64,000 nt of DNA from a bacterium. Its GTDB lineage: Bacteria > UBA8248. Numbering within the stretch: position 1 is the first letter of the stretch; each line of letters opens with the position of its first letter. Positions 1 through 64,000 of the stretch are shown piece by piece. The translations under genes and the position numbers were made by a program. The notes beneath the pieces were generated by a model that saw nothing but the letters and a program-made list of their open reading frames with translations, did not search any database and was not told the DNA's origin. The stretch covers positions 2,016,001 through 2,080,000 of the forward strand of contig CBDBEV010000001.1 in the NCBI GenBank assembly GCA_965204535.1, in the 5' to 3' direction.

Positions 1-707
1 CTCAGCGCCCGCAGGAGGCCGTGCCCGTAGCCGGGTAAAGCGTTCGGATTCAATATCCTGCCGGCTTGCGTCCAGACGATTCTCGCCTCGGGCGCCGCCC
101 TCATTAGCCGCTCGAGTTGCTCAAGGCCACCGTCATCGGGCGGCATGTCGAGAACGAGAAAGCTTTGTTTCGCGGCTGCCAGACGCATCATCGCCCCCAA
201 AGCCTCTCCGGCCCGTTTCATTCGTGTTTTATCGGAGGATTCCGGCCGCCACGCGATCTTCCCGATCCCGAACGCGCCGCTCGCAAGTTGCCGTTTGATG
301 CCGGCAAGATAACCGCTACCGGTCCGCATCCAGTCACCCTGGGAAGCCGAGGTGGTGAGCGGTATCAATCGTCCGGGGTATTGCGCTACCACCTTTTTGA
401 TGGCCTCCTCGCGCGCCGAGGTGACCGCGCCCAGGGCGACGCCCGCGCGGTTCATGCCCTCGATGAGCCCTGCCGCGCTCTTCCAGCGGTCGAGCGAGAT
501 TTCAAGATCGATCAGGGGATAGGGGCCAGATGCGAGATGTTTCCTGAGAGTGCGTTCATACAGCTTGACCCGCGCCTCGCGGTTTTGCTTCGCCTTCGAT
601 TTCAGCGCGTTGGGCGGTTTCGCGGCGTCTGCAAGCCCGGCGGTGAAGCACGCCCCGATGAGGCATGAGAACGAGAAGACGATGAGGCGTATCGCCCGTC
701 TTCGCAC
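1..707 (-). CDS. Amidohydrolase-fold (Amidohydro_2-like) exported protein, runs off the window edge; metal ligands appear degenerate
   Basis: Not in the ORF track; translated by hand. Frame is open from GTG 707 (or GTG 740) to the edge: RRRAIRLIVFSFSCLIGAC (signal-like) ... YPLIDLEIS ... MNRAGV ... YPGRLIP ... AFGIGKI ... LERLMRAAPEARIVWTQAG, the layout of amidohydrolase_2 proteins. Confidence 0.55.
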   Translation of the reverse strand, partial: MRRRAIRLIVFSFSCLIGACFTAGLADAAKPPNALKSKAKQNREARVKLYERTLRKHLASGPYPLIDLEISLDRWKSAAGLIEGMNRAGVALGAVTSAREEAIKKVVAQYPGRLIPLTTSASQGDWMRTGSGYLAGIKRQLASGAFGIGKIAWRPESSDKTRMKRAGEALGAMMRLAAAKQSFLVLDMPPDDGGLEQLERLMRAAPEARIVWTQAGRILNPNALPGYGHGLLRAL

Positions 708-746
708 CCGCTCGGCTCCGCTGCGGCCCGTCGAAGCCACTTTCGT

Positions 747-1466
747 CTACTCGTTCACGATGGCGACGGCGCGGATGTGCGTCCCCGTGGCGCCTTGCCA
801 GTGAAGCGGCAGGACGCTCGCCGTGAACCCGTGCGCAGCGGGAATGGCGCCTAGGTTGCAGAGGTTCTCGATGTGCCAGTATTCGCGCGTCTGGAAGAGG
901 CGGTGGCACGGCCAGGGGTCGCGCCGCTCCAGCATCTCCTTGATGGGCAAGTCGAAGCCCGGCGCGTCGATGCCCATCACGCTCACGCCCTGGTCGATGA
1001 GCCACTCGGCGCTCTCGCCCACCATGCCGGGGTGGTCCGTCAGGTAGCGCGGCTCGTCGTTGTAGGCGGCCGCCCCCGTCCAGAGGAAGACGATCTCACC
1101 GCCCCGGAGCGTGTAGTCCTCCCTGGCGAGCGCATCTTCCAAGTCTTTGATTTCGATGGCCTCGCCCGGTTTCTTGCCCCGCATGTCGAGCCGCAGGCCC
1201 GGCCCGTAGCATTTCTCCAGCGGGATGTCCTCCGACCACGAATCGTTCCGGCCGCCGTGGCTTCTCGCGTCGATGTGGGTGCCGCAATGCTCGCTGAAGA
1301 TGCACACGCTGTGGGCGAACAGCTCGGGGAAGCCCATCTTGTCGGTGCCGATGCGCTCGGCGGACTCATATGTCGTCTCTATCATCTGGATGACGGGCTG
1401 CGGCGTGCCCGGGTAGCGCTCCATCCACATGTGGACGGGCATGGACAGGTCGATAATTTCAGGCAT
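747..1466 (-). CDS. Cyclase-family (kynurenine formamidase-like) metal-dependent hydrolase
   Basis: IIDLS start, HCGTHIDA motif, GID, HIENL; start taken at MPEIIDLS behind a GAGG-type RBS. Confidence 0.9.
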   Translation of the reverse strand: MPEIIDLSMPVHMWMERYPGTPQPVIQMIETTYESAERIGTDKMGFPELFAHSVCIFSEHCGTHIDARSHGGRNDSWSEDIPLEKCYGPGLRLDMRGKKPGEAIEIKDLEDALAREDYTLRGGEIVFLWTGAAAYNDEPRYLTDHPGMVGESAEWLIDQGVSVMGIDAPGFDLPIKEMLERRDPWPCHRLFQTREYWHIENLCNLGAIPAAHGFTASVLPLHWQGATGTHIRAVAIVNE

Positions 1467-1670
1467 TTCCTCGCATCTCCCCTCGTTTCGTCGCATTTCC
1501 CGGTTTCATGCGGGCGGCGATGCGCCTAATATACATCATCGCGCGCAGGGGAGAACCCCCCGGCCCGCCCCGGTTTTCCACCGGTTTTATTTTCAGAAAA
1601 ACGTCGTGAATTTATCTTATTTTATCGGATTTTTTAGAATTTTTCAGAAATTCAAGGTGGGTTCTGCGCC

Positions 1671-2024
1671 CTAGTGCTCGTACGCCTTGGTGGCGCTCAC
1701 GGGAATCATGCAGACGAACTCCATCGTCTCGTCCGAATCGTTGTGGAAGGTGTGGTTCTCGCCCGGTGCGACGAATATGGCCGAGCCCGGCGCGATGGCC
1801 TTGGTCTCGCCCTCGACTATCACCCGGCCCTCGCCCTTCAGCATGAACACCTGGTGCTCCCAGGAGTGGGAATGGTCGGGCGTCTGCCCGCCCGCCTCTA
1901 TCTCGATGACCCGCATCGCCATTTCGGTTTCGCCGTCGCGCTCGCTGAGCAGCCAGCGGATGCCCGCGCCCTTGGCCGCCTTCTCCGCTTTCAGTTCCGC
2001 GTCCTTGTAGTTCATCACCTTCAT
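1671..2024 (-). CDS. Cupin domain protein
   Basis: GQTPDHSHSWEH ... G ... PGENHTF cupin motifs; strong AGGAGG RBS. Confidence 0.9.
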   Translation of the reverse strand: MKVMNYKDAELKAEKAAKGAGIRWLLSERDGETEMAMRVIEIEAGGQTPDHSHSWEHQVFMLKGEGRVIVEGETKAIAPGSAIFVAPGENHTFHNDSDETMEFVCMIPVSATKAYEH

Positions 2025-2222
2025 GGCGTCACCCCTCCTTTGGTTGGATTCGCGCCCTTCGCCTTTATCCCGGAACGCGGCGGATCATACCACACCCCGC
2101 GGCGTGAGTGTCAAAACCGCCGACGGGTGATGAGGGGAGATTGTTCCGACCGGAAAGGGAATTTCCGTAGGGGTGTCGGTTTTCCCCGAGGAGGGGGAGA
2201 CAGAACGAGCCGCCCGCTTTTC

Positions 2223-3257
2223 TCATGGAGTATCTGCGATTTTCAGGAGATGTTTTCCAATTTGTTTCGCAAGCCTGACCGGAACGGCGTTTCCTATGTG
2301 CTTGGCGATGTGAGTTTTATACCCGAAAAACTCGTATCCGTCTGGAAAAGATTGCAAAGCGGCGGCTTCACGCAGCGATATCGCACGGTCCTGTTCTGGA
2401 TGTCCGTATCTGCCGTTGGATATGCTGTGGCATCGCCCCGTGAGGGCGGGTGCCGGGCTATCCCAGTGCATTCGTCCGTAAACGTCTGTATGACCTTTAT
2501 AGTCCCCTTTGTGACATTCCAGTCTCAGGTGGTCCGGCCATGATCTTCGGTCCCCACCATCATGCGGCGTAGCTCGTAATCGTTTTAGGTTTAATTCTGC
2601 AATGGGAGCGGCGAAATGGTTCAAGATTTCAGGGTGGTGTTCTCCGGCGGCGATTTCAGGAAAATGAGAAATGGCTTGCCGTACTGTCCTGAACGGACGA
2701 TTTTGATTGCCGTATGTCGCATCGGGTAACGAAGATTGTCTATGTCTCGTGGCCAGTAATACAAGACGCCTTCTGTTCTGCGGGACTCCGTAGTGTTTCG
2801 CATCGAGGACATAATAATCGTATCCATAGTCTTTCGCGGTAAGCATCTTGAGAAACCGGCGAAAAGTGCTAAAGCCGCGTACACTCGCAATGCCGGGGAC
2901 ATTTTCTATCAATACAAATCCCGGTAATACTTCTTCAACGAGTCGTGCAAATTTTCCCAGCAGTGTTGCATCATTTCTTTTTGCAGCCCCTTTACGTTGC
3001 GGACTGAATGGTTGACATGGGGCACATCCGGCAAAAAGAACATCGTCATAAGATTCCGATTGGCACTTCAGGTCTAGATCTTTTGGTTTAATCTTTCTAA
3101 TGTCAGCCTCGACAAAACGGACTCCAGGATTGTTGTGTTCATAGGTGTCTTTGCAATGTTTGTCATTGTCAAATCCGGCGATGACCTCAATCCCTGCGTC
3201 GAGCAAACCCCTGGTCAGGCCTCCTGCCCCACAAAAGAAATCGTAGGCTTTAATCAT
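2223..3257 (-). CDS. dcm: DNA (cytosine-5)-methyltransferase
   Basis: Motif I DFFCGAGG, IV APCQPFS, VI ENVPG, VIII QNRRR, IX ISLREAAALQSFP, X IGNAVP. ATG 3257 overlaps the upstream stop (ATGATTAA). Confidence 0.95.
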   Translation of the reverse strand: MIKAYDFFCGAGGLTRGLLDAGIEVIAGFDNDKHCKDTYEHNNPGVRFVEADIRKIKPKDLDLKCQSESYDDVLFAGCAPCQPFSPQRKGAAKRNDATLLGKFARLVEEVLPGFVLIENVPGIASVRGFSTFRRFLKMLTAKDYGYDYYVLDAKHYGVPQNRRRLVLLATRHRQSSLPDATYGNQNRPFRTVRQAISHFPEIAAGEHHPEILNHFAAPIAELNLKRLRATPHDGGDRRSWPDHLRLECHKGDYKGHTDVYGRMHWDSPAPALTGRCHSISNGRYGHPEQDRAISLREAAALQSFPDGYEFFGYKTHIAKHIGNAVPVRLAKQIGKHLLKIADTP

Positions 3258-4359
3258 TATTTTTACTGCGTTCATTTTTGACATTTTCGATAATCTCGTC
3301 ACGCCATGCATCAATATCTCGGTCCGGCAGACCCGGTCGACCAGCGGTTTGTAAATATGCCCACGCAATCAATTCACGGAATGGGCTGTCGAGAGAAGCG
3401 ATTCGAGAAAATTCAGTTTTGATTTTTTCGATGGGAATCAGTTCCAAATCTCTTAGATTAGCTGCCATCGGTGGAATTCGATTCTTCAGACCTGGAAAAG
3501 GGACGATAGTCTCAAAATAACCCTGGGCGAGAGTGCCTGATAAATTGCTTTTTAGTTTATCAATCCTTATGTTTTTCCAGCTAGAGAGTTGCAGGCTATC
3601 ATTGATTGAATGACATCTTGCAACCAGAACGTCGCGGACTTTTGCACTACGACCACAGGAAGATACGAGATCGCATGACGGGGTTAGAACCACTCGAAAT
3701 GCAGCAGGATCTTCATTTGCTCCACCTTCTTGTTTGAAAATGTCGCCCAACCGAATGTCCCTGCTTATTGGTGGATACAGGTACTGTTCCAAACCGGCAA
3801 GATTGGTTCCGTCTGCGGAAATCTCATCCATCTGAGCGGCGAGTCGGCGTCTTCCAGATCGTTTAATCATATCATTGCGTTGTTCAGAATCATCCAAAAC
3901 TTCGAAGGCGTAAGGAGCAACATCCCGCATCGCGCAGGAAAAAGAATGCCTGATATCGTTTTCTGCATTTTTTAGCGCGTTGACATGAGGCAGGAATTCG
4001 TTAATCGCTTTCAAAACCTTTTGCGGGCTCTTTGCTCCCTTCTTGATACTTTTCTCAAATGGATGCGGGTCACACTCATAATCATAAATTTCTTTCACAC
4101 CAGAATATATTATGATTGGGCAGAAATGTTGATTCCAAATAAAGTTGCGAGTTTTTAAGCCTTCGGTTTCTTCGTCTGGAGAAGCGCCCTCGAGCAGGAG
4201 ATCAAGTACTACGATGTCTGGATGGAACGATATAATCTTTTCTTCAGCATTCTTGAATTCCGATACCATGTAGCATACGTTTTTTATTTTCGCTTTAATG
4301 AATCTTAATACAGGTTCTATAGCTTTCTGATCATCTTCTATAAATAGCAACTTTAGCAT
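3250..4359 (-). CDS. Response-regulator receiver domain fused to an uncharacterised C-terminal domain
   Basis: N-terminal LFIEDD, IVVLD(phosphoacceptor)L, IIYSG, IKKG. C-terminal part has GDIF...VLTPSCDL...RIASLDSPFRE...GRPGLP and no recognisable HTH. Confidence 0.8.
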   Translation of the reverse strand: MLKLLFIEDDQKAIEPVLRFIKAKIKNVCYMVSEFKNAEEKIISFHPDIVVLDLLLEGASPDEETEGLKTRNFIWNQHFCPIIIYSGVKEIYDYECDPHPFEKSIKKGAKSPQKVLKAINEFLPHVNALKNAENDIRHSFSCAMRDVAPYAFEVLDDSEQRNDMIKRSGRRRLAAQMDEISADGTNLAGLEQYLYPPISRDIRLGDIFKQEGGANEDPAAFRVVLTPSCDLVSSCGRSAKVRDVLVARCHSINDSLQLSSWKNIRIDKLKSNLSGTLAQGYFETIVPFPGLKNRIPPMAANLRDLELIPIEKIKTEFSRIASLDSPFRELIAWAYLQTAGRPGLPDRDIDAWRDEIIENVKNERSKNND

Positions 4360-4383
4360 GTAACACTCTCTTGTAATTTGCGT

Positions 4384-6543
4384 TCAGCGTTTTTTGCTTA
4401 AAGGCAAATCGAATGCGAATGATGCGCCCCTCTTTGTGTTTCCGTATTCGATCGCCATACGGCCCCCATATGCAGCCACCAATTCCGAAGCTACTGTGAG
4501 TCCCATTCCAATTCCGCCCGGCTTTCTTGTCACACCAGGCCAGAATATTTTCTCTATGTCTTCTTTGTTAATTCCCGGCCCTGTATCGTGAACTGACACA
4601 CGTACGCGTTCCCCGTTGTTTATGGTTGTGAGGCGAAACTCAAGTTTTCTGTTTTTGTCAGGAACATCGCCTAACCAATACACTGCATTTGTCACCAGGT
4701 TCAGGATAATCGCATCGAGTTCTCCTGGGTCAGCAGCCACAGTGGTTTTTGAGTCAGGTACTCGGCATTGAACGTTTTTTCTCTTGATTTCACCCCGGTG
4801 AAGCATCAAACAATTTTTGATTTGATCTTCTAAAACAGAATAACGCCTCCGTCGTCTGAAATTACGGCTTGCCAGGGGTGCGAAGGTGTCCGCAAGGCGC
4901 TCCAATGCATCTACTGCATTTTCAGCGGAGCGGAACTCTTCCTCCAAAAGTTTTTCTTTGAATGGACCAAATCTGTCTTGAATGCATCTCAAAAAACTTC
5001 CGAAGGATATCGTGCGATTCCGAATTTCGTGCACTAGCATTTGAGCGATTGTTCCAATAGTAGCCAGACGACTGTAGTATACAAATCGCTCCTGAATAGC
5101 CTTGCGCGCTGAGTTTAGTGAATTACTGAAAGTGCGGAGCGAGGGAATCACATCTGATGCCTCGGCACCCTCCTCGGAAAGGGCCATGACTTCTTCAGTG
5201 AACTCTTCCGCAGACAATTGTTCGAATAGATCCTCCATCGGTTTTTCGCGATCAGGCTTTATCCGATCTTCATCTCGTTCATTTTCGAGAAGAGCAACGA
5301 CAGATTTCAGAATTTCCTCGAACTCCGCCACTTGAAGGCTCGTAGCCAGACGTTCACGGTCGCTGGTGTCCGCGATTTGTGGATTGTTTTCAGCCGATAT
5401 CGAAACGTAGCCGACAAGTTGGCTCGTACTCAGCCGTGTTCCAACCTTGCTGACGCGCCTGAGATCGAGTCCCAACCAGTCACGTGCATTATCAGATTTG
5501 GGAAGTGTCAGAACACCGTCTCTATAAACGGAGATGCCTTTATGAGCACGAATGGTTTTTCTCACTTGGCTCTTTTGAAACTCGAATCGTTCTGCGATTT
5601 CCTGAGTATCATCGGGAGCAATGTCCCAAGCCCGGATTTCGAAAGTGAACGGTCCACAACTCGTCATTTCCGAAGAAAAATGAAAGCGAGTGCGATCCTG
5701 AATAGCTTCGTAAGTCCGCCTCCAAGGAAGCTTCAATTTTCTGTTTCTTGGGGAACCTCCCGTTATAGGAGTAAATTGATATGTTGCGTTTACATTACCT
5801 ACATTGTCGACATTCCCTTTGATACTGTATTTTGGATTCGACAAAAACTCTGGAGATTCTATTTCTACTTCCTCGGTCAAATTCTCACCGAAACCTGACA
5901 GGAAGATTTTGAAATCGCCAACGGCTGAAAATGGTGATATCAACCGCGCGAGATTTTCTTTCAGGTCGAATACGCGATTCTTATCCCATTGCTCTTTAAG
6001 GCCAAAAATGCCGAGTCGGGTTCCGGATTTTTTGAACGGAGACTTCTCGGGATACTCCCTGCATCCGACGAAGCTATCCGACAGCTCGTTTCCTCCTGAA
6101 ATATCGGACCAGTTCACGTTGACTTCCCAGCAAGGAGCCCTGGGGGCTTTTGTGAGCATGTGAAGGCGCTCCCCGAGACGTGCAACGGAAAGACGCCCGA
6201 GCCCTTTTTCACCGGCAACGCGGCGTTTTTTCTTTCCGCTCTTCACAAATGGGTTTTGTTCTTTGTGAGGAGTTGCAACGAGACACCAAACGTTCTCGAT
6301 AATTTCTTTGGTCATACCATGACCGTCATCTTCGATTTCCAGAAACGTACCTTGAGACGGATCGTCACGGAATCGAAGCCAGACATTTTCCGCAAATGCA
6401 TCGTATGAATTCTTGACAAGTTCGATAACGGCTACAACATCATTTGTTACAAGATCTGCACCCAGAGCCGCGAAGACCCTCGGATGCATCCGAAACGATA
6501 TTTGCTCGAAACCGTTATTTTGTTTAGTCATTTTATTTGCCAT
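4384..6543 (-). CDS. MORC/MutL-like GHKL ATPase fused to a cytoplasmic histidine kinase
   Basis: N-terminal GHKL motifs ELVKNSYDA, EDDGHGM, GEKGLGRLS, SGT. C-terminal H-box LVHEIRN, N-box NLVTNAVYW, G1 HDTGPGI, G2 GIGMGL. No transmembrane segment apparent. Confidence 0.9.
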   Translation of the reverse strand: MANKMTKQNNGFEQISFRMHPRVFAALGADLVTNDVVAVIELVKNSYDAFAENVWLRFRDDPSQGTFLEIEDDGHGMTKEIIENVWCLVATPHKEQNPFVKSGKKKRRVAGEKGLGRLSVARLGERLHMLTKAPRAPCWEVNVNWSDISGGNELSDSFVGCREYPEKSPFKKSGTRLGIFGLKEQWDKNRVFDLKENLARLISPFSAVGDFKIFLSGFGENLTEEVEIESPEFLSNPKYSIKGNVDNVGNVNATYQFTPITGGSPRNRKLKLPWRRTYEAIQDRTRFHFSSEMTSCGPFTFEIRAWDIAPDDTQEIAERFEFQKSQVRKTIRAHKGISVYRDGVLTLPKSDNARDWLGLDLRRVSKVGTRLSTSQLVGYVSISAENNPQIADTSDRERLATSLQVAEFEEILKSVVALLENERDEDRIKPDREKPMEDLFEQLSAEEFTEEVMALSEEGAEASDVIPSLRTFSNSLNSARKAIQERFVYYSRLATIGTIAQMLVHEIRNRTISFGSFLRCIQDRFGPFKEKLLEEEFRSAENAVDALERLADTFAPLASRNFRRRRRYSVLEDQIKNCLMLHRGEIKRKNVQCRVPDSKTTVAADPGELDAIILNLVTNAVYWLGDVPDKNRKLEFRLTTINNGERVRVSVHDTGPGINKEDIEKIFWPGVTRKPGGIGMGLTVASELVAAYGGRMAIEYGNTKRGASFAFDLPLSKKR

Positions 6544-7045
6544 GCAGGTTGACGCTCTCTGTTTCTTTTGTCCTACGAGGACCTTTTAATAGAGGAATTT
6601 GCAGTAGTTCTTGATTCGAGTTCAGAAAATCCGCTGCTTGTCTGGCAATGTATTCTAATGCTTCCGTGCGGTTTGTCCCCGGCCTTCGAAATCCGCATTC
6701 CCAGATAGTCAGAACTCGCCAACCAAGTTTCTGCAACTCGGATACGGCTATTGAATCACGCCTTGCGGTATCTTCGAGTTTTGTTTTCCACCATGCTCTA
6801 CGTGTTCCAGGAATAGAAGAAAGATGACAACCATGATAATGCCAGAAACACCCGTGTATGAATATAACGGAGCGGTATTTTTGGAAAACCATATCGGGTG
6901 TCCCGGGGAGGTCATTACGATGCAGGCGATACCGAAATCCCATAGCGAAGAGACGACGGCGTATCTCTAACTCCACTTTGGTGTTCTTGGCCCGGACCGA
7001 AGACATCATTCGGCTGCGGGTTTCTTTGTTTACGGTATCTACCAT
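6533..7045 (-). CDS. vsr: Very short patch repair endonuclease
   Basis: RSRMMSSVRAKNTKVE, LPGTPD, FIHGCFWHYHGC, GWRVLTIWEC; overlaps the start of the ATPase/kinase gene. Confidence 0.95.
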   Translation of the reverse strand: MVDTVNKETRSRMMSSVRAKNTKVELEIRRRLFAMGFRYRLHRNDLPGTPDMVFQKYRSVIFIHGCFWHYHGCHLSSIPGTRRAWWKTKLEDTARRDSIAVSELQKLGWRVLTIWECGFRRPGTNRTEALEYIARQAADFLNSNQELLQIPLLKGPRRTKETESVNLHGK

Positions 7046-7155
7046 TAGATAGGCTCAACCAGGGCAGATGCTAAAGCCGCCTTGCGTTTCGAGTAATTTC
7101 ACCCCCCAAAATACCTTCTCATCATCCCCCTGTCATCTGGCTAGCTTTACCCCCC

Positions 7156-7833
7156 TCACGAATAAAACCGCCTCACGATCTCCTCCAGACTGAAATCCTC
7201 CGCGCGGATGGCGTCGAGGAGGTCGGCTTCTTTGGCGAGCACGCGCCCGGCGGCGTCGGGAACGTCCGCCGCGATGTCCTTCGGCACCACGAGCGCGCCG
7301 CCCCCGTCCGCGTGGATGAGGTCGCCCGGAACCACGGCCATCCCGCCGACCGATACCGGCGTGTTGACGGCCACCACGCGCACGTCGCCGCGCGAGACCG
7401 TGGTGCCCGCGCACCAGGTCTTGAAGCCCGCCTTGCGCATCTCTTCGATATCGCGCACCACCCCGTCCGTCACCACGCCCTCGGCTCCCAGGCGCGAGAA
7501 GAGGTTCGACATGATCTCCCCCCAGAGGCACGCCGAGCGCGGCCGGGGGCCGACGTCCTGCTGCACGAGGACGCAGGGCTTGGGCGCCGCGGCCACGGCT
7601 TCGTAGAGCGCGATGCGCGATGCGTGCGCCCGCTCCTCGCCCGGGGCGTATTCGCCGGTCGTGAACGTCACGGCGTAGCCGAGCGCCACGCCCATATCGG
7701 GGAACATGCACTCGATACTCGCGTCGGTGTGGCCGAGCGTCCTCGGGCGCACGCCGAAGGATTCCACGGCGTTCGAAACCGTGGGCGTGTCGATCGCTCT
7801 CAGCTTCGCGAGCGTTTCTTCGGATAGCGTCAT
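7156..7833 (-). CDS. RraA-like / HMG aldolase family protein
   Basis: DTPTVSNA, WGEIM, GVVTDGVVRDI, PGDLIHADGGG motifs. Confidence 0.88.
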   Translation of the reverse strand: MTLSEETLAKLRAIDTPTVSNAVESFGVRPRTLGHTDASIECMFPDMGVALGYAVTFTTGEYAPGEERAHASRIALYEAVAAAPKPCVLVQQDVGPRPRSACLWGEIMSNLFSRLGAEGVVTDGVVRDIEEMRKAGFKTWCAGTTVSRGDVRVVAVNTPVSVGGMAVVPGDLIHADGGGALVVPKDIAADVPDAAGRVLAKEADLLDAIRAEDFSLEEIVRRFYS

Positions 7834-8071
7834 CTATCGTCTCCTTATCTGATAAGAGGCCGCGCCGCGCGCGCCTCCCGTGAACCGAAAAGGTCGTAAC
7901 GGATGGCCCGATTATATGATCGGGAGCGCGAGGAGAGTAGGGGTAGGGGAAGTGTGCCTGAATCTTCGCATAAAGCGGATCGAGCTTGATGGGTATAACA
8001 ATAATGTTATATATTGTATAGTGCTCCAAATCGGTGTCCTTGGCTCACCGGACGAAAATGGCCTAAAAAGG

Positions 8072-8241
8072 CGTCATTCCGGCGAAAGCCGGAATCCATT
8101 TTGGTTTTTGCCTCGTCGCCTGCGGTCTTTCTCGCTGCCCACATCCAGCCTTTTTGTTCTTGCCGCCTACGATCTCGTCCGCCGTATGCACGGTCTTTTC
8201 GGGGGGAAAGAGAATGGATTCCGGCTTTCGCCGGAATGACG
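8072..8241. mobile_element. MITE/REP-like element, 170 bp, with perfect 29-bp terminal inverted repeats
   Basis: CGTCATTCCGGCGAAAGCCGGAATCCATT (8072-8100) is the exact reverse complement of 8213-8241; each arm holds its own ATTCCGGC-GAAA-GCCGGAAT hairpin. Confidence 0.85.
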
Positions 8242-8251
8242 ATCAAAGTCG

Positions 8252-8428
8252 AAGGACAATTACGACCGAGACGCATATCGAGCCGTCTACACTGTGAAAT
8301 TTGAAGATGCCGTATATGTTCTCCACGTCTTCCAAAAGAAATCGAAAAGGGGAATTCGGACGCCACGGCGGGATATGGAGATCATCAAGGCCAATTTCAA
8401 GCGATTGATTGAGCGAATGAAAAGGTAG
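8252..8428 (+). pseudogene. 5'-truncated RelE/ParE (phage Gp49-like) toxin
   Basis: Hand translation: KDNYDRDAYRAVYTVKFEDAVYVLHVFQKKSKRGIRTPRRDMEIIKANFKRLIERMKR*. This is the typical C-terminal half; the N-terminal half is absent and the MITE sits in its place. Confidence 0.8.
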
Positions 8429-8457
8429 AGAAAACACCAGAAAACGAGGAGAGCGGA

Positions 8458-8793
8458 ATGGATCAAAAAATCATCACGGAAGGAGTAATGAACGTATTCG
8501 AGGATTTGGGGCTTCCCGATGCCGATGAACTGATCCTCAAGGCGGAACTTCTCTCGGAGATTATGGATACCATCGAATCGAGAGGGCTCAAGCAAAAGGA
8601 CCTCATGAAGCATCTCGGCATCAAGCAACCCGAGGCGTCCTATCTCATGAACGGGAAGCTCTCGCGCTTCTCCCGCGAGCGGCTGATCGACTACATGGTC
8701 AAGCTCGGCATGACGGTGGAGTTGCGGGTGAAGAAGCCGAAGAAAGGCGCCCCCCTGAAACCCGGCGCGCTGATATACGCGGGAGCGTCGTAA
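8458..8793 (+). CDS. XRE-family HTH antitoxin (HigA-like)
   Basis: NVFEDLGLPDADELILKAEL...GLKQ...LGIKQPEASYLMNGKLSRFSRERL; lies directly downstream of the toxin remnant; GAGGAG RBS. Confidence 0.9.
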   Translation: MDQKIITEGVMNVFEDLGLPDADELILKAELLSEIMDTIESRGLKQKDLMKHLGIKQPEASYLMNGKLSRFSRERLIDYMVKLGMTVELRVKKPKKGAPLKPGALIYAGAS

Positions 8794-8833
8794 GGAATGA
8801 GGGTCCGTAGGCGGGAGTGGTTCCTCTCTCCTC

Positions 8834-9081
8834 GGGGCTGTTGAAAAAGTCCCCGTCGGGGGATATTGCCTTTAGAGGGAAGGCCGCTTTCGCGCGAACC
8901 CCCGACCTCCCTCTTTGAAAGCAACCCCCCCTACCCCCCCTTGTCAGGGGGGCAAGAAAAAGCAAAAGCCCCTCTACCGGCGGCGGGCGTCGCCTTTTCA
9001 TACCCCCTCGCCGGGGGAAAGAAGAAGCAAACCCCCCTCAACCCGGCGGGGGCGTATCGCCTTTTTATACCCCCCTGACAA
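8834..9081. repeat. Cluster of GC-rich palindromic repeats with an orphan IS-type end
   Basis: GGGGCTGTTGAAAAA at 8834-8848 (same as the IS end); arm CAACCCCCCCTACCCCCCCTTGTCAGGGGGG at 8922-8952; two imperfect ~55-bp direct repeats AAGAA(A/G)AAGCAAA...CGCCTTTT.ATACCCC at about 8955-9006 and 9020-9075. Confidence 0.7.
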
Positions 9082-10597
9082 GGGGCTGTTGAAAAACCCT
9101 GTTTTGAAGCAGGGGGTATGGCGGCTCACGCGGCTTGGGATAGGAAGCCCAATCGGCGCGTGAGGCCGCGAGGAACGCGCAGACGGCGTCTCCGGGCGGC
9201 GCAGGCCCTCCACAGAGCGAATATATCCGCCGCAACAGCGGCGGCGAGCCGCTTGAGGTTCACCGCAGTCGCCGTCAGGTAGGCCTGGATCCTCATGTTC
9301 GCAAGGCCCCGGCGCACCGCCCGCCCCAGTCCGTGCCGACTCTTCGCTTCGCCGTGGTAGCCCTCCGAACGCGACATGTGGCGGCGCCACAGCCGGCCCT
9401 CCTCCTCCCCCCGGCGCGCGCGGCGACGGCGCGCGCGCAACAGCGCCGGATACTCGTGCGGAATCAGCACCGTCCTGCTCGTGTGCGACTTGGGCAGACA
9501 ATCCGACCTCAGCGCGCAGCCCGCGCAATCGCGCGTCCTCGAACCATAGTAGCGCCCCCGCTCCGTCTCCTTCCGGGGACGCAGCGTCTTGCCGCCCGGA
9601 CACTTCACCACCTTGCGCCGCTCGTCGTAGCGGAACAACTGCAGCGGAACACGGCTCTGGGAAGGCTCCTTCTTCGCCGGTATCAGCGCGGCGACGCCAC
9701 GCCGCTCCAATGCGCCGTACACCTTCGAGTACGCATAGCCCGAATCCGCCGTCACCACCGCGGGCGCGCGACCCGTGAGCTCGCAAACCGCATCCAACTG
9801 CGGCTCCATCATCTCCCGCTCGTTCAACGTCCCCGCCGTCACCTCTACGTCGAGGACAACGCCCCGCTCGTCGTCCACCACCGCGTGGTGCTTGTAGCTC
9901 GGCTCGAACCCCGCCCGAGCGCTCTTGCGCGCCAGGCGCGCGTCGGGGTCCGTTCGGCTCACCGGACCCGAACCCCCGCCACCGCCCTTCTTCCCCGTCT
10001 CATCCTCCGAGTCGTTCTCCCGCACCACCTTCTCCGCGTGGCGCTCCGCCAGACTCTCCCAGCTCACGTCCGCGCGTATCAAAGACGCGTCCATGTGAAC
10101 CACTTCTCCCTTCGCCACCTTCGCCTCCACGCAAGACTGAACCGTGCGCCGAAATATCTCCTTGAATCGCGCCTCCCCCCACCGCTGACGGATACGCGTC
10201 AGGCTCGAATGATCCGGCAACTCCTCGTCCAGCTCGTAACCGATGAACCACCGGATCGCCAGGTTCACCTGCGCCTCGCGAAGCAGATGCCGGTCGTGAA
10301 CGTGGCCCAGCAGAAGACCCGCCAGCATCAACCGCACCACCACTTCCGGGTCGATCCCCGGTCGACCGTTGTCCGCGCAATAGCACTCCGCCACCTCCTC
10401 GCGAAGCCAACTCAAATCCAGTACGCGGTTCACCCGGAACAATATGTAATCTTCGGGAATCAACTGCTCCAGCGAACCGGCCACGAACAATTCCATCTGC
10501 CCGCGCCTCTTGCGGTCCAACATCGGGGAATCTCCCATCTCGGGCGAGGGGGGATAACTCCATACGATCACAAAACCAGGGGTTTTTCAACAGCCCC
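9082..10597 (-). mobile_element. IS1182-family insertion sequence, 1516 bp
   Basis: 18-bp terminal IRs GGGGCTGTTGAAAAACCC (9082-9099) / GGGTTTTTCAACAGCCCC (10580-10597); 5-bp direct target duplication GACAA (9077-9081 and 10598-10602). Confidence 0.92.
9126..10571 (-). CDS. IS1182-family DDE transposase
   Basis: GRPGIDP, LPDHSSLTRIRQR, VHMDAS, SRTDPDA, TADSGY, Cys-rich insert, SEGYHGEAKSRHGL, NLKRL. True start may be the later MLDRK. Confidence 0.93.
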   Translation of the reverse strand: MIVWSYPPSPEMGDSPMLDRKRRGQMELFVAGSLEQLIPEDYILFRVNRVLDLSWLREEVAECYCADNGRPGIDPEVVVRLMLAGLLLGHVHDRHLLREAQVNLAIRWFIGYELDEELPDHSSLTRIRQRWGEARFKEIFRRTVQSCVEAKVAKGEVVHMDASLIRADVSWESLAERHAEKVVRENDSEDETGKKGGGGGSGPVSRTDPDARLARKSARAGFEPSYKHHAVVDDERGVVLDVEVTAGTLNEREMMEPQLDAVCELTGRAPAVVTADSGYAYSKVYGALERRGVAALIPAKKEPSQSRVPLQLFRYDERRKVVKCPGGKTLRPRKETERGRYYGSRTRDCAGCALRSDCLPKSHTSRTVLIPHEYPALLRARRRRARRGEEEGRLWRRHMSRSEGYHGEAKSRHGLGRAVRRGLANMRIQAYLTATAVNLKRLAAAVAADIFALWRACAARRRRLRVPRGLTRRLGFLSQAA

Positions 10598-10743
10598 GAC
10601 AAGGGGGGGTAGGGGGGGTTGATTTAATGGGGTTTCCCTTTCAGGGGGGTTGCCATTACCTTCTCAGGGGCTTTTTCATCGGGCATTCCCCTCGGGATGC
10701 CCGACCCCTCAAGGGAAGAGTATTTATTGCAACTCATTTGCAT

Positions 10744-10798
10744 GGACAACCATAGGGGGTTGTCCCTTTGAAGGACAGGCGCGGGGGCCTGTCCCTAC
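10744..10798 (-). repeat. Two tandem REP-like hairpins (GTAG family)
   Basis: On the minus strand GTAGGGACAGGCCCCCGCGCCTGTCC, followed by AGGGACAACCCCCTATGGTTGTCC. Confidence 0.7.
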
Positions 10799-11343
10799 CC
10801 ACCCATCCTCTCTTGCCAGTCGCGCATGGCGGCGCGGGTGGTGTCGAAGGCGAGCTCGTCGAAGTCGATCGCATCGGGCGATACGAGCTTGACCTCGGTG
10901 GTCTCGGAAAGCGCGCGGGGGGCGCCCCCCGTCACGGCGCCCGTGTAGACGATGAGCACGGTGGCGTTTCCCTCGAAGGAATACACCCCCAGGAGCGAAT
11001 CCACCGCCACCTCGATCCCCGCTTCTTCTTTCGCCTCGCGCGCGGCGGCTTCCGCGACCACCTCGCCCCGGTTCACGAAGCCGCCCGGGAACGTCCAGAG
11101 CCCCTTGCCGGGGTTGTGGGCGCGCCGCACGAGCACGGCCTCCCCGTCGACCGTCGCGACGACGCCCGCCGCGACTTTCGGGTCCAGGAAGTGGACGTGG
11201 TTGCAGGACGCCGCGCTGCAGCAAAGCTGGGCGGTGCCGTCCCCCTCCGTCCAGGGGCGGTAGACGAGCGGACTCCCGCAGGCGACGCAGAACTTCACCC
11301 CGCCGCCGAGATGGGGGTGGGCCTGCGGGGCGTCGGCGTTCAA
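10795..11343 (-). CDS. NUDIX hydrolase with N-terminal zinc ribbon
   Basis: FCVACG...C...C; Nudix box GGFVNRGEVVAEAAAREAKEEAG. Confidence 0.92.
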   Translation of the reverse strand: MNADAPQAHPHLGGGVKFCVACGSPLVYRPWTEGDGTAQLCCSAASCNHVHFLDPKVAAGVVATVDGEAVLVRRAHNPGKGLWTFPGGFVNRGEVVAEAAAREAKEEAGIEVAVDSLLGVYSFEGNATVLIVYTGAVTGGAPRALSETTEVKLVSPDAIDFDELAFDTTRAAMRDWQERMGG

Positions 11344-12002
11344 GTCAGAAATTGTTCGGCTCCGGGCCGGCAGAAGGGGTTGGTGGCTTTCTCGTGGCCG
11401 ATGGTGGTCTCAGGACCGTGGCCCGGATGCACGATAGTATCGTCAGGCAATGTGAGCAGTTGCGTCCGGATGCTGTTCAACAATACGCCGCCGTCGCCCA
11501 TGTAGAGGTCGGTCCGCCCGACCGAACCCGCGAAGAGCGCGTCGCCCACGATGGCGTGCCCCGGCTCGTCCCCGTCCCCCGGCCGGTAGAGGGTGACGTT
11601 GCCCGGCGCGTGCCCGTCGGTGAGCCTGATCTCGAATTCGAGGTTTCCCACCGGGATCGTCTCGCCGGGCGTGAGGTAAGCGTCCACCTCGGGGACGGGC
11701 GGTTCGGGGAACCCGTAGCCGCGCGCCGCGTTCGGGATGTTGCGCAGGTTGAAGAGTTCCGCCTCGTGGAGCCAGTAGGGGATACCGAGCTTTTCCTTCG
11801 CCTCCGCGACGCCCTCGGCGTGGTCGAGATGGGCGTGGGTGCCGATGATCCTGGTGAGGGTGAGGCCGTGCCCGCGGGCTACCGCGATGACGCGCTCCAC
11901 CTCCGCGCCCGGATCGACGTAGGCGCCCTCTTTCGTCTCTTCGCAGCCCACGACGTAGCTGTTCATCTGGAAGGGCCCGACGGGTATCCGCTCGAGGATC
12001 AA
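11340..12002 (-). CDS. MBL-fold metallo-hydrolase (glyoxalase II-like)
   Basis: THAHLDH, GHAPG, GDALF, PGHGP; TTG start at 12002 with AAAGGA RBS. The longer ORF in the track extends into a repeat. Confidence 0.92.
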   Translation of the reverse strand: MILERIPVGPFQMNSYVVGCEETKEGAYVDPGAEVERVIAVARGHGLTLTRIIGTHAHLDHAEGVAEAKEKLGIPYWLHEAELFNLRNIPNAARGYGFPEPPVPEVDAYLTPGETIPVGNLEFEIRLTDGHAPGNVTLYRPGDGDEPGHAIVGDALFAGSVGRTDLYMGDGGVLLNSIRTQLLTLPDDTIVHPGHGPETTIGHEKATNPFCRPGAEQFLT

Positions 12003-12049
12003 GAAGGTGTCCTTTCTCTGAACGCGGTGCGGGGGCGCCCGCCCGCTAG

Positions 12050-12234
12050 GGAACTGTTGAAAAGCCCTCTTCGCACGGAATTGACCACCGCCGTCATTGT
12101 CGCTTCTGTTGTAGGGGCCGCATATATGCGGCCCTCCCCGTTCGTGGCATGCGGGTCGCATGTATGCGACCCCTACACTGATGTGGTATCCCGTCGCCGT
12201 CATACCGGCATTGCGGGGGTTTTTCAACAGCCCC
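12050..12234. mobile_element. Non-autonomous element with IS1182-type ends enclosing a REP doublet
   Basis: Left end GGAACTGTTGAAAAGCCC; right end GGGTTTTTCAACAGCCCC (12217-12234, identical to the IS end); internal GTAGGGGCCGCATATATGCGGCCC ... GGGTCGCATGTATGCGACCCCTAC (12111-12176). Confidence 0.75.
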
Positions 12235-12235
12235 C

Positions 12236-13135
12236 TTAGGAATCGGGGGGGAAGATGACGATTTCGATCCTGCGGTTCGTCCGCCGGCCCTCGCGCGTGT
12301 TGTTGTCGGCGATCGGGCGGAACTCGCCCATCCCCGCTCCCGAGACCCGGCGCGGGTCGAGGTTGCCCACCTCGACGAAATAGCGCAGCACCCGCGTGGC
12401 GCGCGCGGCGGAGAGCTCCCAGTTCGTCTCCCAGCGCTCCGCGAGGCGATCGGATATCTGCACGTTGTCGGTGTGGCCCTGCACCTGCACCTCGCGGTTC
12501 GAGTAGCGGCGCAGAAGGCTCGAGAACTTCACGAGCAGGGCCTTGCTCTCGGAACGGACTTTGGCGCTTCCCGACTTGAAGAGGATGGCGCTCGCGATGC
12601 TGATGATCACCCGGTCGCCGGCGCGCCGCACCTCCACGGTTCCGCGGCGTCGTTCTCTCGAGAACTGCGCCTTCATGTCCTTTTCGAGCTGGATCTGGAA
12701 GCGAATCCTGTCCTCGAAGCGCAGGAGTTTTTTTTGCGTGGCGACGAGGTTTTTCTGAAGCTCCCGGACCCGCGCACGCGAGTTCTCGTAAGCGCGCTCG
12801 AAGCGCCCGGCCTTCTTGGCGCTCTCGGTCTGCTGCGACTGCTGGGCGGTCAACTGCGCGCGCAGGTCGGCCACGCGCGTCTCCGTCTGCTGGCTGTGGC
12901 GCCTGGCCATGGTGAGGGACTGGCTGAGTTCCTGGGTTTCCAGGTCTTTTTGCTTGATCCGTCCTTCGAGTTCCTCGACGTTCCGGCGAAGCCCGTCGAT
13001 CCGGCTCTGTTGATCCGAAAGCTCCTTCCTGAGGCCGGCGGCTTCATCCGTCTTTCGCTCGTAGTCTTCGATGCCCACGCATCCGGTGGACAGGGCGGCG
13101 GCGAGGAATAAAATTACGGGGCGATGCGTCTGCAT
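12236..13135 (-). CDS. OmpA/MotB-family peptidoglycan-binding lipoprotein with coiled coil
   Basis: Lipobox LSTGC; long heptad region; C-terminal LFKSGSA, VQGHTDN, NWELSAARA, NRRIEI. Confidence 0.9.
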   Translation of the reverse strand: MQTHRPVILFLAAALSTGCVGIEDYERKTDEAAGLRKELSDQQSRIDGLRRNVEELEGRIKQKDLETQELSQSLTMARRHSQQTETRVADLRAQLTAQQSQQTESAKKAGRFERAYENSRARVRELQKNLVATQKKLLRFEDRIRFQIQLEKDMKAQFSRERRRGTVEVRRAGDRVIISIASAILFKSGSAKVRSESKALLVKFSSLLRRYSNREVQVQGHTDNVQISDRLAERWETNWELSAARATRVLRYFVEVGNLDPRRVSGAGMGEFRPIADNNTREGRRTNRRIEIVIFPPDS

Positions 13136-14176
13136 TCAGTTTCCTCCTCCGGACATGAAGCGGTTGGCGTCGGCGACGTCGCGCTTGCTGCCGACGATGA
13201 AGGGAATGCGCTGGTGCAGTTTTTCGGGCTGGATCTCCATCACCCTGCGGCGGCCGTCGCTCGCGGCACCCCCCGCCTGTTCCGCGATGAAGGACATCGG
13301 GTTGCACTCGTAGAGAAGGCGCAGCTTGCCGGCCGGGTTTTTCCTGTCGCCCGGATAGAGGAAGATGCCGCCCTTGAGCAGGTTTCTGTGGAAATCGGCC
13401 ACCAGCGAGCCGATGTAGCGGCCCGAATAGGGGCGTCCCGAATCGGCGTCCTCGTCTTTCAAATACGCGACGTAGCGGGAGGTGGATTCGTCCCACTTCG
13501 AGGAGTTGCCCTCGTTGATGCTGTATATCTTCCCGCGCTCGGGAATACGGATGTCGGGATGGGAGAGGAAGAACTCGCCCACCGAGGGGTCGAGGGTGAA
13601 GCCGTCGACGCCGTTGCCCGTGGTGTAGACCAGCATGGTGGAGGAGCCGTAGATGACGTAGCCCGCGCAGACCTGCTCGATGCCCGGCTGGAGGAAGTCG
13701 TCGAGTTCCGTGGGGCCGCTCTCCCCCCTGCGGCGCAGGATGGAGAAGATCGAGCCGATGCTCACGTTCACGTCGATGTTCGAGGAGCCGTCCAGCGGGT
13801 CGTAGAGCACCACGTATTCGCCGCCCTCCACGTATTTGCCGGGGACGACATAGACTTCCTCCATCTCCTCGCTCGCCAGGGCGGCCACCGAACCCGTGTG
13901 GTCGAGGGCCCTTCGCATCACGTCGTTCGCGTATTCATCGAGCTTCTGGACTTCCTCGCCCTGCACGTTCATCTCGCCGGTCAGCCCGAGGATGTCCACG
14001 AGGCCCGCCTTGTTGACCTCGGCGTTGATGATCTTGGCGGCCAGGGTGATCTGCGTGACGAGGCGGGTGAAGAGCCCCCGCGCGCCCGGGTGGTTTCGCT
14101 CCTCCTCGCGGATGTGGCGCTCGAGCGTCATTCCCTTGAAGCTTGTGCTGGCGACGGTAGCGGCTTCCTGCTGCAT
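13136..14176 (-). CDS. fbp: Fructose-1,6-bisphosphatase class 1
   Basis: NVQGEEVQKLD, SEE, DPLDGSSNIDVN, RYIGSLVADFHRNL, GKLRLLYE. Confidence 0.97.
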   Translation of the reverse strand: MQQEAATVASTSFKGMTLERHIREEERNHPGARGLFTRLVTQITLAAKIINAEVNKAGLVDILGLTGEMNVQGEEVQKLDEYANDVMRRALDHTGSVAALASEEMEEVYVVPGKYVEGGEYVVLYDPLDGSSNIDVNVSIGSIFSILRRRGESGPTELDDFLQPGIEQVCAGYVIYGSSTMLVYTTGNGVDGFTLDPSVGEFFLSHPDIRIPERGKIYSINEGNSSKWDESTSRYVAYLKDEDADSGRPYSGRYIGSLVADFHRNLLKGGIFLYPGDRKNPAGKLRLLYECNPMSFIAEQAGGAASDGRRRVMEIQPEKLHQRIPFIVGSKRDVADANRFMSGGGN

Positions 14177-14213
14177 CCTCTCTCCTGTCCTTCGCGGGCG
14201 GTCGCTCCTCCGG

Positions 14214-15242
14214 CTACGCGGCGGCGACTTCTCCTTCCATCGCGTCCTCATACGCTCCGGTTCGCGCGGCGCCGTTGCACTTGCACCGGTGGAGGAAGAG
14301 CCTCTGGGCGAGGGGTACGTTCGCCGCATCGCCGCCCCAGCCCTTGAGCGCCGGCGCCTGTAGCGCGCGGCCGTAGGAGAAGCTGAGTTCCCAGGGGTGG
14401 GGGCCCATCGCGTTCATCGCATTCAGGTGCGCGGTGGCGACGGCGTCGCTCTGCCCGCCCGAGAGGAAGCAGATGCCGGGCACGGCGGCGGGCACGTTTC
14501 TCGTGAGAGAGCGCACCGTGGCCTCGGCCACTTCTCCCACGCCCGCCTGGACCGGGCATCCCTTGCCCGAGATCACCATGTTGGGTTTGAGGATCATGCC
14601 CTCGAGCGAGACGCGGTGTTGGTGCAGGGCACCGAAGACGCTCTCGAGCGTCTCGTTCGTCACTTGCTCGCAGACCTCGATGGTGTTGTCCGCGTCCATG
14701 AGCACCTCGGGCTCCACGATGGGCACGAGGCCCGCTTCTTGGGAGAGCGCGGCGTAGCGCGCGAGGCCGTGCGCGTTGGCCTCGATGCAGTACGCCGAGG
14801 GGATCCCCTCGCCGATGGTGATGACGGCGCGCCACTTGGTGAACGTGGCCCCGAGCGTGACGTATTCCGCCAGCCGCTCGCGCAGGCCGTCGAGACCCTC
14901 GGTGACCTTCTCGCCCGGTGCGAAGGCCAGGTCCTTGGCTCCCTTGTCGACCTTGATGCCGGGGAGGATGCCGCGCGAGTCGAGCAGCGCGCCGAAGTTC
15001 GTTCCGTCCGAAGCGCTCTGGCGCAGCGTCTCGTCGAAGAGGATGACGCCGCTGATGTATTCCTCGATTCCCTCCGTCGTGAAGAGAAGCTCGCGGTAGG
15101 CGCGCCGGTTCTCCTCGGTGGATTCGACGCCGATGCTGTCGAGGCGCTTTTGGATCGTGCCCGAACTCTCGTCCGCCGCGAGGATGCCCTTGCCGGGCGC
15201 CACCATCTGCTCGGCGATTTTCGCCAGGTCGTTCGTGCTCAT
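14214..15242 (-). CDS. fba: Fructose-bisphosphate aldolase class I (Schiff-base type)
   Basis: GKGILAADES, GIKVDKG, KWRAV, VPIVEPEV, LKPNMV, FLSGGQS, FSYGRALQ. Confidence 0.96.
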   Translation of the reverse strand: MSTNDLAKIAEQMVAPGKGILAADESSGTIQKRLDSIGVESTEENRRAYRELLFTTEGIEEYISGVILFDETLRQSASDGTNFGALLDSRGILPGIKVDKGAKDLAFAPGEKVTEGLDGLRERLAEYVTLGATFTKWRAVITIGEGIPSAYCIEANAHGLARYAALSQEAGLVPIVEPEVLMDADNTIEVCEQVTNETLESVFGALHQHRVSLEGMILKPNMVISGKGCPVQAGVGEVAEATVRSLTRNVPAAVPGICFLSGGQSDAVATAHLNAMNAMGPHPWELSFSYGRALQAPALKGWGGDAANVPLAQRLFLHRCKCNGAARTGAYEDAMEGEVAAA

Positions 15243-15586
15243 GATTTTGCTCCTGCTGGAATTGCCATGAGGTGAAGAAGTTATATGAAATTCCCCCATC
15301 CGGGGGAGTTACCCGCGATTCGCCGGTTTTGGATTCGCCGCTGCGGCCCTTGAATCCGGGCTGCTGAACGGCCCGCACGGCGTTCGATCTGTTGGTTTGG
15401 AACGAAACAACCCATCGCGCGTGGAGGATAACAAAACCATGCCGAAGAAGAAACCGCCGCGCGGGTGGAAATCATTTTCACATCGTGGTCGAATGGGTTT
15501 TCCCGCCCGGGTGGAGAGGTTCCAGTTGCCCCGTATTCCATGTGTGCGCTTAGTGGATTTCATCTCAGTAGATTAGAGAGTTTACG

Positions 15587-16126
15587 TTGACTAATGAGTT
15601 TGAATGGCAAGAGGACCTACCGGTTGAGGCTCAGCAAAATCGAGAGATGTTCGCTCGCTTCGGGTTGGCGGTATATCGCGCGCAGTGTTTGGAACGCCAA
15701 ATCAAATTGATGCTTGGATCTATGTACAATCAAGGTTTTTTACGAGGTTTGCCTGCGGATTGGGAACACTTCCTTGATGAAGAATCAATTAAGAAAACCT
15801 TAGGACAAATGGTAAATGAACTTAAGGGCAAGACAAGCTTGTCACCGACGCTTGAAGCCAGATTGGTTGAAGCAGTTACACTCCGAAACGGGCTTATCCA
15901 CGATTATTTTCGGGTACATGAGAGAGATATGCTTATCTTAGATGAACGGGAGAAAATGATTTCTGAACTTCAAAAGAAGGGAGATTTTTTACAAGAACTA
16001 GATAGGGAACTCATGGAAATATGGAAGAATTGGATGTGTAGTATGGGTGTATCAAGAGAAAAAATTGAATCGGAAATAGAAAATTATATCCGGGAAATAA
16101 TCTCCAGCAATAGAAAAGATGTATGA
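15587..16126 (+). CDS. Hypothetical alpha-helical protein, possible HEPN-like nuclease
   Basis: AT-rich ORF with ...AQCLE..., KTLGQM and LRNGLIHDYF (RxxxxH). Confidence 0.6.
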   Translation: MTNEFEWQEDLPVEAQQNREMFARFGLAVYRAQCLERQIKLMLGSMYNQGFLRGLPADWEHFLDEESIKKTLGQMVNELKGKTSLSPTLEARLVEAVTLRNGLIHDYFRVHERDMLILDEREKMISELQKKGDFLQELDRELMEIWKNWMCSMGVSREKIESEIENYIREIISSNRKDV

Positions 16127-16216
16127 AAGGATGAATTGTTCTGACAATTCATTTTGGTCGTATCTTAAACGTGTTTCCGCTTATTTTGGGAATTCTCTTT
16201 TAGCAAACGTTTTGCA

Positions 16217-17389
16217 ATGCCTGGGCAAGCACCCATGAGCGCGCAGACCACAGGCGCTGTCCCCTTCTGGCGGATGCCCGCGTTTTATTTCCTGCATTTT
16301 TTCGCCGTCGGCGTCATGCTCCCGTTCCTGAACATCTTTTATCATTCCGTTGGCGTGGGCGGGTTCCAGCTCGGCCTGCTGAACGCGGCGCCGCGTCTGT
16401 CGAGCGCGGTAGCACCCCCGCTGTTCGGGGCGCTCGCGGACAAGTTCCGCCTGGGCAGAAGCGTGGCCTTCACGTGCGCCGTAGCGAGTTCTCTTTTAGC
16501 TCTTCTTCTTTGGGGGGCGAGCGGTTTTATCGCCCTGCTCATATTGATCACGCTCTTCTCCGCTTTGAGAGCCCCTCTCGTGCCGATAGCCGAGAACCTT
16601 TGCCTGCGCGAGATAGAGGCCACCGGCGCGCAGTACGGCCGGGTGCGCCTGTGGGGGTCGCTGGGTTTCATCGTCGCGGCGATGGGCGCGGGCCGCCTGG
16701 TCGAGACCACCGGGGTCGCCTCCATCTTTCCGTTCGTGGCGGGCGTAGGCCTTCTTCTCGTCTTCGTGATTTTTTTTCTACCGAGAGAGACGGGCCGCGC
16801 GCGCCCGCGCTTCCGGGCCGACCTGGGGTTGTTGCTCAAAAGCCGCCCGCTCGCCGTCTTCCTCCTCACCACGACGTTCGCCTCGATTTCCGCAGGGCCT
16901 TTCGGGATTTATTTCAGCATCAGGCTGAAGGAGCTTGGGCTATCGGCGGACCTGATCGCCCTCGCGTGGACGGTGGGCGTGGTGAGCGAAATCGTTTTTC
17001 TCATCTACGCGCAGGCCATCCAGAAAAGGTTCGGCCTCAAGTGGATGATCGCCGCCGGCATGATCGCCGCCGGGCTCCGTTGGGAGTTCGTCGCCCTCAC
17101 GACGGATGCGGTTTTGCTCATCCTCATCCAGCTTCTGCACGGCGTCGCCTTCGGCGTCTTTCACGCGGGCGCGATTCAGTACGTCGACCGCCTGAGCAGT
17201 GCGGCGACGAAGAACACAGCGCAATCCCTCTACAGCGCCGCCACCTGGGGGGTCGGCTCCACGCTCGGCGCGCTGCTGGCGGGCTGGCTGCTCCCGATAT
17301 GGGGGTTCGTGACCCTGCTCCACGTCGCCGCGGGAATAGCGCTTTGCGCGGGGCTGGCCTTCGCCGCCTTCGGCGAGAACGTGAAGTGA
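16217..17389 (+). CDS. MFS transporter (MFS_1_like)
   Basis: About 12 hydrophobic segments; GALADKF, YGRVRLWGSLGF, QLLHG motifs. Confidence 0.9.
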   Translation: MPGQAPMSAQTTGAVPFWRMPAFYFLHFFAVGVMLPFLNIFYHSVGVGGFQLGLLNAAPRLSSAVAPPLFGALADKFRLGRSVAFTCAVASSLLALLLWGASGFIALLILITLFSALRAPLVPIAENLCLREIEATGAQYGRVRLWGSLGFIVAAMGAGRLVETTGVASIFPFVAGVGLLLVFVIFFLPRETGRARPRFRADLGLLLKSRPLAVFLLTTTFASISAGPFGIYFSIRLKELGLSADLIALAWTVGVVSEIVFLIYAQAIQKRFGLKWMIAAGMIAAGLRWEFVALTTDAVLLILIQLLHGVAFGVFHAGAIQYVDRLSSAATKNTAQSLYSAATWGVGSTLGALLAGWLLPIWGFVTLLHVAAGIALCAGLAFAAFGENVK

Positions 17390-17533
17390 AGTCGCGCGAG
17401 AGGCAGGCATCGATGGATGCGCCGCTTCGGTGGTGCCGCGCTCGCGCTGGACGACCTCTCGCTTCGTGTGGGAGTATGGCGCGCTCCCTTATTGAAGGCG
17501 CGAGGTGAAACGAGGGAGACGAGGGATTAAAAA

Positions 17534-18013
17534 ATGACCGAAAAGACCCTGTATCTGGCGAGTCCGTACGGCTTTTCCCTGCAGCAGCGCGAGGGGCCCC
17601 TGAAGGAGCTCGTGGCGGCGCTCGAGGGTTTGGGCGCTGAGGTGTGGGAGCCGTTTACGCGCAACAACCAGCCCGAGATGCTCGCGCGCCCCGGCTGGGC
17701 GTACCGCGTCGGGCAGAACGACATGCGCGACGTGCGCGATGCGGCGGGCTTTTTCGGTGTGGTGAACGGCTGTCCGCCCGATGAGGGCGTGATGGTGGAA
17801 CTCGGCATGGCGGTCGCCTGGGGGAAACCCGTATTCCTGTTCCGCGATGATTTCAGGCGCTCCACCGATTGCGAAGCCTATCCGCTGAACCTCATGATAT
17901 TCACCGGCCTGCCCGAAGTCGGCTGGGAGGCCTACTTCTACACCTCGCTCGATGAGATCGCAGACCCCGAGAAGGCCCTCGCGCGGTGGCTGAGAGACGA
18001 GCCGTTGTTGTGA
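17534..18013 (+). CDS. Nucleoside 2-deoxyribosyltransferase family protein
   Basis: LYLASPYGF, DEGVMVELGMA, NLMI motifs. Confidence 0.88.
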   Translation: MTEKTLYLASPYGFSLQQREGPLKELVAALEGLGAEVWEPFTRNNQPEMLARPGWAYRVGQNDMRDVRDAAGFFGVVNGCPPDEGVMVELGMAVAWGKPVFLFRDDFRRSTDCEAYPLNLMIFTGLPEVGWEAYFYTSLDEIADPEKALARWLRDEPLL

Positions 18014-18064
18014 GTGGAGGTTGGATGTGGAGTATGATAGATAATCCTTTGAGAGGGAATATCT

Positions 18065-18835
18065 ATGCACTCGCATCATCGTTACAAAAATCCACCCATA
18101 GAAGAAGCGCTTTGTGAATTCCATTTTCAATCGGAGCAAGATTGGGATCCCACGATTCCTGGCAAATTACACAGCAAAGTTGTTGATAAATATGCTGGCA
18201 AGCCTCGGCAGCAAAAGGTCGTCGATGTAGGATTACAAATCCAGAAAGACAAACCTCCCAATCTAAGTTATGGCGAAGGGCTAGCACGGGTTCAGCTTGT
18301 CACAGAGAATGGAAAGAGAATGGTTGGGGTTGGACAAAATGTACTTAGCATTCACATGCTACGTCCTTATCAAGACTCTCAACATCCCGAGCACAGTGGA
18401 TGGGACGAGTTTCAGTCTCGAATCAAGCAGGCACTCGACGCGTATTGGAAAGTAGCGGAACCAAGAGGGATATTACGAATCGGTATTCGATATATCAATA
18501 AGATAGTGATTCCACAGGCGAAGGTGGAGGTTAACGACTACCTGAAATGTGCTCCGCCGGATGTAATTGAATTGCCGGATAGAATGAGAAACTATGGTAG
18601 CCGCGTGGAATATGTTTACGATGATGGAGTGCGTTTAGTCCTATCCAATGGTTTGATCAACGCGCCAATGAACAATATCGGACTAGTACTCGATCTTGAT
18701 GTCATTTGGGAAAATGCTACTCCAGTTATGAAAGATAAAGCAATGACGAAAGTAGAAGATCTGCGTAATCGCGAAAGAACTGCATTTGAAGCTGTTATTA
18801 CTGATAAAGCCAGGAAACTCTTCGATGCTGAGTGA
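18065..18835 (+). CDS. TIGR04255-family protein (function unknown)
   Basis: YKNPPIEEALCEFHF N-terminus, GWDEF, RIGIRYINKI, LDLDV, terminal FEAVITDKARKLF; about 250 aa; AT-rich. Confidence 0.85.
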   Translation: MHSHHRYKNPPIEEALCEFHFQSEQDWDPTIPGKLHSKVVDKYAGKPRQQKVVDVGLQIQKDKPPNLSYGEGLARVQLVTENGKRMVGVGQNVLSIHMLRPYQDSQHPEHSGWDEFQSRIKQALDAYWKVAEPRGILRIGIRYINKIVIPQAKVEVNDYLKCAPPDVIELPDRMRNYGSRVEYVYDDGVRLVLSNGLINAPMNNIGLVLDLDVIWENATPVMKDKAMTKVEDLRNRERTAFEAVITDKARKLFDAE

Positions 18836-19550
18836 AACTTACGAGCCATTGTCTTCCAGCGCTTCCACTTTAGACAACGACATTTTCGCTAATCTCCATC
18901 AATCGGGCATGCCTGATGATGATTTACCCTGGCTGGCTCCCGGAAAAGAATCACTTGGGGTCTCTGAAGCGGCTGTGTTGTTGGGAAAAGGAGTGAACGC
19001 CCCTGTGCGTAGTTCGTACTTAAAGTGGCAAATTGCGGGTGTGGGAGGCATGTTATTGGATGAGCAACTTTTCCCTATGCTCTTGGATATAGCCTGTTTC
19101 GAGCCGGAAACGAAACCGCAGACACTTATCGAGGATCAAGAACAACTACGACTTGCCACTAAATTGCAAGTGAGCTTTGAAGCTGATCCTCTGGAAGATG
19201 GGATGAGTCACCCTGCTGAACAAATTATTGAGGAGGCGTTGCGCAGTACAGAAGAGCGAAAGGTACTCGATTGGTTAAGAGTCTTGTCGTTGGATACTGA
19301 GTATCCAGGATTCTCTGCATCTGTTCTGCGGTGCCTAGGACGTCAGGCGGGGCCGGGCACGAGTTCATGGCGCACCGAATTCGTGCGCGATGCGTTGGCA
19401 TCGGATGATGTAGAGATTAGAGACGCTGCAGCACAAGCAGCGGAGTTGTGGGGCGACTTGGGGTTGATAGAAGTTCTGCAGTCGCACTTAGAAACGGAAC
19501 CATGGCTTCGAGACTACATTCAGGACATCATCGATAATTTACAGGAGTAG
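18825..19550 (+). CDS. Hypothetical protein with C-terminal HEAT-like helical repeats
   Basis: ATG overlaps the upstream stop; C-terminal ALASDDVEIRDAAAQAAELWG...ETEPWLRDYI is HEAT-like; acidic, low-structure N-terminus. Confidence 0.65.
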   Translation: MLSETYEPLSSSASTLDNDIFANLHQSGMPDDDLPWLAPGKESLGVSEAAVLLGKGVNAPVRSSYLKWQIAGVGGMLLDEQLFPMLLDIACFEPETKPQTLIEDQEQLRLATKLQVSFEADPLEDGMSHPAEQIIEEALRSTEERKVLDWLRVLSLDTEYPGFSASVLRCLGRQAGPGTSSWRTEFVRDALASDDVEIRDAAAQAAELWGDLGLIEVLQSHLETEPWLRDYIQDIIDNLQE

Positions 19551-19553
19551 GTG

Positions 19554-20069
19554 ATGTTCCTGGCTCGCAAAATCTCCCGCGCAAAGTGGGGGCCTAAGAA
19601 AGGGTTGTCGAAAGACGAAATCCAGGCTGACGCGATAACCGGGGATATGCGGACAAAAGACAATGCGTTGTCCTTTTGGGAGTGCGGTGACGGAGCAGAA
19701 ACTGAAGTCGAAGAGGTAGCGTTAGTGCTCGCCGCCGCTAGCGAACGTATAGACAAGATTGACATCGTTTGGCTTTCCGATGATGAGCTAAGAGCTGATG
19801 GTCATTCTTTAAACCATACCAAAGGACGTACACCCGTCAAGGAATTGATTGAACGGCACGTCGATGTTTCCCGGCTTGACTATAGCCGTCTCGGGAAAGT
19901 TGCTTCTCGTGTGGTAAATGCAATCGAACAAAAACACTTCCGTCGTCTTGCGAAAGACCGTGTTAAAAATCTTCTTGTAGCGGCAGTCAAAGAAAACCGG
20001 GTCGAACTCGCCGACCTTGAGGAGCGTGTTCGAACAGAAGTGTGCGAATTACTCGAAACGAAGCAATAA
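19554..20069 (+). CDS. Hypothetical protein, possible ADP-ribosyltransferase-like fold
   Basis: FLARKISRAKW...ADAITGDMRTKDNALSFW...GRTP...HVDV; AGGAG RBS lies inside the upstream gene's end. The gene call is strong, the fold call is inference. Confidence 0.6.
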   Translation: MFLARKISRAKWGPKKGLSKDEIQADAITGDMRTKDNALSFWECGDGAETEVEEVALVLAAASERIDKIDIVWLSDDELRADGHSLNHTKGRTPVKELIERHVDVSRLDYSRLGKVASRVVNAIEQKHFRRLAKDRVKNLLVAAVKENRVELADLEERVRTEVCELLETKQ

Positions 20070-20238
20070 AATCTCTCTTAATGTTCAGCTTTGACTTCCA
20101 AATGTAGGTATTGAGCTAGTTTTATCCCAAATTGCGAATTCATTTCGGCAGCTCATATCTCTCCCATACCGCTTTGTTTGACACGCTATTTGGCAGGAAA
20201 TTAAAGACAGTCAGAAGGCTTGCCGAGAACCCAGAAGT

Positions 20239-20469
20239 TCACCTCTTCCTGATAACAACGCGCACGCGGCCCTCGTCATCCGGCGTTGCGCTCCGGATGG
20301 TGTGGCCCTCGGCGGCGGCGCTTCCGGAGACGCTGGTGGCGGCCTCGCCGGGGTCGAGCCATACTTCGAGCGTATCGCCCGGCGCCATCGCCTCGAGCGC
20401 GAGCTTGGTTCGCACCCAGTTCATGGGGCAGAGTTCGCCCGTGAGGTCGATGGTTTTGGCGCGGCTCAT
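20239..20469 (-). CDS. TusA/SirA-family sulfur carrier
   Basis: IDLTGELCPMN...LEVWLD; 76 aa. Confidence 0.88.
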   Translation of the reverse strand: MSRAKTIDLTGELCPMNWVRTKLALEAMAPGDTLEVWLDPGEAATSVSGSAAAEGHTIRSATPDDEGRVRVVIRKR

Positions 20470-20496
20470 TTTCAGGCTCCTCGTGAGGTTCGTCCG

Positions 20497-21231
20497 ATGT
20501 CCGATATTGCCATCTTTTTGACCGGAACGGGAACCGGCGTGGGAAAGACGGTGGCGGGCTGCGTCATCGCGGCCCGTTGGGCGGCTGATGAAAGAAGCCC
20601 CAGGATGATGAAGCCCGCCGAATCGGGCTGCTCCCGCGAGGGCGGGCGCCTCGTTCCCGCAGACGCCCTCGCCTTAAAGACGGCGTCGGGCGATCCGAGG
20701 CCGCTGGAGGAGATTTGCCCCTACAGATACGAAGTCCCACTCACGCCCGCTCATGCGGCGGAACGCGAGGGCGCGCCGCCGGATGCGGGGCGCATCGCCG
20801 CGCAGGTAGAGGCGCTCAAAAAAGAAGGCGGCCCCCTGCTCGTCGAGGGGGCGGGCGGTCTTCTCGCCCCTTTGGCCGAAGGCGTCTTGATGAGCGATCT
20901 GGCGCGCCGCGCGAATCTGGCCTTGGTGATAGTCGCCCCGCTGGGGCTGGGAACCATCAACCATACCCTTTTGAGCGTGCGGGAGGCGAAGAGGCAGGGT
21001 CTTGCGATTCTGGGCGTCATCCTCGCCGACACGACGGGAGAGGCCACGCCGGCGACGAAGCGAAATCCTGCCGCCATCGCCGAGCTTTGCGGGGCGGACG
21101 CCCCGCTGTTGGGTGTGATCCCCTATCTGGCGGATGTAGAAGAGATTATCGCGCGCGCCGCCCCGGGAACCGAGGCCGCAGGCAGGCTCCTGCGTCTGGC
21201 GGAGGGCTTGAGGCTGGAAGCGCTCGGCTAG
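20497..21231 (+). CDS. bioD: Dethiobiotin synthase
   Basis: FLTGTGTGVGKT, KPAESG, VEGAGG, LGTINHT. Confidence 0.93.
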   Translation: MSDIAIFLTGTGTGVGKTVAGCVIAARWAADERSPRMMKPAESGCSREGGRLVPADALALKTASGDPRPLEEICPYRYEVPLTPAHAAEREGAPPDAGRIAAQVEALKKEGGPLLVEGAGGLLAPLAEGVLMSDLARRANLALVIVAPLGLGTINHTLLSVREAKRQGLAILGVILADTTGEATPATKRNPAAIAELCGADAPLLGVIPYLADVEEIIARAAPGTEAAGRLLRLAEGLRLEALG

Positions 21232-21246
21232 CGGAGTGAATTCCTG

Positions 21247-22233
21247 CTACGCGTGAACGCGCCTGCGAAGGGATTCCACCTGCTCGGGCGTGCCCAGGGC
21301 ATAGAGGTGGTCGCCCGCCTGGATTTCAAAATCGGGCCCCGGGTTGAAGCGCATCTCCCCGCTGTTGTGGCGGATGGAGAGCAGGTACACGCCGGTCTCC
21401 TGGCTGATCTTCGATTCCCTGAGCGCCATGCCGACGAGGTCCGAGCCTTCGGGCACGGTCACTTCGTCGAAGTCCAGGTCCGTCGTCGCGTGGCCGATCA
21501 CCTCGTCGAGAAAGCCGGCGAGCTTGGGCCTCAGAACGGACTGCGCGATGCGCATGCCGCCCATGATGTAGGGCGAGACCACGTGGTTCGCGCCCGCCGC
21601 CTCCATCTTGCCGATGGAACTCTCGAGCGCCGCGCGGCTCAGGATGAAGAGATCGGGGTTCAGCGCCCGCGCCGAGAGGGTGACGAACACGTTTTCCGCG
21701 TCGGTGGCCAGGGCGCAGACGAGGCTCCTGGCCTTCTCCACGTGCGCCTCCATGAGGGTTTCATCCAGCGTGGCGTCGCCGAGGAGCACCAGGCGCCCCT
21801 CCTGATCGAGGTGCGCGGCGATGGACGCGTCGTTCTCGATGATGACGTGGGGCAGCGACTCTCTGGCGTATTCCGCCGCGACGGTGGAGCCGATGCGCCC
21901 GTACCCGCAGATGATGTGATGGTTTTCGAGTTTGTCGAGTTCTTTCACCAGTTTTCGCCTCCCGAAAATCTGACGCACCCTCTCTTCGAACCTCACCTCG
22001 GCGATGATGGCGATTCCGTAGAACACCAAGCCTACGCCCACGACGATGAGCGCCACGGTGAACATGCGCCCTGCCGTGCTCAGTTCACGCACCTCGTCGA
22101 AGCCTACGGTCGTGACGGTGATCATCGTCATATAGAATGACTCGACGAGAGACCATCCCTCAATCAGGGTATAGCCGGCTGTGCCAACGATGGTGATGCC
22201 GAGCAGGGATGCGGCAATGTAGCCTATACGCAA
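21247..22233 (-). CDS. 2-TM potassium channel with RCK (TrkA-N/TrkA-C) domains
   Basis: TM - pore helix YMTMITVTTVGFDEV - TM; ICGYGRIG; GDAT; VVSPY. Confidence 0.9.
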   Translation of the reverse strand: MRIGYIAASLLGITIVGTAGYTLIEGWSLVESFYMTMITVTTVGFDEVRELSTAGRMFTVALIVVGVGLVFYGIAIIAEVRFEERVRQIFGRRKLVKELDKLENHHIICGYGRIGSTVAAEYARESLPHVIIENDASIAAHLDQEGRLVLLGDATLDETLMEAHVEKARSLVCALATDAENVFVTLSARALNPDLFILSRAALESSIGKMEAAGANHVVSPYIMGGMRIAQSVLRPKLAGFLDEVIGHATTDLDFDEVTVPEGSDLVGMALRESKISQETGVYLLSIRHNSGEMRFNPGPDFEIQAGDHLYALGTPEQVESLRRRVHA

Positions 22234-22345
22234 GGTTTTCCGCGCCTTCTATGAATCATCCGTTCTTCTTTCAATTTGTTCGGTCATGGATTTTAACCGC
22301 CGTGGGGTCGCGATGGCGAGGAGGGCCGAGGCGATCGGGATCGCC

Positions 22346-23272
22346 CTATTTCTTCATCGCCAAATCGAACAACGCGCTCCCGAGCCTCTCCCTGGCTTCG
22401 GCGCGGATGGGTTCCGTGGCCTCCGTGAACGCAGCACGCTCCGCATCCGTCAGATCCACGAAGGAAACGCCCTCTTCTTCGAGGCTCCGGCGAATGGCGA
22501 TCTCCCCCGCCTGGGCGGCCTCTCTTTGGTAATCGATGGCTTCTCGGATGCACGCGAGCGCCGCCTCTTGGACCTGCGCGGGCCAGGCATTGAAGCTCGC
22601 CTGGTGGGCGAGCAGGGCGCGCGCCCCATAGAAGTGCCCGCTCATCGTGATGCGCCTTTGGTGGTTCGTGACGCCGTAGGTCACGGTGTTGGAAAGCGGG
22701 TTTTCCTGCGCGTCCACCTCGCCCGATTCGATCATGGCGATTCCTTCCTTGAGCTCCACCGGCACGGGCTCGGCTCCCAGGAGTTCGAAGGTCCTGACGT
22801 GCGTCTCGTTGGGCTGCAGGCGGATTCTGAGACCCCGGCAGTCTTCGGGCCTCCTCACGTCGCGGACGCTGTTCGAGAGGTGGCGGAAGCCGTTGTCCCA
22901 AAAGCCGAGGTTCTTGTAGCCCGTCTGCGCCTCGATTCGCTCGCTCAGGTGCGCGCCGAGCGCGCCGTCGAGCGCGCCGTAGGCGTGGGCGGAATCCCCG
23001 AAGGTGAAGGGCAGGTCGACGATCTCGAGTTCGGGCACCCTGTCGGCGAGATAGCTCGTCGAGAAATAGCACATGCCGAGCATGCCGCATTCCACCATGG
23101 CGAGGAGGTCGGGCGCGCCGTAGCCGAAATCCATCACGTTCCAGAAAATGTCTATTTTGACTTCCTCCCCCAGCCGCTCGCTCATCTTCTCCCTGAAGAG
23201 GACCATCGCGCGGCTGTGGGAGGTGTCGGGCGGAGAATAGCCCCCGATGCGGATGTGGACGGGCCCTGCCAT
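22346..23272 (-). CDS. dctP: TRAP transporter substrate-binding protein (DctP family)
   Basis: DLPFTF, WDNGFRH, GLRIR, LGAEPVP, VDAQENP. Confidence 0.88.
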   Translation of the reverse strand: MAGPVHIRIGGYSPPDTSHSRAMVLFREKMSERLGEEVKIDIFWNVMDFGYGAPDLLAMVECGMLGMCYFSTSYLADRVPELEIVDLPFTFGDSAHAYGALDGALGAHLSERIEAQTGYKNLGFWDNGFRHLSNSVRDVRRPEDCRGLRIRLQPNETHVRTFELLGAEPVPVELKEGIAMIESGEVDAQENPLSNTVTYGVTNHQRRITMSGHFYGARALLAHQASFNAWPAQVQEAALACIREAIDYQREAAQAGEIAIRRSLEEEGVSFVDLTDAERAAFTEATEPIRAEARERLGSALFDLAMKK

Positions 23273-23480
23273 CGGAAATCGCTCCTTATCAAAGATTGAA
23301 GGATGATGTGTGTTTGAAAAGCGCGACCATATCACATATATCCTCTCTCGCCGATGGAAGGGCGGATGCTTTTTTTATCGTCATACGGGTTCTCGAAACA
23401 CCGCCTCGGGTCTTGACGCATTCGTTCCGCTGGGGCATGTTCCATCCTCTGATTTGTCTTTGGAATCAAGGAGATTGAAA

Positions 23481-24086
23481 ATGTCTTCACTTCAAGCGCA
23501 GCTTTTCGTGGAAACCGCTTCCGTCACGCTGAACCGCTTAACGAAGGACTTGCAGAAAGAGTTCGAGCCCAAGAAGGGGGATCGGTTCAACGTCGAGGGC
23601 ATCACCTACGAGATCGGCCCGCCGAAATTCGTGGATTCGGACAAGGCGATTCGCTTCGAGATCAGCTCGAAGATACCCGGTGAAGAACTGCCTGCTTCCT
23701 ACGATCACGCCAAGTATTTCAAACAGATCGAGAAACGCAACAAATCGGCGAAAAAACCCGTTTCCGCCGACATGGAGAACATCGTCCGCGAGACGCGCGA
23801 CCAGGAGAGAAAAGAAAGGGATTACGTGAAGCTCACATATCAGTATGCGGAGAATGAGCTTTACGACAACCGGGAAATCCTCAAGGACATCGAGGCGGTT
23901 GCGAAAGGCTCAAGCAATGAGGAAATGCCGCCCAAAGTCCCGGGCGTCACCACACTGGCGGGCCGCCTGATACTCGAACGGGTGCAATCCTCCCTGTACG
24001 AGGTGGCGAAAGGGAACGTCGAGTCGCTCATCGACGCGAACGCGAAAGTGCGCGAGGAACTGAAAAAAAGCGCAAAGAAGAAGTAG
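23481..24086 (+). CDS. Hypothetical cytoplasmic protein
   Basis: AAGGAG RBS; host-like codon pattern; highly charged; no recognised motif. Confidence 0.75.
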   Translation: MSSLQAQLFVETASVTLNRLTKDLQKEFEPKKGDRFNVEGITYEIGPPKFVDSDKAIRFEISSKIPGEELPASYDHAKYFKQIEKRNKSAKKPVSADMENIVRETRDQERKERDYVKLTYQYAENELYDNREILKDIEAVAKGSSNEEMPPKVPGVTTLAGRLILERVQSSLYEVAKGNVESLIDANAKVREELKKSAKKK

Positions 24087-24095
24087 GCCCGCGCT

Positions 24096-25313
24096 ATGGC
24101 CCTGCGCCTCGTGGGCGTGACGGCGCATACGCCGCTCGAGAGAATGGCGGACGCCCTCCTCGTTATCGAGGAGGGCGTTTTGTCGTATGTGGGGCCGCGC
24201 GGCGCGCTTCCCCCGGCCCCCGAAGACGAGACGCTCGACCTCGGGGGCGCGCTGGTGTGCCCCGGCTTCGTGGATCTTCAGGTGAACGGCCTGGGCGCGG
24301 ATGCGCTGCTCGCGGCGGACGCCGCCGGCGTGCGGCGCATCGCCCGGGAGTTGGCGAGGCGCGGAACGACCGCTTTTCTGCCCACACTCACCACGGCTTC
24401 CCGGGGCGAGTTGATCGACGCGGCCTGCGCGGTGAGCGAAGCGTGGGCCCTTCAGCAAGAAGAAGCCTGCGCCGAGGCGCGCATCCTGGGCGTTCACCTG
24501 GAGGGGCCGTATCTGGAGCCGGAGATGAGGGGGGCGCATCCGCGAGATCAGGTTCGCCCTCCCTCGGAAGAAGAGGTCGAGGCTATCGCGCGAGCCGCCG
24601 GGGGGTGGGGCGTGGGCGGCGCGCCTGGCTTGGCGATGGTCACGCTCTCCCCGGGCGTGGCGGGCGCGGCGGATTTCACGCGCTGGCTGGCCGAGAAGGG
24701 CGTCGTTCCCGCCATGGGCCACACCTGGGCTTCAGCCGCTTGCGTGGAGGCGTTTCTGGAGGCGGGCGGCGCGTTCGCGGTCCATGCGTTCAATCGCTAC
24801 GGCCAACCGGAGACGCCCGCGCACAGGAGCGCCTCGCCGATGGATTACGTGCAGAACGACGGGAGGCTTTTCGCCGGCCTGATTGCGGACGGCGTGCACG
24901 TGGCACAGCAATCGCTCGCGTCGTTCGTTCGCGCCAGGGGCTGGGAGCGCACGGTCCTGACCTCGGACCTGGTGGCCGACAGGGGCTTGAGGCCCCGAGC
25001 CGGCCAGGATAAGACGAGCGGCGAGACGCCGGGCGACGCGGTGATGCGCGAGGGCGTATTGACCGGCAGCCGCCTCGCGCTCTCGGGGATGCTCCCCCGG
25101 CTCAGGCATTGGTGCGGGCTCGACTCTGCCAGCGCCCTGGCGACGGCCACGCGAAACCCCGCGCGCGTGCTCGGCATGGAATCCGCATGGGGCCGTCTCG
25201 CCCCGGGTCTGTCCGCCGATATTTGCGTTCTCGAACCCGGTTCCCTGGAGCCGATCGCCGCGATGATAGGCGGGAAATGGGCGTCGGGCGCGCCGCCGAT
25301 TGCAGGCGAATGA
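24096..25313 (+). CDS. nagA: N-acetylglucosamine-6-phosphate deacetylase
   Basis: PGFVDLQVNG, GTTAFLPT, GVHLEGPY, GAH, MGHT, HAFN, IADGVH, LTSD. Confidence 0.85.
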   Translation: MALRLVGVTAHTPLERMADALLVIEEGVLSYVGPRGALPPAPEDETLDLGGALVCPGFVDLQVNGLGADALLAADAAGVRRIARELARRGTTAFLPTLTTASRGELIDAACAVSEAWALQQEEACAEARILGVHLEGPYLEPEMRGAHPRDQVRPPSEEEVEAIARAAGGWGVGGAPGLAMVTLSPGVAGAADFTRWLAEKGVVPAMGHTWASAACVEAFLEAGGAFAVHAFNRYGQPETPAHRSASPMDYVQNDGRLFAGLIADGVHVAQQSLASFVRARGWERTVLTSDLVADRGLRPRAGQDKTSGETPGDAVMREGVLTGSRLALSGMLPRLRHWCGLDSASALATATRNPARVLGMESAWGRLAPGLSADICVLEPGSLEPIAAMIGGKWASGAPPIAGE

Positions 25314-25379
25314 AGATTCGCCCATAATTCGCTTTGCTGCTATGATCGACGGTCGAGCAGAATCCGCCTTGGGCAGTCC

Positions 25380-26990
25380 ATGATGTATGACGTCATATTT
25401 CACCATGCCATGATATTCGATGGTCTGGGCGACCTCCCGTATGAAGGCGCGCTCGCCGTTCGCGGAGACGCCATCGCGGAGGTCGGTCCCGAAGTGAGCG
25501 GCTCCGCCCGTCGAGAGATCGACGCGAGGGGCCTAGCCTTGAGTCCCGGGTTCGTCGACATTCACGGACATTCGGATTATTACCTCCTCATCAATCCCGA
25601 GGCGCACGCGAAGGTCCGCCAGGGGGTGACGACCGACGTGGGGGGCAACTGCGGTTACGCCGCCTCGCCGATTCACGGGGCCGAGGCCGAGGAGCGCAAG
25701 AAATGGTATCGGGAGCAATTCGACCTGGAACTCCCGTTTCAGAGCGTAGGCGGGCACCTCGACCATGTGGACGAGGTGGGCGTATCGATCAACTACGCCC
25801 ATCTGGTCGGCCACAACACGATTCGCGCGAGCGTGATGGGGGGCGAGGCGCGCCCGGCCCGCGCGGAGGAACTCGCCGCGATGGAAGGGATGCTCTCCGC
25901 GGGAATGGAGCAGGGGGCTTTCGGCCTCTCCACCGGATTGGTATACGCCCCGGCCTGTTTCGCGGATAAGGACGAACTCACGGCCCTTTGCCGGGTCTCG
26001 GCGCGGGGAGGGGGATTGCTGGCCACCCACATGCGCAGCGAGGGAGACGGTTTGCTCGAAGCGATGGACGAGGTGATAAGTGCTGCCGCATCGGCGGGGC
26101 TGCCGCTTCAGATCAGCCATTTGAAGACGGCGGGCGAGCGGAATTGGGAAAAGCTCGATGAGGCCTTCGAGCGCATCGAGCGCGCGCGCGCGAGGGGGGA
26201 GGACGTGACCTGCGATCGCTATCCATACACGGCCTCGAACACCCACCTGAGCGCATTGTTGCCGGATTGGGCGCATGACGGCGCTCTCGGTGAGAAGGTG
26301 GAGCGCCTCGCGAATCCGGACACCCGGGCGAAGATTCGGGACGAAATCGCACGAGCGCACCCCGAATCTTCCTATTGGGAGAACATCCTGATCAGCCGCG
26401 TCTTCACGGAGGCGAACCAGCCTTGCGAGGGTCTCACGCTCGCCCGCCTGGGCGATGCCCGGAATGCGGCCCCTGTGGATGCGATGCTCGATTTGCTGAT
26501 CGAGGAGAGCATGAACGTCGAGATTCTCATTTTCATGATGAGTCCCGAGAACATGCGCCGCATTCTCCAGAAACCCTACGTCATGGTGGGTTCGGACGCG
26601 GGCGCGCTCTCGCACGAGCCTCCCCTGGGCGCGGGACGGCCGCACCCAAGAAATTTCGGCACCTTTCCCTTCGTCCTGGGCGCGCTGGCGCGAGACGAGG
26701 GGCTCTTCCCGATGGCCGAGGCGATACGGAAGATGACCTCCGCTCCCTCAGCGCGGCTGGGCATGGCGGATCGGGGACGACTCTCGGTCGGAATGAAGGC
26801 CGACCTCGTTTTGTTCGACCCTGAGGAGATACGCGATGAGTGCACCTATGAACGCCCCATTGCATATCCCTCGGGAATCGAGATGGTTCTCGTGAACGGA
26901 GAGGTCGTCGTAGAGGGTGGAAGCCATACCGGGGCGCGCCCCGGCCGTGCCCTGCGCAAACTCTCGCGACGGGAGACGGCGAATGTTTGA
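25380..26990 (+). CDS. N-acyl-D-amino-acid deacylase (D-aminoacylase)
   Basis: PGFVDIHGHSD, GNCG, HMRSEG, QISHLK, YPYTAS, GSD, PHPRNFGTFP. Confidence 0.9.
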   Translation: MMYDVIFHHAMIFDGLGDLPYEGALAVRGDAIAEVGPEVSGSARREIDARGLALSPGFVDIHGHSDYYLLINPEAHAKVRQGVTTDVGGNCGYAASPIHGAEAEERKKWYREQFDLELPFQSVGGHLDHVDEVGVSINYAHLVGHNTIRASVMGGEARPARAEELAAMEGMLSAGMEQGAFGLSTGLVYAPACFADKDELTALCRVSARGGGLLATHMRSEGDGLLEAMDEVISAAASAGLPLQISHLKTAGERNWEKLDEAFERIERARARGEDVTCDRYPYTASNTHLSALLPDWAHDGALGEKVERLANPDTRAKIRDEIARAHPESSYWENILISRVFTEANQPCEGLTLARLGDARNAAPVDAMLDLLIEESMNVEILIFMMSPENMRRILQKPYVMVGSDAGALSHEPPLGAGRPHPRNFGTFPFVLGALARDEGLFPMAEAIRKMTSAPSARLGMADRGRLSVGMKADLVLFDPEEIRDECTYERPIAYPSGIEMVLVNGEVVVEGGSHTGARPGRALRKLSRRETANV

Positions 26991-29301
26991 AATGGCTACA
27001 TGGAAGACGGTGTTCGGCACCGTGGGAGTGCTCGCCCTTTTGAGCATTCCCGTCGTTATATGGACGCGCCGTCGCGCCCTGAGGCGCGCAAGAGATTCGG
27101 CGCCTGAATGGGGCGGCGTTTGGGAAGGCGGGTCCGGGGGCAGCGCGCCTGCGGGCTGGGAGGATGTTTCCTCGCGCTTCATCGACGATTTCATTCCGGA
27201 CGTCGATGAGGAACAACAAGAAGCGGCGCAGAGCGGAAGCGTCCGTGAGGCAGCCGGGGAATCCCCGGAATCTCTGGATGATGTAGAAGAAGGCATGCGG
27301 GTCATCGGGCAGGAAGGCCGCGAGGTGCTCGAAGAGGATGAGTTCCTCCCTCCGGAACCAGAAGGAGAGGCCCTTTCGGAAGATGACGAAAAGCCTGCGC
27401 TCCCCGTGGATGAAGAGTCCGCCTCGGAATCGGAGGCTCCCTGGTGGGAGGGATTGTCCGCTCCCCTCGATGCGGAATCCCCTCGCGAGGCGGATGAGTT
27501 GCCGGCGGGAGCCGAACCTCGACGCGAAACGCAATTCGAGGCTGAAAGCGCCCTCGCCGATGCGGGGGAGGTTCCAGAAGCTGTCGAAACGAGCGAAGGC
27601 GCGGACGCTCCGCTGCGCATGCGGATTCCCGCTGTGAGCGAGGTCCGCGACGACGCGGTTTCCGCCGCCGATGTGCCTGCTGATGATGAAGAGGAAGGCG
27701 CCCTCCGCCTCACGCATGAGGGCGAGGACGTGGCGGATGCTCCCGCAGATTCTGTGCGTGAGGAGCGAGAGGATGATAAGGTTTCGGAAGCCGCGGACGA
27801 ATCGCCGCCGGAACCACAACTCGAAGAGCAAGAAGATGAGCCGTCGTCTCAGCCTGAAGTTCTGCTTCTCGCGGAAGCTGGACCCGATGAGGTTTCTCCC
27901 GATCCACAAGCCCTTGAGTCCGAGGAGGCGCCTTCGGCCCCGGAGCCGGAAGAAGAAGCCGCGGCGGCTGTTGGCGAGGTAGATGTCATTTCCCTCATTC
28001 AGCGTGAACGCGTCGATGATGACGCTTTCTCGCAGGGCGCCGCCTTGGGCGAAGAACCCGAGGAACTTGATTTTCCTGCGGACGACGATGCGGGGCAATT
28101 CGCTCCCGGCGCGGCGTTGCCGCCCGCCGCCTCGCATGAGGCTCCGGCGAACACGCCCTCTGAATTGATAAGCGAACTCGTGGCGGATATTTATCCGGGA
28201 GATTTGCTGCTGGCGGAAAACGTGGAGCATGAGCTTCCCGCCTGGACCCCGGGCGTTGTGAACGCCGCCGGCATCGACCTCGGTCAACGCGAGAGAACCC
28301 GGCAGTCACCGGCTTCCGAAGAATATCTGCGTCTGGCCATTCTCGAGATGATTCTGGGGCGCGTTGAGGATGCGACGGAACACCTCAAGGAATCGCTGCG
28401 GCGCGCGAGTCGACTCGCGCCCGTTCTCAACGCGCTGGCCGTGGCTTCTTATCTGCGGGAAAAGGTGGAGCCTGCGATTTCCTATTCCCGCGAGGCATTC
28501 CGCGAGGCGGGTCGGGATATTTCGGTGCTGGCGGTAGTCTCCCGGAACATGGGGTATTTCTACCAGCGAAAGGGTGATGACGAGAAGGCGGCGGAATCCT
28601 ACGAGAAGGCGCTCGCCTATATCGGGCCGGAGGGAGGGCTTGAGCAACTATCCACCTTGCGCATGCGTGTCGGCCGGTTGTTCCGCCGTCTGGGGGACAA
28701 GGAGAAGGCCGGAGAGCATCTTTCCGAGGCGGCGCACCTGTTTCACAGGTCGGGAGACAGGCGCAACGAGGCGCGGGCGCACACCGCGCTCGCTTCCGTC
28801 TTGACGGAAACGGGCGAGTACGAGTCGGCGCAGGTGAGCCTTGATGATGCGCTGAACCTCTGCCGGAAAATCGAAGACAAGGCGGGTGAAGCGCTGGTGT
28901 ACTCTCAAATGGGGGTGTGCTTTGCGGCGCAGGAGCAATTCACGCGCGCGCTCCGGTATTACGAGAACGCCTTGCGGCTGAATCGCGGACTCGAGAACAG
29001 AAAAGGCGAGGCGGCGAACCTGAGCGGAATGGGGAACATTCACTACGCGCGGGGCGATTTACCCGAAGCGCGCGAGGCGTATGAGGCGGCCTTGGAGATC
29101 AACCGCGAACAAGGGAGCGCTCTCGCTCAGGGAGTAGCGCTCGGGAGCCTGGGCCGGGTGCATTTCGAGGGGCGCGAATGGGAAGCCTCGCGCGAATGTT
29201 TGACCGAGGCGCACCTCATCTTTCAGGAACTCGGCGCGGCGGAAGCGCTCGACAGCATCATGGAGATGCTCCGGGTGCTGGAGCAGCGCGCCGGTGAGTG
29301 A
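26983..29301 (+). CDS. Single-pass membrane protein with long acidic low-complexity region and C-terminal TPR array
   Basis: N-terminal TM followed by RRRALRR; about 400 aa rich in E/D/A/P/S; repeated ~40-aa TPR units (e.g. GEAANLSGMGNIHYARG). Confidence 0.8.
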   Translation: MFEMATWKTVFGTVGVLALLSIPVVIWTRRRALRRARDSAPEWGGVWEGGSGGSAPAGWEDVSSRFIDDFIPDVDEEQQEAAQSGSVREAAGESPESLDDVEEGMRVIGQEGREVLEEDEFLPPEPEGEALSEDDEKPALPVDEESASESEAPWWEGLSAPLDAESPREADELPAGAEPRRETQFEAESALADAGEVPEAVETSEGADAPLRMRIPAVSEVRDDAVSAADVPADDEEEGALRLTHEGEDVADAPADSVREEREDDKVSEAADESPPEPQLEEQEDEPSSQPEVLLLAEAGPDEVSPDPQALESEEAPSAPEPEEEAAAAVGEVDVISLIQRERVDDDAFSQGAALGEEPEELDFPADDDAGQFAPGAALPPAASHEAPANTPSELISELVADIYPGDLLLAENVEHELPAWTPGVVNAAGIDLGQRERTRQSPASEEYLRLAILEMILGRVEDATEHLKESLRRASRLAPVLNALAVASYLREKVEPAISYSREAFREAGRDISVLAVVSRNMGYFYQRKGDDEKAAESYEKALAYIGPEGGLEQLSTLRMRVGRLFRRLGDKEKAGEHLSEAAHLFHRSGDRRNEARAHTALASVLTETGEYESAQVSLDDALNLCRKIEDKAGEALVYSQMGVCFAAQEQFTRALRYYENALRLNRGLENRKGEAANLSGMGNIHYARGDLPEAREAYEAALEINREQGSALAQGVALGSLGRVHFEGREWEASRECLTEAHLIFQELGAAEALDSIMEMLRVLEQRAGE

Positions 29302-29310
29302 TGCCGATAT

Positions 29311-30498
29311 TTACGGCGCGTTTTCATCCAGCGTGAATTTCTCGAGCAGCCTGCCGTAGACGCGCGCGGCTTTTTTCAGCGAATCGACTTCGATGAACTC
29401 GTCGGGCGTGTGGGCTTGTTCGATGTTTCCCGGCCCCAGGAGAAAGCAGTTTCGGCTCCCGGTTTGGGCCGCGGCCATGCCCGCGTCCGAATAATAGCTC
29501 ACCCCCGCAGGCTTGGGCGCTGCGCCCAGGACTTCTTCCAAGGTCTCGAAAATGAGTCTCGCGCCGGCGCTGTCGGTGTCCGCCGTCACGGGCGGACGGT
29601 CCGCAATGGTGGCGCGAAGCGAGAATTCGACCCCGCTCACCCGGGCGCAGGCCCGGGCGGCTTTCTCGTGAATGATCCCCTGGATGTCGGCTGTCCGCAG
29701 GGGAGGGACGAAACGCGAGTCTATCTGCATCGTGCACCTTTCTGAAACCACGTTGGTCTTGTGGCCTCCCTCGATGATGCTGGTGACCATGGTGCATCGT
29801 CCCAGCAGGGGATCCTCGTGGGGGATTTGCGCCACCGCTTCCTGAAGCGCCACCACGGCGTGGGATGCGGCGTGAATCGCGTCTGCGCCCATGTGGGGCG
29901 CTGCGGCGTGGGCGCTTTTTCCACTGAATATGAGTTCGAACCACATGGCGCCTTTTTGCGCCGTCACCAGGGTGAGTTCGGTCGGCTCGCAGGAAATCAC
30001 GATGTCGTCCGCATGGATGTGTCCGCTCGCGATGGCCGCCTCTGTGCCGGTCATGCGGCCGCTTTCCTCATCCACCACCATGCAGCAGCGAACCGTTCCT
30101 TTGGCCTTTGCGCCGCCGTCGATTCGTATTTTTAGGTTCTCCAACGCCGCGAGACTCGCAGCGATGCCGCCCTTCATGTCGCAGCTTCCCCGGCCCCAGA
30201 TTTTCCCGTCTTCTGCGGCGGCGAGAAACGGGTCGCGCGACCACCCCTCGCCTACCGGCACGGTATCCATATGATTGAGAAAGACGAGGGCGGGGCCGCC
30301 TCCCGAGCCGGTGATCTCCGCGGTCACGTTCTCGCGCCTCTCGGCGACGCGCTCGCGCTTCGCTTCGAGGCCGATGCCCCGGAAAAATGCCTCCATCCGG
30401 TCCGCCATGGCGAACTCATCGCCCGTGGGGTTTTCGCTGGGAATCGCGATCAGCTCCTTGGTGAGCGAGACGGCTTGCGCCTCGATGGCCGCATCCAC
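29311..30498 (-). CDS. M20 metallopeptidase (ArgE/DapE-like deacylase)
   Basis: NHMDTV, GRGSCDMKGG, DEE, CEPT, AHTPDE. Confidence 0.9.
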   Translation of the reverse strand: MDAAIEAQAVSLTKELIAIPSENPTGDEFAMADRMEAFFRGIGLEAKRERVAERRENVTAEITGSGGGPALVFLNHMDTVPVGEGWSRDPFLAAAEDGKIWGRGSCDMKGGIAASLAALENLKIRIDGGAKAKGTVRCCMVVDEESGRMTGTEAAIASGHIHADDIVISCEPTELTLVTAQKGAMWFELIFSGKSAHAAAPHMGADAIHAASHAVVALQEAVAQIPHEDPLLGRCTMVTSIIEGGHKTNVVSERCTMQIDSRFVPPLRTADIQGIIHEKAARACARVSGVEFSLRATIADRPPVTADTDSAGARLIFETLEEVLGAAPKPAGVSYYSDAGMAAAQTGSRNCFLLGPGNIEQAHTPDEFIEVDSLKKAARVYGRLLEKFTLDENAP

Positions 30499-30570
30499 GT
30501 TATTTCTCCTGAGATTTGAGAATCGAGAGGGAATGATGCCGCATCTTGAGTCGTTTGGGTATGCGCCGCC

Positions 30571-31785
30571 TCATTCGGAATTGTGAAACCTCCTCATCAG
30601 GGAAGCGAAATTCCGCCCCGGCGTGACGTTCCCGAGGCATACCGCCTTATTCGCCCCGGTGACGCTCGGCAGGTTGTTCGTCTGTCCGGTGAGCGTGCCC
30701 CACGCCAGCAAGGCGAAACAGACCGCCTCGACGGCATCGGGCGAGACGCCCCGCGCGTCGCTTTCGACGAGGGGAAGATCGCCCAGGGCGGCGCGCAGGC
30801 CGCGCATCAAGGTCTTGTTGTGGACGCCGCCGCCTGCGGCCATCACCTCGGCGAGCGGGGAGTCGGTTGGAAAAAAATCCCGAATCGCATCCGCGACGCA
30901 CGAAGCGGAAAAGGCGGTGAGGGTGGCGATGGCGTCTTTCAGGTCCCTTCCGCGCGAAGCCATGCGTTCTATGGTTTCATCCACGAACGCTTCCCCGAAC
31001 ATTTCCCTGCCCGTGCTTTTGGGCGGTTTTCGTTTGAGGTAGGAGTGCCGGCGGAGTTCGGCCAAGGTATCGGGGCATACGCGGCCGGCCGCCGCCAGAG
31101 CGCCGGCGGGGTCATGGGTTTTCTCGCCATTGGTGATCCGCCCCGCGAGAGCGTCGAGCGCCATGTTCGCCGGTCCGCAATCGAAACCGAAAACGCCTTC
31201 TGCTCCCACGGGAGGGAGATAGGTGACGTTCGAGATGCCGCCCAGGTTCAAGAAGGCGGAGGCGGTGTTTTCCCGGCTGAAGAGAATCCGGTGCGCCCAG
31301 GGGGTCAGGGGAGCACCCGCGCCGCCCGCTGCCACGTCGCGCGACCTGAAATCGCTGACGCAGGTAATTCCCGTGCGCTGGGCGATGAAGGCGGGGTCGC
31401 CAATCTGAAAGGTGGAGGGGAGCAGCGGCCCGCGCGCTCCCGCCATGCCTTCCGGCAGGTGGCGGACCGTCTGGCCGTGGCTGCCGATGAAGTCGATTTG
31501 TTCAAGCCGTGTGCCGGAGCGTGACGCGACTTCGAGCGCGGCCGAGGCGAAGGCTTCGCCCACCTCCCGGTGCAGGGAGCACACCTCGTCCGTCAGGGCG
31601 CCCGCTTCACCCCCGGCGAGCAAGAGCCGTTCTCTCAGATTCCCAGGGTAGGGAGCGGCGTGAAAGTCCAGGGTTTCGACTCGCGTCCGTGCACCGGGAA
31701 ATATCCGCACCAGGGCGGCGTCCACGCCATCGGCGGAGGTCCCCGACATGAGGCCGATGGCCAGGAGGGGGCGCGGGTCGTTCAT
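30571..31785 (-). CDS. anmK: Anhydro-N-acetylmuramic acid kinase
   Basis: IGLMSGTSADGVD, GSHGQT, DFRSRD...GAPL, NLGGISN, FDCGPAN, PKSTGRE. Confidence 0.96.
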   Translation of the reverse strand: MNDPRPLLAIGLMSGTSADGVDAALVRIFPGARTRVETLDFHAAPYPGNLRERLLLAGGEAGALTDEVCSLHREVGEAFASAALEVASRSGTRLEQIDFIGSHGQTVRHLPEGMAGARGPLLPSTFQIGDPAFIAQRTGITCVSDFRSRDVAAGGAGAPLTPWAHRILFSRENTASAFLNLGGISNVTYLPPVGAEGVFGFDCGPANMALDALAGRITNGEKTHDPAGALAAAGRVCPDTLAELRRHSYLKRKPPKSTGREMFGEAFVDETIERMASRGRDLKDAIATLTAFSASCVADAIRDFFPTDSPLAEVMAAGGGVHNKTLMRGLRAALGDLPLVESDARGVSPDAVEAVCFALLAWGTLTGQTNNLPSVTGANKAVCLGNVTPGRNFASLMRRFHNSE

Positions 31786-34016
31786 GAGGGGGGCGTTCCC
31801 CCCTGTTTCGAGCGCTTCGTCTCCCCATATATCCTTTTATACTCGTGGTAATAGCCCAACACTCTTTTGACGTAGTTTTTCGTTTCCTGGTAGGGAATTT
31901 CCTCGATGAAAATTTCGATCGGCTTGTTGCGCCCGGCCGCCCACCATCTTTTGACGGGTCTGCGCCCCGCGTTGTAGCTCGCTATCGCGGGAACGAGCGC
32001 GCCGCCGAACTCGCGAATGAGCGTGCCCAGGTGCCGCGCGCCCAGGCGGGTGTTGATCTCGGGGTCGAACAGGTCGCTCACGGACCTGATGCGGACTTTG
32101 TGCTTCCTCGCGAGCCTGCGCCCGGTCGCGGGCATGAGCTGCATCAGCCCCCGGGCGCCGGCGGGGGAGATGGCGCGGGTGTCGAAGGCGCTCTCCGCCC
32201 GGATGACGGCGTTCACCAGATAGGGGTTCGCCCCTCCGGGTTCTCTGCGTTTGACGACGAGCGGATATACGGTTTCCCAGAATTCCCTCGGCAGGTCGCT
32301 GCCACCCGCGCGCACCGCATCCCAGAAGGATTCGTTGATCAGGTATATGGCGCGGTGGCTCTGGCCCGCCGCCGTGAAGGCGCGCGCCGCCTGGTAGCGC
32401 GAATATGGCCATGAGCCGAGGCGGCGGTATTCCTTGGCGGCGAGTTCGTGAAAACCCATGGAGGAGAGCAGCGCGGCCGCCTCGCGAACCGGAGCGCTTT
32501 TGGGCGGTGGCCGCAGCCATTTGCGGAAGCCGGTCTTTCTCAGAGGGGGTGGCTTCGGCGCGCCGGATTCTCCCCCGCGCGCGAGACGGCTGATGGCCCG
32601 CAGGGCGAGTTGTCCGTAATAGCGGTGGCGGTGATCCCGGGCGCAGGCGCGGTAATGGGCGAGAGCGCTTTTTCGGTCCCCCGTTTTTTCCGCCGAGACG
32701 GCGGCCCAGTAAGTGGCGGATGAGACAAGCCAGTGTCCGGGGTAAGCGGCTCTCATCCTGGAGAATCCCTTCTGCGCCCCCCGGTAGTCTTTGGACTGGA
32801 AGCGGAGCCAGGCGAGTTGGAACAGCGCCTTGGGCGCCAGGGGTGAGCGCGGGTGTTTGGAGATCACATCCTTGTAATAGCGCGCGGATTTTTTGAAATT
32901 GCGGTCGTCCTCATATACGCGGGCGAGGAGGTAGCGCGTCTTCGCCGCCCATTTCCCTTTTCGCGTCTCGGTGAGCAGGCGGTGCGCCTGTTTTTCGAAG
33001 GCGGGTTGATTTCTCTTGCGCAGGTGGTTTCTGGCCAGATAATACCGCGCCTCCGCACGCCCGGCGCTGCCTGCGGCGTAATGTCTGATGGCGTGCCTGA
33101 GGGCGGGGTCCGCCCGTTTCGTTTTGCGCAGGGAGAAAAGGGTGAGCGCTTCGTTGAACACGACGCCCTTGTGGGAGCTGGTGTGTTGATAGAATTTCGG
33201 GAACAGGCGCTTCAAGTCCCCAAACCCTTTCAGTGCCTTTTCGAAGCGATAGCGTTTCCTGAGGAGCCGGGCGCGTTCGTAGTGGGCTATGGGCCCCGGT
33301 TTTTTGAGCGGCGGGGAGAGGGCGGCGCCGATTCGCGTCGAGCGTCGCAGCGCCCGGCGCGCGGCGGGGTGTTCGGGATGCCGCCGCCACAATTTGCGAA
33401 AGGCGAGCGCAGCTTCGCGGTTTCGACGCGCGGCACGGAGTGCTTTGGCGCGCCTGAGCAGAAGATCGGGTGCCTCCAGGCTTTTCGGGAACAGGAGAAG
33501 GTAGCGCTTGGCGATCTTGGCTGCGCGCAGGGGACGCTTTTCCTCGAGGTTTATGTCGACGAGCGCCTTGTAGACGAAAGGAGGCTCGGGCGCTTTTTTC
33601 CCTTTTTTGACCAGTCTTTCGAGCGCGCGCCGGGCGATGGCGTTATCCCTGGCGCCGAGCGCGGCTTTCGCCAGAAACAAGAGCGCGTAGTTCTCGAGCG
33701 CGGGAATCTGCTCGAGCGATTTCTGTAAAGATTTGATCGCCGGACGAAACTGCTCGAGTTTCAAATGGGCGTGGCCCAGCAAAAAAGAACGCCTGCCGGC
33801 CAGGTCCGTTTTTTCCCGGCGCAGGGTGCGAATGAGTTCCTTGTATCGCTCCTTGGCCAGGAGATTTTCGATTCGGGTGGGCAGAGGCGGGCGGGCGGCT
33901 TTTTTTTCGAGCGATGGTTTTATGGCGGGCGCGGGTCGCTCCTTCGGTGCGGATGAGACGAGCGTCGGCAGCAGATACAAGCCGAGAATGGCGGCGATGC
34001 AGGCTCGCGGCTTCAT
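31782..34016 (-). CDS. slt: Soluble lytic transglycosylase with N-terminal TPR repeats (Slt70-like)
   Basis: Signal peptide MKPRACIAAILG...; C-terminal IRAESAF, GARGLMQLMP, ASYNAG, ETKNYV; stop overlaps the anmK start. Confidence 0.9.
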   Translation of the reverse strand: MKPRACIAAILGLYLLPTLVSSAPKERPAPAIKPSLEKKAARPPLPTRIENLLAKERYKELIRTLRREKTDLAGRRSFLLGHAHLKLEQFRPAIKSLQKSLEQIPALENYALLFLAKAALGARDNAIARRALERLVKKGKKAPEPPFVYKALVDINLEEKRPLRAAKIAKRYLLLFPKSLEAPDLLLRRAKALRAARRNREAALAFRKLWRRHPEHPAARRALRRSTRIGAALSPPLKKPGPIAHYERARLLRKRYRFEKALKGFGDLKRLFPKFYQHTSSHKGVVFNEALTLFSLRKTKRADPALRHAIRHYAAGSAGRAEARYYLARNHLRKRNQPAFEKQAHRLLTETRKGKWAAKTRYLLARVYEDDRNFKKSARYYKDVISKHPRSPLAPKALFQLAWLRFQSKDYRGAQKGFSRMRAAYPGHWLVSSATYWAAVSAEKTGDRKSALAHYRACARDHRHRYYGQLALRAISRLARGGESGAPKPPPLRKTGFRKWLRPPPKSAPVREAAALLSSMGFHELAAKEYRRLGSWPYSRYQAARAFTAAGQSHRAIYLINESFWDAVRAGGSDLPREFWETVYPLVVKRREPGGANPYLVNAVIRAESAFDTRAISPAGARGLMQLMPATGRRLARKHKVRIRSVSDLFDPEINTRLGARHLGTLIREFGGALVPAIASYNAGRRPVKRWWAAGRNKPIEIFIEEIPYQETKNYVKRVLGYYHEYKRIYGETKRSKQGGTPPS

Positions 34017-34039
34017 GTCGATTTTCAGTTTTTTGATTT

Positions 34040-35224
34040 TTACTCCCCCCGTCGCGCGAATTCGGCCTGAACGGCCCGGCGAGCCCCTTCGTCGAGAAGA
34101 AAGTCCACCCCCGTCATCGCCAGCGCCTTGGCGCCTGTGAGCATGACGCGCCTGCCCTCCGCTCCGCCGGATGCTTCGGCGAACTCCGGCGTGTGCGCGG
34201 AAACGCCCGATGGGACCATCTGGATTTGCGGATGAATGGTGGGCGTCTGCTGGCTGACGTTCCCCACGTCGGAGGAGCCCATCCGCAGGGGCGGCGGGGA
34301 GTCGGGCTCGACAACGCCGAGAAGATTCAGGTTTTTCAGGAACAACGACGCCAGGGGCGGGTTGACCCGCATGGGGGCGTAGATGATGGGGTTTTTCTCC
34401 GTCTCGAGTTCCGTTCCCGTGGCCAGGGCGGCGCCTTCCGCGCAGGCGATGACCCGCGGCGCCAGAGCATCGAGTCCCTCCATCGTTTTGCTCCTCACGA
34501 AAAACCACGCGGAGGCTTTATCGGGGATGATGTTGGGCGCCTCCCCGCCCTCGGTGATTACGCCGTGCACGCGGTCGCCGCTGGGCAGTTGTTGGCGTAG
34601 CAAGGAGACGGCATTGAACGTGGCGATGACGGCGTCGAGCGCGTTGACGCCCAGGTCGGGTGCTGCGGAGGCGTGGGCGGTGCGTCCCCTGAAGTGAAAG
34701 CGAAGCTCTGAGAGCGCGAGAAAATCGACATCGGCCCTGGTCTTGTCCGATGGGTGGATCATCATGGCGGCGTCCACATCCCGGAACATGCCGGCCTGCG
34801 CCATCAGCACCTTGCCGCCACCGCCTTCCTCTCCGGGCGTGCCGAAAACGGTGACGCCTCCGCATTCGGGGCCGAGCGCTTTTCTGAGCGCCACGCCGGC
34901 GGCAGCGCTGGCGACCCCGATGACGTTGTGCGCGCAGGCATGCCCGAGGCCGGGCAGCGCGTCGTATTCCGAGAGAAACGAAACGGATGGTTTTTTCTCA
35001 TCCGCGGCGGGCCTGTCCGCGCGAAACGCGGTGGGCAGGTTCGCCACGCCGCGCGCGAGGGCGAATCCGTTTTCCTCGAGATAGGTGCAAAGCCGCTCGG
35101 CCGCGCGGTGTTCTTCGAGGCTGAGTTCAGGGTCTGCGTGAATCGCGAGAGAAAGCGCCCACAGCGCATCCGCCTCATCGTCGATTAGCTTCGAAATGGC
35201 GGTTTTTGCCTCGTGAATATCCAC
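34040..35224 (-). CDS. M20 family amidohydrolase (PM20D2/ACY1L2-like)
   Basis: EYDALPGLGHACAHN, GTPGEEGGGGK, MIHP, GSSDVGNVS. Confidence 0.9.
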   Translation of the reverse strand: MDIHEAKTAISKLIDDEADALWALSLAIHADPELSLEEHRAAERLCTYLEENGFALARGVANLPTAFRADRPAADEKKPSVSFLSEYDALPGLGHACAHNVIGVASAAAGVALRKALGPECGGVTVFGTPGEEGGGGKVLMAQAGMFRDVDAAMMIHPSDKTRADVDFLALSELRFHFRGRTAHASAAPDLGVNALDAVIATFNAVSLLRQQLPSGDRVHGVITEGGEAPNIIPDKASAWFFVRSKTMEGLDALAPRVIACAEGAALATGTELETEKNPIIYAPMRVNPPLASLFLKNLNLLGVVEPDSPPPLRMGSSDVGNVSQQTPTIHPQIQMVPSGVSAHTPEFAEASGGAEGRRVMLTGAKALAMTGVDFLLDEGARRAVQAEFARRGE

Positions 35225-35369
35225 TCAGGCTACGCCTCCAGGGGCGGGCGGGAGGCTCATTATCACCAGCCTTTCGGGGAGATGTCAACGATTTGCATCG
35301 ACTTGTTTGCATTGACGCGTACCGGCGAAAGGGGCGATACTGCATGCTCCGCCCGGAAGGAGAATAGAC

Positions 35370-36131
35370 TTGCCCCCTTTTTTGGCCGCGGCCGCGTTGC
35401 CGACGGGCGATTCCGCGCCACTTGCACCGCTTCAAGAGGAAATGGATGTCATCACCCTCGCCACCCAATCGGGCGGCATGGTGTTTTTCGTTTTGCTGGT
35501 GCTCGTGTTTTTCTCGCTCTCTTCCTGGGCCATCATCATCTGGAAATTTTGGGAGCTCAGAGGAGCGCGGCGGCGCTCGGCGATGTTCGTCGATGCGTTC
35601 TGGCGTTCCAAGCGCCTCGACAGGCTGTATGCGGAGCTCGCCGAGCATGAGGGCAGTCCGGTGGGCGAGGTGTTCGCCGCAGGCTATCAGGAAGCCGAAC
35701 AAGTGCTGAAGACGCGCTCTCGCGAAGGGGAGGAAGATTCGAGCGTTCTCACCTCGGAAATGACGGGGGTGGACAGCGTCGAGCGCGCGCTGAGGCGCGC
35801 GGCGAACGAGCAGGTGAGCAGGCTCGAGCGCATGCTGACCTTTCTGGCCACCACGGCGAGCGCCACGCCGTTCATCGGGCTCTTCGGCACGGTGTGGGGC
35901 ATCATGAATTCGTTTCGCGAGATCGGCGCCAGGGGTTCCGCCGGGCTCGCCGTCGTTGCGCCGGGCATCAGCGAGGCGCTCATCGCCACGGCGCTCGGGC
36001 TGCTGGCGGCCATTCCCGCCGTGATCGCCTATAATCACTACCAGGGCCGCGTGAAGGTGATCGCGGATGAAATCGAAAACTTTACGGCGGATTTCCTCAA
36101 TCTGGTCGACCGCCATTTCATGCGTTTATGA
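35370..36131 (+). CDS. tolQ: Tol-Pal system protein TolQ
   Basis: ATPFIGLFGTVWGIM, APGISEALIATA; first gene of the tol-pal operon. Confidence 0.95.
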   Translation: MPPFLAAAALPTGDSAPLAPLQEEMDVITLATQSGGMVFFVLLVLVFFSLSSWAIIIWKFWELRGARRRSAMFVDAFWRSKRLDRLYAELAEHEGSPVGEVFAAGYQEAEQVLKTRSREGEEDSSVLTSEMTGVDSVERALRRAANEQVSRLERMLTFLATTASATPFIGLFGTVWGIMNSFREIGARGSAGLAVVAPGISEALIATALGLLAAIPAVIAYNHYQGRVKVIADEIENFTADFLNLVDRHFMRL

Positions 36132-36146
36132 CGAGCGGAGCTTCCC

Positions 36147-36587
36147 GTGGCCGTTAAGCTGAACCGTGGTTCGAGCATCTCGGACATCAACGTCACGCCG
36201 CTCGTGGACGTGATGCTGGTGCTGTTGGTGATTTTCATGGTCACGGCGCCTCTGCTCGAAACGCAGAACCAGGCCGTGAACGTGGATTTGCCGCAGGTGC
36301 AGGCGGCGAAGGCGAACGTGGCCGAGGATGCCGTCGTCATCACGTTGGACAAAAAACGCGACATGTATATAAATGATAACCCGCTGGTCGCCGCCGAGTT
36401 GAAGGAGAAGCTCACGGTGCTCTTCAAAGACAGGAGGCGCAAGGAAATCTTTCTCAGGGCGGATCGCGCGGTTCCTTACGGGGAGGTGGTCGAGGTCATG
36501 GCCATCATTCGCGCGGCGGGCATCAACCGCCTCAACATGGTGACCGACCCCCTGGAGTCCGCTCGGGGCGGGCGGCGCAGACGCTGA
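36147..36587 (+). CDS. tolR: Tol-Pal system protein TolR
   Basis: INVTPLVDVMLVLLVIFMVTAP, LRAD, YGEV. Confidence 0.94.
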   Translation: MAVKLNRGSSISDINVTPLVDVMLVLLVIFMVTAPLLETQNQAVNVDLPQVQAAKANVAEDAVVITLDKKRDMYINDNPLVAAELKEKLTVLFKDRRRKEIFLRADRAVPYGEVVEVMAIIRAAGINRLNMVTDPLESARGGRRRR

Positions 36588-36602
36588 GAAGTCGATGGCC
36601 CC

Positions 36603-37667
36603 ATGAATAAAAAACGGGAGTTCCCGCAAAATTCCAGTTCCTCCAGCGCGCGCTCACCCCGATCGGGCGCGAGCCTTCGGGGCGCAAACGGCAAGCAGGG
36701 CGGGTTGTTCCGCGACCGCCGGTTTCTCAGGGCGCTGGCGGCTTCCGTTGTTTTGCACGCCTCGCTCTTCGTTTGGGTGAGCCTGGCGCCCTCTCAGCCG
36801 AAATACCGGTTTTTCGGAAGCGGAACGGCCGTCAGCCTGGTGGGGGCGGATGAAATCCCGGGTGGTTCGGCGCGGGGAAAATCCGGCGATCGGCTCGAAG
36901 ACATCGAAGCGCCCATCCCTCGAAAAGGACCGGACGAGGGGACGAGGAAGATAGCGGCGCCGAAGAAAAAAACCGCGCCCGCCAAGGTGAAGAAAAAGAA
37001 GGTCGTCAAGAAGAAAAAGAAACCCGCCAAGAATGTTCGGCGAATCAGTACCGGGAAAGAAAAGAATAACAAAAAGGTCGTTCGGAAAAAGAAAAAGCGC
37101 GACCCCGTTCGCGAGGCGCGCCTCAAGCGGATACGCGATCGGAGGGAACGCGCCAGGCGCTGGCGTTCGCGTTTCAAGAAAAACGAAAAGGACAAACCGG
37201 CTAAAAAGAAAAAGCGTCCCCGCGATGATTGGATGAGCGATGATCGCCTGGCGAAGGCGGACCGCGCGCCCAAGCGCCGGGCGCCTCGTAAGGGATACGC
37301 CGGCGAGGGGGGAGGCGACGGCCAGGGCGGCGGCAGCCGCGCGGGCGGCAGCGGCGGCGTCGCGCGAACCGAAAAGGAGAGATACTATGGGCTTCTGGCG
37401 GAGCGCATTCGGGGTCTCTGGACGGTGCCGCCCGGCATTTCGGATTTGGGTCGACTCAAGACCGACGTCACGATTGACGTAGACAGGCAAGGGAATTATC
37501 GCAATTTGCGGGTCGTGCGCTACAGCGGGAACCACATTTACGATCAGGCGGCGCTGCGCGCCGTGCAGCGGGCCGCCGAACCCTCTTTGCCCAAGCCGCC
37601 CGATACGATCAAGGAAAACTGGCTTTTGCTCGGTTTTCGATTCTGCGGAGAGGATTTTTGCCGTTGA
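36603..37667 (+). CDS. tolA: TolA/TonB-like energy transducer
   Basis: TM with SxxxH (SVVLH), Lys/Arg-rich linker, C-terminal SGN..YDQAALRAV...LPKPP; lies between tolR and tolB. Confidence 0.85.
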   Translation: MNKKREFPQNSSSSSARSPRSGASLRGANGKQGGLFRDRRFLRALAASVVLHASLFVWVSLAPSQPKYRFFGSGTAVSLVGADEIPGGSARGKSGDRLEDIEAPIPRKGPDEGTRKIAAPKKKTAPAKVKKKKVVKKKKKPAKNVRRISTGKEKNNKKVVRKKKKRDPVREARLKRIRDRRERARRWRSRFKKNEKDKPAKKKKRPRDDWMSDDRLAKADRAPKRRAPRKGYAGEGGGDGQGGGSRAGGSGGVARTEKERYYGLLAERIRGLWTVPPGISDLGRLKTDVTIDVDRQGNYRNLRVVRYSGNHIYDQAALRAVQRAAEPSLPKPPDTIKENWLLLGFRFCGEDFCR

Positions 37668-39028
37668 TGCGAGAAAAAAATCAAACCACACCGAACAGGC
37701 GCGAGGGTCCCATGCTTCATTGGGCGGTTTTTCTCATCGTCATGGTTTTCTCATGGCCTCAAGCTGCGGAAGCCGCGCGCGAGTTCATCGACATCTATTC
37801 CCCCACGGCCAGAAAAATTCGATTGGCTATCCCTGAGTTTCGCCCCCTCGATACCGGGCGCGACCCGCTGGGCCTCAAGATCGCGCAAGTCATCGAATCC
37901 GATCTTGAGCGCAGCGGCCTGTTCTTCATCCCCAACCGCAAAGGCTATCTGGAAAACCCCATGCGCGCGGGGATTCGAAGGGACGAACAGCGCTTCTCCG
38001 ACTGGAGCAAGGTCGTCAAGGTGGATGCCCTCATCAAGGGCGGCTACACCATTTCGGGAAAGACCATCACCGCGGAGGTCTATCTGTACGATACGCAAAG
38101 CGCCGCCCAGGAGTTGGGCAAGCGGTACCGCTACCCGAAGAGCGGGTGGCGCTTGCTGGCCCACCGGTTCGCCAACGCGGTGGTCGAGCACTTCACGGGC
38201 GAGAAGGGAGTGTTCGACACGCAAATCGCATTCGTCTCGAGGCGTTCGCTCAAAGAGCGCGGAGAGATTTACATCATGGACTGGGACGGCGCCGAACTCA
38301 GGCGCGTGACGCGCAACGGCATGGGGAACAACACGCCCGCGTGGTCTCCGGACGGAAGATGGATGGCGTATTCTTCGTTCAAATCCAGGCCGCCCGGCGT
38401 GTTTCTGCTGCCCACGAACGGCGCGCGCGAGTTCAAGGTGAGTTCTTCTCGCGCGCAAGCCATCGGAGGCGCCTTTTCTCCGAATTCACGCTATTTCGCC
38501 TTTGCCGAACTCGTGGGGCGAAACTATGAGATATTCCGCTACGATTTGCGCACCCGCGTGAAGAGGAGACTCACGAAGAGCTTCGGCATCGACGTGTCTC
38601 CCACGTTCTCGCCGGACGGCAAAAGAATCGCCTTTACGTCGAGCCGGTCGGGAAATCCCCACATTTACGTCATGAACGTGGACGGCTCGGGCCCTAAGCG
38701 CATCACGTACAAGGGAAAATACACGAGAAAATACAATACCGAACCCGAGTGGAGTCCACGGGGGGACAGAATCGCCCTGACGAGCCGCATCAAGCGGGGA
38801 AAAGAAATCGACATCATCACCATGACCCCGGACGGCAGGGACGTGCGCCGCCTCACGGGCAGCCAGGGCCGCAACGAATCACCCACCTGGTCCCCCGATG
38901 GACGGCACATCGCCTTCTCCTCCGATCGGAGCGGCCGGAAATATGTATACGTGATGACATCCGCAGGCACGCAACTCAAGCGTCTTCAACCCGGGCAGGA
39001 GCCCGCCTGGTCGCCCACATCGAAATGA
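37667..39028 (+). CDS. tolB: Tol-Pal beta-propeller protein TolB
   Basis: DLERSG, AHRFAN, repeated PD40 units P.WSPDG; start at 37667 (TGATG overlap) or 37712. Confidence 0.94.
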   Translation: MREKNQTTPNRREGPMLHWAVFLIVMVFSWPQAAEAAREFIDIYSPTARKIRLAIPEFRPLDTGRDPLGLKIAQVIESDLERSGLFFIPNRKGYLENPMRAGIRRDEQRFSDWSKVVKVDALIKGGYTISGKTITAEVYLYDTQSAAQELGKRYRYPKSGWRLLAHRFANAVVEHFTGEKGVFDTQIAFVSRRSLKERGEIYIMDWDGAELRRVTRNGMGNNTPAWSPDGRWMAYSSFKSRPPGVFLLPTNGAREFKVSSSRAQAIGGAFSPNSRYFAFAELVGRNYEIFRYDLRTRVKRRLTKSFGIDVSPTFSPDGKRIAFTSSRSGNPHIYVMNVDGSGPKRITYKGKYTRKYNTEPEWSPRGDRIALTSRIKRGKEIDIITMTPDGRDVRRLTGSQGRNESPTWSPDGRHIAFSSDRSGRKYVYVMTSAGTQLKRLQPGQEPAWSPTSK

Positions 39029-39074
39029 AATCTTGAAAATCGGGAAATAACTCTTGAAAAAGCAGGAAATAGAC

Positions 39075-39103
39075 TTGCTCATCGCGCATTCGCCCATTAT
39101 ACT
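39075..39103 (+). promoter_or_regulatory. Putative sigma70 promoter for pal-cpoB
   Basis: TTGCTC - 17 bp - TATACT in the tolB-pal intergenic region. Confidence 0.5.
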
Positions 39104-39216
39104 TCGCCTGCGTATGCCTGTGAATGAATGAAGAGGGGAAGAGTTTCCGCTCCGTGTAGTATCACGCTTCTCACTCTGAACATATACGAACAAGAGACTC
39201 CGAGGGGGATGTCTGC

Positions 39217-39801
39217 ATGTTGTTATCGGGCCGTATTAAATCTTTTCAATCTTTCTTGATGGCTGCGGTGCTCCTGTTCGCAGTGGGTTGCGTGAAACAG
39301 ACCGTGGAAACGGAAGAACTACCGCCTCCCAAACCGCCTGCTCCCATGGTGAGAAAAAAGCAACCTCCTAAGCCCGTGGTGAAAGAAGACATGATGGAGG
39401 CGGAGCGTCGCCGCAAGCGCGCCGCTTTCAAGCGGTCGTTGGCCGAGTTTGAAAACGATCTGGTGTATTTTGATTTTGATAAATCCGAGGTCCGCCCCGA
39501 TATGCGCGCGATCATGGACGCCAAGGCCCGCTTCCTGCAGGAGTTTCCCAGCATTCGGGTGCAGATCGAAGGACATTGCGACGAGCGAGGCACGGTGGAG
39601 TACAACATCGCGCTCGGGCACAGGCGGTCGCAGAGTTCCAAGGATTACCTCGTCTCGCTCGGCGTCAAGTCTTCCCGGGTCGATACGGTCAGCTATGGCG
39701 AAGAGCGTCCGGCCGATTCGCGCTCCAATGAAGCGGGATGGGCCAAGAACCGGCGAGCGAAGTTCAACGTCATCGGCGGCATTCCGGCGGGCATGAATTA
39801 G
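39217..39801 (+). CDS. pal: Peptidoglycan-associated lipoprotein
   Basis: Lipobox AVGC; YFDFDKS, EGHCDERGT.EYN.ALG.RR, SYGEERP, KNRR. Confidence 0.96.
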   Translation: MLLSGRIKSFQSFLMAAVLLFAVGCVKQTVETEELPPPKPPAPMVRKKQPPKPVVKEDMMEAERRRKRAAFKRSLAEFENDLVYFDFDKSEVRPDMRAIMDAKARFLQEFPSIRVQIEGHCDERGTVEYNIALGHRRSQSSKDYLVSLGVKSSRVDTVSYGEERPADSRSNEAGWAKNRRAKFNVIGGIPAGMN

Positions 39802-39830
39802 TCGCCCGACAGTCCTGCGCAAAGAAAAGG

Positions 39831-39867
39831 ACTCCCCGTCGGCACGCGCCGTCGGGGAGTTTTTCTT
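39831..39867 (+). terminator. Intrinsic terminator-like hairpin after pal
   Basis: ACTCCCCG-T-CGGC-ACGC-GCCG-T-CGGGGAGT followed by TTTTCTT. Confidence 0.65.
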
Positions 39868-39868
39868 C

Positions 39869-42959
<3,091 letters not shown>

Positions 42960-43047
42960 CCTTCGTTTATTCCTTTTTCTATGATCTAAATCAAATGTCA
43001 CGTATTCACATGCGGCGATACATCGTTTTTCTTATGGGAACCTTCTC

Positions 43048-43929
43048 ATGAGCCGGGTTCGCAAGGCGGTCTTTCCTGTGGCCGGGCTCGGCACGCGGTT
43101 TTTGCCCGCCACCAAGGTGATCCCGAAAGAGATGCTTCCCATCGTGGACATCCCGCAAATCCAGATCGGCGTGCAGGAGGCCCTGGACGCCGGCATCGAG
43201 GAGATCGTCTTCATCACCGGACGCGGGAAGGTTTCGATGGTGGACCACTTTGATGTCGCGTTCGAGGTGGAATCTTATTTGCGTGACAGGGGCGAGGAGA
43301 GGTCATTGGCCGTGGTGGAGGAAATCTCGCAAAAAGCGCGTATTACGTCCATCCGCCAGAAGCGTCCTTTGGGTTTGGGTCATGCGATATTGTGCGCCAA
43401 GCCGGCCGTGGGTGATGAGCCTTTCGCCGTCATATTGCCCGATGACGTCATCAGGAGCGAAGAGCCCGCCATCGGCCAGTTGGTTCGTGTGTTCAATGCG
43501 CATGGCGGCGGCGTGGTCGCGGGGCTGCGGGTTGAGAAGCACGCGCTCTCCAAATACGGCGTCATCGATCCTTCCGGCGAACCGTCGCCCGCCCCCGGCG
43601 TCACGCCGCTCAAGGGGATGGTGGAAAAGCCGAAGCCCGAAGATGCGCCCTCGGACATCGCCATTATCGGGCGCTACGTTTTGCCGCCGGAGATTTTCCC
43701 GATCCTCGAGCGTATGAAGCCGGATGCGAAAGGGGAGATTCAGCTCACCGACGGGTTGCAAGGTCTGCTGGAGCATACCAGGCTTTACGCTTATGAGTAT
43801 GAAGGAAAGCGCTTTGACGCGGGCGACAAGCTGGGTTTCTTGGAAGCGACGGTCGAGTTCGCTCTGGATCGCGAGGACATCGGTCCCGCGTTTCGGAATT
43901 ATCTGAGGAGATTGACAGACTCATGGTAG
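43048..43929 (+). CDS. galU: UTP--glucose-1-phosphate uridylyltransferase
   Basis: KAVFPVAGLGTRFLPATK..PKEMLP, GLGHA, MVEKP, GEIQLTD. Confidence 0.97.
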   Translation: MSRVRKAVFPVAGLGTRFLPATKVIPKEMLPIVDIPQIQIGVQEALDAGIEEIVFITGRGKVSMVDHFDVAFEVESYLRDRGEERSLAVVEEISQKARITSIRQKRPLGLGHAILCAKPAVGDEPFAVILPDDVIRSEEPAIGQLVRVFNAHGGGVVAGLRVEKHALSKYGVIDPSGEPSPAPGVTPLKGMVEKPKPEDAPSDIAIIGRYVLPPEIFPILERMKPDAKGEIQLTDGLQGLLEHTRLYAYEYEGKRFDAGDKLGFLEATVEFALDREDIGPAFRNYLRRLTDSW

Positions 43930-44005
43930 CGGAAGAACCTGCGTCTGACCCCGAACCTCCGGGGCGAAAACATCTTTATGATAGTCAGCCGGGAGGCATG
44001 GACTG

Positions 44006-45277
44006 ATGGATGCCGACCTGCTCTTCCGGTTCGTCGCCTTCGTCTTCCTCATGCTCTGTTCCGCCGGATTCTCGGCCAGCGAAACGGCTCTTTTTTCCCT
44101 TCCGCGCCCCAGGGTACGCGCCATGCGCCGGGAAGGCGGCATGGGTGAACGGGTGTCCGACCTTCTGGACAGGCCCAGGCGGCTGATTACTTCCATATTG
44201 ATGGGCAACGAAATCGTGAACATCGCCTCCTCCGCGCTGTTCACCGGCGTTGTTGTTGCATATCTGGAACCTGAGCAGAGGTGGCTCGCGCCCGTGTTCA
44301 TGACGCCGCTCTTGATGATATTCGGCGAGATCACGCCTAAATCCCTGGCGGCCCGGTATCCGGAACGGTTCTCGCGATTCCTGGCGTATCCCATATCCGG
44401 CTTCGCGCGCGTCATCTCTCCGCTGCGCTGGGTCTTCTTGCAGGTGGCGAACGGCGTGCTCACCTTGATGGGAGCGCCGTCGCGCGATCCGCAAAGCATT
44501 CTCATGGAGGACGAGTTCCTCCACCTCGTGGACGCGGGCCACGCCGAGGGCGAACTCGAAGAGGGCGAGCGAGAACTCATTCACAACGTCTTCGGCTTTC
44601 ACGATAGAACCGTCTCGGAAGTGACGGTGCCGCGCACGGATCTGGAGTGTTGGGAGATGAACCTGCCCATCGCCGAAGTGATCGAGCGCGTCCGAACGGC
44701 GGCGCATTCGCGCATTCCGATTTTCGGGCAAGACCGGGACCAGATAGTGGGCATCCTGTATGTCAAGGATTTCCTGCGCCAGGCGGGGCGGAAGAACTTC
44801 GGTCCCGAGGAGCGCATGACGAAACAGATGCTGCGCCCCCCCCTCGTGGTTCCGGGCGGGATGAAGCTCGACCGCCTGTTCCGCCGGTTCCGGCATGAGC
44901 GGACCCACGTCGCCATCGTTCAGGACGAGTTCGGCGGCACCCTCGGCCTGGTGTCGATGACGGATCTGCTCGAGGAGATTTTCGGCGAAATCAAGGATGA
45001 ACACGAAGAGGCCGAGGAAACCTGGATTGCGCAGGAAGGCGAGGATTCATACCTGTGCCAGGGGCGCGTCCCCCTGGCCGAATTCTCGGCGGTGAGCGGC
45101 TGGGAGCTTCCCGACTACGAGGAGGCGAATACGCTGGGCGGTGCGGTCTTCACGTTGCTGGGCCATGTGCCCTCGCTGAACGAACGGGTTCGACTGGGGA
45201 ACGTGGAATTCACGGTTGTAGAGACAAGTGGTTCCCGCGTTCTTCAGGTTCGCGCGCGAAGACGGGAGGATAATTGA
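44006..45277 (+). CDS. CNNM/CorC-HlyC family protein (DUF21 + CBS pair + CorC)
   Basis: FSASETALFS, FGEITPK, HSRIP, DEFGGT.G..SM.DLLEEIFGEI.DE. Confidence 0.92.
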   Translation: MDADLLFRFVAFVFLMLCSAGFSASETALFSLPRPRVRAMRREGGMGERVSDLLDRPRRLITSILMGNEIVNIASSALFTGVVVAYLEPEQRWLAPVFMTPLLMIFGEITPKSLAARYPERFSRFLAYPISGFARVISPLRWVFLQVANGVLTLMGAPSRDPQSILMEDEFLHLVDAGHAEGELEEGERELIHNVFGFHDRTVSEVTVPRTDLECWEMNLPIAEVIERVRTAAHSRIPIFGQDRDQIVGILYVKDFLRQAGRKNFGPEERMTKQMLRPPLVVPGGMKLDRLFRRFRHERTHVAIVQDEFGGTLGLVSMTDLLEEIFGEIKDEHEEAEETWIAQEGEDSYLCQGRVPLAEFSAVSGWELPDYEEANTLGGAVFTLLGHVPSLNERVRLGNVEFTVVETSGSRVLQVRARRREDN

Positions 45278-45278
45278 A

Positions 45279-46529
45279 GTGGATATCTTCTCGGTCATCG
45301 TCATCGGCCTACTCCTGCTCCTGTCGGAAGCGTTGTTCTCGGGTGCGGAGATCGCTATCGTTTCCGCGGACCGCGCCCGTCTGCGCGCCAAGGCGGAAGG
45401 AGGGAACAGGGGTGCTTCGCTCGCCCTGGAGCTTCTGGAAAAACCCGAATGGCTCATGGGCACGATTCTCACCTGTCACAACGCGAGTTTCGTGACGAAC
45501 GTTTCCTTGGCCACAATCGCGTCCATCAATTTCGTCGGCCCGGCGTATGGGGAGGCGCTTTCGGTCGCCCTGGTGATCCCGCTGCTCGTGGTGTTCGGCG
45601 AAGTGGTTCCCAAGGGGTATTGCCAGGCCCGCGCCGATGTGCTCGCCCCTTTGCTGGCGCGCGTCGTCTGGGGCGCCAGGCTGATCGTATATCCCCTGGT
45701 CTGGCTCATCAGCGCGCTCATCGGTGCCGTTGTGGGGCTGCGAAAACGAAATGGGGAGAGCACTCCTTTCGTCACGCGGCAGGAACTCGAATCCCTCATG
45801 GAAGAGCAAAGCGATGGGGACGTGCAGGTTCTCGAACGCCAGATGATCGGCCGCATCTTCACGTTCGGTGAGTTGGACATGGAAAACGTGCTGGTACCCA
45901 TCGTGGACCTCTCCGCGGTGGAAGAAGAGAGCACGGTGGAGGAGGTAATTGAAAAAATCGAGGATGACGGCCACTCGAGGATTCTGATCTACAGGGAGAA
46001 CCTCCACCACATCGTCGGTGTCGTGCACGCGAGGGACATTATCGGACTGGGACCTGACGCCTCGGGACGCCTCAAGGATAAGGATGGTCTCATCCGAAGC
46101 GCCTATTTCGTGCCGGAGACGAAGCCGGCCGATAGTCTTCTTGATGAGTTGATGAGCCGAAAGGATAAAATGGCCGTGGTGGTGGATGAATACGGGGCCT
46201 GCACCGGCATCGTGACCATGGAGGATTTGGTGGAGGAGATCGTGGGCGACATCGCTGACGAGTATGACGTCGACGAAGTCCGCATGTTCCACAAGTTGGG
46301 TGAAGATCAATACATGGTCGATGCACGCATGGAGGTCGAGGATGTAAGAGAGGCGCTCGAGTTGCCCGTGCCCGATGGGGATTACGAGACGTTGTCGGGC
46401 TATCTCCTGGAGCGGTTCGAGCGCATCCCGAAAGAAGGGGAGCACTTGTCCCTGGAGGGTTGGACGCTCACCGTGCAATCGGCGAACGAGCGGCAGATAG
46501 AAACCGTTCGCCTGGAGCGTGATGCCTAG
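45279..46529 (+). CDS. CNNM/CorC-HlyC family protein, second paralogue
   Basis: FSGAEIA, FGEVVPK, GHSRI, VVDEYG..TGIVTMEDLVEEIVGDI.DEYD. Confidence 0.92.
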   Translation: MDIFSVIVIGLLLLLSEALFSGAEIAIVSADRARLRAKAEGGNRGASLALELLEKPEWLMGTILTCHNASFVTNVSLATIASINFVGPAYGEALSVALVIPLLVVFGEVVPKGYCQARADVLAPLLARVVWGARLIVYPLVWLISALIGAVVGLRKRNGESTPFVTRQELESLMEEQSDGDVQVLERQMIGRIFTFGELDMENVLVPIVDLSAVEEESTVEEVIEKIEDDGHSRILIYRENLHHIVGVVHARDIIGLGPDASGRLKDKDGLIRSAYFVPETKPADSLLDELMSRKDKMAVVVDEYGACTGIVTMEDLVEEIVGDIADEYDVDEVRMFHKLGEDQYMVDARMEVEDVREALELPVPDGDYETLSGYLLERFERIPKEGEHLSLEGWTLTVQSANERQIETVRLERDA

Positions 46530-46600
46530 AAGTTAGTTTGCGGGTGAAACTCCAGCGCGTGCTCTTGGGTTGTCGCCCTGAAAACGACTGATTCAGCGAA

Positions 46601-47674
46601 TCAGTTCTCCTGAATGGCTTCGGGCGGTTCGACGCCCAGCCAGCCCCCAATCGTTTTGAGCGTGTCCCACTGGCTGGCTTCATAGGGGATTCCGTTTTTC
46701 TCCGCGTCCGCCTTTTTGCGCGCCTCGCGCTCTCCCGGAAGCAGCATCTCCACCCCTCCGCAGTTTTTGATGTCTCTCACCGCCTCGGCCAAGCGGTTCT
46801 TCGCATCCTCTATGGGGTAGAGCGCGTCCAGCCTCCAGGCCTCTATCGTCTGGGTGATGCGTGCATCGGGTTGGACGCGCAGCGTCGGAATATGCTCCGT
46901 CGCGCCGCCGCCGATGACGCCGTCCAGGTCCACCAGCACGGCGAGCCCGGAACCCTTGTAGCCGAACTGCGTTCCCCCCAGAGGCAGAACGGAGCCTTTG
47001 ATCAGCTCGTCATACGGTACGTGACCGGAAATGACCTCTCCGTTTTCATCGAGAAAATAATCGTCCGGAATCGCCTCTCCCGCGCGGCTGGCGCGGATGG
47101 CGGGACTGACGGCGCGCTGCGTCATGGCCGCGTCGATGACGATGGCCTCATTCCCCGCAGGCACCCCCCATGCGATGGGGTTCGTGCCCAGGCGAATCCT
47201 GTTCCCCCCGAAAGGCTTCATCCAGGCGCCGGAGGTGCATGTGGCGCGGCCGGCCAGACCCCGTTCGATGAGCGCCTCGACGTAGACGCACGCCGCCCCG
47301 AAGTGATTCGCGTTGTGCACATAGACTTTTCCGATGCCGTATTCTTCCGCCAGATCGCCTGAAAGGCGGGTCGCATCCATCGCCGCTGCCGGGCCGATGC
47401 CGGCTCGCGCGTCCATGGTGGCGATCGCCCAGTTTTCGTTTCGCTCGACGCCGGGGACGGCTTTCGGGTCGATGGCGTCTTTTTGAATGCGCTCGACGAG
47501 CTCGCGCAAGCCCGTCCCGCCCGCCACGCCGTGGCTCGATATTCCGCGCATATCCGCCGCTGCGAGGATTTCCGCCGTCACCTGGGCGCGCTCCTCGGGA
47601 GCTCCCAGGGCCATGATGATTTTCGTGGCGAAACGAACGAGCGCTTCTTCGGAAATTCGCTTCTTCTCGGTCAT
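46601..47674 (-). CDS. Ldh_2-family oxidoreductase (malate/L-lactate/sulfolactate dehydrogenase-like)
   Basis: ADMRGISSHG, NHFG, GTNPIA, GYKGSGL, LLPGERE. Confidence 0.9.
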   Translation of the reverse strand: MTEKKRISEEALVRFATKIIMALGAPEERAQVTAEILAAADMRGISSHGVAGGTGLRELVERIQKDAIDPKAVPGVERNENWAIATMDARAGIGPAAAMDATRLSGDLAEEYGIGKVYVHNANHFGAACVYVEALIERGLAGRATCTSGAWMKPFGGNRIRLGTNPIAWGVPAGNEAIVIDAAMTQRAVSPAIRASRAGEAIPDDYFLDENGEVISGHVPYDELIKGSVLPLGGTQFGYKGSGLAVLVDLDGVIGGGATEHIPTLRVQPDARITQTIEAWRLDALYPIEDAKNRLAEAVRDIKNCGGVEMLLPGEREARKKADAEKNGIPYEASQWDTLKTIGGWLGVEPPEAIQEN

Positions 47675-47686
47675 GTAGATGGATTC

Positions 47687-48409
47687 CTATGAGAGATCGG
47701 AATGTTGTGAATGATGTGCGGGGAACTCGACGATGAAGGATACGCCGCCCTCGGGAGGCGTCGTGATCTCCAGACGCCCGCCCAGCATGAGGGCCGTGAG
47801 ATGGCTTCGATAGAGGCTGATTCCGATTCCCCGGAGCGCGCCCGGATTTTCCAGATCCTTCGCCATCCAGTCGATGAACGAATCGAAAGAAAAAGGCGGG
47901 ATTTCGGCGTCGCGGTTGGTGGTCGATAAAACGATTCGATCGTTTTCCCCCCTGAGAAGCGCGTAAATAATGCCGCCCTCAGGAGCGATGTGAATGGCCG
48001 CATCCAGCAGATCGTCAATGAGAAAGATGAACCTTGCCCTGTCGCCGTATATATCGAGCCGCGACGGCATCTCAGGCAAAAACCGAAAAGAAGGGAAACT
48101 CCAGAGCCGCTTGCCGATGCGTTCGCTGAAAAGATGCGCGAGATTTATGTCGGTGTTTTCCAGGTTTGCGTGGCGCGTTTCGATGTCGGCGGCGTCGGAG
48201 AGCGTTTCGATGAGGCGGCTCAAGCGATAGATGTTTTCGGATAAATCCCGAATTTCCTCTCGCGCCTTCCAGGGGTCTGACTCCTCCCCCAGTTCGAGAA
48301 ATTTTTCTTTGAGGTGAGATACGGGTGCCTGGAGTTCGCGAGCTGCGAGACGCAAAAACAGAGTGGCGAACTGCTCGTCTGAAGGCTGTTTCTCCCCGTT
48401 GTCTTTCAT
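47687..48409 (-). CDS. Degenerate histidine-kinase-fold protein (pseudokinase)
   Basis: DHp+CA layout with ARELQAPV (H-box), DDLLDAAI (N-box), TNRDAEIP (G1), GIGISL (G2), GG.L...GGVSFIVEFP. Confidence 0.7.
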   Translation of the reverse strand: MKDNGEKQPSDEQFATLFLRLAARELQAPVSHLKEKFLELGEESDPWKAREEIRDLSENIYRLSRLIETLSDAADIETRHANLENTDINLAHLFSERIGKRLWSFPSFRFLPEMPSRLDIYGDRARFIFLIDDLLDAAIHIAPEGGIIYALLRGENDRIVLSTTNRDAEIPPFSFDSFIDWMAKDLENPGALRGIGISLYRSHLTALMLGGRLEITTPPEGGVSFIVEFPAHHSQHSDLS

Positions 48410-48870
48410 ATGCTTTCCCGGCTATTCCGGTGCGACAACAGGTTGAGCGTGGCGACCGATTCCAGTATGAATTCCGCCGTTCCGCTCGTCATCGGACTCA
48501 AAGAAGACACTTCGCTCAACGGAACCCACGTGGCTTCCGAAATATCGCTCGCCGCCTGAAGCACGCCTCCGGTGGGTCGGCATACGAAATCGATGAGCAC
48601 GTAATGGAACTGCACCCGCCCCCATTCGTCCCGGGTGACGCGGTTCAAAACTCTTCCCTCGGAGAGAATCTCCACGTCCAGGCCGGTCTCTTCCCTGACC
48701 TCTCGCATACAGGCTTGCTCCAGGTCTTCACCCAAGTGAACGCCGCCGCCCGGAATGCTCCAGGCGCCCATTTTGGGAGGCTGCCCCCGGCGGACGATGA
48801 GGACGTTTTCGTTCTCGATGATGATGGCCCCTACGCCGACAATCGGGCGAAGCGGATATTCACGACCCAA
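48406..48870 (-). CDS. NUDIX hydrolase (ADP-ribose pyrophosphatase-like)
   Basis: REYP.RPIVGVG; GGGVHLGEDLEQACMREVREETG; HYVLIDF. Confidence 0.9.
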   Translation of the reverse strand: MGREYPLRPIVGVGAIIIENENVLIVRRGQPPKMGAWSIPGGGVHLGEDLEQACMREVREETGLDVEILSEGRVLNRVTRDEWGRVQFHYVLIDFVCRPTGGVLQAASDISEATWVPLSEVSSLSPMTSGTAEFILESVATLNLLSHRNSRESI

Positions 48871-49181
48871 CCCTTCGGCTCCCAAATTGAAAGAGAAAAG
48901 AAAAACACACAGTTTTTTGGATTGTAACGGTTTTATCTGGCTTATCGACTCCAAGATAGCATGTTTTACGTCCCAAGGGTTATGGCGAGTCGCTCGGATT
49001 ACTGAAGATGGGGATATTCGTCTTTATTCATTCCGTTGACACGCCGGGGTGGGGGCCGTATCATTTTTTCGGTTTTTGAAGCCTGCCCTTTGTAGCTTCC
49101 CTGAATCGAGGGCGCTTTCATCCCCCCATCAGCCAAGAGGTATGCGTGGCGAGCAGGGACGTCCGCGCCGGGGAGTCGCGT

Positions 49182-50024
49182 ATGCCGCCCGAAGTCGTCT
49201 TCGCGCTCATGTCGTTGTGTTTTCTCGGCGTCAATGACTTTCTCTACAAGTGGGGCCAGCAGTGGGATATGCGCAGCGGGCCCTTCATGTTCCTGCAAAA
49301 CATGGCGTATCTGCCCAACGCGTTCGGCCTGGCCTGGTATCGTGAGGAGTTGCTTTGGAATCCGGGCCTCGCTTTTGGATTCATCAACGGAATTCTGGCG
49401 TTCACCGCGTTTTTATTTGTCTTGCTTGCCCTGCGGCGGGGCGAGGCGGTGGCGCTCGTGCCGATCGTCCGCCTGAACTTCGCGGTAACGGCCGCCCTCA
49501 CGATTTTCTTTTTGGGTGAGAACGTAAACCTCATCAAGGGTCTCGCCCTGGTTCTGGCGGCCCTCGCTGTGACGGCGGGTGGCAGCGTCGCGGCGGCGTC
49601 CGTCGGGGATAAGCGCTCCGTCGGCCTGGCGATCGGCGCCATGTGCATGTTCGGCGTCATCGGACTGTTCTACAAACTGGGACTCGGGATGGGAGCCAAA
49701 CCCGCCATGATGACGGCCATGCAGAGCGTGGGCGTCTTCTGTATGGCCGTGCCCTTCGCGCTCATTCAAAAAGACCCGTTGCCCAGGCGCGGCGTGCCGC
49801 TCTGGCTCCCCTTCGTGTGCGGGGTGCTCACCTCATCGAGTTATGTGGCCATCGCCGTGGGGTTCACCTACGGCGAGGCGGTCGTCGTGGCACCCATCGC
49901 CCAGTTGAGTTTCGTATTGACCGGGGTGCTCGCCATCATCTTCTTGAAGGAGAAGCTGACGCTCAGAAAAGGTGTGGGAGTCATATTCGCCGCGGCGTCC
50001 GTGATTCTGTTTTCCAGAGGGTAA
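49182..50024 (+). CDS. EamA/DMT family transporter
   Basis: Two ~140-aa hydrophobic repeats with V.PI..L and FLGE/FLKEKL. Confidence 0.88.
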   Translation: MPPEVVFALMSLCFLGVNDFLYKWGQQWDMRSGPFMFLQNMAYLPNAFGLAWYREELLWNPGLAFGFINGILAFTAFLFVLLALRRGEAVALVPIVRLNFAVTAALTIFFLGENVNLIKGLALVLAALAVTAGGSVAAASVGDKRSVGLAIGAMCMFGVIGLFYKLGLGMGAKPAMMTAMQSVGVFCMAVPFALIQKDPLPRRGVPLWLPFVCGVLTSSSYVAIAVGFTYGEAVVVAPIAQLSFVLTGVLAIIFLKEKLTLRKGVGVIFAAASVILFSRG

Positions 50025-50027
50025 CTG

Positions 50028-51206
50028 TTACAGCACTTCATCGTTACGAAGGCGCTCGATTTCGGGGGGCGGCATTCCCAGCCATTCGCCGAGTATTTTT
50101 TCGGTGTGTTCCCCCAGGGCAGGTCCCGTCCAGGCGATGTCGAGGGGTGTCTCCGACATTCTCGGAAAAGCGCCCTGCATGGGCACGGAGCCGAAATCCG
50201 CGTCCGGTACGTGGCGCACCAGGTTTCTCGCCTGAAAATGGGGGTCTGAGAGGATGTCTTCGATGTCGTAAACGGGGCTCGCCGTGACGCCACCCGCGTT
50301 GAATCTGTCCATATTTTCGTCGCAGCTATGTTTTCCTATGGCGTCGGCCACGATTTTGTCGAGCGCCTCCTGGTTCACGACGCGCGTCTCGTTGTTCATG
50401 AACCGCTCGTCGGTGATGATGTCTTCACGCCCCAGGGCGCGGGCGAGGCGCTCGTACATCGGCTGGGTGGAAGCGGAAATCGCGATCCACTTCCCGTCGG
50501 TTGTGGGATAAATGTTTCTGGGCGCCGAGTTTTCGGATCGGTTGCCCAGGCGCGGGCGCTTTTCCCCGTCAATGAGATAGCGGGCCGCCTGTGGGCCCAG
50601 AATCGTGAAAAGCGGCTCGTAAAGCGCCAGATCGATCACCTGCCCCTTGCCGCCCCCCAGGGCGTCGCGGTGGTAGAGCGCGAACATAGTGGAGGCGACG
50701 CCCTGGAGCGCGGCCGTCATGTCGGCGAGGGGCTGGGGAGGCGCCAGTGGTGGGGAGTCGGGAAATCCGTTCATGTCGGCGAAGCCGGACATCGCCTCCA
50801 CCAAAGTGCCGAAGCCCGGCCTGTCGCGGTAAGGGCCGTCCTGCCCCCATCCGGATATCCGGACGACGATGAGTCTCGGGTTCACTTCCCATAGCTCATC
50901 CGGCCCGAGCCCCCAGGATTCGAGTTTGCCGGCGAAAAAATTCTCGGCGAGAACGTCCGCATGAGCCGCCAGCTTTCGGATGAGGTCTTGCCCTCGCGAT
51001 GTGGCGAGGTTCACCGTGATGGATCGCTTTCCGCGGCCGTAGACCTTCCACCAATATGGATTCCAGGCTCGCAGCGTATCGCCGTGGCCCGGGGCTTCGA
51101 CCTTGACCACATCGGCGCCGGCGTCGGCCAGCAGCATGCCGTACATCCCGCCCGATACGAGGCGGGTCAGGTCCAATACTTTGACGCCCTCAAGGGGTCT
51201 GCTCAC
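50028..51206 (-). CDS. CoA-transferase family III (CaiB/BaiF)
   Basis: PLEGVKVLDL, GADVVKVE...GD..R, GKRSITVNL, SGWGQDGPY, PALGEHT. Confidence 0.93.
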   Translation of the reverse strand: MSRPLEGVKVLDLTRLVSGGMYGMLLADAGADVVKVEAPGHGDTLRAWNPYWWKVYGRGKRSITVNLATSRGQDLIRKLAAHADVLAENFFAGKLESWGLGPDELWEVNPRLIVVRISGWGQDGPYRDRPGFGTLVEAMSGFADMNGFPDSPPLAPPQPLADMTAALQGVASTMFALYHRDALGGGKGQVIDLALYEPLFTILGPQAARYLIDGEKRPRLGNRSENSAPRNIYPTTDGKWIAISASTQPMYERLARALGREDIITDERFMNNETRVVNQEALDKIVADAIGKHSCDENMDRFNAGGVTASPVYDIEDILSDPHFQARNLVRHVPDADFGSVPMQGAFPRMSETPLDIAWTGPALGEHTEKILGEWLGMPPPEIERLRNDEVL

Positions 51207-51259
51207 GGCTTTTTCTCCTGCCCGTTCAAATGAGTAGCCTTCATCTACTACTAACAGAA

Positions 51260-51988
51260 TCAATCTTTCAACGTGATCCACAAGGCGGCGTGATCGCTCG
51301 GCGGCCTCGGATTACCCGGCGGCCAATCGATGCGCGCGTCAAGCAGCCTGCCTTGCGCGCGGCGATTGATGAACGCGTGATCCAGCCGGAAGCTCCCTCC
51401 ACCGCCGGGCGCACGCCATGTATAGGCGCGTTTTTGACCGTGGACGCTGCGGTACGCATCCGCCCAGCCCGTTTTCGACATGGTGGTCATGAAATCGTCT
51501 TCGCGCCTGTTGAAGCATTTCACGCTTTCATCCTCGCCGATTCGCCCGGTGTTGAAATCACCCGCCACGATGGCGCCGCCACCGCGCCAGCGAAGCGCCA
51601 AATCCCGAATCGCATCCAGGAAGGGATATTTTTTTCCGCTGACTCGATTAAGTACGTGTACGGCGGCGATGGTGACGGGCGCGGGCGCGCGAACGTGTGC
51701 GAGGAGGCGGCGCTCTTCCGGTTGGGGCGGCCTTTTCCAGTGAATACGCTTGAGCGGCCAGCGCGAGGCGAGGAGAAGAGCGTTTTTAGGCGGTTGGCTT
51801 TTGGACGCCGTGCTCAGTTGGTGGGGCAACCCCAGTTCCCCGATGCGGGAGGCGATCTCCCGGCTGGGCGGGGTGCCACGAAACTCCGTCAGAATGACGA
51901 TACCGGGACTTCCACTACGGATGTACTCTGCGATGGCGGGTACCCGGCGACCGCCGCCGTGCATGATGTTCCAGATGAGAATTTTCAT
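51260..51988 (-). CDS. Endonuclease/exonuclease/phosphatase (ExoIII-like) protein
   Basis: MKILIWNI, LTE, GDFN, W.DAYR, YTW, RLDHAF, SDHA. Confidence 0.88.
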   Translation of the reverse strand: MKILIWNIMHGGGRRVPAIAEYIRSGSPGIVILTEFRGTPPSREIASRIGELGLPHQLSTASKSQPPKNALLLASRWPLKRIHWKRPPQPEERRLLAHVRAPAPVTIAAVHVLNRVSGKKYPFLDAIRDLALRWRGGGAIVAGDFNTGRIGEDESVKCFNRREDDFMTTMSKTGWADAYRSVHGQKRAYTWRAPGGGGSFRLDHAFINRRAQGRLLDARIDWPPGNPRPPSDHAALWITLKD

Positions 51989-52112
51989 GGCGAAGGGAGT
52001 GTAGCGGTAGTAATATGTCTGACGCCAATGGAGGTAGCGTGTCTCCATGAAAAATGAAAGCCGGAAGATGTCGAGCCCCGCCTGGGCGCCGACCCGGCGG
52101 GGAGGAATTTTT

Positions 52113-52655
52113 TTGAAACGGATATGTGTTTTCGCAGGATCATCGAAAGGGGTACGAACCGAATACCAGGAAGCGGCGCGAACCTTGGGCCATACTTTGG
52201 GCGCGCGTGGAATCGGCGTGGTGTATGGCGCAGGGGGTATCGGACTCATGGGCGTTCTGGCCGACGCCGTGCTCGAGAACGGAGGCGAGATCACCGGCGT
52301 GATTCCCGATAGGTTGATGGACATGGAAGTCGCCCATGAGGGGATCACCGAACTTCGCGTCGTACGCACGATGCACGAGAGAAAAGCGTTGATGGCGGAA
52401 CTGTCCGATGGCTTCGTCGCGCTGCCGGGCGGACTCGGCACGCTCGAGGAGACCATGGAGATGCTCACATGGCTTCAACTCGGGTACCACGACAAGCCCG
52501 TCGGCCTGCTCAACATTCGCGGCTATTATGATCCTTTGCTGGCGTTTTTTCGCCACATGAACGAAGAAGGTTTCATCTCGGAGAAAATCCTGCATTCCTT
52601 CACGGTCGACGACACGCCCGAGGGACTGATGCGGCGGATGCTTACTCCCAGGTAA
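52113..52655 (+). CDS. LOG-family nucleotide phosphoribohydrolase (TIGR00730)
   Basis: ICVFAGSS, YGAG..GLMG, MHERK, PGGLGTLEE; TTG start after GGAGG. Confidence 0.93.
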   Translation: MKRICVFAGSSKGVRTEYQEAARTLGHTLGARGIGVVYGAGGIGLMGVLADAVLENGGEITGVIPDRLMDMEVAHEGITELRVVRTMHERKALMAELSDGFVALPGGLGTLEETMEMLTWLQLGYHDKPVGLLNIRGYYDPLLAFFRHMNEEGFISEKILHSFTVDDTPEGLMRRMLTPR

Positions 52656-53316
52656 GCGCGGCGAGGTAGCCCATACCCTCATCCAGCGCTACTTTTGCCT
52701 CGATTCCCTGCGCTTGTTTATGCGCCTGGATGGTTTTGAGGTGGGCGTATCCCTCCCAGAGCACATGGCGAAAAGTCCACTCCAGGTTGTAGTGGAAGAC
52801 GTTGTCTTTTTTCTCGTCTCGCCAAAAGCCATCGGGGTGGATTTTGAGCACCACGTTTTCAATCCAGTCGATATACCGATCGCCGGAGGGCCATTCGTAG
52901 TTTCGAGGAACTTCTCTGATTTTGGTTTTTTCCCGTAGTGATTCTCTGGTTTCGTTTTTCAGAATGTCCAACGCCAATCGGCAGCCGTCTTCATAAGCTG
53001 CGAGCAAATCGCCAATCTCATGAAATCTTTCGGGATCGAGGAGACGATCCGCACCACCCGTGTCGTATAGAGATTTCGGCCTCGGCAAGTCTTCTCCGAA
53101 CAAGGATTTTCCCCAGACCTGCAAGAACCACCTGTAATTCACATAACCCATGTGGCTGACCTGCTCGCGGATCGACCACATGCCCCAGCTTTTCCCGGGT
53201 TGTTTTTTATCGAGTTGCTCCCCGGTGAGACCCTCCACCTCACGGGTGTACATCTCGGGCAGCAGGGCGTATTCGGGGAAAATTTCCGCAGCGGGTCTTG
53301 AAGCATCTAGAGACAT
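52642..53316 (-). CDS. DinB/YfiT-like protein
   Basis: WSIREQVSHM ... RHVLWEGYAHL helical-bundle His motifs. Confidence 0.75.
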   Translation of the reverse strand: MSLDASRPAAEIFPEYALLPEMYTREVEGLTGEQLDKKQPGKSWGMWSIREQVSHMGYVNYRWFLQVWGKSLFGEDLPRPKSLYDTGGADRLLDPERFHEIGDLLAAYEDGCRLALDILKNETRESLREKTKIREVPRNYEWPSGDRYIDWIENVVLKIHPDGFWRDEKKDNVFHYNLEWTFRHVLWEGYAHLKTIQAHKQAQGIEAKVALDEGMGYLAALTWE

Positions 53317-53462
53317 GGTGAATATCCTCAAATGGGAACGGAGTTGAAAATATATCATGCGGCATTCGGTTCTGCTTGGGCCTGCTGATTTCAGTCGGAG
53401 ACTTCTCGTGCCATAATGAAAATCTATCGCTTCGATACATCCCTCTGTCGCTTGGATAGCCT

Positions 53463-54347
53463 TTGATCGAGTCACTCCCTCCGGTTTTTTTGTCTTTTTT
53501 GTCCGCTGTCTTTTTGGCAGTCACGCATACAATTTATCGAGGCGCTCTTCAGTGGATAGGGCCGAAGGCTATCACCTTTGTGACCAATTTAACGCTGGTA
53601 ACTTACGCTTCGACCATATACATACTGGGTGCGGGTCTCGAAAAATGGCCTCTGGTGGGGATTTTCTGGTTCGTGCTGGCGGGGCTTTGCTCTCATTTCC
53701 TGTCGAGAAACCTGAACTTCATCTCGGCCACCCTCATCGGAATGGCGCGCTCCCAGATTTTTCTGCAGGTCCATCCCATATGGAGCGCTTTGCTGGCCAT
53801 GCTCCTTTTCGGCGAGACGATTAATTTCCCGATCGCCCTGGGTACTTTCGCCATCGTGTTGGGCGCGATACTCCTTGTGCAGGAGAGAGGGGCAGGCGGC
53901 AAACGAGCGCCCTTTTTATATTATCTCCTTCCGATTCTCGCGGCCTTTTTCTTCTCCTTCGCCCCGCCCTTGCGAAAGCTCGCTTTTCAGACGATTCCCT
54001 CACCCGCTTTCGGCATCGCCACCACGGCGTTCACGGGTGCGCTTCTCCAACTCGGTTCCATCCCTTTTGTGGAAAATCATGAACTCAACCCCAGGACCTG
54101 GAATCAAAAGAGCCTATGCCTGGTTCTTATCGGAGGGGTTTTCAACATCATATCGGCGTACTGCTTTTGGCTCGCCATCAAGAACGGAAAGCTCATTGAG
54201 GTGATCCCGATAAACCGGCTCTCCATTTTATTCTTGATCTTGTTTTCCTGGGTTTTTTATCAAAGGCTTGAGCGCATCAATTTGCGCGTGATCGCCGGAG
54301 GGGTGCTTGCCGTGGAGGGCGCCGTGCTGATCCTATTGGGCAGGTAG
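53463..54347 (+). CDS. EamA/DMT family transporter
   Basis: About 10 TM in two repeats; P.WS.LLA...GE; VIPINR. Confidence 0.85.
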   Translation: MIESLPPVFLSFLSAVFLAVTHTIYRGALQWIGPKAITFVTNLTLVTYASTIYILGAGLEKWPLVGIFWFVLAGLCSHFLSRNLNFISATLIGMARSQIFLQVHPIWSALLAMLLFGETINFPIALGTFAIVLGAILLVQERGAGGKRAPFLYYLLPILAAFFFSFAPPLRKLAFQTIPSPAFGIATTAFTGALLQLGSIPFVENHELNPRTWNQKSLCLVLIGGVFNIISAYCFWLAIKNGKLIEVIPINRLSILFLILFSWVFYQRLERINLRVIAGGVLAVEGAVLILLGR

Positions 54348-54497
54348 GTGCTCATACGCCCGGCACTGGATCGCCATTTATTTGAAAAAGGCGAGGGATG
54401 ACACTGTGCATGTCTATCGATTCATTCGCTTGTGTGATGGATTTAGTCGTCCTCATAGAGTCTTTTTCCCGGGCGCTTTTCGGGTTGGGTTTTCGAC

Positions 54498-55379
54498 ATG
54501 TTGAATTTTATCGTAGACGCACCGCCGGAGTTTCGTGCTTTACTGGGCGCCTTTTTGTTCGCGTGTAATCAAATTCTCGTTCGCAGATTGCTCGAGCGGG
54601 CTTCGGCGCTCACGATCATCTTTTGGGTGAATGGATGGATGGCGGTTATCGCCGTCGTTTTCTCGCCATCGTTCGATATTTATGAAGGCGATTGGGTGGT
54701 GGCTCTTATCTTGTATCTCATCACCGGCTTGGTGGGGAATCTCGTAGCCCGCTACAGTGCCCTTCGCTCGAGCGAGTACGTCGGGGTGAGCAGGACGAAC
54801 GCGCTCGTGGCGGCGACTCCCATCGGTTCGGCGTTGATGGGCGTGGTGATTCTGGGCGAGCGCCCGGACGCCGGCGTCTGGTTGGGTATCATGCTCATCG
54901 TCATCGGGATGATCGGGCTCACCGGTGAGCGGGGAGAAGGGGGGTATTCGTTGAAGCGTTACACTTTCGCCTTCATCGCGATGGCGGCGTTCAGCGTCAC
55001 GCCCTATCTCCGAAAAGCCGGACTGGCCGCCATGAATGCGCCCTGGCTGGGAATTCTGGTGGCCACGCTGATAGCCAACGTGGGTTTGTTGGCTTCCTCG
55101 TCCTTCGCCTCGAAAGCCCAGAAATTTCAGTGGAACATGCAGATCGCGGTAGCTTGCATTCCGGCAGGCATGTTTGCGATCTTCTCCGCCGTGCTGTTCT
55201 GGACCTCGCTGCGCGACGGGCAACTCGCGGTGATTTCCCCGCTCGTTCGTATGACCCCCATATTCGTTCTTTTGCTCTCGGTGGTGCTGCTGCGCGACCT
55301 GGAAGTCATCACGAAACGCTTGGTGGTGGGAACGCTCATCGTCGTGGCGGGGGCCGTTTTGGTGACCTCGGGCGGTTAA
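54498..55379 (+). CDS. EamA/DMT family transporter
   Basis: About 10 TM in two repeats; GVSR...TPI...LGE; ISPL...PIFVL. Confidence 0.87.
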   Translation: MLNFIVDAPPEFRALLGAFLFACNQILVRRLLERASALTIIFWVNGWMAVIAVVFSPSFDIYEGDWVVALILYLITGLVGNLVARYSALRSSEYVGVSRTNALVAATPIGSALMGVVILGERPDAGVWLGIMLIVIGMIGLTGERGEGGYSLKRYTFAFIAMAAFSVTPYLRKAGLAAMNAPWLGILVATLIANVGLLASSSFASKAQKFQWNMQIAVACIPAGMFAIFSAVLFWTSLRDGQLAVISPLVRMTPIFVLLLSVVLLRDLEVITKRLVVGTLIVVAGAVLVTSGG

Positions 55380-55538
55380 TTCTTTATGCGCGCGCCCGAA
55401 AATCGGGATTTTGGTTTGACCGGGGTCGTTTGTCTCTGCGAGAATGAATAAGTCTTCATCAATTCAAATAAGTGTTTTCCGTATCAGGATTCATGAGATG
55501 AGATACGGGAAACCCTACCAGAAAATCGTGGGGGCGCG

Positions 55539-56018
55539 ATGAAAATACTCAAGATCATTCCCGAAAAATGTACGGGCTGTATGCGGTGCGAACTCGCTTG
55601 CTCATACGAGCAGACGGGGACGTTTCAGCCCTCGAAAGCGGTAATCCGGGTTTCTGCTTTCGAAGGTCATACGAGCTATGCGCCTTATACCTGTCCGCAG
55701 TGTGACGAGGCATGGTGCCTGACGGCGTGTCCGGTCGAGGCGATCGGCATCTCGCCGGCCGGGGCGAAAGACGTGGCGGATGACATTTGCGTGGGCTGCA
55801 AGCTCTGCACCATCGCGTGTCCCTATGGAACGATGTTCTACGACATCGATACCCACAAGGCGTTTAAGTGCGACTTGTGCGGTGGGAACCCCGCGTGCGC
55901 GTCCGTATGCCCTACCGACGCGATCGTTTTTGAGGAGGCCGATAAGACCGACTGGGTCGGGCCCTTTGCCGCGGAGCGGGCGAAATCACCCGCCGGTCCG
56001 CTTGCGGGGGTGCTCTGA
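55539..56018 (+). CDS. 4Fe-4S polyferredoxin subunit (AorA/DmsB-like)
   Basis: Four Cys clusters: CTGCMRCELAC, CPQC....C...CP, CVGCKLCTIACP, CDLC.....C...CP. Confidence 0.93.
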   Translation: MKILKIIPEKCTGCMRCELACSYEQTGTFQPSKAVIRVSAFEGHTSYAPYTCPQCDEAWCLTACPVEAIGISPAGAKDVADDICVGCKLCTIACPYGTMFYDIDTHKAFKCDLCGGNPACASVCPTDAIVFEEADKTDWVGPFAAERAKSPAGPLAGVL

Positions 56019-56020
56019 TT

Positions 56021-57343
56021 ATGGCCAGACACGTCATCGTGGGCGGTGGCACCGCCGGCTGGAACGCCATCACCACACTCAGGGAACTGGATAAAGGCGA
56101 GTCCGAGATCGTCCTCGTCGCGGACGAGACGCCGTATTCGCGGATGGTGTTGCCTTATTATCTGGCGCGCGACATCGCGGAATCACACGTCTACATCGCA
56201 TCACCCCCCAAGCTCGCCGCGTTGAATGTGGATGCGAGGCTCGGCGCACGGGCCGAGAGAATCGACGCATCCGCAAGCAAACTCATCCTCGAGGGGGGCG
56301 ATGAGATTGAATACGACAATCTCTTGATCGCCACTGGCTCCTCTGCTGTGAAAGCCCCCGTGCCCGGCGCGGACGGGAAAAACGTGCACAGCTTCTGGAC
56401 GTTTCCCCAGGCGCGCGCCGTGGCGTCCGGCGTAGGCGAAGGCGCCCGCGTCGCGATGATCGGCGCGGGATTCATCGCCTTCACGATTCTGAACGCCTTG
56501 GTGAATCAGGGCGTGAAGCTCACCGTCGTGGAACTCGAATCGCGCATCCTGCCGCGCATGATAGACGATACGGGCGCCGGAATCGTTCAGGATTGGCTGA
56601 ACGACCGGGGCGTGGAAGTGAGGACCTCGACGCAAGTGACCTCCATTGAGGACAAAGGGGATGCGAAACTCCTCAAATTCAAGGAAGGTCCCGATCTGGA
56701 AGTCGACCTGGTCATCATGGCCACGGGCATCAAGCCCAACATCGACTGGGTGGCGGACAGCGGCCTCGAGACCAACCAGGGTATTCTGGTGGACGAGCAT
56801 TGCCGAACGAACGTGGCGAACATCTACGCGGCGGGAGATATCGCGGAAGGCCCCGACGCGGTCACTGGCGAGAAGGTCGTGCACGCCATCGAACCTACCG
56901 CCATGCAGCATGGCCGCGTGGCGGCGGCCAACATGGCCGGCCAGGAGGTCGCCTACAAGGGCAGTCTGCTCATGAACATCGTGGACGTTCTCGATATGGA
57001 GATCGCGAGCTTCGGCGCCTGGGACGACCCGGACGCCGAAGTCTTCGAGGCCGTGCGGGCGGAGCGGCCCGCCTACAGGAAACTCCTGTTCCACGGCGGG
57101 AGGCTGACCGGCGCGATCATCCTGGGCAAAACCCGGGAAATCTGGACGACGAACGACGTGGGGATGCTAAAAGGCCTCGTGTACACGGGGGTGGACATCT
57201 CGGAATGGAAAGAACATTTGCGCAATAATCCGTTTGATGTCAAACGCGCGTTTTTGGCCTCGGGCGCCGCGGGCGGCCTGCTGCCGGAAACCGTTTTGGG
57301 GCGTCCGTCGATATCTGCGCATGAAATTGCCATTTCTTCATAA
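56021..57343 (+). CDS. FAD/NAD(P)-dependent oxidoreductase subunit (AorC-like)
   Basis: VGGGTAG, LIATGS, IGAGFI, YAAGD. Confidence 0.88.
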   Translation: MARHVIVGGGTAGWNAITTLRELDKGESEIVLVADETPYSRMVLPYYLARDIAESHVYIASPPKLAALNVDARLGARAERIDASASKLILEGGDEIEYDNLLIATGSSAVKAPVPGADGKNVHSFWTFPQARAVASGVGEGARVAMIGAGFIAFTILNALVNQGVKLTVVELESRILPRMIDDTGAGIVQDWLNDRGVEVRTSTQVTSIEDKGDAKLLKFKEGPDLEVDLVIMATGIKPNIDWVADSGLETNQGILVDEHCRTNVANIYAAGDIAEGPDAVTGEKVVHAIEPTAMQHGRVAAANMAGQEVAYKGSLLMNIVDVLDMEIASFGAWDDPDAEVFEAVRAERPAYRKLLFHGGRLTGAIILGKTREIWTTNDVGMLKGLVYTGVDISEWKEHLRNNPFDVKRAFLASGAAGGLLPETVLGRPSISAHEIAISS

Positions 57344-57360
57344 ACAAGGGGGTCGATGCC

Positions 57361-59232
57361 TTGACTGATTACGCATATGCAGGAGAAATCCTCCGGGTCG
57401 ATCTCTCGAGCGGAAAGACCTGGGGAGAGAAATTCGATGTCGCCGACCGCAGAAAATGGGTAGGCGGCGCGGGCCTGGGCGCCAAGATTCTGTGGGAGGA
57501 AGTGCCGCCCGAAGTGGGTTGGGATCACCCCGAAAACCGGCTCGTTCTGGCCACGGGCCCCCTGGCGGGTCTGCCGGTCTGGGGGACGGGCGGGCTTACC
57601 GTGGTGACCCGGGGTGCGATGACCAACGGCGCGACCAACACCCAGGCGAACGGTTTTTTCGGCGCGAACATCAAGTATTGCGGCTATGACGCCATCGTGT
57701 TCCAGGGAGAGTCGTCCGATTGGGTCTATCTCCACATTAGCGATGACGGGGTGGAGCTTCGCGACGCCTCCGGGTTGCTGGGCCAGGACACCTGGGAGAC
57801 GCAGCAATCGCTTGAGAAGACGCTGAATCTGAGCGGCCACAATTTGAGCGTCTACAGCATCGGGCCCGCGGGCGAGAACCTCGTGCGCTTCTCCGCCATA
57901 CAGGGCGATTACGGCCACGTGGCGAGCAAGAACGGCTGCGGCGCCGTCATGGGCAAGAAAAAGGTGAAGGCGGTGGCTATCGAGCGCGGAACGAAGGGAG
58001 TCGCCGCCGCGCATCCCAAGGCGCTATTCGCCGCGGCGGACGACATCGCCCACAGCTTACAGACCGATCCCTCCACCAAGGGGTTGTACCTGTACGGCAC
58101 TCTCGGCGGCGTCCGGAACTTACAGGGCATGGGGGCGCTCCCGATTCGGAACTACACGACGAACGTATGGCCCGAGGAAGTCGAAACGAAGCAATGGGAG
58201 GCCAACGGCCTGCGCGAGGGTTTCGACCACCGGGGTCATCAGTGCAGTGCGTGCGGCATGCACCATTGCCACATGCAGGTCATCTCCTCCGGCCCCTATA
58301 AGGGGCAGGTGGTGGATGAGCCCGAATACGAGGGTTGGTCGGGTGCGGGCTGGACGATTGGCGCCACGGACCCGCAACAGGTCACCTGGATGAACACCCA
58401 GCTCGATCGCGCCTGTGTGGACGTGAACGAGTTCGGCTGGCTCTGCGGCTGGGTGATGGAGTGCCAGCAAAAAGGCTATATCACGGATCAGGACCTCGGC
58501 TTCCGCTTGGAATGGGGCGATATCGACGGAGCGAACAGGTTGCTCGAGATGATCTGCAAGCGCGAGGGCATGGGCGACTTGCTGGCCGAGGGAACGAAGC
58601 TCGCGGCGGAGAAACTAGGCGGCGAGGCGCAGGATTGCGCCATTTACACGGAAGTCGGCAATTCCCCGAGGGGGCACGACCACCGCTCCCGCTGGGAGGA
58701 GATGATCGATACCTGCACGGGTTCGGGCGGAACGATGGATACGGCTCCCCCGGTGTTCCCGACGGATTACGGTCTGCCCGCACGTGTGCACCCCCAGGAC
58801 GCGGTAGAGGTGCCCAAGCATGTGGGCGGCCTCAGGGGACGACGCGCGTATGAGGATTCTCTGGGGGCGTGCGTCTTTACTACGCGCGCGCCGATGGACG
58901 TTTTGTGCCGATCCATTCAGGCGGCTACCGGATGGGACGTGGACAAGGATGAAGCGATGCAGACCGGCCGGCGCATCAACGCCTTGATGCGCGCGTTCAA
59001 CTTGCGCTGCGGCATTGGGCCTGAAGTCGAGAAACCATCCAAACGATACGGTTCCACGCCGGTGGATGGGCCAATCGCGGGCGTCTCGATCATGGAGCAA
59101 TGGGAGAAAATGCTCGATATATGGTACGAGACGACCGGCTACGACAGGGAGACGGGCCGCCCCAAGCCCGAGCTTTTGCGCGAACTTGATCTGGAAGATG
59201 TCGCCGAGGCGCTATGGGGTGCGAACGTATAG
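57361..59232 (+). CDS. Aldehyde:ferredoxin oxidoreductase family (tungstopterin WOR) catalytic subunit
   Basis: ILRVDLS, GG.GLG, SIGPAGEN.VRF, GCGAVMG.K..KA, CSAC...C, EPEYE, EG.GDLLAEG, DSLGAC.F. Confidence 0.93.
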   Translation: MTDYAYAGEILRVDLSSGKTWGEKFDVADRRKWVGGAGLGAKILWEEVPPEVGWDHPENRLVLATGPLAGLPVWGTGGLTVVTRGAMTNGATNTQANGFFGANIKYCGYDAIVFQGESSDWVYLHISDDGVELRDASGLLGQDTWETQQSLEKTLNLSGHNLSVYSIGPAGENLVRFSAIQGDYGHVASKNGCGAVMGKKKVKAVAIERGTKGVAAAHPKALFAAADDIAHSLQTDPSTKGLYLYGTLGGVRNLQGMGALPIRNYTTNVWPEEVETKQWEANGLREGFDHRGHQCSACGMHHCHMQVISSGPYKGQVVDEPEYEGWSGAGWTIGATDPQQVTWMNTQLDRACVDVNEFGWLCGWVMECQQKGYITDQDLGFRLEWGDIDGANRLLEMICKREGMGDLLAEGTKLAAEKLGGEAQDCAIYTEVGNSPRGHDHRSRWEEMIDTCTGSGGTMDTAPPVFPTDYGLPARVHPQDAVEVPKHVGGLRGRRAYEDSLGACVFTTRAPMDVLCRSIQAATGWDVDKDEAMQTGRRINALMRAFNLRCGIGPEVEKPSKRYGSTPVDGPIAGVSIMEQWEKMLDIWYETTGYDRETGRPKPELLRELDLEDVAEALWGANV

Positions 59233-59259
59233 CTCACCTTGGAGACAGGGGATGACGCG

Positions 59260-59586
59260 ATGAGCGAGACGAAAAGCGTCAAGGGAATTTGCGTCCGGCT
59301 GGAGTTCATCTCCTGGGCGTCGACTTTCGTGGGCGGTGACGGAAACGAGCGAAAGGTTTTCGATGAGGAAGTCCCCGAAGGCGCCACGCTTCGCGACGTC
59401 CTCAAAAAGATGAGCCGACGCTACAGGTCTCTGGATGAAGCGCTTTGGCACAACGGAACCGGCCAGCTGGCCGAACACCTCGAAATTGCCGTGAATGATG
59501 CGCTCCTGGGCATACACCACACGCTCGATTCCGAGATGAAAGAGGGAGACCTCGTCCTCTTGATGGGACAATACATGGGGGGATAA
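59260..59586 (+). CDS. MoaD/ThiS-family sulfur carrier
   Basis: Ubiquitin-like size; IAVN...LDSEMKEGDLV; C-terminal GG. Confidence 0.88.
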   Translation: MSETKSVKGICVRLEFISWASTFVGGDGNERKVFDEEVPEGATLRDVLKKMSRRYRSLDEALWHNGTGQLAEHLEIAVNDALLGIHHTLDSEMKEGDLVLLMGQYMGG

Positions 59587-59694
59587 ACGAATAACGTCTT
59601 TCGGTATCTACAAAGTTTCCCTGCTCATAAGTCTGGGCATCTGCCTTTAGAACTTCCGAAAAAGCTTTGTATCTGTTTCCTTGAAATAGTCGAG

Positions 59695-60159
59695 TTAAAA
59701 CGGATGATTCGGGTCGAGCATTCCTAAAAATTCACTACAGCGTTTCGTCTCGGCAGATTCTCCGATGGCGTCGGCGCATTGCGCCAAGCCATGAATGGCG
59801 CGCAAAAACGGCTGATTGGCGGGGATTTCCCAGGGGATGCGCCCATCGCCGCGCCAGCCCGAGGCGCGGGCCTTGTCCAGCCCCCTGTGATAGGCGACCC
59901 GAAAGTAGGCGTATGCGCTAATCGTCTCTTCGTTTGCAAGCGCAATCCGCCCCATGGCCACCCAGCCGGACAGGGCGTCCGGGTATCGAGCCACGAGACT
60001 TTGCAGTTTCTCCATATATAGCCTGCGGTTTTCTTCGCTCGATAAAATGGCATCGCAAAGCGAATCCAGCGCGCCGAGTTCTTCCGGTTCAGGTGGAAGC
60101 GCTGTCCTGGGCACTCCATCCGAGGAGATGTCGAGCAAATCATCGGTTTCATTCGGCAT
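59695..60159 (-). CDS. DUF3151-family protein
   Basis: AYAYFRVAYHRGLD..R..GWRG.G..PW....N..FLRA...IGE..E..RC..FL signature. Confidence 0.8.
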   Translation of the reverse strand: MPNETDDLLDISSDGVPRTALPPEPEELGALDSLCDAILSSEENRRLYMEKLQSLVARYPDALSGWVAMGRIALANEETISAYAYFRVAYHRGLDKARASGWRGDGRIPWEIPANQPFLRAIHGLAQCADAIGESAETKRCSEFLGMLDPNHPF

Positions 60160-60234
60160 TATCCATTCCTTTTCGTGAAGTTTCTGAATGTCATTATACC
60201 TTTTGCGTCATGATGGCACATTTGTCATTTGATA

Positions 60235-60263
60235 TTGACGTCCCGAGGTCGGTTTGTTAGCTT
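60235..60263 (+). promoter_or_regulatory. Putative sigma70 promoter for glyA
   Basis: TTGACG - 17 bp - TAGCTT with an extended-10 TG. Confidence 0.4.
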
Positions 60264-60328
60264 CAATCCGCCCGAGATGTTCCGTAACATTCCCCACGCC
60301 TGAATAAAAAGTCTGGAGGTCCCACTCG

Positions 60329-61585
60329 ATGTCATCGGCACTTTCGCTGAGAGATCCCGATATTTTCGCCGCCATGGAAGATGAAAGAGAACGCCAGGCG
60401 GACGAGCTCGAACTCATCGCTTCGGAGAACTACGTGAGCAAAGCGGTGATGGAGGCGGTAGGCGGCGTGATGACGAACAAATATGCGGAGGGATTTCCGG
60501 GAAGACGCTACTATGGCGGGTGTCAGTTCGTGGATGTGGCCGAATCCCTCGCCATCGAGCGGGCGAAGTCTCTTTTCGGTATGGATCACGCTTCCGTGCA
60601 GCCGCACAGCGGCGCCCAGGCAAACGCCGCGGTGTATTACGGCCTGCTGGAGCCGGGCGATACGCTTTTGGGGATGAACCTCTCGCATGGCGGCCACCTG
60701 ACCCATGGGCATCCTGTCACTTTCTCGGGGCGGTGGTTCAAGGTGGTGGCGTATGGCGTGGATCCCGAGAATCACGTCATCGATTTCGACGAAGTGGAAA
60801 GCCAGGCCAAGGAGCACCGTCCCAAAATCATCGTCGTGGGGGCGAGCGCATATCCGCGGGCGATCGATTATGCGCGCTTCAGGGAGATTGCAGATGAAGT
60901 GGGCGCCGTGGTGATGGCGGATATTGCCCACGTTGCGGGGTTGATCGCGGGCGGCGCGCACTCCAGCCCTGCGGGCCATGCGCAGATTGTAACCACCACG
61001 ACGCACAAGACGCTCCGGGGTCCTCGCGGCGGGATGATTCTTTGCGACGAAGACTACGCGACCGAGATGAATAAAGCTGTTTTCCCCGGCCTTCAAGGCG
61101 GACCCTTGATGCACGTCGTCGCGGCCAAGGCGGTGGCGTTCAAGGAGGCAAGCACCCCGGAGTTCAGGGCCTATTCAGAGCAGATTGTGAAAAATGCAAA
61201 GGCGCTTGCGAATGCACTCTTGGAACGCGGCATCCATCTCGTCTCGGGCGGTACGGACAATCACCTGATTCTACTCGATCTGCGTGAGGCCGGTTTCAGC
61301 GGCAAGAAGGCGGAAGCCGCCTTGGGCCAGGCGGGAATCACGGTGAATAAAAACGCGATTCCTTTCGACACCAGAAAGCCGGCTTTCACGAGCGGGATCC
61401 GCGTCGGGACGCCCGCGTTGACTTCGCGCCACATGAAAGAGGCCGAGATGAAAATCGTGGGCGGCTGGATAGCCGACGTGCTGGCCGATATTACGGATGA
61501 AGCGCGTATCGCCTCGGTGAGGGAAGACGTACGCTCGCTTTGTGAGAAATTTCCGATGGGTCCGGACGGATCCAGGCCGGAGTAA
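60329..61585 (+). CDS. glyA: Serine hydroxymethyltransferase
   Basis: [39 protein letters not shown]. Confidence 0.98.
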
Positions 61586-61600
61586 AGCGGCGCCTCTGAG

Positions 61601-63013
61601 CTACGGAGGCGGTGTTTCCACTTTCACCACACCCATTTTTTCGAGTTGATGCACGAACGCCAGCGTATGGTGGTCCGCAAAAGGCGCACCCATAATTTGC
61701 GCGCCAAGCGGCAGGCCCTCCTCGCTCATGCCCGATGGAAACGCGGTGGACGGCCCGCCGAGGAAATTCCAAAGCCTTGTCAAGGAGATCATGAGCGTTC
61801 GAATCTCGACTTCTTTCCCACGCACCGTTCCGGTCGACTGAGAGTGCAAAGCGGCGGGGACCGGCGTGGCGGCGGAGAGAACGAGGTCTACCTGGCCGTA
61901 TACCTCTTTGCAGATTTGCTTCGTCCATTGCTCTCTGAATCGAAGCGCCTGGATATACGATGTGGCGGAAATGAAAAAACCGGGCCTGATTCTCTCAAGA
62001 ACCGCGGGATCAAAATCTTGCGCGTTTTCTCTTATGTTTTTTTCATGCACGGCCGCCGCTTCGGATACCATCAGCACGGCCGCCGCATGAAACGCGGTTT
62101 CGACATCGGGTATTTCAATATCGACAACTTTGGCGCCCATTTCCTGAAGCGTCTTTGCCAGATTGTTCACCGCTTCCGCCACGGGAGGTTCCGAGCGTTG
62201 TTCATAGTATTTTCGCGCGTGGCCGATGCGGAATTCTTCGATGGGTTTGCTCAGCGCCCCCATGAAGTCGGGTGGCTCACAGGCGATGGATGAGGCGTCG
62301 GCCGGGTCGTGTCCCGCGATGGCGGACATCATGAGCGCGCAGTCCTGGGCGGACCTCGCCAATGGTCCGAAAGAATCGAGCGACCACGACAACGGCGCGC
62401 AGTTTGATTTCGTGACAAGGCCATGCGTGGGTTTATGCCCTATGACGCCGCACAAAGATGCGGGAATCCGAATAGACCCACCCGTATCGGAGCCGATGGC
62501 GATGGAAACCTGGCCCGTCGCCACGCTGTTGCCCGACCCGCCGCTCGACCCGCCCGTGACCCGCTGGGTATCCCACGGGTTTTTCTGATCTCCGTAATGG
62601 GGGTTGTGCCCGGTGGGGCCAAAGGCGAATTCATGCAGGTTGAGTTTTCCGAGTATCACGCCGCCTGCGCGGCGTATCTTTCGGGCCAGCAAAGCATCTG
62701 AGTCCGCGACGTTTTCTTTGTCGATGATGCTGCCCGCCGTGGTCGGCAGGCCCTCCATATCGATCAAGTCTTTCAGTCCTATCGGCGCCCCGGCCATGGA
62801 CCCCGGGTCGTCACCTCGGGAGATGGCGGCGTCCACTTCCTGCGCCGCCTTCATGGCTCCTTCCGAATCGAGCTTGATCCAGGAGTTCAAAGCCTCCCCG
62901 ATTTTCTCAGAGCGTTCCAGATGCGCCTCGGTGACTTCGGCGGCGCTGATAGTTCTCTCTTTGATTCGTGCGGCGATTTCTGCAGCGGTGAGGGTCGTGA
63001 GGATATCGGCCAA
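61601..63013 (-). CDS. Amidase-signature family amidase
   Basis: LKD, GKLNLHEFA, GGSSGGS, GSDTGGSIRIPA (Ser-cisSer-Lys triad). Confidence 0.92.
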   Translation of the reverse strand: MADILTTLTAAEIAARIKERTISAAEVTEAHLERSEKIGEALNSWIKLDSEGAMKAAQEVDAAISRGDDPGSMAGAPIGLKDLIDMEGLPTTAGSIIDKENVADSDALLARKIRRAGGVILGKLNLHEFAFGPTGHNPHYGDQKNPWDTQRVTGGSSGGSGNSVATGQVSIAIGSDTGGSIRIPASLCGVIGHKPTHGLVTKSNCAPLSWSLDSFGPLARSAQDCALMMSAIAGHDPADASSIACEPPDFMGALSKPIEEFRIGHARKYYEQRSEPPVAEAVNNLAKTLQEMGAKVVDIEIPDVETAFHAAAVLMVSEAAAVHEKNIRENAQDFDPAVLERIRPGFFISATSYIQALRFREQWTKQICKEVYGQVDLVLSAATPVPAALHSQSTGTVRGKEVEIRTLMISLTRLWNFLGGPSTAFPSGMSEEGLPLGAQIMGAPFADHHTLAFVHQLEKMGVVKVETPPP

Positions 63014-63014
63014 T

Positions 63015-63215
63015 TTATTTCTCCCTCGTGAGGGAGCGCAAGAATCCGGAGTGTCCGGCAGGTTCTGTTTTTGGTGATAGGTTTTCCACTAATTGTGGAT
63101 TTCCTTTTTCCATGTTTTCCATTGTGGCGATGATAACGGCGCGGCGCTCGGAGTCGAGTGAATCACCGAACACGTCTTCACACCGGGATATTAGCGAATC
63201 CTCTGAAATCGGCAT
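63015..63215 (-). CDS. Small protein upstream of the amidase (possible GatC/AtzG-like partner)
   Basis: 66 aa MPISEDSL...L.P.TEPA; AGGAG RBS; stop 1 bp before the amidase start. Confidence 0.55.
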   Translation of the reverse strand: MPISEDSLISRCEDVFGDSLDSERRAVIIATMENMEKGNPQLVENLSPKTEPAGHSGFLRSLTREK

Positions 63216-63447
63216 ATTTTCTCCTGAGCGAAGAAGGACCTTATGAACATTGGATGGTGTGGCGATTGATTCATGAATGGACACATGATGCTTTTTCTCA
63301 AAAAGTATTGCAATTGAAAAAGCGGAATGGTTTCGATAATGGCGCGGAAGCTTTAGAAGGATTTTCGTTTTCCTGTTGGTTGCCTCTGCTCAAGTCTAGA
63401 GGCAAAATAAAGGTGCTTTTGTTCGACTTCGCCCTCCAGGGGAACTC

Positions 63448-64000
63448 TTGAGTAAATTCAACAGGTTCATCTTCATTATCGCGTTTTTGCCACTATGGGT
63501 AAATGGATGTGTGCCCGGAGCGTTTATGGTCGCCCAAAAGGGTATAAAGAGCGCCTTTGAGGACCGCTCTCTGAACCAGCAGCTTGAAGATGCGAAAATA
63601 CATGCGAATTTATTGCAAGAGTATTTGCGTGTGGATAGTGGTTTGCCTGTCGACGTGAATACGGACGTGTGGGAAGGAAGGGTGTTGTTGACCGGCGTGG
63701 TGGATGCGGAGAGAAAGCGAGAAGCTGTTTTGAGTATTGCGAGGGGCGACCCCAGAATCAAGGCTATATATAATCATATCCTTCTCGGCTCTTCGGACGA
63801 GGTCGAACGCAACCGCGCAGCGGCGAAGACGAAACCGGCCGTAGAGCGCGATATCGTCAAGCTCAGCCGGATTGCCAGCGATGCGTGGATAGAAGCCAAG
63901 CTCAAGGGTCAACTCTTGACGGCAGAGGGCGTGAATTCCGTGAATTACCGCTGGCAGTCCGTGAGAAACAAGGTCTATGTACTCGGCCGTGCAAGAACGG
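63448..64000 (+). CDS. BON-domain lipoprotein (DolP/OsmY-like), runs off the window edge
   Basis: Not in the ORF track; hand translation: signal ending VNGC, EDRSLNQQLEDAKI, VWEGRVLLTGVV, SDAWIEAKLK, VYVLGRA. Confidence 0.85.
   Translation, partial: MSKFNRFIFIIAFLPLWVNGCVPGAFMVAQKGIKSAFEDRSLNQQLEDAKIHANLLQEYLRVDSGLPVDVNTDVWEGRVLLTGVVDAERKREAVLSIARGDPRIKAIYNHILLGSSDEVERNRAAAKTKPAVERDIVKLSRIASDAWIEAKLKGQLLTAEGVNSVNYRWQSVRNKVYVLGRART

Follow-up and report, generated by a model that had tools for sequence, protein, structure and literature searches.

We have analysed an inserted cassette of four genes, encoding a Vsr endonuclease, a paraMORC-type ATPase fused to a histidine kinase, a receiver protein and a C5-cytosine methyltransferase, and found that the output domain (the tail) of the receiver is predicted from structure models to have the MazF/CcdB/Kid fold, a new assignment. 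We tentatively propose an anti-phage cassette in which a phosphorelay, and not a restriction enzyme, decides, with the predicted MazF/CcdB-fold tail as toxic output; we take this reading as a real possibility that falls somewhat short of an even chance. The class of paraMORC kinase, receiver and methylase is widespread, with no identified output where a nuclease is missing. With this fold, the receiver offers a candidate effector together with three candidate residues (C229, D230 and R341), so that the working of restriction-less methylase cassettes can be put to a direct test with as few as three genes. If the reading is true, a toxin-antitoxin fold would be under His-Asp phosphorylation control instead of that of an antitoxin.

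A four-gene insert without a restriction enzyme

According to the ORF list of the 64-kb window (the whole stretch of DNA analysed), the minus strand carries all four genes as intact open reading frames. The features are:

2216..7149, no strand: inserted cassette, 4,934 bp, 46.5% GC; other sequence at the same site in genome G026
6533..7045, minus strand: Vsr very-short-patch T:G repair endonuclease, accessory, 170 aa (PF03852, E 1e-30; TIGR00632 above cut-off)
4384..6543, minus strand: paraMORC-type GHKL ATPase and S5-like region fused to a DHp-CA histidine kinase, 719 aa
5254..6489, minus strand: N-terminal GHKL and S5-like module of the kinase, residues ~19-430, catalytic E41 and N45
4396..5112, minus strand: kinase core, residues 478-716, with H-box H505-E506, N619, D653-x-G655-x-G657 and GxGxGL box
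3250..4359, minus strand: receiver::output protein, 369 aa, with REC domain, long helical linker (111-178) and predicted MazF/CcdB-fold domain
3985..4359, minus strand: REC domain, residues 1-125, with E8-D9, D53, S86 and K107 (VIA-align Z 15.7; conservation)
3334..3762, minus strand: predicted MazF/CcdB/Kid-fold output domain, residues ~200-342, candidate effector (structure model)
2223..3257 from ATG, minus strand: C5-cytosine DNA methyltransferase, Pro80-Cys81, 344 aa (DNA_methylase PF00145, E 2e-58; PADLOC MTase_II, E 2e-91)

For the methylase, the ATG replaces the start given by the ORF finder, a TTG at 3368 that lies 37 codons inside the receiver gene. The Vsr and kinase genes overlap by 11 bp and the receiver and methylase genes by 8 bp, while a gap of 24 bp separates kinase and receiver, in agreement with an earlier, sequence-only reading of these co-oriented genes. 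With reading frames that overlap, the genes may be translationally coupled. That reading had also placed the genes in an AT-richer insert between metabolic genes, and the composition bears this out: the insert has a GC content of 46.5%, whereas the genome as a whole has 60.5% and the genes bordering the insert, an RraA-like gene and a cupin plus cyclase, reach 62-69%. In the same-genus genome G026, flanks that match by 95-96% enclose ~243 bp of different sequence in place of the cassette stretch. No direct or inverted terminal repeats were detected at the insert ends. Domain scans agreed with the composition first read (Vsr, MORC-ATPase kinase, receiver and C5 methylase), and open reading frames and PADLOC revealed no restriction enzyme inside the insert. 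A promoter scan gave 11 sites versus 5.9 ± 2.6 in shuffles and is not used as evidence. Among public contigs, one (run X1) is identical over the whole stretch and may be the source sample, and a single contig from another study (run X4) carries a diverged copy of the cassette with its genes in the same order.

Kinase, receiver and methylase as conserved partners

Two domains were recognized in the kinase, HATPase_c_3 (PF13589, residues 37-149, E 8e-19) and HATPase_c (PF02518, residues 605-716, E 4e-25), and its residues 481-716 match FixL/ZraS kinases. Inspection of its sequence shows no hydrophobic stretch of any length that stands out. The N-terminal GHKL and S5-like module is likely a sensor clamp, as judged from its sequence; the S5 label is taken by description only from the consulted part of PMC2292703. 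The family model NF050001 matches the kinase only at residues 19-218, and the score of 78.6 bits lies below the cut-off (550). A recent swap of an HgiDII endonuclease domain as origin of the kinase was considered and rejected: in a FastTree analysis the kinase heads form a clade of their own, and the kinase N-terminus aligns with those of the BbrUII/HgiDII family at 17-22% identity. The receiver protein has 823 homologues at 90% clustering. Its REC domain is weak by Pfam Response_reg (E 0.009) but clear by fold (VIA-align Z 15.7 against receiver domains of known structure; AlphaFold2 model of the receiver with pLDDT 83.6).

The catalytic motifs had looked intact from the start, and they are conserved across full-length homologues, truncated or split rows having been dropped by length filters. 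All 70 kinase rows keep E41, N45, D72, G74, G76, H505, E506, N619, D653 and G655; D53, the canonical phospho-Asp site of the receiver, is kept in 76/76 rows and K107 in 75/76. The Pro-Cys and Glu-Asn motifs of the methylase were found in 73/73 rows, as were E25, D51 and H69 of Vsr in 46/46.

The co-occurrence of homologues, proposed as a check on the sequence-only reading, was confirmed in a GTDB set of 79 loci and a metagenome set of 80. With adjacency counted only at loci with room for it, the kinase lies directly upstream of the receiver in 77/77 GTDB and 59/59 metagenome loci. A C5 methylase is nearby in 77/79 and 77/80 loci, and present in 62/63 and 19/19 of those with full context. The conserved four-gene order that was expected along with this did not hold up: the loci show 13 different arrangements, and Vsr is near the receiver in only 50 of the 79 GTDB loci. 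We infer that Vsr is a housekeeping and optional part of the cassette. Using six seeds from these loci, HNH/Mrr-like nucleases were found as neighbours in only 7/79 GTDB and 3/80 metagenome loci. Since these nucleases occur in so few loci and Vsr is missing from 29/79, no conserved nuclease (except Vsr) is left as effector. Apart from extra methylase and Vsr copies, no further neighbour family is shared by more than 6 loci.

What the kinase responds to

It is an established role of C5 methylases to modify host cytosines to m5C, and of Vsr to correct the T:G mismatches that follow. In a quick version of the methylase tree, the methylase of the cassette groups with those of BbrUII/HgiDII-family loci but has different residues in the target region. 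On at least three occasions the kinase-receiver pair has acquired a methylase of another clade, whose target region is visibly different, and for the largest of these swaps (11-member group B) no kinase column is fixed differently. Covariation of the kinase was much stronger with the receiver (rho 0.79) than with the methylase (rho 0.37), for related loci that are not independent tests. Given these repeated exchanges of methylase partner, what the kinase monitors is likely the methylase itself and not a DNA sequence. If the swapped methylases share one site, this argument against sequence reading would fall.

Alternatively, the same relay and toxic tail could be served by an ATPase head that detects unmethylated sites, alone or via the target domain of the methylase, so that methylated phages would escape. 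The sequence-only reading had named this sensing of unmethylated DNA as one of its two triggers, and it would account well for the near-obligate link to a C5 methylase in full-context loci. It also fits the placement of the methylases in the clade of BbrUII/HgiDII-family restriction loci, whose endonucleases have a related GHKL head and whose endonuclease gene has its place taken by the kinase-receiver pair. It is weakened by the methylase swaps across differing target regions, to which no fixed kinase change corresponds in group B, and by the site-avoidance test, which found no clear methylase target in the cassettes, even when they were split by methylase clade. In this test GTCGAC, the site tied to BbrUII/HgiDII-family methylases, was observed 74 times versus 108 expected from synonymous-codon shuffles (0.69), which is mid-range among palindromes, and the words with the lowest observed/expected values were TA-containing. 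Furthermore, the similar Ambrosia system hits methylated phages too, according to the consulted part of its description (see below). We consider detection of unmethylated sites unlikely; an altered methylase, the second trigger named in the sequence-only reading, would fit better.

A predicted toxin fold in the receiver tail

Pfam, PDB-sequence and ESM Atlas searches gave the tail no name, and when the complete receiver was submitted to fold search, all matches were REC domains. Only the fold search with the isolated tail (model pLDDT 93.7) gave one. Foldseek listed exclusively MazF-family proteins in its top rows (target-normalised TM 0.55-0.68), and in VIA-align the top 12 of 48,161 chains were MazF, CcdB, Kid and CptN (Z 7.2-10.3), the first unrelated chain following at 4.3. 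The tail superimposed on MazF-mt3 with Z 10.3 and an rmsd of 2.8 over 103 residues, and on CcdB with Z 9.4 and an rmsd of 2.4 over 94 residues. The similarity spans the whole tail domain, with ~100 of the 95-120 target residues aligned (Z 8-10.6). At the sequence level, PF02452 (PemK) matched 0/78 tail domain sequences, and profile-profile comparison with PemK proteins of related genomes gave non-significant probabilities, below 1% for the tail and of 3% for its stand-alone relatives described below. The literature searched, which leaves out most subscription papers, contained no fold assignment for the receiver tail of this class.

The solved members of the MazF, CcdB, Kid and CptN families are toxins. 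A shared fold by itself shows no function for the tail, and its invariant residues differ from those of MazF. An Arg (R25/R29) and a Thr (T48/T52) are essential for cleavage by MazF (PMC10893535), and their counterparts are not conserved in the tail, where weak alignments (probability <4%) map them to position 220, occupied by Ser/Ala, and to the variable position 250. R222 is present in 66 of 76 close homologues and replaced by Trp/Phe in distant ones. The invariant set comprises G205-D206, P227-S228-C229-D230 and R341-x-G343-x-P345. No cognate antitoxin gene was found as a small ORF upstream; the tail domain is fused to the receiver. A tail-like domain also occurs as a stand-alone protein more than 3,300 times (hhalign probability 95.5), often as the last gene of a three-gene operon, which argues for a modular unit and links the class to a large unannotated family. 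C229, D230 and R341 are common to these homologues without a receiver. Invariant, polar and shared in this way, they resemble residues of an active or binding site more than parts of a scaffold.

It is rather improbable, in our view, that the tail is a dimerisation or nucleic-acid-binding module instead of a toxin, and that the relay controls how strongly the methylase and neighbouring restriction genes are expressed or how active they are, a role of the kind proposed for Ambrosia. Such a role would agree with the missing MazF catalytic motif, with restriction genes that are frequent though variable as neighbours, and with the signalling control of restriction-modification systems proposed in the consulted part of PMC8011034. 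Ambrosia, as far as its consulted description goes, is likewise induced on infection, and it depends on its HNH nuclease without toxic effects on its host. However, the receiver and tail models contain no helix-turn-helix, most loci including the present one have no nuclease to regulate, and C229, D230 and R341 are kept even where there is no receiver.

Gene neighbourhood and spread

Homologous loci are spread across many phyla and were also found on conjugative or mobilisable plasmids, while among the other genomes of the same genus only 1 of 22 has the cassette. A search of viral contigs with the kinase alone found none, and one locus was found with the receiver alignment. Neighbouring genes include type I and III restriction-modification systems, Fic, HNH, DUF499, DUF1156 and integrase. 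The defence-island setting anticipated in the sequence-only reading was borne out: the genes form a conserved mobile unit in defence-rich surroundings, among which no restriction enzyme is conserved. Presence in 1/22 same-genus genomes, the empty site in G026 and the spread over many phyla are in keeping with a mobile set of defence genes.

The patchy distribution, the plasmid-borne homologues and the kinship in fold with CcdB, Kid and PemK, which are plasmid addiction toxins, could also be put down to a selfish addiction module, in which loss or dilution of the methylase would trigger the relay and kill cassette-free cells, with no real anti-phage benefit. We regard this as very unlikely given the defence-rich neighbours, the anti-phage activity of Ambrosia in the consulted part of its description, and a full-context locus (L047) that retains kinase and receiver intact with no detectable C5 methylase within 8 kb. 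An orphan methylase-Vsr pair linked by chance to an unrelated two-component system, as variable gene order and an exchangeable methylase might suggest, is already largely refuted and scarcely credible, since the methylase is kept in 77/79 and 77/80 loci over many phyla and replaced only by another methylase, and since reading frames overlap.

Proposed mechanism

In the phosphorelay reading that we favour, the methylase would place m5C on host DNA, and Vsr would repair the T:G mismatches so caused. The ATPase head would act as a DNA clamp that monitors the state of the methylase and does not itself read sequence; the methylase might be occupied by a large amount of unmethylated DNA, become trapped, or be shut down by an inhibitor of phage origin. 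Its state would alter autophosphorylation of H505 and phosphotransfer to D53. A relay to a C-terminal effector is plausible by analogy. The phosphorylation state of the receiver would then control dimerisation of the MazF-fold tail, with REC in the role of antitoxin, and the active tail would halt growth of the infected cell. We assume that phosphorylation switches the tail on, but it may instead switch it off. Chemically, the invariant Cys229-Asp230 and Arg341 would make the tail different from the Arg/Thr RNA cleavage of MazF; alternatively, it may bind a protein target, as CcdB does. Against this reading speak the missing MazF Arg and Thr, the intact kinase and receiver of L047 with no detectable methylase close by, and Ambrosia with its separate HNH nuclease and its defence without host toxicity.

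A bolder version, on the doubtful side as a whole, is guard-type immunity: a MutL/MORC-like clamp would watch the cell's own methyltransferase, and once a phage disturbed it, phosphate would be passed on to a toxin fused to the receiver, a member of a new superfamily with the MazF/CcdB fold that relies on a Cys-Asp...Arg site and not on MazF chemistry. In this version, the whole paraMORC-kinase class (the long receivers and perhaps AbrC of Ambrosia included) would owe its hidden output to this domain, which would also serve as the toxin of thousands of TIGR04255 three-gene operons.

Comparison with known systems

The tail differs from MazF, PemK, Kid and CcdB by its 8-18% identity, a helical insertion and the missing Arg-Pro / Pro-x-Thr catalytic motif, and in that its partner is a receiver on the same polypeptide where those toxins have an antitoxin. 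In Detocs, a comparable kinase-to-receiver relay controls a toxic effector carried by the receiver protein itself; Detocs is not known to have a MORC-type ATPase as sensor or to involve a methylase. Type II restriction-modification systems of the BbrUII/HgiDII family (NF050001) share the GHKL and S5 head, the Vsr neighbour and C5 methylases of 40-42% identity. In contrast to them, the head in the cassette is followed by a kinase and not by a nuclease, and the kinase heads form a separate clade. ParaMORC restriction-modification operons were described by Iyer, Abhiman and Aravind (2008, PMC2292703), in whose main text, as consulted, the word 'receiver' is absent. The passages covered of PMC12137116, PMC13092281, PMC11090510 and PMC7159879 do not describe the cassette; a figure legend of PMC13092281 has HATPase and REC among predicted, unvalidated systems.

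The class of paraMORC kinase, receiver and methylase is itself already known, from in silico work in 2021 and a similar system, Ambrosia, validated in 2025. The computational study (Bellieny-Rabelo, Pretorius and Moleleki, 2021, PMC8011034) linked HEF_HK (PF19191)/Response_reg_2 (PF19192) elements to restriction-modification and paraMORC ATPases; the consulted part describes MORC-kinase fusions with receivers, as the sequence-only reading had stated. Like the cassette, these elements combine a kinase of HATPase_c_3, DHp and HATPase_c with an adjacent receiver, a C5 methylase and often Vsr. Unlike the 600-aa query protein of that study, the receiver of the cassette has 369 aa and a near-canonical REC. 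The cassette kinase did not match HEF_HK at E 0.1, a model that hits the kinase of locus L170 weakly; Response_reg_2 matched neither the cassette receiver nor any other scanned protein, the long receivers of L169 and L170 included. In the parts covered, PMC8011034 gives the receiver output region no fold or function.

The sequence-only reading knew of no experimental mechanism for such an architecture, a statement overtaken by Ambrosia (AbrR-AbrA-AbrB-AbrC-AbrD) of Pseudomonas aeruginosa, which combines methylase, HATPase/kinase, receiver and HNH nuclease and blocks phages (van den Berg et al., 2025 preprint, bioRxiv 10.1101/2025.09.30.679545). According to the consulted part of this preprint, defence requires the phospho-Asp, the methylase and the HNH nuclease, is induced on infection without host toxicity, and does not spare methylated phages. 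The likeness, in methylase, HATPase/kinase and receiver with phospho-Asp, is one of architecture only. Ambrosia has an XRE regulator (AbrR), which is neither in the insert nor conserved among neighbours, and an HNH endonuclease (AbrD), which the cassette lacks; its AbrA is an N6-adenine methylase, whereas that of the cassette is a C5 enzyme (PF00145) accompanied by Vsr. Finally, its authors read the receiver as a wHTH transcription regulator, while the output of the cassette receiver models as a MazF fold. If our assignment is true, the wHTH reading of the Ambrosia receiver would be worth re-examining.

Gene content and occurrence of the cassette

The four genes of the cassette, described as co-oriented in a sequence-only reading, all lie on the minus strand at 2223-7045, and the ORF coordinates reproduce its overlaps of 11 and 8 bp and its 24-bp gap. 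Its gene labels are backed by Pfam, PADLOC and NCBIfam.

Genes of the cassette (ORF calls with Pfam/PADLOC/NCBIfam labels)
6533-7045, minus strand, Vsr
4384-6543, minus strand, GHKL-ATPase::histidine kinase, 719 aa
3250-4359, minus strand, receiver protein, 369 aa
2223-3257, minus strand, C5 methylase, 344 aa from ATG

The catalytic motifs, judged intact in that reading, were invariant or nearly so across the full-length homologues left after length filters (70 kinase, 76 receiver, 73 methylase and 46 Vsr rows).

Receiver homologues numbered 823 at 90% clustering, and a profile of the receiver's C-terminal domain (the tail) matched 1,126 representatives at 50% clustering. We compared 79 GTDB loci (out of 92 stretches), from Nitrospirota, Planctomycetota, Chloroflexota, Spirochaetota, Acidobacteriota, Pseudomonadota and other phyla, and 80 metagenome loci (out of 325 stretches). 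The expected co-occurrence of homologues was found: the kinase lay immediately upstream of the receiver at every locus with room (77/77 GTDB, 59/59 metagenome), and a C5 methylase was nearby in 77/79 and 77/80 loci. Vsr was nearby in 50/79 and 43/80 loci, and an HNH- or Mrr-like gene in only 7/79 and 3/80. The core is therefore kinase, receiver and methylase, with Vsr optional. A restriction enzyme is not conserved, in line with the claim that the system has none; the four-gene order differs between loci and cannot be called conserved.

When only full-context loci were counted, a C5 methylase was nearby in 62/63 GTDB and 19/19 metagenome loci. The exception, L047, has an intact kinase and receiver (L047:5768-9134) and no C5 methylase detectable within 8 kb on either side. 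Among 67 neighbour proteins scanned, adjoining genes were diverse and often defence or mobility genes, which is a raw occurrence, not a formal enrichment.

Distant versions with the same layout are carried by plasmids of Acaryochloris, Bacillus, Campylobacter and Enterobacter. The Campylobacter jejuni version (L111, plasmid CP132133.1) combines kinase, receiver and methylase and keeps the same tail motifs; related kinases occur on 41 Campylobacter plasmid records. Six Chloroflexota cassettes encode an extra protein of 670-820 aa with a faint GHKL match (PF13589, E 0.028), downstream of the methylase in L020, L022, L034 and L042 and upstream in L032 and L038; judged from sequence, it is possibly a second MORC-type partner. 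On a Pseudanabaena plasmid (L168:5010-9786), the genes after a related kinase encode a 226-aa hypothetical protein and a metallo-beta-lactamase-fold hydrolase, the latter gene being interrupted by an IS, a gene set suggesting that the same kinase type is used with other outputs.

Insertion site and surroundings

The cassette is an insertion. Its GC content is 46.5% versus 60.5% for the genome, bearing out the description of an AT-richer insert. In G026, a genome of the same genus, both flanks match at 95-96% and about 243 bp replace 2216-7149, while G023 carries the cassette next to the same cupin gene at 72% nucleotide identity. The tail profile matched in 1/22 other same-genus genomes and in 8/401 genomes overall (a total that counts the own genome and two stand-alone homologues), both sets being samples with some incomplete genomes. 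A search for terminal repeats at the insert ends found none.

In the public sequencing run X3, contigs end at about 2785 and at 6754-6783 (2784-6783 of the window). Depth fell from 105 and 165 in the contigs on either side to 28 inside these break points, although contig depth does not equal the share of cells; one loose end lay at 6754, and no joint across the breaks was seen. The breaks may reflect co-occurring variants without, or with an altered, kinase-receiver part.

Beyond the insert, a C-terminal remnant, 53 codons long, of a toxin gene of the Gp49/DUF891 (RelE/HigB-like) type at 8267-8428 (E 4e-12; within 8050-8793) precedes an intact HTH_37 antitoxin-like gene at 8458-8793, and a high-copy repeat at about 8070-8247 occupies the expected start of the toxin gene. 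A transposase with DUF772 and DDE_Tnp_1_6 domains (9126-10571) is absent from the same site in G026. Elsewhere, the genome encodes a second paraMORC-like GHKL gene (contig C2, about 1712815) and a separate C5 methylase and Vsr gene about 4 kb apart (C2, 2522227-2527247).

Fold of the receiver tail

In an AlphaFold2 model of the receiver, a long helical linker (111-178) joins the REC domain to a separate beta-rich domain, which reached a pLDDT of 93.7 when modelled alone (residues 181-362). In a Foldseek search with these residues, 29 of the 30 matches listed were MazF-family chains (best E 3e-4) and the remaining one was CptN, a related toxin. In a comparison with 48,161 representative chains, all of the 12 best-scoring ones were MazF, CcdB, Kid or CptN (Z 10.3-7.2), with Z down to 4.3 at the first unrelated one. 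Sequence methods detected no link between tail and MazF family. MazF cleavage depends on one Arg and one Thr, according to PMC10893535; weak alignments put the equivalent tail positions at 220 and 250, neither of which is conserved. Conservation of R222 and C249 is confined to close homologues, and the motifs GD (205-206), P-S/A-C-D (227-230) and R-x-G-x-P (341-345) are retained in close and distant ones alike. Modelled fold, unconserved Arg/Thr positions and a motif set of its own together place the tail, as predicted, in the MazF/CcdB-toxin build, yet outside the MazF family. By eye, a comparable motif is visible in two 630-aa receivers next to more distant kinases, at weak scores; a MazF-fold tail across the whole paraMORC-kinase class is therefore a lead only.

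The same motifs occur in a family of stand-alone proteins about 172 aa long (3,307 hits; hhalign probability 95.5), with the pattern QGD...SQSCDL...CP...RxGLP. In 8 of the 18 loci examined, a TIGR04255-like gene stands upstream of the stand-alone gene, and a gene of 100-145 aa usually separates the two; six further loci have an unlabelled gene pair of similar sizes upstream. Stand-alone loci include L176:998-2747 (G238:C114) and L179-L197. From gene arrangement, the trio appears to form a toxin module of three parts, not described so far; the term TIGR04255 was not found in the literature searched.

Sensing and proposed mechanism

The kinase N-terminal module aligns with the GHKL and S5 heads of BbrUII/HgiDII-family endonucleases (17-22% identity) and forms a clade apart from them. 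In a quick tree, cassette methylases fall in or beside a clade of methylases from BbrUII/HgiDII-family restriction loci (40-42% identity). M.HgiDII recognizes GTCGAC, as PMC5867850 states, and our comparison was with the restriction-locus relatives, not M.HgiDII itself. Site-avoidance tests allowed no methylase target site to be inferred.

Across 62 loci, kinase pairwise identity follows receivers (rho 0.79) more than methylases (rho 0.37). On the kinase tree the methylase label switches four times, always to a different C5 methylase, and well-supported branches force three of these switches; the more distant L148 has an adenine-type methylase. No kinase column was fixed differently in the largest methylase-swapped group.

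We tentatively favour a methylase-guarding phosphorelay controlling a MazF/CcdB-fold toxin that halts growth of the infected cell, a reading that goes beyond gene content and fold. The methylase would mark host DNA and Vsr would remove T:G mismatches; the ATPase clamp would signal disturbance of the methylase, phosphate would pass from His505 to Asp53, and phosphotransfer would control the toxin. That the ATPase/kinase instead reads unmethylated sites directly is unlikely: the methylase swaps and the lack of a fixed kinase column argue against it, although the swapped methylases could have target sites in common, and a sensor monitoring a methylase or the host-DNA state fits better than a reader of matched sequence. 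We also doubt that the output is purely regulatory. An addiction module is improbable, and linkage by chance very improbable.

Relation to known systems

The available parts of PMC8011034 describe, without experiments, HATPase_c_3 + HEF_HK + HATPase_c kinases next to Response_reg_2 receivers, C5 methylases and Vsr; the cassette kinase differs in not matching HEF_HK (PF19191), and its receiver gave no hit to Response_reg_2 (PF19192), a model that was hit by none of the proteins scanned. Ambrosia of Pseudomonas aeruginosa is a validated anti-phage system of methylase, HATPase/kinase, receiver and HNH nuclease. As far as the accessible part of the preprint reports (bioRxiv 10.1101/2025.09.30.679545), defence requires all parts and the phospho-Asp, methylation does not shield phages from it, and host toxicity was not observed. 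By analogy, the absent toxicity and the HNH requirement would count against the toxin reading insofar as Ambrosia is homologous. The cassette is real and mobile and forms a restriction-less branch within a class already known. New, in that we did not find them in the literature searched, are the fold assignment of its output domain and the tie to a large stand-alone family.
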